From Podarcis pityusensis (taxonomy: Eukaryota), in assembly GCA_964106645.2 (NCBI GenBank), contig OZ067044.1: a stretch of 64,000 nucleotides of DNA; one strand, written 5' to 3'. Below the pieces are notes generated by a model. The model worked only from the letters and a program-made list of their open reading frames with translations, made no database searches and had not been told where the DNA came from. Positions 1 through 64,000 of this stretch are shown here, piece by piece (position 1 is the stretch's first letter; each line of letters starts with the position of its first letter). The translations under genes were made by a program, and so were the position numbers.

Positions 1-858
1 CTTTATGCAACATAAAAAATAATATACATCGAAGAGCTGAAAATGCGAAACCTGTTCAGCTACACACAGAGCAGCTATATTAATTGACCCAAATATTTTG
101 TCAAAATGTGGCTAAATACATACGCCTTTCATATCAAATGAATATGATTTGCTGGTTATGTGAAGGGCAAAATATAATGACTCATTCAACCTATTGGCTA
201 ATGAAGATTAAATAAAAGATTATTAATGAAGAGGCAAAAGCTATAAGTTGGTTTAGCTATGTATGTGAAACTCAATAAAAAATTAGATTTGTTTTGTATC
301 ATATTTGATAAAATTTCACTTATCTTCCACACAGAAGTGTGTGTAGAGGAAATGAAATACCACATGACTGCCCTAAACTACTTCACTTTGTCACCTGCTG
401 TGAGCAAAATTGACTGGCTTTTTTTTTTTAATCTCATAAAGAACGCCACAGGAGAAAGAACTACAGGGAGAAGAAGTGCACTCTGTGATGCCTTGTATTT
501 TGACACACAATGTAACAGATGACAATTCAAAAAGGGGAAAAGACTGCAATCCTACACACACTTCCCCAGGACTAAGTCCCATTGAATTCAATAGCACTTA
601 CTTCATAGTAGATATACACAAGATTTCGCTGTTAAACACTGGAATTGCAGCATCTTGGATGTGTAAAGTAAAATACATCATTATTTGTTTAAAAAAATCA
701 ATTAGTACAAATAAGATCAATATAGTGATGCTAGCTGGGAAGAAAGTGTAACACCTGACAGTGTGTTACGAGTTGCCTTAAAGAGCTCTTTTTTAAGCAG
801 AATAAAAAGAAAAACTGGTTCCAAACGAGGGACATTCTAAGCCATTCCAAGTGCAATG

Positions 859-1105
859 TGTTATGTACTGAAGTTCTCACCCTGGGCCAGCAGGGGGATC
901 CTGTAGATAGTTATGCAAATGAAGGATCGAAAGTGACATTCAGTGATCGGATAGTTTTAGAATGTTGCTACAGTTACATTGTTCTGGAGCTCTATATAAG
1001 CAGGCTGACTGAACTATTCAGTTTAGTTCTGTTCTGGCCTTTGAATAAACAAGAGCTGTTTGAAGAATCGCTGTGTCGCCTGATATGTTCGCCCACAACT
1101 TAACA
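859..1105 (+). mobile_element. Solo LTR (Gypsy/BEL-like LTR retrotransposon), 247 bp
   Basis: TGTTA...TAACA termini; 5-bp TSD CAATG (854-858, 1106-1110); internal TATATAA (~993) followed by AATAAA (~1044). Confidence 0.85.
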
Positions 1106-1329
1106 CAATGCAATTCAGAATGCTGAACTCAGGTAACCAAATATGAAAAACAATTATGGTTATTTCATTAGAACTCATGATTAGTGAGGCCTTTGCAATG
1201 TATTTTGCTGAGCAGTTAGTTCATATCCCTGCCTGATATTTTTGAATGATATAAACTAGAATCCTAAACAAGCCAGGTTATGGATGTTATTACCCTTTTA
1301 TAATGACAACACATTTGTATAGGGAAGTT

Positions 1330-1452
1330 GTTTTACTGTTCAGTGTTTTATTATGTTTTTATATATGTTGGAAGCCACCCAGAGTAGCTGGGGCAACACA
1401 AGTCAAATCAGCGGGGCACAAACAATAAAATTATTTTTATTTTATTTTATTT
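1330..1452 (+). mobile_element. 3' tail of an L2-type retroelement
   Basis: GCCACCCAGAGTAGCTGGGGCAAC...GCGGGGCACAAACAATAAAATT followed by a (TTTTA)n tail; recalled as a common lizard LINE 3' end. Confidence 0.5.
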
Positions 1453-1899
1453 TGGTGAATATTGTTAACATAACTCTAAAATAAAATGAAACCAAATTCA
1501 CTGGTAAAATATTGGAGAAACTGGTTTTTCTAAACACCCTCAAAACAATTAAAAAGGTGCAAAATTCAGATTTCAAACAGATTCAATGTCACTGACTAGA
1601 GGGAAGTTTGCAGTGGATTGTTTGGCACCAAGGATGAATATATTTATAGTTTCTCCTGTGTCATATTGATGCGATGTGACAAATTAAGAAAAACTTGGAA
1701 GCAATTCTCACTTCAAAACAACAGCTTGCGGGAAATCCTTAGAGAGAGAAAATACCACTAAACCCAAAATGAGCCCTAACGAGTCACAGGTATTTTGATA
1801 TAATATTACAAAAGTTCTCTCCTAATGGACCCACACAATTGCAAACAATCTAATCCATCATTTCCCAATGAATTTCTTTTTCTGTGCGTGTGTTTAATC

Positions 1900-2203
1900 T
1901 ATTTGGCTACCCTGTTAAAGACATTACCTTTGTTTTAAAAAGGAACAGAGGTCACTAGCACGGGATACTCCTAGATCCAACACTGTCCCTTGAGGCTCAG
2001 GAGGCCTCAGTGGCAAAGAGTGACTATTTCCAGCTGTGATAAAGTCACCAGATGCAGTTCTTTTTGGACAGAGAAGACTTTGCCATTGCACTCCATGCTC
2101 CGTTAACTTCCAGACTGGATGGTTGCAGAGCACTGCGTGGGGCTGCCAATGAAGACAACCCAGAAACTTCCATTGGTTCAAAATACAGATGCCCAGTTAC
2201 TGG
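1900..2203 (+). mobile_element. Degenerate L2 LINE ORF2 fragment
   Basis: Translates across frameshifts as QMQFFLDREDFAIALHAPLTSRLDGCRAL..GLPMKTTQKLPLVQN, resembling the L2 motif LRPFLD...HALVTSRLDYCNALYxGLPLKT.RKLQLVQN. Confidence 0.7.
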
Positions 2204-3349
2204 TCGGCCCTTGCCACTGATGCTACTGGAGGAATGCCACCCCCACCAGAGCGAAGCCAAGCCGCGCTGAGCCACCTGCCCACCTGGGCAGGGGGGAGCC
2301 TGGGCAACCAATGTGGCCTTTGGTAAGCGAAGAGGAGCACCTGGTGAGGCTATGTTGGGGTTGCCTGGTTCACACCCACTCAAAAATTGTGTGCCTGGGG
2401 CCACGGCACCACCCCCCACCCCACGCTATGCCCCTAACTGGGTTAGATTACTTCCTCAAGTGGATTGTGATATTATATTGTGCACAGTTGCAGCATAACC
2501 TCACATATCCCCAAACGACTTCCCCACCCCCAATTTCCCACTGGTTCTATAAGTAGCGTATTTGGGCTAAAAAGAAAATGAGTCAACAGGTTTCTTTTTC
2601 ATGCTGCAAATTTTGTCCAGTTGATTTCCCTGAAACGGAATAAATTACAGTAAATGAAGAAGAGAGATTCGTCAGCTCTTTTAGGCAAGCAGTTCCTCCA
2701 GTCTGATGTGCTAGAATCTAAAGTGCTACATGATAATTTATGTTGCATTTATGTTGAGCTGATTCAAATTAATAACCTCTCTAGCAATACTAAAGACTGC
2801 TGTAAATTATAGAATGAATATAATCTGCATCAAGGCTGTCCCTAAGAAAAAGCAGTCAAGTTGTGCATAGCAGCCTTAACTAATCATTTTATTAGCTATT
2901 GTTAGATGGCCAAATAAACTCTGGGAGAAGATAATGTCCCTAGGCACAAATGAACAAACTCAACTATAAAGTATCTATTGACATGTATTATGAAATTACT
3001 TGGATTAAGATAATAAGCCCATACAGCCATTGGTTCTCTTGTGCATTCTACCACAAATTAGCAGTTAAATGAATGGCAAAAAATTGCTTACCTCTTGGTA
3101 GTTGGATATAGATGAACAAACTGTCCTGGAACAAAATAACTCATCACAGGTTAGTTTAGACATTTGTATTGCTGCATAGTTCCATCTTCCAGAGTCAAAC
3201 TTTTTCAATGAAACTCCAGGACAAGCATTCTGTAAACCACTTTGAGGTTTTTTATACAATCAAGTCATCATGTGGATCTAGTTAAAGGGTTAAGCAATAA
3301 AATGGTGATATGAAGTGGTATGTGGTCCTGATAATGAAGTTTATAATAG

Positions 3350-4155
3350 GGTTACGTGCCACCCCAATCTCTGCCGAGTGATGTGAAATTCCAGGGGTCT
3401 TAGGACTTAACCAGAGTTTGTGTTTCTTTTGGGGAAAATGAGGCACAGCAGAGACTATAGTGTCTTTAAGTTCTATGGTTTTATTTACACACACATATAT
3501 ACACCTTAGTCTTGATGGAAGGAGTATATTACAACCCAAGAGTGTCTCTGGTTGCTTCTCCCATACCTTTGGCAAGCTTGGGTCCAGAGCGGAAGCCAGC
3601 CATGCTTCCCAGTCTCTTGGTACAGCCACTCCATGCCAATCTGCACGGAGTTCTGCCCACTTCCTGCTTCTTCCTTCCATAAACTCTTGCCAAAATGTGA
3701 CTTCCCCTTCCGCTTACATCATCACCAGAGGTGCCAGCTTCTCAGGAGGATAGATGGTGCCCGATGTCAAATGTGTGACATTGCAAGGAGCCTGGGGAGG
3801 AGCTGAACGTCCTCAGTATATTGAGGGAGCACGGCCCGCTCAAAAAACAATTGGGTGGCCCAAAGGGCCTCAGCCCCCAGGAGCTGGCATCTATGATCCT
3901 CACCCACTGTAACCCTGGCAGCTTCCTCCTCCGTGCCTGACCGTGTCTTCTTTTTGTTAATGAATTGCATTAATGGGTTAATGACTGCCCATTTCAGCCT
4001 TTGTTTCTTAATGGCTTATACCTGGTTAACTACGTCAAGCTGGCATGGCCTATTATCTTAAACTTAATCAAGCAGTGTTTGGCACAGTTTTACTCAAATT
4101 TTTATTAATTCTCACTTTACTAATTTTGGGAATTATGGGTGACTTGCACCCATAG
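3350..4155 (-). mobile_element. ERV-like LTR (probable solo LTR)
   Basis: Clearly homologous to 47800-48080 (GCCACCCCAATCT...TTCCAGGGGTCT...CTTAACCAG...GTGTCTTTAAG...TTTATTTACACA...CCCAAGAGTGTCTCT...GAAGCCAGCCATGCTT). TTTATT gives AATAAA on the minus strand. No clean TSD, so boundaries are approximate. Confidence 0.55.
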
Positions 4156-4680
4156 CTCTGGTACCCAACTGTGGTCCTGATAATGTAGCCACATGGTTTC
4201 ATCCTAAATTCCTCAGTTGCTCTGGTCAGTGTTATAAAATTGTTAAGATGAAAGGTGATACATAATATCATTACTCCAGAGGCCTTGCTCATGTTCGTGA
4301 TGCTATAGTCTTAATCTACAGTGAGGTGGGTGGCATATCTTTATTTAGTTAAAGGTAAAGCAGAGCAGATTTGTATCCTAAGGAACTAGTTGCCCTAGTC
4401 TTGTAGTCAGAAACAGTTTCCATAGTTGTAGAAACTTTGAGAGAATGCTCTTGGTAGTAATAATTTTTCATCTATAATCAATGAGTTATGTCTTTCGAGA
4501 TACATGCGGGTATTCCAGTTCTTTTCAGAAAATGGCCTTTCTTTAATCTACTTAATGCAAAAGGTTACAACACCCCATCTGACTGCTGCATTTGAAAATA
4601 GGCTTTCCTTTTAAAAAAGGAAAGAGTGCCACCTATCTGCAGATTTAAAAACTCAAATTTTGCTAAGGTGCACTTTAAAT

Positions 4681-4690
4681 AATAATAATA

Positions 4691-4745
<55 letters not shown>
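4681..4745. repeat. (AAT)n/(ATT)n microsatellite
   Basis: Directly visible. Confidence 0.95.
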
Positions 4746-4746
<1 letters not shown>

Positions 4747-4886
4747 AATTGTACTTTGATACTGCTGCAGGATTTTCTTTTAATATTTAATCATACTACC
4801 ACTGGTCAATTTTTAGAAAACATTCTGGTTCAAGTCAAATTGAGACTCACAGTATCATTCCACTGTGCCAAATAAATAAATAACTG

Positions 4887-5005
4887 GTGCAGTCCAGATA
4901 TTGTGGGACTCCAATTCCCATTAACCTCAGCCATTACAGTCAATGTTCAAGGATGATGGGAGTTGTAGTCCAGACGTTGGGAAGGCATCAGGCTGGTGAT
5001 GGATG
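4887..5005. mobile_element. Palindromic MITE-like repeat (GGACTACAACTCCCA...TGGGAGTTGTAGTCC family)
   Basis: Internal inverted repeat. Related degraded copies at ~10943-11030, 13600-13680, 17325-17400, 22853-22975, 31058-31180, 42888-43013 and 54820-54960. Confidence 0.6.
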
Positions 5006-5758
5006 GAGTAGGGTTATATCCCACAGTGGTCTTCCTCTGGAACTGCTGACTGAGAATAATGATTTGTGCACCTAGCCAAGTCAGTTCTAGAACAAGAAAG
5101 CTAAAGTCACAATAAATTTGTTAGTCTTTAAGGTGCCACTTGGTTATTCAGGGGTGCAACAGAAGGTGAATTTGACTTGAAGGGGAAAAAGAACTGCTCT
5201 TCTTGAGGATGACAGGTGCTTTGAAGGCAGCATGACTGATGGTCATGTACCAAGGAGAACAGAGGAGCTAAAGATTGCAGGCAGAACATCCTTGTTAAGG
5301 ATTTCTGTGTATTATACATTATGGCCAATGAATCCTTCTTTAATTACCTAAATACTTTTCAGAAGAATTCTCATTTAGTAGGTGGATACATGTTTAGCAA
5401 TAGGATCTTTTTTCCCCTTTAAAAAAGGAGCAACTGCAAATACCTTTTTATGTGACTGGAAAATTACCCTGGTCATTGAAATGGGGATGCTTAATTTAGC
5501 ACAGTGGCTAAATGCCAAATCGGTTAACTAAATTATGCCTGTGTACAGTCTTCTCATAGCTTTTGTTGTAATCTGCTGCAGTTTCAGCCTTCAATTATTT
5601 GTGGGCTCATAGAAAAACACTGCCAGAAGGTACCATCATTTGAATGCTGCATAAAACACGACCAAGAAGATGGTCTCATATGATGGCATTGGTTACAATA
5701 TCCACGCCCCTATCTGAAGCTTGACTAAGTTGAATGACTGCCTAAATGGGGAAGGATG

Positions 5759-6245
5759 CAGTGCCGGATTTATGTATAGGCTAAGTAGGCTGAAGCCTAG
5801 GGCCTCTAAATCTAGAGGGCCTCACCAGCCCGCCCACTCCCCAGCAGGTCGTCTCCCCTCTCCCAAAATTGCAAACCCAAGACTTCATGCAAGGGCAGGG
5901 CAACTCGGGCCTCTAAATCTAGGGGGCCTCGCCATCCTGCCCGCTTCCCAGTGCCGCAGTCTCCCCTCTCCCAAAAATTGTAAACCCAAGACTTCATGCA
6001 AGGGCAGGGCTTCTCAGGCCCAGCAACTATGAGACTCAGGGCTAGCCAGTGGGGCCCAATTTGAAGCAGTGGGGTGCAACTTGATTATTTTTTTTTGTAG
6101 GGTCCCAGTTCACAGCCAAAGCCTGCAAAATCTTATAGATATAAATAAAATCCATCTAGATTGCCCTTGTGCGGGGGGCCCCTTAGGAGCGGCACAGGGG
6201 GCCCAATTTGGCCAAATTGCTCCAATTGCCCTAAGGTCAGCCCTG
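5759..6245. mobile_element. hAT-like non-autonomous element with an internal ~107-bp tandem duplication
   Basis: CAGTGCCGG...TCAGCCCTG ends; repeat units at 5801-5901 and 5908-6010. TSD not evident. Confidence 0.5.
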
Positions 6246-9200
6246 ATGAGACTGTGCAGGGGTTGGACTGACAAGCCCTGCACCTTCTAGGTTCCTGGTG
6301 TCACTATTCAGAGTACAGACTCAAAGACTTGTTATGAAAATGGGGGGGGGGGCTTATTGGAAATCAGTTTTGTCACCTCTCCCCTCCCCCAAACCCCAAG
6401 CCAATGAGCCCAGCCACCTTTTATTCCCAGTCCCATAAGCACTACACTACAGCATGGCCATAAACCTGTACGTTCAACCGCTGAAATATACACCCAATAT
6501 GTAGCAATGGAAATTTATGTTACTGCATTATTAATGAACACTGTGTTTTATGAATGGACTCAGTGTTTTGTGAATTACCTAAGAGCCACCAATAGGGAGC
6601 TCTAGAATCTGACAGCTAACCAGTTGGGTACTACCAAACAGTGACCCCTATTGCTGAAAGCAGGTAACTAGCAGGGAATGCTTCAGCTCAGCCTTTGCAC
6701 TGTTGACTGAACACCCTCTGCTGTGCAGATAATGGAGAAAGCTCATAAATTGTATCCCTTCTGGCATCCTGGCCAACTCTATTACACAGGTGTAAACCCT
6801 AGTGCACCAGAAGCCCAGAATAGCAGCAAATAAAATCCGCTCATACGTCAGCGACTGATAAGACTTGTTAACCAGTTCTTCCAAAGTCTTCCTAAATTAT
6901 AAAGCTCCAAAATACAGGCCAAAAGAGAGCAGGTCTAGGAAGAGCGAGGCATACAATGGGCACTACCAGTGAAAAGGCCCTGCTCTGTGTAGCTCCTGCC
7001 CTATCATTTGATAGGATGCCCACTTCCCCTTCTTCTTGATGTGGAATGCTCTCTATTGGAGTCTCCAGGTCCAGTACAAAGACCATAAGAAGGGAGAGCA
7101 GGGACCTTGAAGTTCCCAACAACTGTTAATCAAGCAAGCACATAGGTCACCTTTGTCACAGTCAGGATGCCTATGTCCTGGCCAGGCCTGCACCCAATCT
7201 TGTTTTTGTACAATCTTGTTTGTCCTCAGTAACCAAAATTATATTAACATACAAGCAGAAAAGTTGTTTTCCTTCATTTGCAAGGAATCGTACAAAACAA
7301 AGTGGCACTAATAAAGAAAAGTTCCAGGGTGGCAACAGAAAGCAAACTGAAAATGCTTTTGCAGTTCATCAAAACTATCCAGCAATATCAAGTAATAGGA
7401 AAACTGGTTCTATTAACAGTAATCCTTCTAGCTGGTTAATTGGTTCGGCAACTTTCATGCACATGACGTGTGATACTAATTATTTCCCCCAAGAGTTAAA
7501 TGATAACTAATCAAAGGCAGCACAGTTGCAAATGGCAACAAAATATCTGTGAAAGGAAGAGGAGCACGTTTGCTCAAGTGTGTTGCAGGTAGAAATACTC
7601 TTTGTAATAAGTGAGAGCAGTAGTTTACTTGCTCAAATTAACAAGTAAGAAAGTTTTCAGAATTTAAATTCTAGATTAAAATTGATTACTTAATTGAGAA
7701 GGGGATTGTAAGAAAAACACTGGGACCTAATTTGAATTGTAGAGTGCCTGGTATCTGGTGGGCAGACCAAAGCACTTGTCAGGAGAGCTATGAGATTCAG
7801 GTGAGGGTCAAATGCCTTGTCAATCCCAGCAGGTATATAACAGGAAGACCCGGCCTGCCCAGGCCAATTCCTTACCAAGAGGAACTTTTGTAAATCCTGA
7901 CAGCAGAGGTTTCCAAAAGTTTTGGGCCAATGGGCACATATACAAACCAGAGAACCTGTCATTGGCACTATGCACATACCATAGCTACACACACCCCTAA
8001 ACCACACACACACTGCAATCATACACACACATCACAAACACATGCACACATGCATGCTGCCCCCATAGCATTTTTTGGCAGGGGATTTACTAGCTGGGAA
8101 GATGAGAGTTAACCCTTCCCTTCCCAACTGCAACCCTCACCGCTGAATCTCCCCCACCATAAATAGCATTGAAGGAAGCTTTGTTTTGGGTACAATAAAG
8201 AGCTTCTTTGAAGCCTAACTGCAGTAGGTGGAGGAAAAATGAGACCCTGCAGACACCAGGGAAGACCTCTGCAGAGACATGTGGTCTGTGGGCACCAGGC
8301 TGATGACCTATATCTATAGTGTTTGTGGTTGTAACATTATTTTATGTCAAGTATACTGCTGTGGTGGATTTACTGACACATGCTCTATTGCAAATTCATG
8401 CAACTAGCCCAGGAACTACTTGTGAAAGACCATTTAAAAACTGAATTGCTTGCATCTTCTATATGAAACCCTATTAAAATGAACAGTGACAGGGAGATTT
8501 CTTTAGAAGAAGAATTTTCCCCATAATTGAGGCTTTTCTTTTTTCCTATCAGGTTACAGCAATAACCATCATCTCCTAACAGTATATTTCTCAGATTTAT
8601 TGTAATTCAGTGACGTAGAAGCTGTTCTTTTTAAAAGTGAGTTGAGAAAATATATCAGATAAAATCTGAACTCTCAGAATGAATTTCATTTTTATCATAT
8701 TAAGAAGCTGCATTTTTTGTTTCAGCTTGTAACGGGGCGGGAAACCAGCTGGATTAAAAGAACCTGGTTTGATAAATGCTTAATAGCATACTTTTTCTCT
8801 TCTGTGCTCATAAATCGGTGTATAATGTTCCTTGAAATTCAATAATTATAAGAAAGGCCACGGTTTGTATGGTAATCAGTACATGTGACCCAACGGGAGA
8901 ACCAAGATAAAATGTCCTCACATATTCCTTTAGCCTGAAAATCAAACTCAAATTTGGATTGATGCTATGATACTTGAGGGCCGGGTTAACCCTCGACCCC
9001 TGTACCATTTCTTTAACTGAAAAACCACCTTTCTTCTACCAGTATTCATTTCACAGTGAAAAGTACCACATGGGTAACCATCAGTTCCCCTCTTCTGTAG
9101 TTTGTAGAAGCTGCTGAGTAGGATTTGTTTTGGGGGAAAATTTCAATGGGGGAATTCCCACTTAATCACATGCTATAATGAAACTCCAGTGTAAGTGGTT

Positions 9201-9352
9201 CCCACAAGGGAGCTGCAGAAAGAAGGTGGTTGGTCAAGAGCACCATGACTTCAAATAGGTGTAGGGCTTCCTCCTGAGCCTTTTCTCCCAAAGATGTTCC
9301 GCATGACAGTGGATAAAGGACATTAAGTTCCATTGATTCCAGTGAAGAGATA

Positions 9353-9519
9353 TTGTATTTTTCCATGTATAAGACTATATTTTCCCCCCAATTTTTTAAA
9401 GTTTAAAATTAGGGGTTGTCTTATACACGGAATGTTGCAATTATTTATTTCTTAATTTGGGGCTCAAAAAATAAGGGTCGTCTTATACATGGGGGCATCT
9501 TATACACAGAAAAATACGG
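9353..9519. mobile_element. Tc1/mariner (Tc2/pogo-like) MITE
   Basis: TA|TTGTATTTTTCCATGTATAAGAC ... CTTATACACAGAAAAATACGG|TA: terminal inverted repeats of the CCGTATTT type with TA flanks. Confidence 0.75.
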
Positions 9520-10692
9520 TATTTTAATGTGCTTAACACTGCTACTAAAATAGATGAGACTTTAAGTCAGATAGATCATGCCCTTAGGATTTTTTTTTAG
9601 AAACTAGTGTATCTCTCTATAAGATGCTGTATGGAGCTCAGTCAGCCTTAATTTTATTATCCTGTGGGGAAATAATGCAATATCATCTGAATTAAGCCAG
9701 TTTCTCACTGCACCAGAATATTTTAAGACGTTCTTAATGCAAATTTGAAATATTGAGACCCAAAGAGGCAACTTCTACTTTTCATAAGACAGCTGATGTG
9801 AATAATAAAGATATTCATACTCAGCAGTATTTCAGAGAAATATGCTCACTGGCTTCCTTGTGTAGTCTGGTGAGAAAAGTAATTGTATCGCTGCGGCTCA
9901 AAAATGCGGAAAACGCATTCATATGAGCAGTAAAAAAGATTTGGGGGCAGTAAAAAAGATTTGATTTCTCTCATCCTGTATCACAAATGGATGAAATCAA
10001 TCTGGTGCTATAGAGCGGCTGCTGCTGTTCCACTCTTATTTTGAATTGCAGCATGAAAGTGGATATAATTGTGTGGTTTAAAAGACTTCAGAGCCCATTG
10101 GAGAATTTTTTACAGACCCTTTCCTCCTATGTGCCATAGCCACTTGAACATGTGCTATTTATCTCAAATAAAGGCCTTCTATGTAAGTAGAAAATAGTTG
10201 AACACAATTACTTCTGTAGTATATTTAAGTTCTTATGTTATTTATCCCCACAACAATCCTGTGAGGTAAACTAGTCTAGTTGAGGCCCACTTACACTGAA
10301 AAGTAACCCTCCTTGACTGGACCCATGCCATGATGAATTCAGCTCTGCATTTTAACCACTTACCACCCCCAGGTACCACCTTCCTTTCTCCATAGCTTAC
10401 TTGCTGGCAGAAGCAAAACAATGAGGCCTCTCTTGAGACTTCAATTCCCTTCAGGTCTGGAAGGCTGAGACAGGAGCATCCCATGTACCAGGGACCCTGG
10501 GAAATCCGGGGCACCTGCTGTGGAGCTCAGGGTGGCCCTGGGAAACTGCTGCTTCAACATTCCAGGTGCAAAGGAATGACAAGGAGTGAACCAATCATGC
10601 CTTCCCATCATTGTCCTTACTCCTACTAAATAAGGTTAGGGCAGTAGAAAGGGATGGTGAGATAGGACCTAGGGCAGCATTCCCCAATCTGG

Positions 10693-10941
10693 CGCCAGTG
10701 TGGTGTAGTGGTTAAGAGCGGTATTCTTGTAATCTGGGGAACCGGGTTCACGTCTCTGCTCCTCCACATGCAGCTGCTGGGTGACCTTGGGCTAGTCACA
10801 CTTCCTTGAAGTCTCTCAGCCCCACTCACCTCACAGAGTGTTTGTTGTGGGAGAGGAAGGGAAAGGAGAATGCTAGCCGCTTTGAGACTCCTTCGGGTAG
10901 TGATAAAGCGGGATATCAAATCCAAACTCCTCTTCTTCTTT
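10693..10941 (+). mobile_element. tRNA-derived SINE with (TTC)n tail, inserted in a palindromic MITE
   Basis: A-box TGGTGTAGTGG, B-box-like GGTTCACGTCT, GCTGGGTGACCTTGGGC core, ends ATCAAATCCAAACTCCTCTTCTTC. Second copy at 57570-57808. Confidence 0.8.
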
Positions 10942-12003
10942 CAGATGTTTTGGACTACAACTCCCATCAGCCCTGACAACATGGCCAGTGGCAATAGATA
11001 ATGGGAGCTGTAGTCCAACACATCGGAAGATTATGATGACACCAGGTAAAGAAAGACTGACCTTGAGACTCGTAAAGCAAATGTAACTGAGAACATTGTC
11101 AGTGTTGTCCTGCCTTCTATCTTTCATTTGTCTAGATGAAAATTTCTTCTCTAAGAAAACGTCTGTCAGAGAAGCTCATATAACACATTTCTCTAGGCAT
11201 TTTTTGCTTTGCTCGTCTTCCAGAGATCTTTGCCCCAGGTGAGCAAGCTACTGTCATGTGAGGCAACCCACCAGACAGATGGCAAGTGCTGTTGGCTTTC
11301 CCACATAATAGTTGACCTCCCGCCCCAGGGCCAGTTTCAGGGCCATGGCTCCAGAACGCACTCTAAGGCAGCTACAAGCTGTTATTTCTTATGGTGTTCC
11401 AGAATTAGACAACTTCCGGTGCTCTGGGGCATTGTGGAAACTGAAAATCATGTTTTGCGACAGCCCTCTACTGTTGCCAGGGAGGCCCATGGCTGGAGAT
11501 ATCGTCATCACAGAAGAAAGCTTGAGGGAGACACTTTGCTGAGGGCTCCCTCCAAACTGGAGCTGCTCATGGTTTCTACTGCTGGACTGGTGTGATTATG
11601 GTAGAAGGGCAAGCTTCATGTGGAAATAGGCTCCCATACATAGCTTCCTTTCATGCAAAAAGTTGCCGCACATGTAATATCCCAACCTCCGGCACTCAGA
11701 GTTAGTGTATGATGAAAGTCCTTGTTGGTACAAGGCTAGTCTGAAGGAACACCTGCTGAAGAGATGGTTGGACTGTTAAACTTTGACAGCAGTGGGAGGG
11801 GGTTCATTTCAGTCAGTTATGTTTCTTCCCCCTCTCTTATTTGCTTCTCTGTTATATTTACTTTGTTCAGTCTGTGGCATTTCTTGTAAAACCAAAAACA
11901 AAATGTAGACTTCATTCACTCCCCTGCTTGTTCACTAGAACAGTGATGAAGAAACGATGTCAAAAAAGGTAACTATTGCACTAAAGGTCAGCATGTACTA
12001 CAA

Positions 12004-12018
12004 CCACTAGATGGCATC
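12004..12018 (+). promoter_or_regulatory. Candidate CTCF site CCACTAGATGGCATC
   Basis: Near-consensus CTCF core motif in apparently unique sequence; motif match only. Confidence 0.45.
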
Positions 12019-13075
12019 GATTCAGCATCTAAATTCAGGATATGGACTCTACAGTAAGCATACTTAACAAATCAAGTTCAGCAACCATATGTAAGTGGGC
12101 TTTTTAAAATTTACATTTAAAAAAATATGTTTCAGAAGACAGTGTGGTGCATATACCTTGGTTGTAGGGAGGGAAGGAAGGATGGAACTGCTAGACCAGT
12201 TGCTTGCTCAAGAGTAGCTTGACCAATCAAGTTGAACAGGCAGCATTTGGGGATGGGTGGGACTGGTAAAATGCTGGAAACTTCCAGATGCCTCCTAAGG
12301 GCTTATGAGCCTCAGATTGCCATCACTGAGGTTGCCTCAGTGTGTTCCAGGACGGATTCAAGCTCATACCAGAGATTAGGTTTTTCACAATTAATGGAGA
12401 TTACAGTAAGTAGAGCCAGAGGCGATGGCAGGCAGAGTGGGCTAATCCTAGTTTTATCTTCCTCCCTTCTGAAAGCTACAAGGGAAAACAGAGACCAAGA
12501 AAGAGGACCACGGACTGATCTTAAGCAAGGGAACTGGCAGGTGGTGGCTGACAGAGGAGAGGTGGAGGTTGATGGGGCAGTGCCCTATTTACCCTACTGT
12601 GTACAACTTCTGGAAAAGGCAACATTCCTGCTCAGAGACCCTACGCACACAACTTAACAAATTCTATGTCTGTGAAATCTGATGCAACCTGAAGTGAAGT
12701 GCTTCTGATCTGTGCTAAAATTGGACCCAGATTTTGCACTAAATTTTGTGATACAGGGTGGGAGCCAATGAAGTTTTACTTAGAGTAAATCCATTGAAGC
12801 AAATGAATTAAATTAGTCATGCACATTAATTTCAATGGGACTACTCTGAGCATGACTAACACTGGATGCAATATACAGTTTTCAGGTCTAAACAACAACC
12901 CCAGAAACATTTTAAAATGTTAATGTTAAGACAAACGTGTGCATTGTACAATTAACTTGTAAAATATGCAATATACTGTTATCAACAGTACAAAATGTAT
13001 CGCAGGTGCTGCAGTAAGGGAAATGGCAGGTTCTGTACTACCTGGTGGCCACTAGTACAATCCTATACATATCTA

Positions 13076-13446
13076 AAAAGGTAAAGGTAAAGGTACCCCT
13101 GCCCATACGGGCCAGTCGTGTCCAACTCTAGGGTTGTGCGCTCATCTCGCTTAAGAGGCCAGGGGCCAGTGCTGTCCGGAGACACTTCCGGGTCACGTGG
13201 CCAGCGTGACGAAGCTGCTCTGGCGAGCCTGCACCAGCGCAGCACACGGAAACGCTGTTTACCTTCCCGCTATAAAGCGGTACCTATTTATCTACTTGCA
13301 CTTTGACGTGCTTTCGAACTGCTAGGTGGGCAGGAGCTGGGACCGAACGACGGGAGCTCACCCCGCCGTGGGGATTCGAACCGCCAACCTTGCGATCAGC
13401 AAGTCCTAGGCACTGAGGTTTTACCCACAGCGCCACCCGCATCCCA
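13076..13446 (-). mobile_element. Sauria SINE, full length
   Basis: The minus strand begins GGGATGCGGGTGGCGCTGTGGGTAAAAC, has a GGTTCGAATCCC B-box, a Bov-B-like 3' segment and an (ACCTTT)n tail. 12-bp TSD TATACATATCTA (13064-13075, 13447-13458). Confidence 0.9.
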
Positions 13447-14844
13447 TATACATATCTACTCAGAATTAAATCACATTAAGTATAATGGGACACCTAGCTA
13501 TTGGATTGTAGTGCTTGTGTTTATATGCATCCATTTACATACACACGTACTGAAAACAAGATACATCTGTCGCTATCCATCTATTTTATGTATGTGGCAG
13601 CCCCAACTAGTATTGCCAAAGGTCAGGGATGATGGGAGTTATAGCCCAAAATATCTGAAGGCTGAGGAAGGCTGATCTAGGAACTTAGGAGAGCAAGTTG
13701 AACCACCTACAACAACTAGTTTAACTAGGTAAAAAAAGGGACAGTGGTTTACAAGGGACAGATCCCAGAAAACTGAAATTCTCCCTAGTAAATTGAGATC
13801 CCCCAGTTGTTGGAGGAAAGGGAGTGGCACTTCTGTCTTGGTTTGTTTTTGAAATAATCTGAAACACTTTTGTTTGTGGTATATTGCTCGTGATGACATT
13901 GTGCATGTTTACTATTGCTTATTTACTATTTTTAAATTCCCAAATACTTCAAACATGACTTAAAGGCAAGGAGGAGCCAGGGTCCTGGCAGAATGATTCA
14001 TTATTCCGAACAAAAGTGGTGAAGTTGACTTATGGTTAATGGAACGAAAACAACCCAGCGGGGGCCTCCGTGATTTTGTTATGCCAAAAGGAAAGGGTGA
14101 GATTGATTGCACTCCTGAGCCAGGAATAATAGAAAAGCTCCCTTCTACATCGCATCACTTCTACAAACAGCTCCAGTATTTGTTTTGATTATTCACTAAT
14201 TTGGCCTTTAGTAGAAAGCCATTGTGTAAGTAAAACATTGGTCATAAGGAAAGGGATCAGCTTTGTGATTACTGTCGTATGTAACCAGAAAGTACAGTAG
14301 TACATTCAAAGCAGGAATGTCACCATGGCCTATCATAAAGACCTGGTTTTGTTAATGAAGTGCTGACTTAATTTCTTCATTATGACATGGGTGAAAACTG
14401 CCACATCTGGAGTAAATAATAATTATTAAAGAGTACAGAACCCAAGTCCTTCATTTCATGTAAGAAATGTTCATATGATTTTGGAGAATGAAATGCTTTG
14501 ATCAAATGCATGATTCTATCCAGATTCTTTCAGTGTGCTGTGTTATCAATGCTCCCATGCACTTATGTGCATTAATCAAGTGTTGGGTAGAGGGAGAGAA
14601 AATTTAATCTTATTTTGCATGCAGTTATATCAAGACTCTTTTGTATTACCACTTTCAGGTGCATCAGCCAAAAGCTTCACACACAAAAAAGAATCTGGAC
14701 AGAAATATATATCATCCAAGACCTGGGGGAAGGCAGTTTTATATATATTTGCATATATATAGGTGATGTAGGGAAGGGAGTGGATGCAAATGAAATGGAG
14801 GTAAAGGCAGCTGCAGCAAACTCTGCATGCTCCAGTTTCTATTG

Positions 14845-14881
14845 CTCTATTCTATTCTATTCTATTCTATTCTATTCTATT
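14845..14881. repeat. (CTATT)n microsatellite
   Basis: Directly visible. Confidence 0.9.
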
Positions 14882-17800
14882 TTTATACATTATCCTAGTT
14901 GATTAGGATGGATGGTGCAGAGAAAACAAGTTTCCTCCTTAGCTTTAAAGGAGCAGTGGGTAGTCTACAACTTTTTGCCTTTACCTCTTCTGAAGTGGGC
15001 TGGACTTATATATTTGAAGCAGATGAGAGGCAGAGATTGCACATGTGAGAGTGGAGACTGAAAGCTCATGGAAAGGAAATTTATTTGTATATGCGGAAAG
15101 GAAAAGACTGATGCTCTGAATGTTATAGGGGAAGCAGCAATGGAATATCTGTTGGAGAAAGCAAATGCATTTCCTTCTCCTGAATTTCTAATGGATGCAT
15201 GTGTTACTTTAAACCACAAGAGGGCAACACTTGCTTGTGGGCTTTGCTTCATCTAAGTTAACTCCACCCCTAAAATCTGAGCCTTTTTTTTTTGTTCTCT
15301 CCAGATGAGATGTCTCCTACTTTCTCTCATCTCCACTCATCCTGTAAATAGTTCTTGCATGAATAAAGCCTTTGAACTCCATAAACTGTAAGTGATTACT
15401 ATAATCTAATTCAAGCTGCATGGTCTTATAACAATATCAGTTAAGGCACCCTTCCTCAGCTAGAAGCCCACCTGTTTTGGACTGCAGGTTCCACTTCACC
15501 CAGGCAGCATGGCCATGCCAGAATTTGTAAACCAAAACAGCTGGAGAACACCAGGTTAGGGGTGGTTGAGCTAAACAAAGTCTGAATCAGTCCAACTCCA
15601 TTGCCATTGGCCCTCAGATTATACAAAGCCTTGAAACTGCTTGCAAGAAAAGGTCGTGTGCCTTAGTTTGCTCACCCTAACCAAGATAAATGTTCAGTAT
15701 CTAGGCCCAAACTACACAGAGTGGAGTGGGATCATGCACACCAGCCATGCCTCCCACTTGCCAAGTAGTCAGTTTCATCCATGTGACAGGAAGCCCTGTG
15801 TGCACTTCTTTCTCACTGATATCAGGCACATGGCACAGGAGGGGCAGGTGATAGGTGTGCACTAGCATGCAAGGGACATGTCTGGCAGGCCTGATCATCA
15901 TCCTCCATCAGGTTACATGCAAATGTAATGTATAATAACAAGGGAAATACCACATTCAGTTAAAGCCATCAGTAATTGAGATGGGAAGGTTGAAGATCAT
16001 GGTTTTGTTTTGTTTTTTAGCCTTCTGGTGAGCATTATATGCATTTGTGTGTAACTTGTAGTTTGAGGCGTAGTTTCCTGAAGAAGGAAAAGCTTTGGTT
16101 TTCATTTTGTCTTAACAAAACACTTTAATCAAAAAACATTGCAAGTCATTTTATTAGCCTTGTTTCCTAGTTCCTAGTTCTTGTTTCCGCCGTCCAGCAG
16201 TTCACAAGAGTGAGCTAGCTAGCATTAAAACTCCAAAATATATTTTTTTATTGCCAAACATGTAATGCAACAGAATTTGATGTAGTGTAGTAAAATAAAG
16301 GCTGCACTCTCATAAATCTGTGACTGTGGGTTTACCAGGCGACTTGATTTCATGGGTTCAGTGATGTTGAGACCCACTTCCGAAGTCCAGTCAGGAAGGA
16401 AGTCTGCAGGGACACCCTTTCTGAGAGCGCAAGACTTTTTCATGTTATGTCTATTCTTTGGGAACAAGGGTCCGGATGTTTAGGGGACTGCTTTGAAAAG
16501 AAATATTATTTCAGACTGAGATTATTAGGGGAAAGAGAGGAAGAACTTCAACACTGTGTGCCAAGTTCAGTAGACCCTTTTGCCATGTAAATGTGCTTAG
16601 GTTTGTGATGTAAGGATGAAGACAGATGTCACATTTAAGACCTGTGCGAAGTGGAAGTATCATCATCAAACCACATTTGCTGCATTTCAGTATAGCTGTT
16701 TCCAGAATGGTGTGTTCAAACAACTTTCCCGTATTTAGAATTTTATGTCTGGCTTCACTCTAATGCAGACAAACCTAAATAGAAACCTTGAAGAAGACCA
16801 CACAAGGAGCCCAGCATGCAGTATGTATTAGAAAATTCAAATCGTAGACCTGAAACATTGAATCTGAAGCATTGTTTCCTGGAAATGGTAGTCATTAACA
16901 CCCCAGCACTAGACACAATGTGCAATGCATGCTTGGAGAAACATCTGTTTGCTAGCCTCTTTTCGGTGGGGGGGGGGGGGGGAGATTCAAAGCAAGGGCA
17001 GTAATATCATTGTCCATATGGCAGCTTCACCTCCCAACATATCCTTTCCATTTGTTGCTGTTACATTATTGTAACTTATTCTTCAATATTTAATGAACAG
17101 CATCTTGGCTTTTAAAAGATGAATAATTCAAAGGTATGGAGAGATGCTAAGAGCTTTGTTGGCCCTCTGAAAATGGCATATCCCTAATCACATTATATTT
17201 GCTTTGTTTCATTGATATTTTTTAACGTGTTGATAGGTGGGGAAATGTATAGAAAAGTGGAGCATAAGAGGAAGATCACTAGTTTTCTGTTGCTTTCCTG
17301 TTGATTTTTAAAAAGTTCCCTCAGGATGTTTTTGGACTACAAATCCCATAATCCCTGACCATTGAGGGTAAAGGAGCTGTACCCAACAACATCCAAGTGG
17401 GGAAACAAGCTGGAGTCTTATCCCTGGTTTCCTTGAAGTAAGCAGCATTGAACTCAATTGAACTTATTTCTTTTTATTATTATTCACATTTATTAATTTG
17501 ATTTATATCCCATGCTTTCTCCTGAAGGAGTCCATGTACAGGATTGTGTTCTTAATGCATTCATGCATTTAACTTCACATCTGGCCTTTAGCCACATAAA
17601 TTTTTAGCTTCTGAAAAGGGAACTACCTTTATAGTTTGTCCAGGGGAAGGTTTTTGTTAACCTTTTTCTTGAAAATTTCTTGAAAAATTCCACTTTCTGT
17701 CATTCATAGTGATAGATCAACAGGCATCCCACTGAATATTAATATCTCCCTTTCTCCCTCAATATTTGTGTCTCACTTTCCCTTTTGCATCCCCCCATTT

Positions 17801-19814
17801 CAGGCATTTCCATGCTTTCCTGAACGGATATGCCTGTGAAACATAAACTCTGCTTATGTTGATTGTGTATCTTATCTAGCACATGTTCCTCATGGCTGTA
17901 GTTGTAATGTTATAGAAACAGAATGCATTTGTTTTGAGAAAACGTATTGCCTGCAGTAAGTGAGCCTGCATTTATACTTAGTAATTTATTTAATTACTGT
18001 TACTAAAACTGGCGACATGTTTACTGCTCATTTTATCATTTGCTCTTTTTATCATTACCACTTGTTACGTAATGGAGAACTTATTTGTATCAGAAAAATC
18101 TGTGCAACTGCAAGGATCCATTTAAGAGGTTGGGGTAGTTCTTTTTTGTTTGTTTGTTTGTTTGGAGGCACCACTGGGATGGTTGGGGTAGTTCTAATCT
18201 TTAATAACAATTTTAAAAGTTAAGACTCCAATCCTATGCATGCTTCCCAGGGAGAAAGTAAATGGGGCTTAATTGTGAGTAGAATGCATTGCACATGTTT
18301 CTAATATGTATTTATGCATGTTATTGCTATTGTACATTTATGAAATACATTGTGAGCATCAAGGTTCTGTTGACTCAAATCTGTTCACCAAGAATACATG
18401 TATTCTGGCCTCCCTAGGGCAACAGGATCCCCAAATTCATTTCTTAAGAAATATGGGTAATCTGGTTTCCAGAATGGTTACCGTATGGAGACTCAGAGAT
18501 TTTCTTACATGGTATATCAGGAAAACAGAAGAGATAACTTTCAGAAAATTAAGAAGGTGTTCCATCATTCATAGGCCTAGGTAAGGGGAATTCCACAGCG
18601 GAAGTGGGATAGCACACACAATTGCAAGCAATTTTGCAGTTATGTATGCAAGAATATGTGAATAGAACAACTGGAACCATTTTGTGATAGCCAGTGATAC
18701 CATGCATATGTTAAAATATTTACATGAATAAAAGGGCATTGACCCACACTGTAGTTCTGTTAAATGGAGGGGGGGAATGCAGATAAGAGGCAGCTAGGAC
18801 ATTAAGCAAATTTTTTTTTTCTTTTTAAAAAATGAAACAAGTATTCAATGGCTACTACCTCAGCTCACTTTTGATTGTGGATTGTAATGCTAAACAGGAT
18901 TCTTGGAGTGGGTCTCTGGAATTTCCCTTGTTAAACTTCATAATTTCTCCCATCCACTCTAAAAAAGCATTAATCTTTCCTAGCTGAAACAGGGAGCAAA
19001 AAATGGTGCACTACCCATTAAAAGTAATCCAACCCTCAGAGAGAAGAGATCTCGGTGACTCCATCTGTATAGCCTGAAAACAAAGCAGCACATCTAATGC
19101 ATAGACCACCAAGATAATTCATTGCTCATATGGGAGCCACTATACCCATGCATTAAAAGGTAATTTCCTCCAACATGATGGAAATGTTTTCATAAGAATT
19201 GAGCAGATGTTCACAGATCAGGCAATTTTAATGTAAATGTAAAGCTGGGTTTGTTTGTTTGATTTGGTGGTGGTTGCTTTTTTTTAAAAGAATTTTTTAT
19301 TATTTCATTTGGGTCACTTTATTAATACAAAATACCACAGGCACTCTGAAACAGCAAATGGAAAAAATTATTCCTTTTGCCCCCCAAGAATGAGGGGGAT
19401 ATGGCACTTAATGAAGTTAGAAGGAAGTGGCAATTTGATTCTCAATCTCAGAGGGCAGATATATACAACAAAAAGCATGTGTTTTACTTAGGGCCTTCCA
19501 GGACATATCCTTTATACTGTGTGCCTTACTATTTTGGGTGTATGTGCTGCCTATCCTGTCCCTCATTGCCAGGCAAAGAGCTTAAATGCCCAGCTCTGTT
19601 TCTGCCCAAGGTGTTAATGCATAGATCTAATTGGTACATAGAGAAGGCACAGGTTACAGAATGTGGAAGGTACATAAGAGGTATAGACACATGGCTATGC
19701 ACAAGCAACGCTTTCCCTGAACCTTCCTTTTGAAGGGCAAGTGAACTAGGCAAGCAAAAGGCTTGCTATTTGGGACTTTTCCTCCTGTTTACTCCAAAGG
19801 CTTAAAAAAGTTGG

Positions 19815-20905
19815 CCAGGTATGGCAATGTGGGCTTGAGTGAGCACATCTTTGTTTGGGACTCTGTCATGCCATGTGATACCTAAAGTCTTCCAGATGCA
19901 GCACATGTGGAAGGCGTTGAGGCCTCGCTTCCATAAAGCAGTGTGCTGAACAGGCAAGCCTTGGTAGACCTTCATTCTTCCATACCCTTTTGGAGAGGCA
20001 AGCTAAAGCCATAGCTGCCTTTCTAATAATGCTTGTCTAGCTCAGCGTCAATGGAGAGGTTGCTGGTTATGGTGGAATCTAGGCAGACAAAATAGTCTAC
20101 CACCTCAAGCATGTGGTCACCAGTGCTGATTCATTGAGTGCTGGTGACGTCCTGACCCAGGATGATGGCCTTCATCAGGCTGATGGTAACTCCCTGCAGG
20201 CTTGGGCAAAACAGTTGATGAGTCTCTGTAGATTTGGGCTGCACTGTCACGGCTGTGTCATCTGCAAACAACATCTCTCAGATAAGAAACCACCACAGTT
20301 TTGTCTTGGTGTGGGGACATGCCAAGTTGAACAGACGCCTGTCACTCCTCAAATGGAAGTACGGTGGTACCTCGAGCTACAAATGCCTCAGGTTACAAAC
20401 GCTTCAGGTTACAAACTACGCTAACCTGGAAGAGTTACCTCGAGTTGAGAACTTTGCCCCAGGATGAGAACAGAAATTGTGTGCTGGTGGTGCAGCGGCA
20501 GCAAGAGGCCCCACTAGCAAAAGCACGCCTCTAGTTAAGAACAGTTTCAGGTTAAGAATGGACCTCCAGAACGAATTAAATTCGTAACTAGAGGTACCAC
20601 TGAACACACTGTCTTCAGTTGAGCTGAAGGTATATGAGACCACTAGGGAGAAGAATATGCCAAATAGAGTTGGGGTGAGGACACAGACCTGTTTCACACC
20701 GCTCTTTATGGGGAAGGCGTCCGAGGATGAGCTATCTACTGGACAGTGCCGCACATGTTCTCATGCAAGAACACCGTCACATTGTGAAGCTTAGGGGCAT
20801 CTCTGCTCTCAGCATTTCTCCTGCAGCTGGCACAGTGAGAAAATCATGTTGACGGTTGACTTCTAAAGCTACATTATGACTCTGGATAGACCCTGTCAGT
20901 GAGTA
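19815..20905 (-). mobile_element. Old RTE-clade LINE reverse-transcriptase fragment, interrupted by a MITE
   Basis: Minus strand encodes DAFPIKSGVKQVCVLTPTLFGIFFS, EMLFADD and GITWHDRVPNKDVL, which are RTE RT/C-terminal motifs; many stops and frameshifts. Confidence 0.8.
20362..20602. mobile_element. Tigger/pogo-like MITE (CAGTGGTACCTC TIR), copy 1
   Basis: TA|CGGTGGTACCTC ... GAGGTACCACTG, inserted in the RTE relic. Confidence 0.85.
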
Positions 20906-21029
20906 CTCAGCAGGGGGGTTCCATGGTAGTTGTTATTGTCTTGGTGGTCACCTTTGTTCTTGCAGAGGGTCGAGCATGTCTTTTGGCATAGATCCTTTTT
21001 CCCAACACTGCAAGAGGAGGCCATGGAGG

Positions 21030-21392
21030 GGTGTTACAAAGATGTCTACAAATGAGACATGAAGGTTGGCAACATCAACCCCACCATATGGGAATCCCTT
21101 GCAGACAACCGCAGTGCTTGGAGACCGATGGGCAGGTCTTGCATCTATAGCAGTGACCAAAGGAGGAATGCCTGCTAGGAGGACTGCAGACAGAAGAAAT
21201 GCCATGGTGCTTCTGCAGCAACACAGCTGGATGCCTTCATCTGCCCCAGCTGCAACAAAACATGTCTCTACTTTTTGGACTCTACAGCCACAGCAGGCAC
21301 TGTAACCTTCCAACAGTTGGACTTCACCCACAAAGTATGCCACAAAGGCACACTTCTCTACTGTCTCCCAAGGTAGACGGATGCCAACAACA
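21030..21392 (+). mobile_element. RTE-clade LINE 3' end
   Basis: YKDV.K.DMK...WESLADNRSAWR, a C2H2-like FICPSCNKTC...LYSHSRHC segment, and a terminal GACGGATGCCAACAAC. Confidence 0.75.
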
Positions 21393-22460
21393 GCTGAGTT
21401 GGTTCATAAGAAAGATCAAATTGCTATTGAAGACACAGCATCAGGTTGGCCAGTTAACAACCCTTGCAGCTATTTTGCAGAATAGCCTATAAATAGCTTT
21501 GTGGTTGTTCTGCATGATAAAGCCTCTGATCGGTCCCAAAATATGTAATGATACCGATAGTATTATGTGTGTTGACTAACACAATACACATCTTTGGTTT
21601 TACTGAATGTATTTATTTATGCTCTATACAGGGAAGATTTCATTAAGATCAGTTTGTTCCTCAGTAGGCATTTGAGGACAGTCACTGGCACCCTGACAAC
21701 AAAAGCCTGTCATATGATTCAGAATTTCTTCATTCCACAAGAGGTCAGATAAACAGAGCCTCCCCAGCTCTCCCAAGGGAACATCTAAAGCATCTCCAAG
21801 TCACAACAAACTATGGGTGTTCCTGTACACAATCAAGAGATGTGCAAATAACATTGAGGTCAGCTCATGTTTTAAAAATTCATTCTTAGAGATGCACAAT
21901 GGAGAAATGCTTTATTAATCTGCGGTTGTATTATTTTCCAACCATGGAAAATATCAAAATCTATCAAAATTGTACAAATGTTAACACAGTGACATATTCC
22001 TTAACTATAGCCTGATAAGATCCTGAATGTGTTATAATGTTTCTGCTGAAACCTGAGTCATGATCTTTTGGGGTTTTTGGGGGGGTTTTGCTCAACAATT
22101 CTCATGGTAGAAAATGGAAGGTGGAGAATTTTTCAGGATCAAGTGCACATTAGGCATTATGGGATTCTTTCTTCAGCTGGTGCTTAAAACAAAAACAAAA
22201 AAATGTAGCCGCTTGAGGGAGATGGAAAACAGGGAGAGACTGCTAAGTCCCCTCCCTTTCTATTTTGCAAGCAAAAACCCAGCCTCCTCAAGCTGATGTT
22301 TCTCCCACAATAAAAGGGAACTTACAGGAAATGTGTGCAGACAAAAGCAACACTCTGTTCTTTGGTTAGGCTTTCTTCGCTTCGCTGAATTCTAGCTCCA
22401 TAACTATTTTCAAGTTTTGCAAGTTTGTATTCATTAGAAATTACCTGTTTAATAGGAACG

Positions 22461-22799
22461 TGTTATGTACTGAGTTGAATAGGATCAAAAAGGCAGCAGT
22501 CTGATTGGTCCTAGAACAATAGGATTCAGAATGCAGCAGTCTGATTGGTCCTAGAACAATAGGGTCCAGAATGCAGCAGTCTGATTGGTCTACAGGAGCC
22601 ACCCAAACCAGCTCCAGGTGGAAGTGACTCCGCAATCAGATTGGCCTACAGGTGAATCCTGGAATTAGCCAATCAACGTGGGGCCCATTGTGTAAATAAT
22701 GTATATAAAGCAGACATTCTGGGGGAACTTCCATTCCTCCTCACCACAATGAGCTGAATAAAGAGCATGAAATCCACTCTCGACTCCGAGTATATTTCA
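22461..22799 (+). mobile_element. Solo LTR, 339 bp, with 40-bp tandem CCAAT-box repeats
   Basis: TG...CA termini; 5-bp TSD GAACG (22456-22460, 22800-22804); TATATAAA (~22702); AATAAA (~22757); first 13 nt identical to the LTR at 859. Confidence 0.88.
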
Positions 22800-24140
22800 G
22801 AACGTGTCTACTTAATAGTTACTCATTCTGACTTTTGGTCCACAGCAGCAGATACTGCCCTCCCGAAGTTTTGGATGAAAGCTTCCATAACTCCTAAACA
22901 GGTGGCCTTGGTAGCTGGGGTTGATGGAAGTTGTAGTCCAAAACATCTGAAGGGCACCAAGTTGGGGGAGGTTATTCTAGAGAAACTGGCTATGAATTTA
23001 CTTTCTGTACACTGTAGTCCCTCTGAACTCTATAAAGTTCAGTGGTATTAACAGATACCCTTTTAAGGTTAGACCCAACAGTTTTCTACCCCTAACATAG
23101 AGCCCCAACCTCTGGTCTCCTCTCTTCTAAATTTGGAAGTGATAATTATTTTGCAAAATTTGCTATTAGAATTGCACGTGCTCTTCCCCTGGTATGGCCT
23201 GAATAAAGACTTACTGTAGATTTCTCTTCAGACTCTGTGGCTACTTGTGTTAAGTGGCTTCTCTGAAATAAGATTTTCTTCTTCTGCGAGATCCAGTTCA
23301 GAGCATATGGTTCCACAATTAATGTTTAGCAACAAACACCAATCTGAACTGGCCTGCTTCACAGATTTTTATCTTCAAATTTGGATCACTCAGTACCTTC
23401 AAAGCTCTCCCAACATATGGACAGTCTTGATTTTAACTTAGATGCTGTTTTGCTTTGGGAAGTTTTCAGTCGATTTGAAAAGCCACCAGACAATCTCATG
23501 TCTTATGTTCAGAAATAATTTAGCACCTGAGGTATTTTGCATGTCAAAAAACTTTTACTTATTCATTGAATTTTATTTCTGCATTTTCTAATTTTCTGTA
23601 TTTAACTATGTGTGTTTAAGGCTATTTTGAAACTATTTTGTGTTTTTAAACTATGACAGCCTTGGAGATTTGTTCTCTACAAACTTGTTTGGAACAAGTT
23701 CTGCCTTACTGGCAGTGCTAATTTAATTCACATAATGTAATTGCTTAATATTTAATAGCTTTCTTCCCTGAAATTCTCTGTCATGATATACATTTGCTTG
23801 TCCTTTATTAAAAGAATTTAGAGGTTTATTTATGGTTTAGAATTTTCTTCCCATGTCCTCCAAAATATTTCTCAAAAGCACCTGTAGCATTTTGGTCATC
23901 TTATACGAAATGCAGTACTAAAAGGATAGTATTACAGCGATACTTCAAGTTACAGATGCTTCAGGTTACAGACGCCGCTAACCCAGAAATAGTTCCTCGG
24001 GTTAAGAACTTTGCTTCAGAATGAGAACAGAAATCGTGCTCTGGTGGCGCAGCGGCAGCAGGAGACCCCATTAGCTAAAGTGGTACCTCAGGTTAAGAAC
24101 AGTTTCAGGTTAAGAACGGAACTCCAGAACAAATTTTGTT

Positions 24141-26277
24141 TTTTGTTTTTTTTTAAAAAAAATATTTATTGCTTTTAATAGTTACAAAAAAGTAGAAAAA
24201 AAGAGAAAAAAGAAAAAAAGAAAAAAAAGAAAAAAACAGTACAATATATAAACACTACAAACCCACCCTAAACCCATTAAGCTAAACACATGAACAAAGC
24301 AAGACAAAAACAATTTAAAAAACATCCCTCCTTTTCCATACTCTGTCCTTCATTCCCTTGTTTCCTCGACTTCCTCACACCTCCCTTCTTGTATCCCACT
24401 TCTAGTACTTGTTTCAGCAAATCCTTTCCATCTTTCTCTATTTTCTGTCATATTATGAATAACATATTCTTTAACCTTATTTCCCCTTAACGGTTGGTTA
24501 TTTATATACACCCAACTTCTTATAGCATTTCTGCTAAATCCATAAAATATCATTCCACCATTTTTCTGACAGTCATCACTTTAACAAAATTTCTAAATAA
24601 ACACTTTAAATTTTCCATTAATCTTCCACTATCTCCTCTCCCTGGCTTCGGATTCTGCCAGTCCTTTCCGTCAGTTCCATATAATCCATCAACCTGGTGC
24701 CCTTATATCCGAGGCTCTTAAATCTCTTCCAAGTCCCTTCTGCAGGTCTTCTTCATATTCTTTGATGCTCAGGAGCAAATCTCGGGAAAAATCCAGCCTA
24801 GCAATACTTTTGTTCCTTCTGGACAATTCAGCCAAATTTCCGAAGTTAAAAGTAAAGTCCATAGACTGTTTCAGAACGTATTTCAGGATTCCTCCAATTC
24901 TAGTGACCCCCAAAACTTCAAGCTCCTCCAAGCCCAGGTCCATGTCCCAAAAGTCAGTCAATCCCTGGATAGAGGGTTCTTTCCAACCTTCCTTCTTCAA
25001 TCCAAGCCGGGATCCTAGCCTCAAAATTTGACTTTTGCTAGATTCAGTCATGAAAGACCTCAATTTATAATCCTCAATCTGCTTCTGAGAAATTAAGGAT
25101 CCCGCTTGTACTACTTTTGGTTTCACATCGTCAGCTTTCTCCTTTTTCTCCACCATTTTCACATCATCAGCTTTCTCCTTTTCCTCCACCATTTGTCTAA
25201 CCAAGGTATGTTCCTGTACCAAATCCTGAGTTTTTTCTGTATTGACACTCACTTTTTGATTCAAATTAATCACGTTCTGTTCCAAATTGTCAATTTTAGA
25301 GATCATGTCACCTGTCTTTTTATGGAGCTGTTCCAACGAGTAGCTTATCTTGTATAATACAGTCACAATGGCTTCTCCTATCAACATTTTGAGTGATCCA
25401 AGGTCAGACTCCAATTTTCAGAATCTTATCTTGCAGCTGGAGCTCTCCCTGTTGCACTCCTGTAACAGTTTCACATGCTCCCTCTAGAGGGAAACAGTCT
25501 CCATTTGTATCAATTCTTTCAAGCACGACTCAAGCAAGTAACAAGAGTTTCAATTTTCAGTTACTTTTTCCTCCATTTTTAAACACAGAAGAGGACAATG
25601 GAAACAGCGCCTTTCTTATTTTAGCTAGCTGTCAAATCCGTTCTGTCAATAAACATTCCCCGAACGTCATCTGGCAGCCCTTTTCCAGGTTCCGAGCAGT
25701 GGCAATTTAATTTTGACTCTCTTCTGCAGGCGCACTAAATCCAAAACTTCCCCTCTCTTCTGCTTCCAAGAGGGGTTGTGTATTTTTGTCTGGTGGGAAT
25801 TTAATCCTTTATCAAAAGCTTTCAAAGACTTTAGCTTGTAACGTCTTTGCTTCAATCTATTTACAAAACGGGAGGCGGACTTCCTGTTTAGAACCTTCCC
25901 GCTTCAGCGCCAAATTAAAGTGTTTCAAGATCCAATTCTCCGTTCTACTCACGGGTAGTCGTTTAAAATCCAATTGTCCACAGGAAAAAGTCAGCGCTCT
26001 CCGGCAACAGCAATGCGGCTTCACTCCGTGAAAGAAGCGGTTGATTCAAAGCACCGCGCCGCTCACCCCACGTCGCTCCGGATCCCCAAAACAGGGTTTC
26101 CCCGCGAGTAGGGGAGGCGCAAAGGTGCCAGCCGAATCCCAGGTTCACAGGCTTCTCCCGCCTGTGATTTCTATGGGTCTCCGCCTTCACTGTGGCAGTC
26201 AGACCCTGCTTTTCACGGAGCAAATTCCTCCCGATCGGAGGAATTCAGCCATTGCTGGAGGTGCCTTCCCGGAAGTC
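24141..26277 (-). mobile_element. Non-autonomous L1 derivative (5'UTR + ORF1-like + ORF2 tip + 3'UTR + polyA)
   Basis: 17-bp TSD CCAGAACAAATTTTGTT (24124-24140, 26278-26294). CpG-containing 5' end starting GGACTTCCGGGAAGG. 3' end homologous to the L1 at 50993-52141. Confidence 0.85.
24689..25414 (-). CDS. L1 ORF1-like reading frame (coiled coil plus diverged downstream domain); 5' part frameshifted
   Basis: 241 open codons with heptad-like ISKIDNLEQNVINLNQKV. The upstream frame QQGELQLQDKILK joins via a 1-nt frameshift. 36-bp internal duplication (VEEKEKADDVK/VEKKEKADDVK). Confidence 0.55.
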   Translation of the reverse strand: MESDLGSLKMLIGEAIVTVLYKISYSLEQLHKKTGDMISKIDNLEQNVINLNQKVSVNTEKTQDLVQEHTLVRQMVEEKEKADDVKMVEKKEKADDVKPKVVQAGSLISQKQIEDYKLRSFMTESSKSQILRLGSRLGLKKEGWKEPSIQGLTDFWDMDLGLEELEVLGVTRIGGILKYVLKQSMDFTFNFGNLAELSRRNKSIARLDFSRDLLLSIKEYEEDLQKGLGRDLRASDIRAPG

Positions 26278-26642
26278 CCAGAACAAATTTTGTTCTTAAC
26301 CCGAGGTACCACTGTATATCCATGTCGCAGTGTGTTTTAGATTACATAATTCTAAACAAATGTAATTTAGATATAAGTCCAATATCACCTGTATATGAGA
26401 TCTCATGTTCTGCAGATGTACTGCAGACTTCTGATACATTCCATGTGCAATGGTCGTTACACTTTGACACACAAAGCTCAATAGCTGCTTTGTACATGCT
26501 GGAACTATTGGATGTTTTCAGTGCCTTTTGGGGTCAGGGAGAGAAGCCCCCAAATTTGTTGTTTTTTGTTTTTTGAAAAATAAGAGATCGTGGTGCAGCT
26601 GAGCTAACCAGCATGGAGAATTAATTATACAATGAAACTTTC

Positions 26643-27139
26643 TTTTTTTTTATAATTTTTTATTAAGGTTTTAAACAAAGAAAAAAGAAAAACAACACAC
26701 ACAAAAAACAATACAAAACTTAACAATAAAAACACAAAACATAACAATTAAAAACAAACTCTCTTTTCCATTTCCAATTTTAAATTACTTATTTTCTGGA
26801 CTTCCTCATACCTCCCTCTTTTGTATTCCAATCCACATTATTTGTCCAGCAGTTTCTTTTCCACTTTTTTAATCCCAATCTTTAATTTAATAAAATGTTA
26901 AAATATATAACTTCAACTTTTTTAAACCTAATCCTTGATCTTAATGTCATATAGCTTTAAATTTTTCCCTTTTATTATCAAATTTCCATTTCTTTAAACA
27001 TCTTTAATCTTGATCTTTAATCTTAATCTATCCTTAACTTTAACCTGTACAGCTGGAAACCACTTATTTTCAATCCAACATCACTCTAACATTCCTTAAT
27101 TTTGCAGTGTTTCTGAAGATAGTCTTTGAATTTCTTCCA
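26643..27139 (-). mobile_element. 5'-truncated L1-clade LINE (3'UTR + ORF2 tip)
   Basis: Poly(T) on the top strand; 20-bp TSD AATTATACAATGAAACTTTC (26623-26642, 27140-27159); homologous to 50993-51380. Confidence 0.88.
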
Positions 27140-27858
27140 AATTATACAATGAAACTTTCCACCCAACATGATATGATTCCAGTTTGTTATCTGGACATGG
27201 ATAATAGATGGAGGGTGGGCGGGTGGGTATGTGTATTCTTAGGTAGTGAGACTGCAGACTTTGTACTTCTTAATCACTTCCTTCTTTTTAAAAAGTTGTA
27301 AAATTTAAAGTTTAATGTTCCCGGAAAATTCTAATAATAGAAATTACCGTAACATGCAGTACCTTCACTTAATGTGCTAATTTTCTAAGCAATGCCATTT
27401 TTTGTCCTATTCCATTAAGTTGCTTCCTTTACTTATAACTGATTTAAGACAACAGTTCTCCGCTTTGCAAGATCACCTGCAACATGGTTGGTCACCATTC
27501 ATTTCACCTCTCATCCTTTCTCTTTCCTTCCCCCTCTCTTTCCCTTTTATTCTCTCAAAAAATGCCAAAGGGTAGGAAAATGCAACCCTACCAAGGCTTG
27601 GTTTCCTTTGGAAGGATACTTGCTCACATTTTGTAATACTTATGTTTATTACAAATATACAGCTTGACCTTAGAGAGGGGTTCAGCATTAAACACCCCAG
27701 CAACTTCCCCAGTTCACTGCAGCCACAGGGAGAACTGTTAACAACTTCAGAACCCCAACAATCCCACCTCAGTCTGCCAGTCTGTTCTTTTCATTTTCTG
27801 CTTCCACAGAGACCTGGGTTACCACATTCCTTAGCTGGGAGGGGGCAGAAGAGACATA

Positions 27859-28077
27859 CAGTGGTACCTCGGTTTAAGAACAGCCCTGTTTATGAACTAT
27901 TTGGTTTACGAACTCTGCAAAACCAGAAGTAGTGTCCCAATTTGCGAACTTTACCTCAGTCTAAGAATGGAAGCCAAACGGTGGAAGGGCACCAGCGGCG
28001 GGAGGCCTCATTAGGGAAAGTGCGCCTGAAGAATGGACTTCCAGGATGGATTAAGTTCATAAACCGAGGTACCACTG
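27859..28077. mobile_element. Tigger/pogo-like MITE copy 3 (different internal subfamily)
   Basis: TA|CAGTGGTACCTCGGTTT ... AAACCGAGGTACCACTG|TA. Confidence 0.88.
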
Positions 28078-30105
28078 TATCTCTTTCCGGAAGAGTCTCT
28101 TTGCTCATTCCCTAGACATTGTGAGCCAGCTATTGAAAAACATTGGCCACCAGCAAGTCCAAAGCTTTGCCCACGTATGCCTTAGGCAACAGATAGAAAA
28201 CCCATTCTCAGAAAGAGAAGAAACCCAAGGGAGCAATTCACACCATTCCACCTCAGTGTGCAGGATTATAGACAGAATGCTCAAGAATTTCGAAGTCCTA
28301 TAAATGTGGCAGACATCATGGTTGTCCAACAGAGAACCTTTAGCAGTGGAAGCTGACCCATTAGGGCAAATAAGTCCCTGTCCCACCAACATCAGTCTTC
28401 CCTCAGCCAGGCCCCACCTACCTGCCTTTTTACTTATGGGTCCAAGAGGTGACACAGCCTGTCAGCTTCCTTCTCCTTGGTCTCCTTGTTTAAAAAACTC
28501 TTCAGACTAATCATGAAAGTCTAAACAGAAGCCAACACACCTGGGATGTTGGGGGTTGTGGTTCTGTGTGCACTCTGTCAACACCCTTGGTTTTAGCATT
28601 GGTATGTTAATGTTATTGCCTGAAAACACCTTAGAGCCACAGGCTAAAGGAGAGCCACAGGCAATGCAAGCTTGTTTGTTATCATCCTCCTTGCCTTGGG
28701 CATCAAGTTATTCAGGGCGGCTGATTTTGCCTGCTATAAAACTCCCCACCAGTAGGCAGTCATTCTGATGGGTAGCAGGCTGTGGGTAGAGATGGGGGGG
28801 GGGATTTAATTCAGTTGGCATTTATAGGCAACTCTACCTAATTTGTGCTTTCCGAAACAATCTGAGAGCCAAAACAAAGGCATCCTTCAAAATTCACACC
28901 TCTCATTTTTTCAGTGCACTTTTCCAGCCAGGTAAAGTTTAAGGAAATGCATATGTCACGTTAAACATGCATAAAAATAAATGTATTGGTGAAAATAATA
29001 TACAAAAATGCATTCTATTAGGAGTAAATACTTTGCCAAAAGTGTGTAGATTGGGCAAAATTGCATATAAACTTATGTATATTAGGAGAAACCTATGTGT
29101 ATTAGGACAGAAGCAACATTGGGGTTCATTGGGCATTCATTTAAAACTCTTGCCTTAATTTTTATCGTGAAAGAGAAGCAAAATAAACCCTTCTGTATAA
29201 AATATGAAAGTATGTATAGGAATTATTATTATTTATTATTCTGTCAGTGCATCAAAATATAATCCTTTGAAAATGTAATAACTCTTTATCCAGCACTTGG
29301 CCATTACTGAGCAACTCCCAAAGAGGCCTTTCCTTCTCCAGGCTGAAGTTCCCCCAGCTTGTCCTTAATATTATCTGAGGCTTTAATGGAAGCAAAGAAA
29401 TCATAAAAAGTCATCATGTACCTTGGCAATTAATATTTAATGTGCTTAGTAAAATACATTTCCTGGCAAATGCCTCCTGCAGAGATGGTTTCCCAAACCC
29501 TGGGGAATTAGTTCTGCTTTCCTTGTAGTCCGTGGTTAAATCTCTTTTCCAGAATGAGCCACTAGAACAAAGAAAAAAAGTTTAAACATGTACTACTAAA
29601 TTAAATCAAGAGAAAGAAAGAAAAATATATATCGGAAGAAACATGAATAACATTGGTTAAGAAGGAGAAACCTTCCTGTGTTTCAAGCAAGAAAGAAAAG
29701 ATGGACAGGAAAGGTGCCCTTACTGACAATTTTAAGAAAATTATTAATAGTGCTACCAAACTTGGAACACTGTGTACAGCAGGAGTGGACAGAAGAAAGA
29801 TTGGGATCTAATAGAGGATCTTTGAGGGATTTACAGTAGATCGGCAAGGGGGTTCTGACACCCTGTTGCTTAACAATAGTCAACAACATGACTTTTCCCA
29901 CTTAACAAATTAAGTTGGTGAAGCAAAGAAAGCTCACCAGGAATGGACTTCCATGCAAACAGGTAGTGAGTTAGGTTCAACTCTTGCACTGAAAATGAAT
30001 TCCTAGGCTCAGAATGTGCTCAGAGGTACCCTGATCTTTTTATTCATTTGCTACTGAGTCACCTTTATTTGATATTTATAATGTTTAATCCGGATAGACT
30101 ATAAT

Positions 30106-30241
30106 CAGTGCCTTTTTCTGGAGGTACGCAAGGGTAAGCAGTATCAGGACCTTTTTTCCAAATGTTAAAAATGTGGCACTTAGTGTAACAACTTCATGTG
30201 AGTATTGGCCCCTTTTTTCTATTAAAAAAAAAAGAGCACCG
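30106..30241. mobile_element. hAT MITE, 136 bp
   Basis: CAGTGCCTTTTT ... AAAAAGAGCACCG termini with 8-bp TSD ACTATAAT (30098-30105, 30242-30249). Confidence 0.85.
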
Positions 30242-33114
30242 ACTATAATTAATTATTGTCTGCCCCCTATTGCTTGGTTTTGCACATTTTTTTTAGTCTT
30301 GGCTTGGAGTTTTCCTTTGTTCCTTGGTTGCTGTGTAATACTGAGCAGTTTGTTCCTTGCTTACTGAGCACAGAGGCTGAAAAATAGGCATAGCAGAGCT
30401 GGTATTGCCATAAGAAGAAGTCATTGCTTGTGGAAAGAGAAAATCCTGCACACATCTACCCACATGCGCTTCAAGTTTACCCCCCGCCCACCCGCACATC
30501 ATAGAAGAGCCAGATTCTGCTCGCAGGCTGCCAGCTGCCTATATTTGGTTGGTATGAAACCAAGAATTATGGGTGGAAAATAGTCAAATTGCCATCAAAA
30601 TGCCCTCAGGAAACCAACTGCATGGACCAAATATTCATGCTTTTCAGACCTCAACCAAACATGCATTTTGTGCCAGACAGGGAATCTAGGAAGGAAGCAA
30701 AGGCAGCCTTTTGCATCCAGCTGGCAGAAAACGCAGTGCCAGTTGAAAGTGTATACTTGCAGGATTTAGCATTGAAATAACCACAGGCAAGCTGTTATGA
30801 CAAACATTTTATATCAAAATCTGGCACCAAAAGAAAGCAAATGTATAAAAGAGCTACAGTAAAATCCTATACATGTCTACTTGGAAACCCCACTGAATTT
30901 AGTCAGACTTACTATCAAAGTGTGTCTAGAACAGTATAATTTATTCAGTAGTATGTTGGAGTAGCTGTTTGCAGCATGGATTCTGAAGGACAGTTGCAGA
31001 GCACATGCTTGGCTTCTAGAAGGTTTCAGCCATAATCTTCAATGTCTCTAATTTAAGCATGGCTGGGGAACCTATGACTCTCCAATTATTGATGGACTAC
31101 AGTTCCCATAACCTCTGGCCATTTGCGAGGTTGATTGGGCTTAATGGGAGTTGTAGTCCAACAGCATTTTGGAGGTCCACGTATAGGAATGCCTCCGGCC
31201 TGACCCTGAAAAGTTGCCATCAGAGCATGGTTCACAATAACGCAGCTTCATCTGTTCAATGTAAGATGCAATACAACAGTAGTAGTAGCAAAACTTCACT
31301 GCTTGAGTTACAACTTTCAGCCTCTTGAAAACTGATAGCTCTGATATTTTCATATCACATTGTGAGCAAGTATGTACTCTTTGCCCATGGTAATGCTCAA
31401 CAACAAAATATTTGAATTAAAGATTTGAATGCTGCTTCAGATCTAGCAGGGGATCTACTAGAAAAAAGGCAGAAACTATTCTTGCTGCTACTTCCTTCTC
31501 TCTGTAGCCCTCTGAAAAGCTTCTTTTGAGAGTTGGAGACCTTTTAAAACAGTAAAGGATCTGATGTGAGATGCTGCAGGCAAATGGGGGAATCCTTTAA
31601 AATCACCTCCTTTCCTTTCTCCAGCAGGAACCTCCACTGGATCTCAGTTCCTTCTGCAACAGGGGGGCATAGTCTGAAACCAGCCCCTAGTGTTTGAATT
31701 TGTAGTTGCCTGGCAAGCAGTAAATATCAATGCCGTAGTCCCAAGTCTGTCACAGATATTTTCCCCATATCACATTAGTCAGCCTCGCCCAAATTACTGT
31801 GGGCTTGAAATTCCTTGAGAGTGCACAAAGGTCATGGCTACTTGCTCCAGTTCCTCCGTTTCTTGTCCCAGCTTCCTTACTTTGCAGCTGTTAAGGCCTT
31901 CTCAAGTTTTCTCCCAACTTCACAGATGCCAGTTCTTGACATATATTAATAGATGCAGTGAGTGGGAGGAAAATAAGGACAACACCAACATACTTTGCAT
32001 TGGTTTCTGCTTCTTTATTGCCCCACCCCATAGCTGCCTTCCATATATTGATTTAGCTCTGGTGGTTACGTTTCCACTGTATTTTTTCACTCAGCTTACC
32101 AGTGTCTTGGCAAACTGTCCATGTTCTTAACCCATTTGCCCAGGTGAAGCTCTCCAATATGCTCATGGAACCAGTGAAAACAGAGGCAAACTCAGAGTCT
32201 TTAATGTCAGAGAAAAGTTGCTCCTCATGTTCACATTCAACAAAGCTAGCCATCATACAAAAAAATTGAGGGCTAAGAATACTTCTGTGGTTGTGTTACG
32301 ACACAAAAATGAATGCAAGAATCTAGACAAAAGTACTCACAGAGTATTTTTGTGTAAAATGAACAACATAACCTTCAGAGCCTTCCAATAATTTTCATGC
32401 ATCTAGGAGTCACTTTTAGCCACAATTTCTAGAGGGATAGCCATGCTAGTTTGTTGTGCCCAAACAACCTGTGCTTGTTTTTCATACATTTCAGCTTGAC
32501 CACAATTGTCAGAGACCACTTTTTGTTTTGCATTTCCATCTGACCTCATCATTTCCTTTTCTCTCTCTTTCCACCCAAATATATATGTATGTGCGCCTAA
32601 GTAAACAGTATATTTGTGTGTATGTGTTTGTGCATGCTCATCTGTATCTATCAACTGAAGATAATGCATCTGATGAAGTGGACTGTAGTTCCCAAAGCTC
32701 CTTTTATGAATTGCTTAGCAATCGTTTACATGCATAAGCTGTATAAATAAATAAAAGCTTATGCCATAATAAATTTGTCAGTCCTGAAGGTACCACAGGA
32801 CTCTTTGTTATTCTCAGCTGCTTATCTCATAGCCCAGTTAGCTGCATGGAGCATGCCATTCTACATCTGGAAATACATTTATCTTTTGGAGATAGTCTGT
32901 TAACACCCTTTAAAGTTCTCCTAGGATCTTCCTAGGAACTCTTCCAACTTTTGTGTCATAAACTTTCTGTCTCTATGGACTCTGACTCAGTAATCAAGTT
33001 TTGAATATATACGTCTCATGGTGGAAATTTCTATTTTGCAATGGAAAAATACTAATGATTATAATGGGGTCATTCTGAATGTTATGGGTGTTCACATAAA
33101 GAGCAGAAAGGGGT

Positions 33115-33143
33115 AAAGAGGAAAAGAAAAGAAAGGAAAGGAA

Positions 33144-33189
<46 letters not shown>
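33115..33189. repeat. Polypurine (GAAAA/GGAAA)-(AG)n microsatellite
   Basis: Directly visible. Confidence 0.95.
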
Positions 33190-33192
<3 letters not shown>

Positions 33193-33503
33193 GTTATTTC
33201 AACACTTCCTGTATTTATTTTATTTTACACAATTATATGTGGGTCACATATGCTAGCAAATATTATTTGACAGCTCTTGAGTCCTTTAGAAGTACTTGTG
33301 GGCTTAGCTTTTAGAAATTTTTTTAACTGAAAGAGAAAACAAAAGTGGGTATCACAAATATAGCCTCTTTCAGCCAGAGTTGCAAATACAGTGCAATTTC
33401 ACTTATCTAGATATCCTGAAGGAAATCTATAGTATCCAGTTGGCCAGATGTATGACTTAACAAAAGCTGTAAGTACAAAGTACAAAGTATTATATGGAGA
33501 CGT

Positions 33504-34143
33504 GGGGTGTCAGGGCTTCTTCTTTGGTCCCTGCCCTGCACTCAGCTCTCACCTGTGGCTCGTAGAAGCTGTCAGCAGGCGACAGTGGCCACACTCCAGG
33601 AACGGCTTTGACTGGCCAGTTAAACCAGGTGAAGGTAGCCAATGGGTCTCAAACCCTCAGTGAGTTAGGGACTTCCCTGCTTGTGAAGACAGGCTCCAGC
33701 AGATTGAGCAGACAAGACCAATGGTGGGTTAAGAAGGCAGTTTATGCACGTGCTGTAGAGGGAAGTGAGGGGCAGATAGGGCTTGTCGACCTGGAATGGT
33801 AGCCCATCTAGGAAAAGGAAAACTCTGATCCTAACCTCTGCTAACTTGCAGGATATCTTTAGGAGAAAAATGGTTAAGGAGTAAACCCTACACAAATCCA
33901 GAGTAGATTCCCTAAGACAGTTGTACTCTTACTTCTGGCAACTCCTGCAGCCAAGCTGGTGCCAATCATACTGCTCTGCTTTCCTTTGGACTACATCAGT
34001 GAGGCCCAGAGGGGGGTGTTGCCATGGACCTCCATACACACTGCTTAGGCTTGTTCCCCAAGGAGGTCACTTTGGTGCTGCTAATGTAACAGTTTGACTT
34101 CACTCCTGGAGGTGCACTCTCTCGAGACAGATGGGTGCCAACA
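33504..34143 (+). mobile_element. Non-autonomous RTE-derived retroposon (5'UTR joined to 3' tip)
   Basis: TSD ATATGGAGA(C/T)GT (33492-33503, 34144-34155). 3' end TCTCGAGACAGATGGGTGCCAACA resembles the RTE end at 21363-21392. Contains the RTE-type 5'UTR motif CTAGGAAAAGGAAAACTCTGA. Confidence 0.7.
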
Positions 34144-36617
34144 ATATGGAGATGTAATTATTATGTTATGAGTATGGAGAGCCAAGTTTTAGATCAGTGG
34201 CAGCTAGTGCTCATTGGAGTTGATAAGGCAAAAAGCAGAGAAGCCAAATGAAGGTAGGGCCAGAATCAATGAGAGGCAGAACTAACTAATTTTAGTTTTG
34301 TCCCCATCCTCCTCCCTCCTGAGTTCTACAACAGCAAAACTGAGGCTACGGAAGAGGAACCTGGTAACCATGGACTGACTGTAAGCAAGAATGCAGGCCA
34401 ATCGGGGCTGGCTGAGGGCAGACTAAGGTTAGTGAGGCAGTGCCCCTAATATACCAGCCTCAGCTGCTCCAACTCCCTGTTTTTTACTTCCTCAGAGCAT
34501 TAATTTAATGCAGTGAGATACTTCTCATATTTGGGATCACTGAAACACAAAAATTGTCCCTCAGTTCATAAGAGATCCAGACTAGGCACTCTTGCTTTGT
34601 AAATGTAAAACACATTGGTGGGCCTCGGGGATTCTAGTTTGTTTGTTTTTAAGTAGACCATGGAAGACTATAGGCAGCCCACCCTTGAAGTATATGGTGT
34701 GGCAGACATGGCAGCAGCTGTTCCCAGACAGATGCCTGCCACATCAAGTATTTCAACTCTGACAGGCAAGGCTACGGGGATTTGGGTGGGGAGATGCTGC
34801 ACATCTGTTTTGTTGACTCAGGCAAAAGTCTGCTGACATTAAAGCTATTAGCAATCCTTTCTAACATGACCAGGACTTGGGTCTGGGCCACCTCTGATAT
34901 GTCATCCTCCAGTTCTGAATCTGCACTACATTTTCCACACTGAGAATTAGATTACTGGAGCTGGAATTAGAATCAGGTTGTGCCATCTGCATTGAATTCC
35001 TTCATTTCACCAAAGACCACTTCCTTTAACAATTTGTTCTGTAAGGAGGAAGGGAAACTGGAGCCACGCCACTGATTATGTTCTTCCCCAAATACACAGC
35101 TTGTAATTAGATCATCTGTTGTGGAAGAGGTGCCAAAAACAAATTCCAGTCTTATCTCTCTTTCTTCCCTCCTGCTTTTAAGAACAATAAATCTGATGGT
35201 TACCTACTCAAGTGTGCCCCATTTGCCCTGATTCAGCAAGGGCTTCAACATATCTATTCTCTGCAGATTTAATATACAAAACTGTGTTGTAAATCTGGTT
35301 CCTGGGGCTGGCTTCTGGCATCTAGCACACTCAAGACCGTGTGCACATTTCCTGATACTGAATTGGCAGCCATGGGTGACGCCAGGCAGATGCCAGGCAT
35401 GGTCAGCTTTGATGGCACTAATCCAGGCCTCCCTCCCTCTTTCCTCCCTCTCCTCATGAGTACTTCCTACACTTCCAAATGCAAGACTGGCCTTGTGTGG
35501 GAGCTGAATATGGAGTTAGATTTTACATGTTGTGTAAGTTGTCTTACAGGAACTCTGTTTCTTAAGAATTCACTTCTTCCCACAAAGTTTTATTCTCCTC
35601 TTAGGGCCATTCGATTGACCAACCTGAGAGTGGGGAAGTTGTCCCAACTTAAATCCACTTTGCAATCCTCTGCGCTTCTAACACTGCCACCATCTCCTCA
35701 AGGGATGGGACATGCCAGAGAGTGTGTCACTCCAAATATGTAACACTTGAAGTAACACTTGAGGCCTAAGAAACTTGGTCCTATATTCATCTTTGTGACC
35801 TGAGCCAACTAAGAAAAGGCAAGATAGAAAAGATTTGTTGAACTAGGACCACATTTTTATTATTACAAACTGTTGCAGGGGGGAAATGAGCAATGTGGGA
35901 AGCTATTCAAGTAAAATGACATAGTAAAACTGTCCAGGGTAAGGTCATGACCTCTTTACCTGGGCAAGATTGTTTAGGTGAGTAGGAAAGCTGTCCTGAC
36001 CTCACTCCCACCCACAGCACTACAACTCCAGGCAGAAAAGCAGCTTCGTCTCAAAGATGCTCCATATCCTAGCTAAGGGTCCCACAGCCCTGAACAGCTG
36101 GCCTTTAGAAACTCTCATCACTCTCAGTTATTGTTATCCCTTCCAGTTAATTTCTCCTGCTTTCCTGCCACAGGGCAGGAAAAAAAGCTCTGTTTAATTG
36201 CACTAGCCTTATCTGCCAATGATAAAATCACACAGGCCCCACCTGTAAGCCCTTCAGGAAGTGTCATAACTCAGATCCGACAAATTAATGTCATCGACAC
36301 AATATAATTCAGCCCTGGCCATCTTAATTTCAGAGTTTGGCACCACAGCTCTCCCTGACCTGGCCAACGTTGGCTCTAGCTCCCTATCAACTTTTTTACA
36401 AGCCCTGTTTAAGCCCCTTGTACTCTCTCCAAACTCTATAGTATAACAACCCTAGGCCAACTCTGCCTGTTCACCCTAATAGCCATACGTTTCTGCAAAA
36501 TTTGGGTCTTGTCCTTCAACAACCCAAAATTGTTCCTTCCCAAATGCAACAACAAAACTTGCAGAGCCTGTTGAACTCAGCCAGACTGGAACAAGGCAGT
36601 CTTGAGCTGATCCTATG

Positions 36618-36762
36618 CACTGGCAGACGAAGGTGGGGGTGGGGGGAGCGGTATGCCCCGGGTGCCATCCCGGGCGGGGTGCCATCGCGAGCTGCTTGCT
36701 ACGCCCCCAGGAATGTGCAACGTGCAATGCTCCAGGTGCTGGAGCATGTCACTCTGCCACTG
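36618..36762. mobile_element. hAT MITE (GC-rich family)
   Basis: CACTGGCAGA ... TCTGCCACTG termini; 8-bp TSD ATCCTATG (36610-36617, 36763-36770). Confidence 0.88.
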
Positions 36763-36840
36763 ATCCTATGTCATGCCTTTGGCCCAGCCACTGGATGGTT
36801 GCTCACTGGCTGAATCCCAGTTGTCTTTAGTCAGCTTTTA

Positions 36841-37098
36841 TAGTGGTACCTCGGGTTACATACGCTTCAGGTTACATACACTTCAGGTTACAGACGCTTC
36901 AGGTTGCAGACTCCGCTAACCCAGAAATAGTACCTCGGGTTAAGAACTTTGCTTCAGGATGAGAACAGAAATCGTGCTCTGGCAGCGCGGCAGCAGCGGG
37001 AGGCCCCATTAGCTAAAGTGGTGCTTCAGGTTAAGAACAGTTTCAGGTTAAGAACAGACCTCCGGAACGAATTAAGTATTTAACCCGAGGTACCACTG
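36841..37098. mobile_element. Tigger/pogo-like MITE copy 4
   Basis: TA|TAGTGGTACCTCGGG ... CCCGAGGTACCACTG|TA. Confidence 0.9.
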
Positions 37099-38360
37099 TA
37101 TTCCCCACAAGAGAGTTGTTATTATAATTATTTGTTTCCCTGCATTATCTTCTACCAACAGCATTTACCGGTATTTAAAATACAAGGAAATCAATAATAA
37201 GTTTATTCAGGGACCATTCATCACCATTCCCTCAACTATGATGAACAAGAAGAAATAAAAAGACAGAACTTATGAACAGAAGCTTTAAAGGCACAGTGGC
37301 CTTTAAAAGCAACACTAGGCTGATCGGTGCTGTGAGTCAGAGCCTCAAAGCTAACTTGCCAGCAATGGGGCTACCAGCCACTGCCACATACTGGCAGGGG
37401 GTGTTGAGAAACGATGGGGAGGTTGCAGCAATGGAACCAATACAGTATAGCTGCATGGCATCAACCTCCCTGCCATCTTGCACATTCCCTCTTCCTCCTG
37501 CTAAATGGCAGCAACCCCACTGCTGTGAAGCGAATGTTGCAGATCCACCCCAGAAGTTGAGCTGCTTCTGCATTCTTCTCTGTAAAAAGTAAACAAATAA
37601 CAGATGACAATTCTGGAGACTAGAGTTGGTGTGGAAGCAACCTCCTTCTTGGGTTCTGATCCACATCACTAACTGAACACATATTTATTGAGAGATCTAC
37701 TTTTTTCTTCTTATTTTAGGTTAAAGCCTGCTTTGTTTTACTAGGAAATCCTTTTTGGCTGATTTACAAGTATGCGTCAGATAAATGTCTTGCTACGAAA
37801 CCTGTTTGCTGTAATCACAAGACTAACAAAACAAGCGGTTATAATTTAACAATTCTTTTTGTTCTATCAGTAACCTAGTCCTGTGCTTATCACTTAAGAT
37901 GCCATTCAAGCTGAAACTGTGAACTAACCTGCCAGAGCATATATCTAATTCTACTGCTTTGAGGGGTTCGTAATTTAACATGACAATGCATTTTTCACAG
38001 CAGATTACCTCTTTTTGGAATGAAAAAAGAATTCATGAAACTTTGCAAGCTGACTTTTCCAGGCATTTTGCATCAGATATGCAAGTACTTCTTAGTTTTG
38101 AAAAGATCCAGTATAAATTTAGATCAAGCATGCTGCAAATTGAATTATTATGTCATGGTCCATTTGAAAAAAATAACATGTTGGAATGAAAGGTCATGTA
38201 AGCCCACATAACATGAAAGAAAAACAAGTTTAATATAGTGAAGGTTGGAGAATGGAGGGTGACCATCTGTGTAAGATGAAGGGTTGAATATTCCTGCTCC
38301 TAGTCTTACTTCAGCCATGAACTCAATATGCAATCCTAGATGAGCCACTAATTATTTCAG

Positions 38361-38602
38361 CACTGGTGGAGGAAGAGGAGTGGGGGGGGGAGCGCACCGC
38401 CCCTGGCAGCATGGTCCCAGCAGGGTGATATCACGGCTGCCCCACCCCTGCGCTGGTTGCCCACCCCTGCAGGCGGCACGCCCCACCTCCAGGGCACGTG
38501 CCACACCCCTGCAGGCGGTGCACCACGCCCCCAGGAAGCACACCAGCCCTACCCCCACCTGCTCTTTGCCCCCCAGTGCTGGAGCATGAAGCTCTGCCAC
38601 TG
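38361..38602. mobile_element. hAT MITE, same family as 36618-36762
   Basis: CACTGGTGGA ... TCTGCCACTG termini; 8-bp TSD TATTTCAG (38353-38360, 38603-38610); shared subterminal GTGCTGGAGCATG. Confidence 0.88.
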
Positions 38603-41600
38603 TATTTCAGCCCCATCTTCTGTTAGCAATAGATGGATTCTAATACTGGCCTGCATTACAAGGCGGTTGTGAACAAGTTTATTGAAATAGTATATTGTCA
38701 TTTCAGATGCTTTCAATTCCTGGCTTGGAGACAAATTACAGTTAATGCTTTGTCACTGGTTCAGTTCAGACATCATACCAGGTCATGATTAAGGAAGCTT
38801 AACTATGGTTTGATATTATCTGAATTGACAAACCATTATTTGTGGTAGTCCAATGAACCACAACAAGAAACCATAGTTTGAATTGGGCTTGCAAATCATG
38901 GTTTGCACCAACTGTAGTTTGACATGAATGCCTTGAGAAATCATTACAGAAGATAGTTATGAGTGGCTATTGCAGCTACAGACTGGAGTGTTGAGCAGTG
39001 GGGGGGGGACATGAAAGCATACAAATATTGCTTACCTCCATGGCTGCATACACAGCATTCATCTAAAACCTATGTAAAGCATGATTCACCCTCCACAAAA
39101 AAGGGGGAGGGGGAATCCTAGGAACTGTAGTTTGTTGAAGGTGCTGGGAACCACAGCTTTGTGAGGGGTAACCTATGGTTCCTAGGCTTCTTTGCAGGGG
39201 TGCTTAAAATGCCTGGTTTGCACAGAGCCTGTTTGAGAAGTCAAACTATGGTTCAAGTTCTGAATTATGACCATGGTTTGGCATGACATCTAAACTGATG
39301 ATAAACTTGGAAGTGATTATAGAAGGCATCAAAGAGCAAGTGAAGAGTCAAAATGAGCTCTGTGCTCCAGAAAGAGGCAACATTGACACACAAAGGCATT
39401 TCAGCTTAGTAATATGCTGAGTAGGCTAAATGTTTGACCAGAGAATGAGAAGATGGGGGAGAAGGGAGGGTAAGTAACAGAAATGGAAACCAGCTGTGTA
39501 GGCTGGGTGGTATGTTTATGGCTTCCCTGCTATTGACTCAAAGAAAAGTTGGGAAGGAGCGATGCTGACAGTGATGTGAAGATTTTAAAAAAGAAACTGA
39601 TAGTGAAAGTTAAAAATGAGAGGGAAACTGCAGTGCATTTATCCAGTAAATGTAAACATTGCCTAAAATCTTCATAGTTCTGCTTCCTTCAGGGCAGCTA
39701 TGAGATATATAAGGTACCCACTTTTTATTTGATTTTGTTTCAGCACTGATCAACCAATGAGGTCTAGACCTACAACAAAGGGCCACAGAAAATGATTGGG
39801 TTTTAGAATAAACCTTTAAAACTCTACTTCTAGAAACTGTTGTCCTTGTTCACTAAACTCCACCCCACCTTCCCGCTCCCACATGCATACTCGTAGACAC
39901 CACACCAGGCAGCTTTTGAGGTGCTATCCAAAGGAAGAGCAAATCCTGCTCTGACTGCCAGTTTTTGATATTGTAGCCCATCAGCACTAAAAGAGAAATG
40001 CTTCTGATTTTCCGCTTTTGAAGCAAAGCAGATTAGAATGTATTTCTGCGACACAAACATACTGGCAAGAAAAAATCATCTGGAGGTCACAGGTCAGCCT
40101 GAGCATGAAAGAGTCTTGCCATGGTGTTTAAGCTCTTGCTTACCATACAGTATAAAGTTAAACAACAGATAGAAAAGAAGAGGAAGAGGGAGGGGAAGCA
40201 TCTATGGTTATGTATCTAGATTGTAAGAAAGTATCTGCACCCATGACACATAGCTCTCTGTGTGAGAAAAGGGCACAAAGTAAGAAACTGAAGAACGGAG
40301 ATTCATGAATTATACAGAAAGTGCAAATCACAAGGCAGAAATAACCAGTGACTAGACTGAGGAATCATAAGGAGCAAAATAAATGAGGGAGGAACAGGAA
40401 TGATCAGCCATGTCAAGTGAAGTGGCAATCTCAAGGAAGAGGAGGTTAGAACAAGTTTAAAGTGCGACATGTCGACGACATTAGCAGAGGCAGATTCCAC
40501 AACAGACTGTCTGTTTTCAAAGAAAAAGTTAATATAAGGTAAATAATTGGCATGTTTAACCAAATCTGGAGAAAATGAAAAATGAGATAGAATAGCAGAG
40601 GGATAGAAATGAAGTAAGTGAGAGAAAGGGGTTCTTCTAGAACTAAAATATTGGAGCACTCAGCTAAATGATCGGACACTTCATCTATTATCTAGGAAGG
40701 AAGGAAGGAAGGAGTGCACTTGAAATGGGAAATAAATTTTGGCTGTTTTTTTCTAGATTAGTTTTAACTGCTTTAAAAATGGTAATTGGCTACTGAGGAT
40801 TACTTTTAGACATACGTTGAGGTAACATTTGTTGCAGCATTATGTAATTTCAGTCAGTCAGTGTGATTTCAAACAGAGGAAGCATCATGATTAACTGATG
40901 GACTAGACTTCTCTGATGGTATTTTTTTGTCTGGCAAAAAGATAAACTGGGTTAAAATTAATACTAACTTCAAAATAGATTTTTGCTTTGTCTTATTTAA
41001 ATTCAAAAATCAACATGTGTTTGTTTTTTCTGTATTAAATTCACAGAAGCACCTGCAGCACTCTCCACCCTCAGCACTAAAGAAGCGTCACAGCAGGGCT
41101 GCAGTGCCAGCTTGTTTTAAGGCCTTTGAAGAGATAAACAAGTTAGCATAAAAATGTAGATTCCAATGTGGCCCTTTTTATGTCACTTTAATTGTCTCTT
41201 CACCCACAGTAAATTTCCTTAGCACACCCATTCCTCTGCACCCAAGGGGAAAATAGCCCAGATTATTTTAAGCGGTGGGTCATAGCTATTTCTAGCACAC
41301 ACACAAAAATCTGCCTGAGGACATTTCTATACAGATAGAAGACAATGTTCTGAGGGGGTGGGGAACCTCAAAAGCAAGTTTCTTTGGTGAATGGCTCCGC
41401 CGGGGTTCATTTTAAGAGTCATAAAAAAATATAATTTTCATAGCTTGACCTCAACGCAGTTTACCCAGCTCCAAAAAATTAAATTACTGGTTCCTCTCTC
41501 TCTTTTTTTTTAATAATAGCAACGAAGTATCTTTGTCACAGCTGAGTTTTCACAACTAGGTCACATTTTTAAACAATGTAATAACAGGTGTATGGGGGGG

Positions 41601-44524
41601 CAGAAGTAAAGGAAGGGTTGGAAGAAGAGGTCCTAATGCATAGTACAAGGCAAGTGCAGGCAACCTACAGTCATCTGCAAATTTTCAAAAGCCCTCTGCG
41701 AGAGATCTATTCAGACATCTGGCAAGTGTTGCCTCCCTCTTCTGATATCTTTGGTTCTGCCTATTGCTGGCATGCAGTCCTGGACAGACTGCCCCAAATG
41801 AATGTGACCAAAAAAAAGTTTCCTCCTGCCCCAAGGGGTCTATAATCTCCTTGAGATCTTTTATTTATTTTAAGAGTCGTTAGGAATGCAACACACGGGA
41901 TGGGGAGGCTTAAGCCTTCCCTCTCCAACCACAATCCTGGGGGAAATTGGGTGCCCTGGGGAAATTGTTAGGGGCAAAGGCTCGCATTGCTACCAGTGAA
42001 CCATGGCTGTAAGAGAGACATCTTTCCAGGAAAGTTGTGGCCCTGGTGAAGATCAGACCCTTAAATAAATTTAAAATGTAGTTCTTAATGACACATTGAG
42101 CAACACATGTAGTTTGGCCCATACGCCTGCCTTCGCCGTCAGGGGAGGTGGCTAACATGCTTTTTGTTGAAAGGGTCTGCATTTATTTGGGTAGGTTCCT
42201 AGAACTATCCTTCGCTCAGTTCAATATGCAGCCACACAGAGCTCAACATTTCCCTCTGTGTTCCTGATCCTATCAGTGTTGTGTGATGACCCATCTGTGT
42301 TTTGGCAGTCATGCACATTCTGAGGTGAATAATAATTCTATAAAATTTGTTTCGCCAACGTTAGAGAGAAAACTATCAGAATCCAATTCCATGTGTTGCT
42401 CAGTAACTGTGTCCATGAACTTTTGTCAATACTTCCATTGGTGCAATTGTTGGTTTCAGATAAAAAGTCAGTTAGCTTTCTTCCTGTGGAGCAAGCTTAT
42501 AGTAGTTACTAGCATTCATGCTAGTAAACTTAAACAAGGGGAAGAAATTATTTTAAAAAATAAAACCATAACAACAATAATAGAAGAAGAAAGGTACAGA
42601 AGGTGAACAATGATGAAGGAAAGTAGGCTTGAGATTACTAAAACCAAAAAGAAACACCCAACCCAGCCGGCATGTTGTCTAGAAAGGCTTTTCCTGTCTT
42701 TAGTCTTAACATTTCTGTCTGTTCTCTAATCACATATTTCAAAGGAGCATACTTAGCTCTGTTTTTATTTCCATGAGTATGATAACCAATTTCCTGAAGT
42801 GTTGATGATTTCTGAAGTAAAGAACTAGAATTCGTTTAGCCTTCTGAACCTGAATGTTACAGATATTACCGTAAATTCCTGTACATTGGGGTAGGGAACC
42901 TGTCACCCCCGCCCACAATGTTGTTGAGCTTAGATTCTCAGCATGGCCAATAGTCAGATACAATGGGAATTGTAATCCAACAACATCCAGAGGGGCACAA
43001 ATCCCCATTCCTGTTCTTCACAAACCTCTTGCTCTCTGACAACCTCAGCAGCCCAAATAAGTTTTTTTTTAATGAAAAATATATGCTTCATTTGCCTCTC
43101 TTACATTGAAAATATTAAATACAGTCACACAATTCTGATATGAAGGCCTTCCCATTGTAAGGTTTTCATACAACAACAAAATAGGGTTTTATTGCCTTTT
43201 ATGTGAACAGGAAGATGGGAAAATCACAGTGGGCTTACTCTTTATATTTTCAGGGGAAAGTGAGTAGAAGAAACTGACTCCTTGCTGGCCCTAGACTTTT
43301 TCATGAGTGACTTATTAGTAACAGGAATCTTAATTGTAGTAAAATCAAGGCATTCCTTGGTAATTGTTAAATAACTTTAGAACATGTTCTGTGCTATATT
43401 AAGTTTTCCTGTAATACACAACAACTCATGTAATACTGTATAATGCAAAAATCTCACTACCACTGCTCATAAGCAGAAAACAATGCTATCACAAGGGCAA
43501 ATTTACCAACATAATGATGAACTGAGCTTTTAGCAAATAAGGTAATCACTGTTTTCAAACAGAAACTCTTGTTCAGTAAAGTACTTTGCTCAATGCTGAA
43601 TTGCCTAATCAAGTTATTGTTGTATATTCCTGTACCAATTCATAGATCATTTTCTATGCACTTGCGACTTGGTCCATTTTAGTATATGATTGCCTCAGGA
43701 CAACTAAGCATTTGTTCCATGTCTGAATAATTGTTTTTGTCATAACTGTTTTCTGGAAATTTTCTATCCAAGTAGCAAGCTGCCACATAAATCAGTACTG
43801 ACCAGTACTGACCACAGCTCTTAACCCTTAAGAGCTTGTTCCAAGTACATCAGCATCAACAAGAAATAACTTACGGTACCTATGACACTGCGCGCTTATC
43901 ATTCTATTTAGACTACATAGGTTGTGATTTACCAATCTACTGATGCTTCAAGTACCCACAAAAATAAATGGCATAAACTAGATCTTTCAATGTTGAATCA
44001 ATAGATGCTTTAGTAGTTGGATTCAGGGCTCCTTAAAGAAGTTCCCCAATCTGTTTGTTCCCTTCTCTATTTCAAAAAAAATGGTGCCTTCTGCTAGGCT
44101 TTTTCCATGCTTTGCAGAACTGTCCCTGTTAGTTGATGTACCACTTCTCACCTTCTAATCCCACTTTTTCAGCAAAGCTTTTATTTGGTCATCATAGTTT
44201 GGCTTTTCTCTATACTGTCTGCTTACTTACCAGTCTAAAGACTCACCCAGTCCTCTCCACTGCTTTGCTCAGCATTGTTCTGTTTCTTCAACATAACCTT
44301 ACATATTTTACCAGGAATTAGATTCCTCTGACAAAGAACCATGTCACTCTGTATCTTTCATCTACTATGTGGCTTTTTCTAACTAAAACATGGGAAAGGC
44401 ATGTTCTTTGTTTTCTCTAAGGCATCAATTAGGAGCCACAATATCAAATAAGTGAGTCTTATGCTAAACCTCACATTGATGTTCTAGGGATATTGATCTC
44501 AGTTAATGCGAATAATATAATATA

Positions 44525-44736
44525 CAGTGGTACCTTGGGTTACAGACGCTTCAGGTTACAGACTCCACTAACCCAGAAATAGTACCTTGGGTTAAGAACT
44601 TTGCTTCAGGATGAGAACAGAAATTGTGCGGCGGCGGGAGGCCCCATTAGCTAAAGTGGTACCTCAAGTTAAGAACACTTTCAGGTTAAGAATGGCCCTC
44701 CAGAACGAATTAAGTTCTTAACCCAAGGTACCACTG
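44525..44736. mobile_element. Tigger/pogo-like MITE copy 5
   Basis: TA|CAGTGGTACCTTGGGTTA ... TAACCCAAGGTACCACTG|TA. Confidence 0.9.
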
Positions 44737-47700
44737 TAATGGACACACATCCTTTCCTCTTGTGACCTTATTAAGCTCTAGGTTGTTGCATGTTTCTCCC
44801 CATTTTTCTCCCCAAGCTTGTTTCATAATTTATTTGTTTTTACAATATTTGTCTCCCACCCGCTATCCATGGAGGCAATGTGAATTTTGCAAACCAAACT
44901 AGCTACAAAGATAGAAAACAAAGATGCCACTCCTAAGAACACTTAGTAAATTAATGGATTTAAAAACTGAAGTACACAGACTGGAGAACAAAGTGCTAAA
45001 AACTACCTTGAGAAGGCTGGAAAACTTGGTTGTATGATTCATTACCCCAGATGCAAATGGCTTCTTATTGACTGAAACACATTGCATATGCATAGGCCTT
45101 CTTTATTATCAGTACTGCACAGACTAAATGTAGATAAACATTGAAAGATTCTCTGCAAGTAACTGAAGCTGAACACTCCAAGTAGAAGGGAAATGAATGT
45201 TTTGTTTTCTGGAAAATCTTTTTTATTCGTTTGATTTGTACTCAGGGCTTTATTGAACTTCACTGGTGTACCCACAGAACAAAAAGGTCCAGATGATTTG
45301 ACCATATGGACCAAACCACAGAGGAAGAAAAAAGAGTATATTTAGTTATAATGCATCAAAATTATATATATAAAACTAATACCATTTACATGCAAGTAGA
45401 AAGTCTCCTTTTGTGCTGTTGCTTCATTTATGGAGCTCTTGTTCCACTTCTTTTGCACAGGAACATGGTCCAAGCACCACTGCATCCCTGATATCTTTAG
45501 CAGATGGAAGCAGAAAGAGGCACATGAACTCGTCTGCTCACCAGTGTATGGACTGGAGATATGCATTTGAAAGAAACCCAGGGCCCTTGCAAATATTGAA
45601 TGGAATCCAGCACTAAACTGCTTTGAAAAACTAGTGATGTGTAACTTTGTTTCTGCTTCAGTGAAGCTTTAAAAAGTTATCTTGGATCACCAAATCTGCA
45701 GACAGATGTGTAAGGGGGGGAAGGAAGGTTGACAGGAGGAAACTGCTGGCTGCCTTTGAGACAGAGTGAAAGCTGCCTTTTAAAGCCCAGAGATTTGCAC
45801 TTCTATGTTGGCATATTAATTCTCAATATAATTTGCAATGAAGACTCAAACAACACCACAGACAGTTTACACTGAAATGCTCTCAAGTGCTGATGCATCC
45901 ATTTGTCATGTTTGAAACAAATCCTGGTACTCACTGGCACCAAAAGGATGACTTCTGGTTGACCTCTTCCATCTGACTGCAAGCCTTTTCAAAGATGTGT
46001 CCCATGGTTGAATTCCCTGGTATCTGTCTTCCTCTGTTTATCACCGCTTTCCCAATGCAGTTAGACAGCTTGCACTGCAGCAAAGGCTACAGTCCTAAGC
46101 AGATCACATTTAAATGGGGAATTTTTGGGTATAAATGGTTGGTATATGGTGACTAATCTTCCTTGTCAATATAGCTGTTCATGATCCAATACAGACCTTG
46201 CCTTTGAACTAACCTAGGAATATTGCAGGGGACTGGGGAGATTTAAGCCCATTGAGAGTAACTGAGTATTCTCCCACCCGTAACATGTATAAACTAATTA
46301 CTTTGTAGTCCATCAATCATTACTCCCCACTATAAGTTATGTGGAGTCTTACAAAGCTTTCTATCCATAATGATTGCTTTGTTATGGGAATATAATCACA
46401 CTGTCTCTGATCAAACAAGAGCGAACGTGTTGCTTCCTTTTGAGAGATATCTACAAGATCAAAGCTTGTGTGTAGCCATCACATAAAGTAGTGCAACCAC
46501 AACACAAATCTTCACGTTGCTGAACTAGCTTGTTAGTGTTGTCCCACAGTGAAATATTGGACTTTCATGAAATTCAAAATTCTGTATTCTGCATTAGGGC
46601 AGTATCTTTATCAGGCATGCAAGCTTTCAATTTCTCCAGAATTCTTTATCATTCTGCATGATAAACAATGCTGGGAGTGGAGGGAGGGAGAAGAGAAAGT
46701 TGGGTTGTTCTAAACAGCCATGAGTCTGCATATTGTAGGAGTCTTAAGCTGGAATGTGGGATGTATTCAAATAAGGCTTTGTAGGTGCTGTGTAGATTTC
46801 AGGTTGTACCACGACCATTTGAGAAGAATAAACAAATAATGGTTGATTCCCCATCTTAAGAATTTTTGCTTGCTTGCTTTTACTTACGGGCTAACATAGC
46901 AACATTCTTTTTTTATGACAATCAAAGTTTGTCATGGACCTATTATTCACTACAGATTATACTTTTATTCCACAAACTCAGCATTTTGTAGGGTGCGAAA
47001 GCACATGAACAAAGCCTTTGTGCACACAGTTCAAACATGTGGGAACCACATGTGCAATTCTACTCCCTCTCCACAAATCAATTGTACATTATTGGTAGAC
47101 TGTGGAAAAAGGTTTCCAGTGTTGTTTGTTTTTGTTTGTTTGTTTGTTTTAGAAAACTCTATAGTTTTTCATATTGGGAAAATTCCCCCACAGATATATT
47201 TGGCTCCAGTTTACACTTTCTGTCTAATTGTGACCATTCCTTTCTAGCAGCAATGGTCACAAGCAGTTGTGGTTTTGAGACCAGTGCATCAAGTCTTTGA
47301 AGTGTGCTTTAAGAACTTATTCAAGTCTAGCCCAGCTGGGAGTTAATACATAATTTGTTTCCCTTTCATTGCCTGAATTAGTATTAGTATGTTGTGTTAT
47401 AATGTTGAAGATGAGAGAGGTTCAGACACCACCATGCACCAGCAGCTGAAGTTTGAGCTATACAATATATTTTATGCTGAAGACAAGAATAGAATTAATG
47501 GATCTATTCATTTGAAATAATAGGGCAGAATACTCAATGGAAAATCTTTAAGATCAACCTATATATAGCATGCCTTCTACTATTAAAGTTCATTTTGATT
47601 GCTAGCAGAAGTTGTTCTACAGATGCATCATGGGGACTATGCAAGTAAAATGTGAATTCAGCCAGCTACAAACACACAGTAAACTGTGATGTGGACAAGC

Positions 47701-47799
47701 CAACAAATTAGAAAATAGAGATGTAGCAATTGAGGGTGGGGAACTAGACTCTAGCAGCAGAACATCTTTTATAGGCTCAGTTATTAGTTATATACTTAC

Positions 47800-48080
47800 T
47801 GTTAGAGGCCACCCCAATCTTTGGTAACAAGATTCCAGGGGTCTGGGCACTTAACCAGGGTTTGTGTTCCTTTAGAATGAGGCACAGTGGATACTATGGT
47901 GTCTTTAAGAAATATGCTTTATTTACACATATTTACATCTGAGTTTTATGGAGGGAATGCAGAACATTACATCCCAAGAGTGTCTCTTGTTGCTCTTTAA
48001 TAACTTCAGCAAGCTTGGGTCTAGAACTGAAGCCAGCCATGCTTTTACTAAATTAAGAATTGTGGGACCTGCAGCCCACA
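47800..48080 (-). mobile_element. Internally deleted ERV-like LTR related to 3350-4155
   Basis: Starts TGTTAG; aligns to both ends of the 3.35-4.15 kb copy with about 500 bp missing after GAAGCCAGCCATGCTT. Confidence 0.55.
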
Positions 48081-48094
48081 ACTCATAGTGTTAT

Positions 48095-48517
48095 TTTTAA
48101 AAAAATAATATTTATTATTTTTCCAAAAACTTAAACACTAAAAAGAAAGAAAACAATACAATACAACACATCAAATTAACAAAACAAGACAAAGACAATA
48201 AAATAAATCAAACAATTTCATTATCCCATCTTTCATTCACTTATTTCCACGACCTCCTCACACCTCCCTTTTTGTATTCCACTTGTTAATTATTTCAGCA
48301 ATTCCTTTCCATCTTCCTCTGTTTTCTATCCTATAATTATCTTAACTCATTCTAACCTTATTTTTTCCTTTAATGCTCTATTAACCTATCTGTACTTAAT
48401 TCCTTATAATATTTCTACTAAAGCAATATAACTTCATTTCAACATTTTTCTAACATTCATTAATTTTACAATATTTCTGTAAATAGTCTTTAAATTTTTT
48501 CCAATCTTTTTCCACCG
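48095..48517 (-). mobile_element. 5'-truncated L1-clade LINE
   Basis: 14-bp TSD ACTCATAGTGTTAT (48081-48094, 48518-48531); homologous to the L1 3' end at 51 kb; 5' junction shows ACTC microhomology. Confidence 0.88.
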
Positions 48518-48906
48518 ACTCATAGTGTTATGTTCATTAAAGTCGTTCATTGAGGGCTCATCTTGTGTTTATTTAATCTCCTCCCATTACACATTCAACA
48601 TCTTTCTCGGTCTTGGGTTGTACTTTTGTGTTTTGTCATGTTTATTGGTATCCGTCTGTCTTGGGAGACAATGAAGAAGTAACCCTCTAATTTCTCTTTC
48701 CTTTACAACTGGGAATGCCACTGTGATGGTTTTCTTTAGTTATGGTTTTGGTCCTTAGCAATACATCATTGGAGCCAAATCTCTTGTGGTGTGGAAAAGC
48801 ATTGAGTTAGTTGTCCTGGAATGCTAATGCTGTGCATATGCTGCAATCTGAGGCTGCTACAATGGAATGAATTGTGAAGGAATTAAAACAGTGGGGCAAA
48901 ATCTAT

Positions 48907-49212
48907 TTGTTGTTGTTTAGTCGTTTAGTCGTGTCCGACTCTTTGTTACCCAATGGACCAGAGCATGCCAGGCACTCCTGTCTTCCACTGCCTCCTGCAG
49001 TTTCGTCAAACTCATGCTGGCAGCTTCGAGAACACTGTCCAACCATCTCGTCCCCTTTCGTCCCCTTCTCCTTGTGCCCTCCATCTTTCCCAACATCAGG
49101 GTCTTTTCCAGGGAGTCTTCTCTTCTCATGAGGTGGCCAAAATATTGGAGCCTCAGCTTCAGGACCTGTCCTTCCAGTGAGCACTCAGGGCTGATTTCCT
49201 TAAGAATGGATA
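48907..49212 (-). mobile_element. 5'-truncated Bov-B (RTE) LINE
   Basis: Encodes SILKEISPECSLEGQVLKLRLQYFGHLMRREDSLEKTLMLG; (CAA)n tail; 12-bp TSD GGCAAAATCTAT (48895-48906, 49213-49224). Confidence 0.92.
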
Positions 49213-50992
49213 GGCAAAATCTATAGTGATGTGCTATTTGCCTTTTTATGCTGTATGTAGATCCCCGCCCCAATGCTATTTTCTGTTTGCAGCCTTTGTT
49301 GCTTCTGTTGTGTGTATGCCACTGTCCTGATGTAAGTTCCCTTTCTGCCACAATGCCATACACCAAATTCCTTTTTGTGTTTTGAAGAAGTGCCAATTTT
49401 CCCCACAGCTTCTAAGCTAACTACTGCACCATTCATTGGTTAATGTTTACTTCCTGCTTCAGCAAACCAGATCACAACACAGAAATGATGTCAGTCCTCT
49501 GAGCTGAAACAGATCAAAAGTTGCATATAAGAAACAGAAGCCAACTAGAAGAATACAACATCCCTTTTAAATTAAGGCTATGTGAACAATAAACAGGAGA
49601 TAGATATAAGATACAGAAAAAGTAGCTTTAGAAGCCCTAGAAAATTAACATTAATTGTTACCATAACATTGTAACTTGCTCTTTGAAGATTTAATGAAAT
49701 TGCCATTGTGTTCTATATTAAGATGCGAAAGACAGCAACTTACAGTAATAAGTTATCTGGTGGACAGACTTTATGCAGATAAAAAAGTGATGGGGAAATC
49801 CTCTGAAAAGTGTGGGATGAACTATTGAGTGTTAATCTTTCTACTTGCCCAGAGGATACAAACATGCCCTTAACCTGCTTTTTAGATGTTACATTTGATA
49901 GTCCATTTAAACAATCTGAAGAAATCTAAACTTTTTTAAATTTATTGCAGCTAACTGAATACAGTAATGCTAGCAGAGGAATAACTTTCCAGACATACAC
50001 TGTAATTTGTAACAATAATCCTCAAAGGCCTTAATCTCAAAAGACTTCTATTCATGAGTTCGGATTTTTACTTCATAAGAACGTCAATTTATCAATTAAG
50101 CACATCTGCTTCACAAGCAAAACAAGGTGTAATATTTCAAAGTACAAATGCCTCTTTCAACAGAATCTCTCAACGATTTATTCATCAACAATTACCTGAG
50201 ATGTGGATTTCAAAGAACATATTTTCTTTATCTTATATCTGCATACTTTCATAACCGCCATGACTTTATATAAATGTATCATTGGAAACAATGAACAAAG
50301 GAGATAAATGTAGCAAACTTTCATTCCATATATGGAAGGCTGAAAATATACTCCTAAAACTGATATATATTTGAAATCAGAAAGATGAAAATTATGCTTA
50401 TTTGATGGAGGAACAACTGGAGGGTATTAGACTTGTTTGCCCTTTGTTACCAAAACCCACATTTCAGTATTGAAGAAACTCCTAAAAACAGCACAGTTGA
50501 AGTTCATAGGAAAGCTGAATGTGAATACTGGTGGCCACAGACTGACACCCTGTCATTTTGTATTGTGCTGACCCCAAACATTAGAAAGACGTTTGATACA
50601 TTCCTCACTTTTAATTGCAGGCCAGATCACCCATCTCTTAATTTCATTGGATCGCTCACTCACTATATTTTGCTCAATATATTAAAATTCAGGGGAACAC
50701 AGAAAGCTGCCTTGTACCAAGTCAGACTATTGGTCTATCTAGCTAAATATCCTCCACACTGACTGGCAGTAGCACAGCCACAGAACTGGGCTCTTTGGCA
50801 TGCAAAGCACCTGCTCTAACACTGAGCTACAGCCCTTCCCCATGCCCTTTGATTGAAAGGAATCTTGATGAAGCTTACTTGGGAGTAAATTTACACATCA
50901 AAACTCCTTGAAAAGGGTTTGCACAGAACCAAGAAGAGGGGTGGGTGGTAAAAAGCCTCAAAGGAAAAAAAAATTAAAGGAAACCAGAGGAT

Positions 50993-52141
50993 TTTTTTTT
51001 TTAATAAGATATTTATTAGGCTTTTTTAAAGTATTACAATAAAAATGAAAAAAAAAATAACAAAAATACAAAATAAAAATAGTTAAAAACACACAGATTT
51101 TCCATTGCTTGTTTTCCTTTAGCTTGTTTCCCGGACCTCCTCATACCTCCCTTTTTTGTATTCCAGTTCAATTTGTTGGTTCAGCAAATCCTTACCCTCT
51201 TTATTTATCCTAATCTTTAGTCTTAAAATAGTAACGTTAAATTTTTACCTATTAACAACCCATTTTTCATAATCCCTTAAAGCATTACAGCTGGAAACCA
51301 CTTAATTTCTATCCAACATCATTCTAACATTCATTAATTTTACAATAATTCTGTAGATAGTCTTTGAATTTCTTCCAATCTTCTTCCACCGACTCTTCTC
51401 CCTGGTCTCGGATTCTGCCAGTCATTTCTGCCGGTTCCATATAGTCCATCAGCTTCATCTGCCATTCTTCCAAAGTGGGTAAATCTTGTGTCTTCCAATA
51501 CTTTCCAATGAGTATTCTTGCTGCTGTTGTGGCATACATAAAAAAGGTTCTATCCTTCTTTGGCACCAATTGGCCGACTATGCCCAGGAGAAAGGCCTCT
51601 GGTTTCTTCAAGAAGGTATATTTAAATACCTTTTTCAGTTCATTATATATCATTTCCCAGAAAGCCTTAATCCTTGGGCACGTCCACCAAAGGTGAAAGA
51701 ATGTACCTTCAGTTTCTTTACATTTCCAACATTTGTTATTGGGCAAATGATAAATTTTTGCAAGCTTGACTGGGGTCATGTACCACCTGTATATCATTTT
51801 CATAATATTCTCTCTTAAAGCATTACATGCCGTAAACTTCATACCTGTGGTCCATAACTGTTCCCAGTCAGCCATCATTATGTTATGTCCAACATCTTGT
51901 GCCCATTTAATCATAGCAGATTTCACCGTTTCATCCTGAGTATTCCATTTCAACAGCAAGTTATACATCTTTGACAAAATCTTAGTTTTGGGTTCTAACA
52001 GTTCTGTTTCTAATTTTGATTTTTCCACCTGGAAGCCAATTTTCTTGTCCAAATTATATGCCTCCATTATCTGATAATAATGAAGCCAGTCTCACACTTT
52101 ATTTTTTAGTTTCTCAAAACTCTGCAGTTTCAGTCTATCTC
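50993..52141 (-). mobile_element. 5'-truncated L1-clade LINE with open ORF2 C-terminus (ORF 51324-52067)
   Basis: CCHC-type motif CWKC..GTFFHLWWTC; polyA; 15-bp TSD AGGAAACCAGAGGAT (50978-50992, 52142-52156). Confidence 0.92.
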
Positions 52142-52880
52142 AGGAAACCAGAGGATCTTGGCTGATCTTATGGAAATGCAGTCTTTTAATGAGCCTGTGA
52201 CCAAATAAATCGAATTCGAAACCTGGCCTCAGATAGACAGTTGCTGTACATGGAGGTTCTACTTTTAACAAACAATTTGCTTTTACTGGAATGATTCCTT
52301 TGTATTCGAATGATGTATTGCCTGCTTTTTTATGCCCTTTATTAATAAATGTGTTGAGGTGCGTTTGTTTGTATATATGTACGTATGTATGTGTACGTAC
52401 GCACGCTGACACGCATCCGTGTTAGCGTACATACGTGCCAAACTGGGTCTTTGACCCGGGTGACAGAAAGCCTAGTTTCTGCCCTGCCCTGAGGAACGAT
52501 GATCTTTATTTTGCCTCCCTTGCCTCGGCACCAAGACTAGTTCTGAGTTTGTATTTTGAGAGCCAGCATGCAACTCCCTGCGCTTCTGCGCCACGAAGGA
52601 TTCCTTGAGGAGAAACGCGGGTCCTCCTGGGGCGGAGGCGTGGCGGGCGGGGGGCGGCGTTTTTGAACCTATGCTAATTCCGCTGCTGGGCCCCGAGGTC
52701 TCGCCAGCCCGGCAGCAGCGCTCGGCGGCGAGGGTGGGGAGGGGGAGGCCGGGGCGAGTCTTAAAGGGCCCGAGCATGCCGCTGCTTTTGTGACAGGGTC
52801 CTTTGATCCCGAGGAGCCGCGCCGCCGCCGGCTGAGGCAGGCAGTTGTCGCCGGGCGAGGAGGAGGAGGAGGAGGAAGAC

Positions 52881-52898
52881 ATGCGCCCGTTGCCATAA
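52881..52898 (+). other. Upstream ORF MRPLP*, whose stop overlaps the main ATG (TAATG)
   Basis: Reads ATG CGC CCG TTG CCA TAA; the last A of TAA (52898) is the A of the ARHGAP28 ATG. Confidence 0.7.
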
Positions 52899-53010
52899 TG
52901 GAGATAAAAGACACGGGCAGCGTGGTCCTGACAGCCTACCACTCTTACACCCCATCCCGGCTGGAGCCCAGCTTCGCTCCGGAGAGCCCCCCCAGCCGGT
53001 CGCCTCTCAG
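52898..53010 (+). CDS. ARHGAP28: First coding exon of Rho GTPase-activating protein 28 (MEIKDTGSVVLTAYHSYTPSRLEPSFAPESPPSRSPL + AG, phase-2 donor)
   Basis: ATG at 52898 has a strong Kozak context (A at -3, G at +4) and sits in a CpG island. The peptide matches the recalled human ARHGAP28 N-terminus MEVEDSGGVVLTAYHSYA; paralog ARHGAP18 has VVLTAYHP with a different N-terminus. The exon ends at CAG|GTAAAA (GT at 53011). Exon 2 was not found in the window. Confidence 0.88.
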
Positions 53011-53069
53011 GTAAAAGGAAGCGCGCGGGGAGCTGGCGAGGGGCGAGCTTTTGTCTCGAGGTCAGTCAT

Positions 53070-53090
53070 TGTGTGTGCGCGCGCGCGCGG

Positions 53091-53128
<38 letters not shown>
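53070..53128. repeat. (TG)n(CG)n tract followed by (GA)n at the start of intron 1
   Basis: TGTGTGTGCGCGCGCGCGCG GGG (GA)n directly visible. Confidence 0.9.
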
Positions 53129-53130
<2 letters not shown>

Positions 53131-53551
53131 CAGACAGGAGAGCGTGTGAGGGTCGCCCTCAGACACGCTCCTTCTCCCGTCCCTGCTTTTCTCCTCGTTT
53201 TCTCCTGAGGCGCCGAGGAAGTCTCCCTTCCTCTTCCCGCTGCAGTTTTGGCTGCGCCCTTGACCAGACGTGCGTCGAGGGAGCGGGGAGGGAGGCAGGG
53301 AGACGGGTTGGCGAAAGGTCTTCCGTTTAAAGTCTCCGGAGAGCTGCGGATCAAGTTTGTTTGCTGGCCGAGATGGGCGTTCAGATAACCTGCCGAGAAG
53401 CCGCGAGGGAATGAAGCGGGAGGGAAAGAGAGCGGAGGAATGGTCACTTATGGACGAGATGCACCGTTTAGGAAGGGGAAGAGTCAGCTGATAGTCAGAG
53501 CCGGTTTCATAGGCAAACTTGAGCAGTTTTCCCTTCTCCCCAGTTTATATA

Positions 53552-53652
53552 TAAACTCACAGGATCAGAAGGGACCCTGAGCAATTTTTCGCCCAACGTG
53601 GGGCTCGAACCCGCGACCCAGAGATTAAGGGTCTCGTGCTGAGCTATCCCAG
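53552..53652 (-). mobile_element. tRNA-Lys(CTT)-derived SINE / tRNA pseudogene with CR1-like tail
   Basis: Minus strand GGGATAGCTCAG--CACGAGACCCTTAATCTCTGGGTCGCGGGTTCGAGCCCCACGTTGGGCG matches vertebrate tRNA-Lys-CTT with the D-loop deleted, followed by GGTCCCTTC. Confidence 0.8.
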
Positions 53653-56600
53653 TGTAATCCTAGGCATGGCTACTCAGAAGTTAAGTCGCCCCGAATTCTG
53701 TGGGGCTTTTAGCTAAAGTGGACACAGGATTGCAGCCTAGGTGATTTATTTTTTTGGAGCAGGGTCATTTATTATCATTGCACACCCTTTGGTTTTTAGA
53801 TATCTGCTGATATTATATGAAATGCCTAACCCATCTCATCCCAAGGGCAGGTCACAATAATTCATGCAAGGCAGAAACAAGATTGAGCAGAAACAAGGAT
53901 ATTTAATGTATTTATTACATTATAAAATATTTCTCACATACAGAAGGTCAGGAGAGATGACCATTACAAGAGTTTTCATCCAAACGCCAGCAATCCCCAC
54001 AAGCAGGAATTTCACAATATTAAGTGTGTATCTTGCAGACATTCCTTGCATTTGTCCCAGATAAGTTTGCTGATAAAGGAAATTGTTTGGGTAACATCTT
54101 CCCTAGTGATACCTTTGGTCTTAGTGAAGCTGACCTTTCTTCTAAAGACCAGCCTGTTTTAGCTAATGTCAGCAAATGATATGTTTGTGGAAGTCTGTAG
54201 AGTTGGGGGGTTGTCTTTTCCTGGAAATGGGAAGTTCTCCCGTTTTAGAAATGGAAAAAAGTTAACATGCATAAAATTAAGATATTAAAGCAATAGTCAT
54301 ATGCTGCATTCTTGGAACTTTAACAATGACCAGTGCAAATATTATAGTAGCCAGACTAAGGGCATGCTACATTCTACATTACAGCCATCAGCAGGTGTCA
54401 GTTTAAGCTTAGAGGCCTACTATGTGGATTGAACAATCTCCACACTGCGACAAATGACCAAAGGTGTGCAGGTGTCATGGGGGCAATGAACAATATGCAC
54501 AATGAATTGCTTTTCGTAAACAACTTGCCAGATAGTGTTTTAGTCCTATGTGAAATAATTTAAAACATGGATAAGGAACTCGTGGCCAGGGCTGGATTTA
54601 GAGCTGTGTGAGCAGTGTGCATGCATTGGGTGCTGAGATGAGGCAGCTGTCTGAGGCACTGCCTTTCCAAAGGCGAGGTAGGGTCCTAGAGCCCTCCCAC
54701 CTACTTCCCAAAGCTGGGAAAGCGCTAACTAGGCTTGGCTTGGCTTTGGGAAGGCAGCGCAACAGCTGGAGAGGGAGGGTGGGTGCCAAATTTTGGCCTT
54801 CCACAGGGTGCCACGGAACCCAAGTCCACAACTGTTGTGGCCCTCCAGATGTTGTTGGACCCTATTCCCATCAGCCTCAGGCAGCATGGCTGGTAGTCAG
54901 GTGTGATAGGTGTTGTAACAGGGATGATGGGTGTTACAGCCACACATTTTCCATCTCGGACTGAAAGCAATTTCCATGCCAGTCATCATGTCATTGTATA
55001 CCAATCCAAAATTAGAAGAAATAGGCTGGAGACTATAATGTATGACAGTTTGGTACGGATTATAATTCTTCTGTGGAGTTTGTGAATGGCTTGTGGCACG
55101 TTGTGTCTGGGTTGTTGTTGTTGTTTTGTTTCATTTCCCCATCTGAAACAGTAGTTGTGATATATTTATAGGATACTCATGTCCATAAACAGTCTTCTAT
55201 TTTATATTCATTTTATAGCACAATTTTATTCAGAATTAAGGCCAACTGTGGTTAGTAGCATTCATTCATGGCATATTTGCTTAGGATTGCAGCCTGGGAA
55301 TTGGCATTATAGTGATTGTATTAATTTACTCAGATTTCAAAAATATATTGTGGGTGTTAGCTGTTTTGTGGATCCAAATTGTATGGAAAGGTAAGATAGA
55401 AATGAATTAAATATTTAAACATTTTGCATGAATGAGTGTCAGTGTGTGAAGGCCCTGGGATCAACGTAGGATTGCTTTTTCTTTTCTTTCCTAGTGTGAT
55501 ATCAAATGCATTAAAATAATAGGAGGAAATTTGAGGCCTACATCCCTAGCCCTAAGCCCAGTGGCCCAAGAATGTAGAGTGATTGCTAAAAGGGAAATAT
55601 ATATAGCCTTTGGTAGATTTTAATGAATGAATCAACTCTTAATTCCTTAGAACCTTGGACCGAAAGAAACTAAGTCAAAGTCCAGTATATCCAGTCCACT
55701 TGTCATCTAGATAGGTTCACAGCAAAGATGGCATTGGCATTCAGTTATCTAGCAGTGTTTGTTGGGGAGAATGTTAAGTATTTTAATGCTGATATTCATG
55801 TGTTTGGTTTGATTTATGGGACTTGAAATCTATGGGACTTGAAATATGCTTAATTTAGTGACCTTATAAAAAATTATTATTATTATAAGGTTAGCCCATC
55901 TGGCAGTTGTGGTTGTTTTTTTTTGGGGGGGGGAGATAAAATGATGTTTGATATGCATAGTTGGCATCCCTAGTAATAAGAACAACACAGTAATGACTCA
56001 GTGTTAAATTATTGCTGAAACCATCATTTCATTATCAAGGAGCAGAAAGAAAATGGCTTGGATCCAGAGCACTCGTGAGACGCTCCTGCTGGAGGAAGGC
56101 AGGAGATGATTTTTTTTTTGCTGAATCCTCCTTCACATTGCAGACCTTTGTGCCCACTGAAAAGTTGCTCTGGAGGAGTGTGGAAGGCAGGATAGGGAGC
56201 CACAGGTGAATCAGCAATACCCATTCTTCCAGTAGCAGCTTCCTCTGGATCTCATCCCCTTCCACAAATGGAAGGAGCCCTTCCATTCACAGAATGGACC
56301 CAATAAATTTTAAAATACAACATTTCTGTTACTTAAACAAAAGAGTTATGTTGTGTCAATTCATGTTGCTTCTAATAATAGTTTATAAACTCGCTTGAGT
56401 TCCAAACTCTGAAGTTGTGCCAGGAAAGAATACAAATAAGAACTACTATTCAGAAATATAAATGAAAACTTTAAGCTACTTTATAGGATACACATATGAA
56501 CAGCAAGTTTCTTAAGCTCCTGTAATGTTTTACACACACACACACACACACACACCCCTCTTCCAGTGAAGTTGCCCACTTCCTGCAGCTGTCTGGTTGC

Positions 56601-57155
56601 AGTAAGTGGTTTTTGCCATATGGGCAGTCAGAAACTCCATCTGTGTTTCCGAAGCTTGCTGTGGAAAGAGGTTGTATTACCTCAGCATGTGGTCCAGTGG
56701 AATGCAGAATGCATGAAAGAAAATGTACTAGTTGTTTTAGCAAAGGACAGAAAAGTCTGTGTTTGAATCCATGGCCTTTTTCCTTCTTCAAATTCTTTCT
56801 AATAAGTATTGTTATCATAATTATTCTCCGTTTTCTGTCTCCAGTTAGTACAGTGTGTTCAGTTTGGGTTCATTAAGACAGCAATCTGGAAAAGGGTTTT
56901 CTTTAGCTAAAGATATTTTTTTAAAAAAAACCCTACAGTTTTTCTTATGTTTAGTAATTGGACCTTGGAGTCTCATTCTACTTTGACCACTTTGATTATG
57001 CAGATGAAACATGCATATAAAATTAGTTGAATAATTTGTTATTTAGTACATTTTAAAGTGTAGAAATGAAGAATTTAAATTTATAAATTCAGTTTCTTGC
57101 TTTCATTAAAAAGCTAAAAAAAAATGAACAGCAAAGTTTAGTTTTTAACATAGTA

Positions 57156-57394
57156 CAGTGGTACCTCAAGTTACATATGCTTCAGGTTACATACGCTTCA
57201 GGTTTCAGGCTCCACTAACCCAGAAATAGTGCTTCAGGTTAAGAACTTTGCTTCAGGATGAGAACAGAAATCGTGCTCCGGCAGCGTGGCGGCAGCAGGA
57301 GGCCCCATTAGAAGTGGTGCTTCAGGTTAAGAACAGTTTCAGGTTAAGAACGGACCTCCGGAATGAATTAAGTACTTAACCCGAGATACCACTG
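57156..57394. mobile_element. Tigger/pogo-like MITE copy 6
   Basis: TA|CAGTGGTACCTC ... GAGATACCACTG|TA. Confidence 0.9.
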
Positions 57395-57569
57395 TATTGA
57401 CAGACCTCATGAGGATACTTCACACACCAACACACACACCCCCAGTCCACTAGAGCTAGCTATTTCCTCTTGTGTTGCACTAGTGTGGTGATTATGCAGG
57501 AAAATATACTTCTAATTTGTATGAAGTTCATTAACTGTTTTGATGTGATATGATATAAGGTGGCTAACC

Positions 57570-57808
57570 CCTTTCGCGTCTCCGCTCCTCCACATGCAGC
57601 TGCTGGGTGACCTTGGGCCAGTCACACTTCTTTGAAGTCCCTCAGCCCCACTCACCTCACAGAGTGCTTGTTGTGGGGGAGGAAGGGAAAGGAGAATGTT
57701 AGCCGCTTTGAGACTCCTGAAGGGGAGTGAAAGGCGGGATATCAAATCCAAACTCCTCCTCTTCTTCTTCTTCTTCTTCTTCTTCTTCTTCTTCTTCTTC
57801 TTCTTCTT
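57570..57808 (+). mobile_element. 5'-truncated tRNA-derived SINE with expanded (TTC)n tail
   Basis: Near-identical to 10747-10941; (TTC)n tail at ~57760-57806. Confidence 0.85.
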
Positions 57809-58059
57809 TCCTGCAGGAGCTGCCTGCTAAAGTGGCTGTGGCCCAAATAGAAAAGTAGGACGTGGTCATGGTATAAAAGTGGTTGTGACTGTGGTGGAAA
57901 ATTAATACCCTTTTCATTACATGCTGAATATATAGAATAAAGCATGGCTGTGGTTGTTTCTCCTTTGTGATTTTCCTGGTACTGAGGAAGCGACTACTTT
58001 TAGTTGGTGTTCCAAAATCCAGTGGGTTCATCTTGTATGAAGTTGGCTCTTTGCATATA

Positions 58060-58277
58060 CAGTGGTACCTCAGGTTACAGACGCTTCAGGTTACAGACTC
58101 CGCTAACCAAGAAATAGTACCTTGGGTTAAGAACTTTGCTTCAGGAAGAGAACAGAAATGGCGCAGTGGCGGCAGCAGGAGGCCCCATTAGCTAAAGTGG
58201 TACCTTAGGTTAAGAACAGTTTCAGGTTAAGAACGGACCTCCAGAATGAATTAAGTTCTTAACCTGAGGTACCACTA
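58060..58277. mobile_element. Tigger/pogo-like MITE copy 7
   Basis: TA|CAGTGGTACCTCAGGTTA ... TAACCTGAGGTACCACTA|TA. Confidence 0.9.
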
Positions 58278-58311
58278 TATAGTAGCATTGGAAAAACCTG
58301 TTCTTCCTGAT

Positions 58312-61300
58312 TTGTTGTTGTTGTTGTTTAGTCATTTAGTCATGTCCGACTCTTCGTGACCCCATGGACCAGAGCACGCCAGCCACTCCTGTCTTCCACT
58401 GCCTCCCGCAGTTTGGTCAGACTCATGTTTGTAGCTTCGAGAACACTGTCCAACCATCTCGTCCTCTGTCGTCCCCTTCTCCTTGTGCCCTCCATCTTTC
58501 CCAACATCAGGGTCTTTTCCAGGGAGTCTTCTCTTCTCATGAGGTGGCCAAAGTATTGGAGCCTCAGCTTCATGACCTGTCCTTCCAGTGAGCACTCAGG
58601 GCTAATTTCCTTAAGAATGGATGTGTTTGATCTTCTTGCAGTCCATGGGACTCTCAAGAGTCTCCTCCAGCACCATAATTCAAAAGCATCAATTCTTTGG
58701 CGATCAGCCTACTTTATGGTCCAGCTCTCACTTCCATACAACACTAGTGGGAAAACCATGGCTTTAACTATACGGACCTTTGTTGGCAAGGTGATGTCTC
58801 TGCTTTTTAAGATGTTGTCTAGGTTTGCCATCGCCTTTCTCCCAAGGAGCAGGCGTCTTTTAATTTCGTGACTGCTGTCACATCTGCAGTGATCATGGAG
58901 CCCAAGAAAGTAAAATCTCTCACTGCCTCCATTTCTTCCCCTTCTATTTGCCAGGAGGTGATGGGCCCAGTGGCCATGATCTTCGTTTTTTTGATGTTGA
59001 GCTTCAGACCATATTTTGCGCTCTCCTCTTTCACCCTCATTAAAAGGTTCTTTAATTCCTCCTCACTTTCTGCCATCAAGGTTGTGTCATCTGCATATCT
59101 GAGGTTGTTGATATTTCTTCCGGCAATCTTAATTCCGGCTTGGGATTCATCCAGCCCAGCCTTTCGCATGATGAATTCTGCATATAAGTTAAATAAGCAG
59201 GGCGACAATATACAGCCTTGCCGTACTCCTTTCCCAATTTTGAACCAATCAGTTGTTCCATATCCAGTTCTAACTGTAGCTTCTTGTCCCACATAGAGAT
59301 TTCTCAGAAGACAGATGAGGTGATCAGGCACTCCCATTTCTTTAAGAACTTGCCATAGTTTGCTGTGGTCAACACAGTCAAAGGCTTTTGCATAGTCAAT
59401 GAAGCAAAAGTAGATGTCTTTCTGGAACTCTCTAGCTTTCTCCATAATCCAGCCCATGTTTGCAATTTGGTCTCTGGTTCCTCTGCCTCTTCTAAATCCA
59501 GCTTGCACTTCTGGGAGTTCTTGGTCCATATACTGCTTGAGCCTTCCTTGCAGATTTTAAAGCATAACCTTGCTAGCGTGTGAAATGAGTGCAATTGTGC
59601 GGTAGTTGGAGCATTCTTTGGCACTGCCCTTCTTTGGGATTGGGATGTAGACCGATCTTCTCCAATCCTCTGGCCACTGTTGAGTTTTCCAAACTTGCTG
59701 GCATATTGAGTGTAGCACCTTAACAGCATCATCTTTTAAAAATTTAAGTACCGTATTTTTCGCTCTATAAGACGCACCAGACCACAAGACGCACCTAGTT
59801 TTTGGAGGAGGAAAACAAGGGGAAAAAAATTCTGAATCTCAGAAGCCAGAACATCAAGAGGGATCGCTGCACAGTGAAAGCAGCAATCCCTCTTGCTCTT
59901 CTGGCTTCTGGGATAGCTGCGCAGCCTGCATTCGCTCCATAAGACGCACACACATTTCCCCTTACTTTTATAGGAGGGAAAAAGTGAGTCTTATAGAGCA
60001 AAAAATACGGTAGTTCAGCTGGAATACCATCACTTCCACTGGCCTTGTTATTTGCAGTGCTTTCTAAGGCCCATTTGACTTCACTCTCCAGGATGTCTGG
60101 CTCAAGGTCAGCAACCACACTACCTGGGGTGTACGAGCCATCCATATCTTTCTGGTATAATTCCTCTGTGTATTCTTGCCACCTCTTCTTGATGTCTTCT
60201 GCTTCTGTTAGGTCCTTACCACTTTTGTCCTTTATTATGGTAATCTTTGTACGAAATGTCCCTTTCATATCTCCAATTTTCTTGAACAGATCTCTGGTTC
60301 TTCCCATTCTGTTGTTTTCCTCTATTTCTTTGCATTGCTCGTTTAAGAAGGCCTTCTTGTCTCTCCTTGCTATTTTTTGGAAATCTGCATTCAATTTCCT
60401 GTATCTTTCACTATCTCCCTCACATTTTGCTTGCCTTCTCTCCGCTATTTGTAAGGCCTCGTTGGACAGCCACTTTGCTTTCTTGCATTTCCTTTTCATT
60501 GGGATGGTTTTTGTTGCTGCCTCTTGTATAATGTTGCAAGCCTCCATCCATAGTTCTTCAGGCACTCTGTCCACCAAATCTAAATCCTTAAACCTGTTCC
60601 TCACTTCCACTGTGTATTCATAAGGGATCTGACTTAGATTGTATCTTACCGGCCCAGTGGTTTTTCCTACTTTCTTCAGTTTAAGCTTGAATTTTGCTAT
60701 AAGAAGCTGATGATCTGAGCCACAGTCCACTCCAGGTCTTGTTTTTGCTGACTGTATAGAGCTTCTCCATCTTTGGCTGCAGAGAATATAATCAATCTGA
60801 TTTCGATGCTGCCCATCTGGTGATGTCCATGTGTAGAGTCATCTCTTGTGTTGTTGGAAAAGAGTGTTTGTGATGACCAGCTTGTTCTCTTGACAGAACT
60901 CTATTAGCCTTTGCCCTGCTTCGTTTTGAACTCCAAGGCCAAACTTGCCAGTTGTTCCTTTTATCTCTTGACTCCCTACTTTAGCATTCCAATCCCCTAT
61001 AATGAGAAGAACATCCTTCTTTGGTGTCAATTCTATAAGGTGTTGTAAGTCTTCATAGAATTGGTCAATTTCAGTTTCTTCAGCACCAGTGGTTGGTGCA
61101 TAAACTTGGATTACTGTGATGTTAAAAGGTCTGCCTTGGATTCGTATCAAGATCATTCTATCATTTTTGAGATTGCATCCCAATACAGCTTTTGCCACTC
61201 TTTTGTTGACTACGAGGGCCACTCCATTTCTTTTACGGGATTCTTGCCCACAGTAGTAGATATGATGGTCATCCGAACTGAATTCGCCCATTCCCATCCA

Positions 61301-61798
61301 TTTTAGTTCACTGATGCCCAGGATGTCAATATTTATTCTTGCCATCTCATTTTTGACCACATCCAACTTACCAAGGTTCATGGTTCTTACATTCCAGGTT
61401 CCTATGCAATATTTTTCTTTACAGCATTGGACTTTCCTTTCGCTTCCAGGCATATCCGCAACTGAGCGTCCTTTCGGCTTTGGCTCAGCCGCTTCATCAG
61501 CTCTGAATCTACTTGTACTTGTCCTCCGCTCTTCCTCAGTAGCATGTTGGACGCCTTCCAACCTGAGGGGCTCATCTTCCAGCGTCATAACTTTTATATG
61601 CCTTTTGTATTTGTCTATGGAGTTTTCTTGGCAGGGATACTGGAGTGGCTTGCCGGTTCCTGCTCCAGGTGGATCACGTTTGGTCAAAACTCTCCACTAT
61701 GACCTGTCCATCTTGGGTGGCCCTGCACGGCATAGCTCATAGCTTCTCCAAGTTATTCAAGCCCCTTCGCCACGGCAAGGCAGTGATCCATGAAGGGG
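58312..61798 (-). mobile_element. Near full-length Bov-B (RTE clade) LINE, inactivated, antisense in ARHGAP28 intron 1
   Basis: APE motifs (GTWNVRTM, GISELKW, GDWNAKVG, SDHQL) and RT motifs (FIDYAKAFD, GVRQGCILSP, RYADD); (CAA)n tail; TSD GTTCTTCCT(G/A)AT (58300-58311, 61799-61810). Disabled by stops at 60839-41 and 59557-59, a frameshift near 58880 and a MITE insertion. Confidence 0.95.
59751..60010. mobile_element. Tc2/pogo-like MITE inserted in Bov-B
   Basis: TA|CCGTATTTTTCGCTCTATAAGAC ... GTCTTATAGAGCAAAAAATACGG|TA. Removing it rejoins ...DGIPAEL to LKFLKDDAVKVLHSICQQ. Confidence 0.92.
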
Positions 61799-63539
61799 GT
61801 TCTTCCTAATAGGTGGTCCCAAATCTTAAGTGGGTGTTTCTTTGTTGTTGGAAAATTTCTCTGTGGTTGTGCAGAGCTCATAGAACTCCAACACTTCCAT
61901 GGTTCTTTGTGGCAAGATAAGTTCCATTTGATATTCCTCTGGTATATTTGATAATTCCACAGTAAAGTGTAACACCAAAATGCTGTTTAAGGTTCTGGAA
62001 GTGCACAGTAAAGTTCTGCTACTGTTTTAGAATTATGTCTTCAAATGACTGGGAAATATGTTGTACTCAGTATTGCCCTTCCTAGCTGGTGTTGAAAAGC
62101 CTTAGAATAGAAAAAGCCTTCTTGTAGAATAGTAATCAGCTGGTTTTGCAGTTCAGTGTTCAGCTATTTTGTGACATCTACCACAAATGCCAGGTCAGCC
62201 ACTATTTGTCACTCAGTTCTTCAGCTGGCTTCCCACTGGACCTCATGAACAGTTTCATTTCTTCACGGAGCTCATAAAACTGCTTTAGTGCAGTACCTCT
62301 GCTCAGCTGTTATACTTCACATAGTCAGGTTAAGGTTCTTCAGAAACTCTTTGATCTAGCAACTGTTCAACCTCCGGCTCTTTATAAAGCCAATGCAGGA
62401 AATTAATTGATTGATTTGATTTGGTTTATTGTATTACTATGCATCTTTTCATTCAAATGAATCTCAAAGTTACTTACAAACAAACAAACAAACAATAAAT
62501 AAATAAATAACAATAACATAATAGAACATCACAAAACAGCATAAATAGTATAAAATAATTAACAAATCACCAACAAAACAATTACAATCTGTAAATCACT
62601 ATTAACAAAACAGCAACAGTCATGGCAATATTACTATCTATTTAGGCCAAGCTAATTTCACACCTATAACTGGAAAGAACCCCATAGTTCCAATTAAGTC
62701 CAAACTGAGTAGAATCAAATTTCTGAAAATTTTTAGAGCAGGGGTAACAGACTAACATAGGTGCTCCTCAGGAAGGAAGGAAGTCTTAAACTGGCACCCA
62801 AAAGTTGGGAACTGTCAGCACCAAGAAGGCCTCACTTAGGACAGTATTCCACAGGGGGGAATTATTTAGTAATTATTTTTCAGTTCTGCCTTCTTGTTTG
62901 CGCCTCCACCGTGTTTCCTGGTTTATTTTCCAGTTCTGACGTGCTCTTTAGTTCTGGCTTATGCCTTGATTCTGTTTCCTGGTTTGTTCGTTGGTTCTGA
63001 CTTGCTTTGTCCCTTGGCTCACTCCAGACTGCTACCCATGATCATGCCCTGACTTAGGGTATGCATAGGGAGGCTGTTGCCAGCATAGCTAGTCAGCATT
63101 TTTTTGGCTTGTCCATCCTATTTTGCATTTTAGTTCCACCCCTTTACTGGGGGCTGTTACCACCAGCTGTGCCAATTTGCTGATGTCATTACCACTCAAA
63201 TGCCTTTATAATGCCCCACAATTGAATTGTCAGCATTCTTTGTCTGTTGTGTTCCATAATCAGCTTTACTCAGTATTACTGTGCTACACCTTGTTATATG
63301 ACTGCCAGTAGCCCATGATGCTGTAATAGTCAATGATGTGGGTTGCTTTGTAATGCCAGCAAAGTTCTAGAGATTGTGACACCACATTACATTCATAAGT
63401 GAGCATGCAATGTCATAAAACATGTGGCAGTGTAATGGCTTATAGGATCAGGCTGTAAGCATTTTTATTCCATTTTCTTTACGTTATTTAGAAGCCTTTG
63501 GCACAAATTAAAACTCAGTTCATGGGATGAGTTCAACAT

Positions 63540-64000
63540 TTATTTATTTAATAAAATGTATACGCTGTATGATTGTAAAAAAAACCACAACCTTAAAGCT
63601 GTAAACAAAGTTAAAATACTAAAACTGATTGAAATTATCTCAGCTTTCTAAGCATATGGGTAGGCTTGTCCAAACAATAATGTTTTTAGCAGATGCTGAA
63701 AAGGGAATCATGAAGGTCCCTGCTTGATCTCAATAGGCAGGGAGTTCCAAAGTGCATGTTTTGCCACTCTAAATGATTGAGTTCTTACTTCTATGTGAAA
63801 CAGGTGTTATGTAGCACCTGTAGTAGTACCAATTTCACTGAACAAAGCATGTGAGTGGACACATGTGGGGTACGGTGATATCATGGGTAAACTGGTCCTA
63901 AGTCGTTAAGGGCTTTATATACTAATAGTAACACCTTGAACTTGGCCCAGTATCAAATTGGCAATCAGTGCAAATCTCTGAGCACAGGTGTTATATGCTG
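63540..64000 (-). mobile_element. Old L2 LINE 3' region (runs off the window)
   Basis: Minus strand QHITPVLRDLH*LPI*YWAKFKVLLLVYKALNDLGP matches the L2 signature HITPVL..LHWLPI..R..FK.LLL.YKAL.GLGP; AT-rich tail near 63540. Confidence 0.8.

Follow-up and report, generated by a model that had tools for sequence, protein, structure and literature searches.

An ORF1-only L1 derivative in Podarcis pityusensis, most likely of HAL1 type and arisen independently in lizards

A 2137 bp insertion in the genome of the lizard Podarcis pityusensis raises the question of whether an L1 that has lost nearly all of ORF2 has founded a lineage of its own there and, if so, what its ORF1 is kept for. The insertion lies in a 64,000 nt stretch of contig OZ067044.1 (assembly GCA_964106645.2), here called the window. 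A sequence-only reading of the window had proposed an independently evolved lizard half-L1 that retained only ORF1. The ORF1-only half-L1 architecture itself is already known from the HAL1 elements of mammals (Smit 1999; Bao and Jurka 2010, both as cited in passages of PMC5753468, PMC3627910 and PMC5786205).

Insertion site and layout of the element

The element occupies 24141-26277 on the minus strand and is flanked by a perfect 17 bp target duplication (24124-24140 and 26278-26294), which grows to 20 bp if one mismatch is allowed. The 20 bp duplication would put the nick at TCTT/AA on the + strand, which we take to be an L1-endonuclease-type site. The coordinates, the orientation, the 17 bp duplication and the polyA tail had all been read correctly, and so had the placing of the insertion inside a MITE. 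The host MITE is TA-flanked and interrupted by the element, whereas its five other copies in the window run through the corresponding point without a break. Contigs from the flanks of the insertion end within the MITE. When contigs of four sequencing runs were placed on 24100-26600 at 80% likeness, the loose ends of more than 160 contigs per run at the MITE breakpoint ran on into the MITE in the three DNA-type runs. The five further MITE copies (20388-20577, 36880-37073, 44523-44711, 57177-57369 and 58058-58279) share 82-91% identity with the host copy. A T-rich change at the insertion site is present in the host copy and absent from the others, and may have created the insertion target. The features, from the 5' side of the element, are as follows.

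26278..26314, no strand: host MITE, shorter part, with the terminal repeat adjoining TA
26278..26294, no strand: target-site duplication, 5' copy (reaching 26297 if one mismatch is allowed, with its end at the TCTT/AA site, + strand)
26247..26277, minus: L1-type 5' terminus (GACTTCCGG ... ATGGCT), compared with the lizard clade-1 terminus in passages of PMC5381506
25388..26277, minus: 5'UTR, CpG-rich in 25860-26277 (28 CpG, o/e 0.91)
24689..25387, minus: open ORF, L1 ORF1-derived by alignment, 232 codons and stop
25142..25384, minus: coiled-coil segment, predicted helix, residues 2-82
25121..25192, minus: in-frame 36-nt tandem duplication within the ORF
24881..25027, minus: first half of the RRM (aligns to parent strands 1-2 and helix 1), with a deletion of ~40 residues next to it at about 24880
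24734..24880, minus: remnant of the ORF1 C-terminal domain (CTD), with a 17-residue deletion at about 24763
24566..24733, minus: ORF2 end, clear from 24692 down and weakly supported at 24693-24733, interrupted by stops in its ORF2 reading frame; the ORF takes its own stop from here
24171..24565, minus: L1 3'UTR, with a T-rich tract and blocks common to three other L1 tails in the window
24141..24170, minus: AATAAA signal (24165-24170) and short A tail
24124..24140, no strand: target-site duplication, 3' copy
23935..24140, no strand: host MITE, longer part

At the 5' end, GACTTCCGG at 26277 is followed 25 nt further in by ATGGCT at 26252. This terminus resembles that of lizard clade-1 L1s as given in passages of PMC5381506, and the L1-type 5' end of the earlier reading is upheld. 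Its 5'UTR of about 750 bp was too short: as the ATG-to-stop frame starts at 25387, the 5'UTR is about 890 bp. It carries six short upstream ATG frames (1-17 codons) and, by analogy, likely holds an internal promoter. Over the first 420 bp (25864-26283), summed contig depth is roughly 10-100 times that over the ORF body in all four runs, and several internal-deletion contig variants occur near 25890-25985. The 5' end is common to far more numerous elements, either full-length L1 families or other short derivatives.

The ORF had been given as 241 codons. The open frame is real, but it measures 242 codons from stop to stop and 232, without interruption, from the ATG at 25387 to the stop at 24689. 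Two in-frame ATGs lie further upstream. That at 25504 meets a stop after 6 codons in the window copy, and other copies may read through from it. That at 25576 was rejected as a start for its stop after 8 codons and the single-base gaps found there in related contigs.

Endonuclease and RT are absent from the 2137 bp insert, as claimed. The jump into the end of ORF2, placed at ~24695 by the sequence-only reading, stands, but its position was probably about 40 bp off. The ORF2 remnant, which reads LMDYMELT... from 24692 and contains stops, matches the L1 at 51 kb in the window (69% over 398 nt, E 1e-32). In a post hoc block test, with blocks chosen after the alignment was seen, the 40 nt above 24692 aligned to ORF2 of the same L1 (P 0.002-0.008 against shuffles), and the next two 40-nt blocks showed no resemblance to it (P 0.27 and 0.95). 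As these 40 nt still align to ORF2, the junction is probably near 24733, where the ORF1-derived residues end. The final 14 codons of the open frame and its stop are therefore likely to derive from ORF2 sequence, and the remnant, confirmed as the end of ORF2 with stops, comprises the last 45-55 codons rather than ~40. In run X2, contigs of both subfamilies (97% and 84% identical) end exactly at 24734, as does an 84% contig in X5, which suggests unusual nucleotide conservation at the proposed junction (24734-24763).

Blocks of the 3'UTR are common to three 5'-truncated minus-strand L1s in the window (26643-27139, 48095-48517 and 50993-52141, with target duplications of 20, 14 and 15 bp), which are candidates for relatives of a driver L1. 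Two short 3'UTR blocks (about 24355-24430) are kept across the four otherwise diverged L1 tails and could act in the RNA as a signal for lizard L1 ORF2p. Elsewhere in the window, long minus-strand frames at about 58300-61750 contain endonuclease- and RT-like sequence and resemble an RTE/Bov-B LINE, to which a short 3' piece near 48900-49400 is related. A GC-rich region with overlapping frames at about 52400-53550 resembles the promoter or first exon of a gene.

Ancestry of the ORF1 product and its two internal deletions

When the ORF was used in a full HMMER search, seven hits at E<=0.001 were returned among 1.84 billion representatives. Two were Podarcis L1 ORF1-like proteins, five were unnamed and none was mammalian. 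One of the Podarcis hits led to nine lizard ORF1p-like proteins, one of them named as an L1 RRM-domain protein in UniRef; their alignment excludes three further hits that are fusions or chimeric gene models. HHalign matched the family profile to the nine lizard ORF1p with a probability of 98.9 (E 2e-17, 196 columns), and a single-pair comparison of the ORF with a lizard ORF1p gave 27% identity (E 2e-17). The lizard profile in turn matches human ORF1p (E 0.001-0.002), and all ten Foldseek matches to the lizard ORF1p model at E<=0.001 were human ORF1p. By these comparisons the window ORF is homologous to Podarcis L1 ORF1p, in line with the L1 ORF1 ancestry supposed earlier.

Pfam did not recognise the ORF, and it also found no match at E<=0.001 for four lizard ORF1p, so its silence on the ORF is uninformative. 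A word-based homolog search with the ORF returned nothing, PDB sequence searches with single proteins gave coiled-coil noise only, Foldseek found no match at E<=0.001 to the low-confidence ORF model, and the single Rfam match was a chance one that scored far under the cut-off. Two Podarcis muralis TRIM39-like gene models (P0020 and P0021) match 52-58% of an L1 ORF1p at 67-72% identity, and are possibly a TRIM-ORF1 fusion or an annotation artefact. In the Podarcis raffonei gene model P0005, the ORF1 coiled coil is joined to what we take to be ORF2 pieces, and this is probably a mis-spliced L1 annotation.

Compared with the Podarcis ORF1p P0012, the ORF product is shorter by some 55 residues at the N-terminus and lacks the stretches 217-256 and 296-312. 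On the parent model, the deletion of 217-256 (~40 residues) corresponds to RRM strand 3, helix 2 and the last strands. The two internal deletions are shared family-wide and remove half of the RRM and part of the CTD. ORF1 was thus indeed kept and diverged, as the sequence-only reading had it, but these deletions had been missed. By alignment, the family has lost the counterpart of human REKG235-238 by deletion and carries altered counterparts of RR261-262 and YPAKLS282-287; in human L1, mutating these motifs harms RNP or foci formation, according to passages of PMC2951350. An Arg that is invariant in nine of nine parent proteins is absent from the family. The window protein and four relatives carry net charges of -1 to -10, compared with +2 to +7 in five parents.

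AlphaFold predicts one long helix (residues 2-82), with pLDDT below 50 from residue 77 on, and the loss of the RRM fold therefore rests on the alignment. Measured against a canonical L1 ORF1p, the product has the N-terminal coiled coil, which aligns to the parent, is predicted as the helix 2-82 and models into a trimer. It lacks a complete RRM, and its CTD, which should include RR and YPAKLS-type motifs, is incomplete through the 17-residue deletion. The product is presumably unable to chaperone RNA in the usual way.

These losses bear on the idea that the product is a self-sufficient homotrimer that binds and packages its own RNA through a remodelled C-terminal half, as is usually assumed for HAL1 ORF1p. 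In guinea-pig HAL1, ORF1 coding was held for 29-44 Myr, which passages of PMC3627910 take as a need for a cis-encoded ORF1p, and a conserved Arg-containing C-terminal motif is kept in the lizard family. However, half of the RRM is gone, the net charge is neutral to acidic and the C-terminal half is without a predicted fold, and we consider a homotrimer of this kind distinctly unlikely.

Copies of the element and retention of the frame

Among the 24 runs listed, 14 (from five organisms) contain 28-45% of the element's sampled words, six contain 5-8% and four none. None of the runs with these words was listed as RNA, although X15 may be an RNA run. The unique flank has a depth of about 10 in X2, 24 in X5 and 41 in X8. 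Single contigs within the ORF, at 95-99% identity, have 20-33 times the flank depth in X2, 17-24 times in X5 and 9 times in X8, and summed ORF-bin depth is 17-329 times that of the flank; contig depth is a rough proxy rather than a copy number, and we read it only as tens of copies. The closest contigs are about 3% from the window copy, as expected of young copies, and a second contig set is 81-85% identical to it (a subfamily at ~84%). Record 27 of X8, which is 80% identical and so comes from another locus, spans the junction by more than 100 nt per side, while record 17 of X5 spans 24692 but reaches less than 31 nt above 24733. Thus, one contig clearly spans the junction among the 32 of 14,491 contig pieces listed, which are not independent of each other.

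Six other protein clusters (P0002, P0003, P0004, P0007, P0008-11 and P0022), at 21-47% identity, align over the same shortened layout with open frames, in a protein search that can return open frames only. Five of the six have the junction-spanning C-terminus in common, P0003 ending before it, and the coverage of P0004 is limited to the last 87 residues. We infer that the elements encoding these sister proteins are also without ORF2. In a tree with a midpoint root only, from which P0004 and P0009-11 were left out, the six family sequences formed one side of a branch and the nine parent sequences the other (100/100).

The 2137 bp insert therefore belongs to a family and is no local deletion of an L1. 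Raised depth, two subfamilies and the spanning contig from another locus make the junction multi-copy, a point on which the sequence-only reading had staked its half-L1. A single ordinary L1 with deletions acquired after insertion would be in keeping with the one copy in the window, but the same three observations and the junction-spanning end shared by five clusters refute it, and its probability is negligible.

Because the six clusters keep the layout with open frames at 21-47% identity, we conclude that ORF1 coding has been retained over a long period. In a neutral drift simulation without indels, with 400 runs per level of identity, the frame stayed open in five runs at 70% and in none at 60%, 47% or 37%. 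Gaps occur in two of the 11 listed contig pieces within the ORF (4 gap letters, 250 substitutions) and in seven of the nine listed pieces outside it (36 gap letters, 161 substitutions), a contrast for which nine mixed pieces were set aside and in which pieces are not independent. Among the 40 of 358 variants listed, nine of 16 in the true ORF were synonymous against 5.7 expected, which is not significant (P 0.07), and 11 of 20 were synonymous over the longer frame. The coiled coil is conserved no better than the rest of the ORF, and constancy across families is highest at the C-terminal end, which is probably ORF2-derived. Family members are 20-67% identical to each other and lizard ORF1p 47-83%, from which the family's ORF1 appears to evolve faster than parent ORF1p. 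Bao and Jurka reportedly found in 2010 that HAL1 ORF1, too, evolves faster than L1 ORF1.

In the strongest rival to a coiled-coil role, the family is the same but selection acts only on an open, translated frame, and the protein is a drifting by-product that avoids stops; ribosome loading would stabilise the RNA or place it beside nascent ORF2p. The wider divergence of the relatives than of lizard ORF1p, the differing start sites, the loss of all known RNA-binding motifs, the acidic charge and a synonymous excess that is weak where frame preservation is strong are in its favour. We nevertheless consider it rather unlikely, as a heptad-register helix of ~70 residues has survived and can still be modelled into the parent trimer, the frame is about 200-230 codons in most families and several positions hardly vary even though overall identity is 21-47%.

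A possible coiled-coil adaptor and relationship to known elements

The explanation that we find best, to which we give an even chance, is that the insert is a full-length copy of a non-autonomous L1 derivative, likely copied in trans by ORF2p, whose ORF1 coiled coil is predicted to join the ORF1p trimer of a driver L1. The adaptor mechanism taken by itself, which is modelled, has at best that chance and perhaps slightly less. Mobilisation in trans by L1 ORF2p is suggested by the missing enzyme together with the L1 ends and the insertion signature (17-20 bp duplication, TCTT/AA-type site and A tail). Under this explanation, a single founding RNA from a lizard clade-1 L1 would have had the end of ORF1 joined to the last 45-55 codons of ORF2. 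The element would be transcribed from the L1 promoter and then translated, and its coiled coil, while still nascent, would assemble with normal ORF1p on the RNA that encodes it. Co-assembly would draw L1 particles with ORF2p to that RNA, and ORF2p would nick a T-rich site and copy from the A tail. If lizard L1 were stringent in recognising 3' ends, the retention of the ORF2 end would be explained, though the passages of PMC3747384 and PMC4476161 concerned give no lizard L1 example of it.

A 2+1 heterotrimer model of two parent coiled coils and the family's scored 0.68 compared with 0.01 for the best control, the controls being unrelated proteins and not other coiled coils. Contact agreement between runs was at least 96% and partner pLDDT 80; 51 of 78 solved pairs and two of 108 mismatched pairs attained the pass mark (39/65 and 2/126, respectively, in eukaryotes). 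As the partner is a close relative of a solved trimer, a pass is expected, and the model shows only likeness, not binding. Co-assembly with driver proteins has been proposed in general for ORF1-present non-autonomous LINEs (passages of PMC5786205).

The modelled co-assembly would also be expected of a dominant-negative subunit kept for host benefit that poisons the trimers of L1 ORF1p, and such a poison should take the form of a coiled coil lacking RNA-binding domains. However, this is a mobile multi-copy family with young copies (~3% from the closest contigs) rather than a single fixed locus, and a poison acting in cis would impair the copying of the element that encodes it. A benefit to the host is very unlikely, and both it and the homotrimer are less likely than a frame selected only for its translation.

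The family is very probably of HAL1 type. Like mammalian HAL1 in passages of PMC5753468, PMC3627910 and PMC5786205, the element is a non-autonomous L1 derivative with an ORF1 product only, both L1 ends and a long-held frame. Its derivation from the L1 clade is seen in the ORF1 homology and in an ORF2 end and 3'UTR that match L1 tails; its product is without ORF2p (a 232-codon frame beside the last 45-55 ORF2 codons, with stops); it has spread as a unit, with many copies, a target duplication and polyA; and its coding capacity has been maintained, according to the open relatives at 21-47%, the neutral simulation and the gap contrast. Unlike mammalian HAL1, the only kind that those passages describe, it arose from a lizard L1, and hence separately. 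Its ORF1 is without half of the RRM and part of the CTD. Named mammalian HAL1 families descend from mammalian L1, whereas the nearest named relatives here are Podarcis ORF1p.

With lizard clade-1 L1s (Boissinot and Sookdeo 2016; passages of PMC5381506) the element shares the 5' terminal motif, the T-rich 3'UTR, AATAAA and a long CpG-rich 5'UTR (about 890 bp, compared with 792-1465 bp in Anolis). It is 2.1 kb rather than about 6.4 kb and has no endonuclease or RT. With Podarcis ORF1p (P0012 and P0006) it shares ORF1 ancestry at 27-30% identity, although its product has 232 residues and the ORF1 of full-length parents 339-376. HeT-A and Ag-Sponge, bipartite non-autonomous LINEs, also have one ORF1-type protein, which has been proposed to multimerise with the proteins of an autonomous partner and so enhance transposition (passages of PMC5786205). 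They derive from the Jockey and CR1 clades, and we claim no relationship in sequence.

Among the papers listed in literature searches, we found no report of a reptile HAL1, and an existing entry for the family in Repbase or Dfam is possible. Passages of PMC8535693 and PMC3183009 mention HAL1 for mammals only, and those of PMC5203782 contain no mention of it. The proposal of an independent lizard ORF1-only L1 derivative is supported by the many copies with a shared junction and by the homology of the ORF to lizard L1 ORF1p, and the element is most likely of HAL1 type, with an origin of its own in lizards.

The HAL1 way of life would thereby extend from mammals to lizards, by a separate origin. 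The family also sets apart two ideas on why such elements keep ORF1: as the RNA-binding parts were apparently deleted at the founding of the family and the frame is open through deep divergence, the selected trait cannot be standard chaperone activity. This makes it testable whether ORF1 aids a non-autonomous element by coiled-coil co-assembly or by its translation alone. Tentatively, we envisage an old, still-spreading half-L1 lineage whose ORF1p is a pure adaptor without its RNA-binding half, selected only for a coiled coil that slots into the driver trimer. If true, this would be a protein-tethered hijack of L1, unlike the RNA tethering of Alu type and the self-sufficient ORF1p of HAL1, and the family would be a natural set of variants for testing the role of the ORF1p coiled coil.
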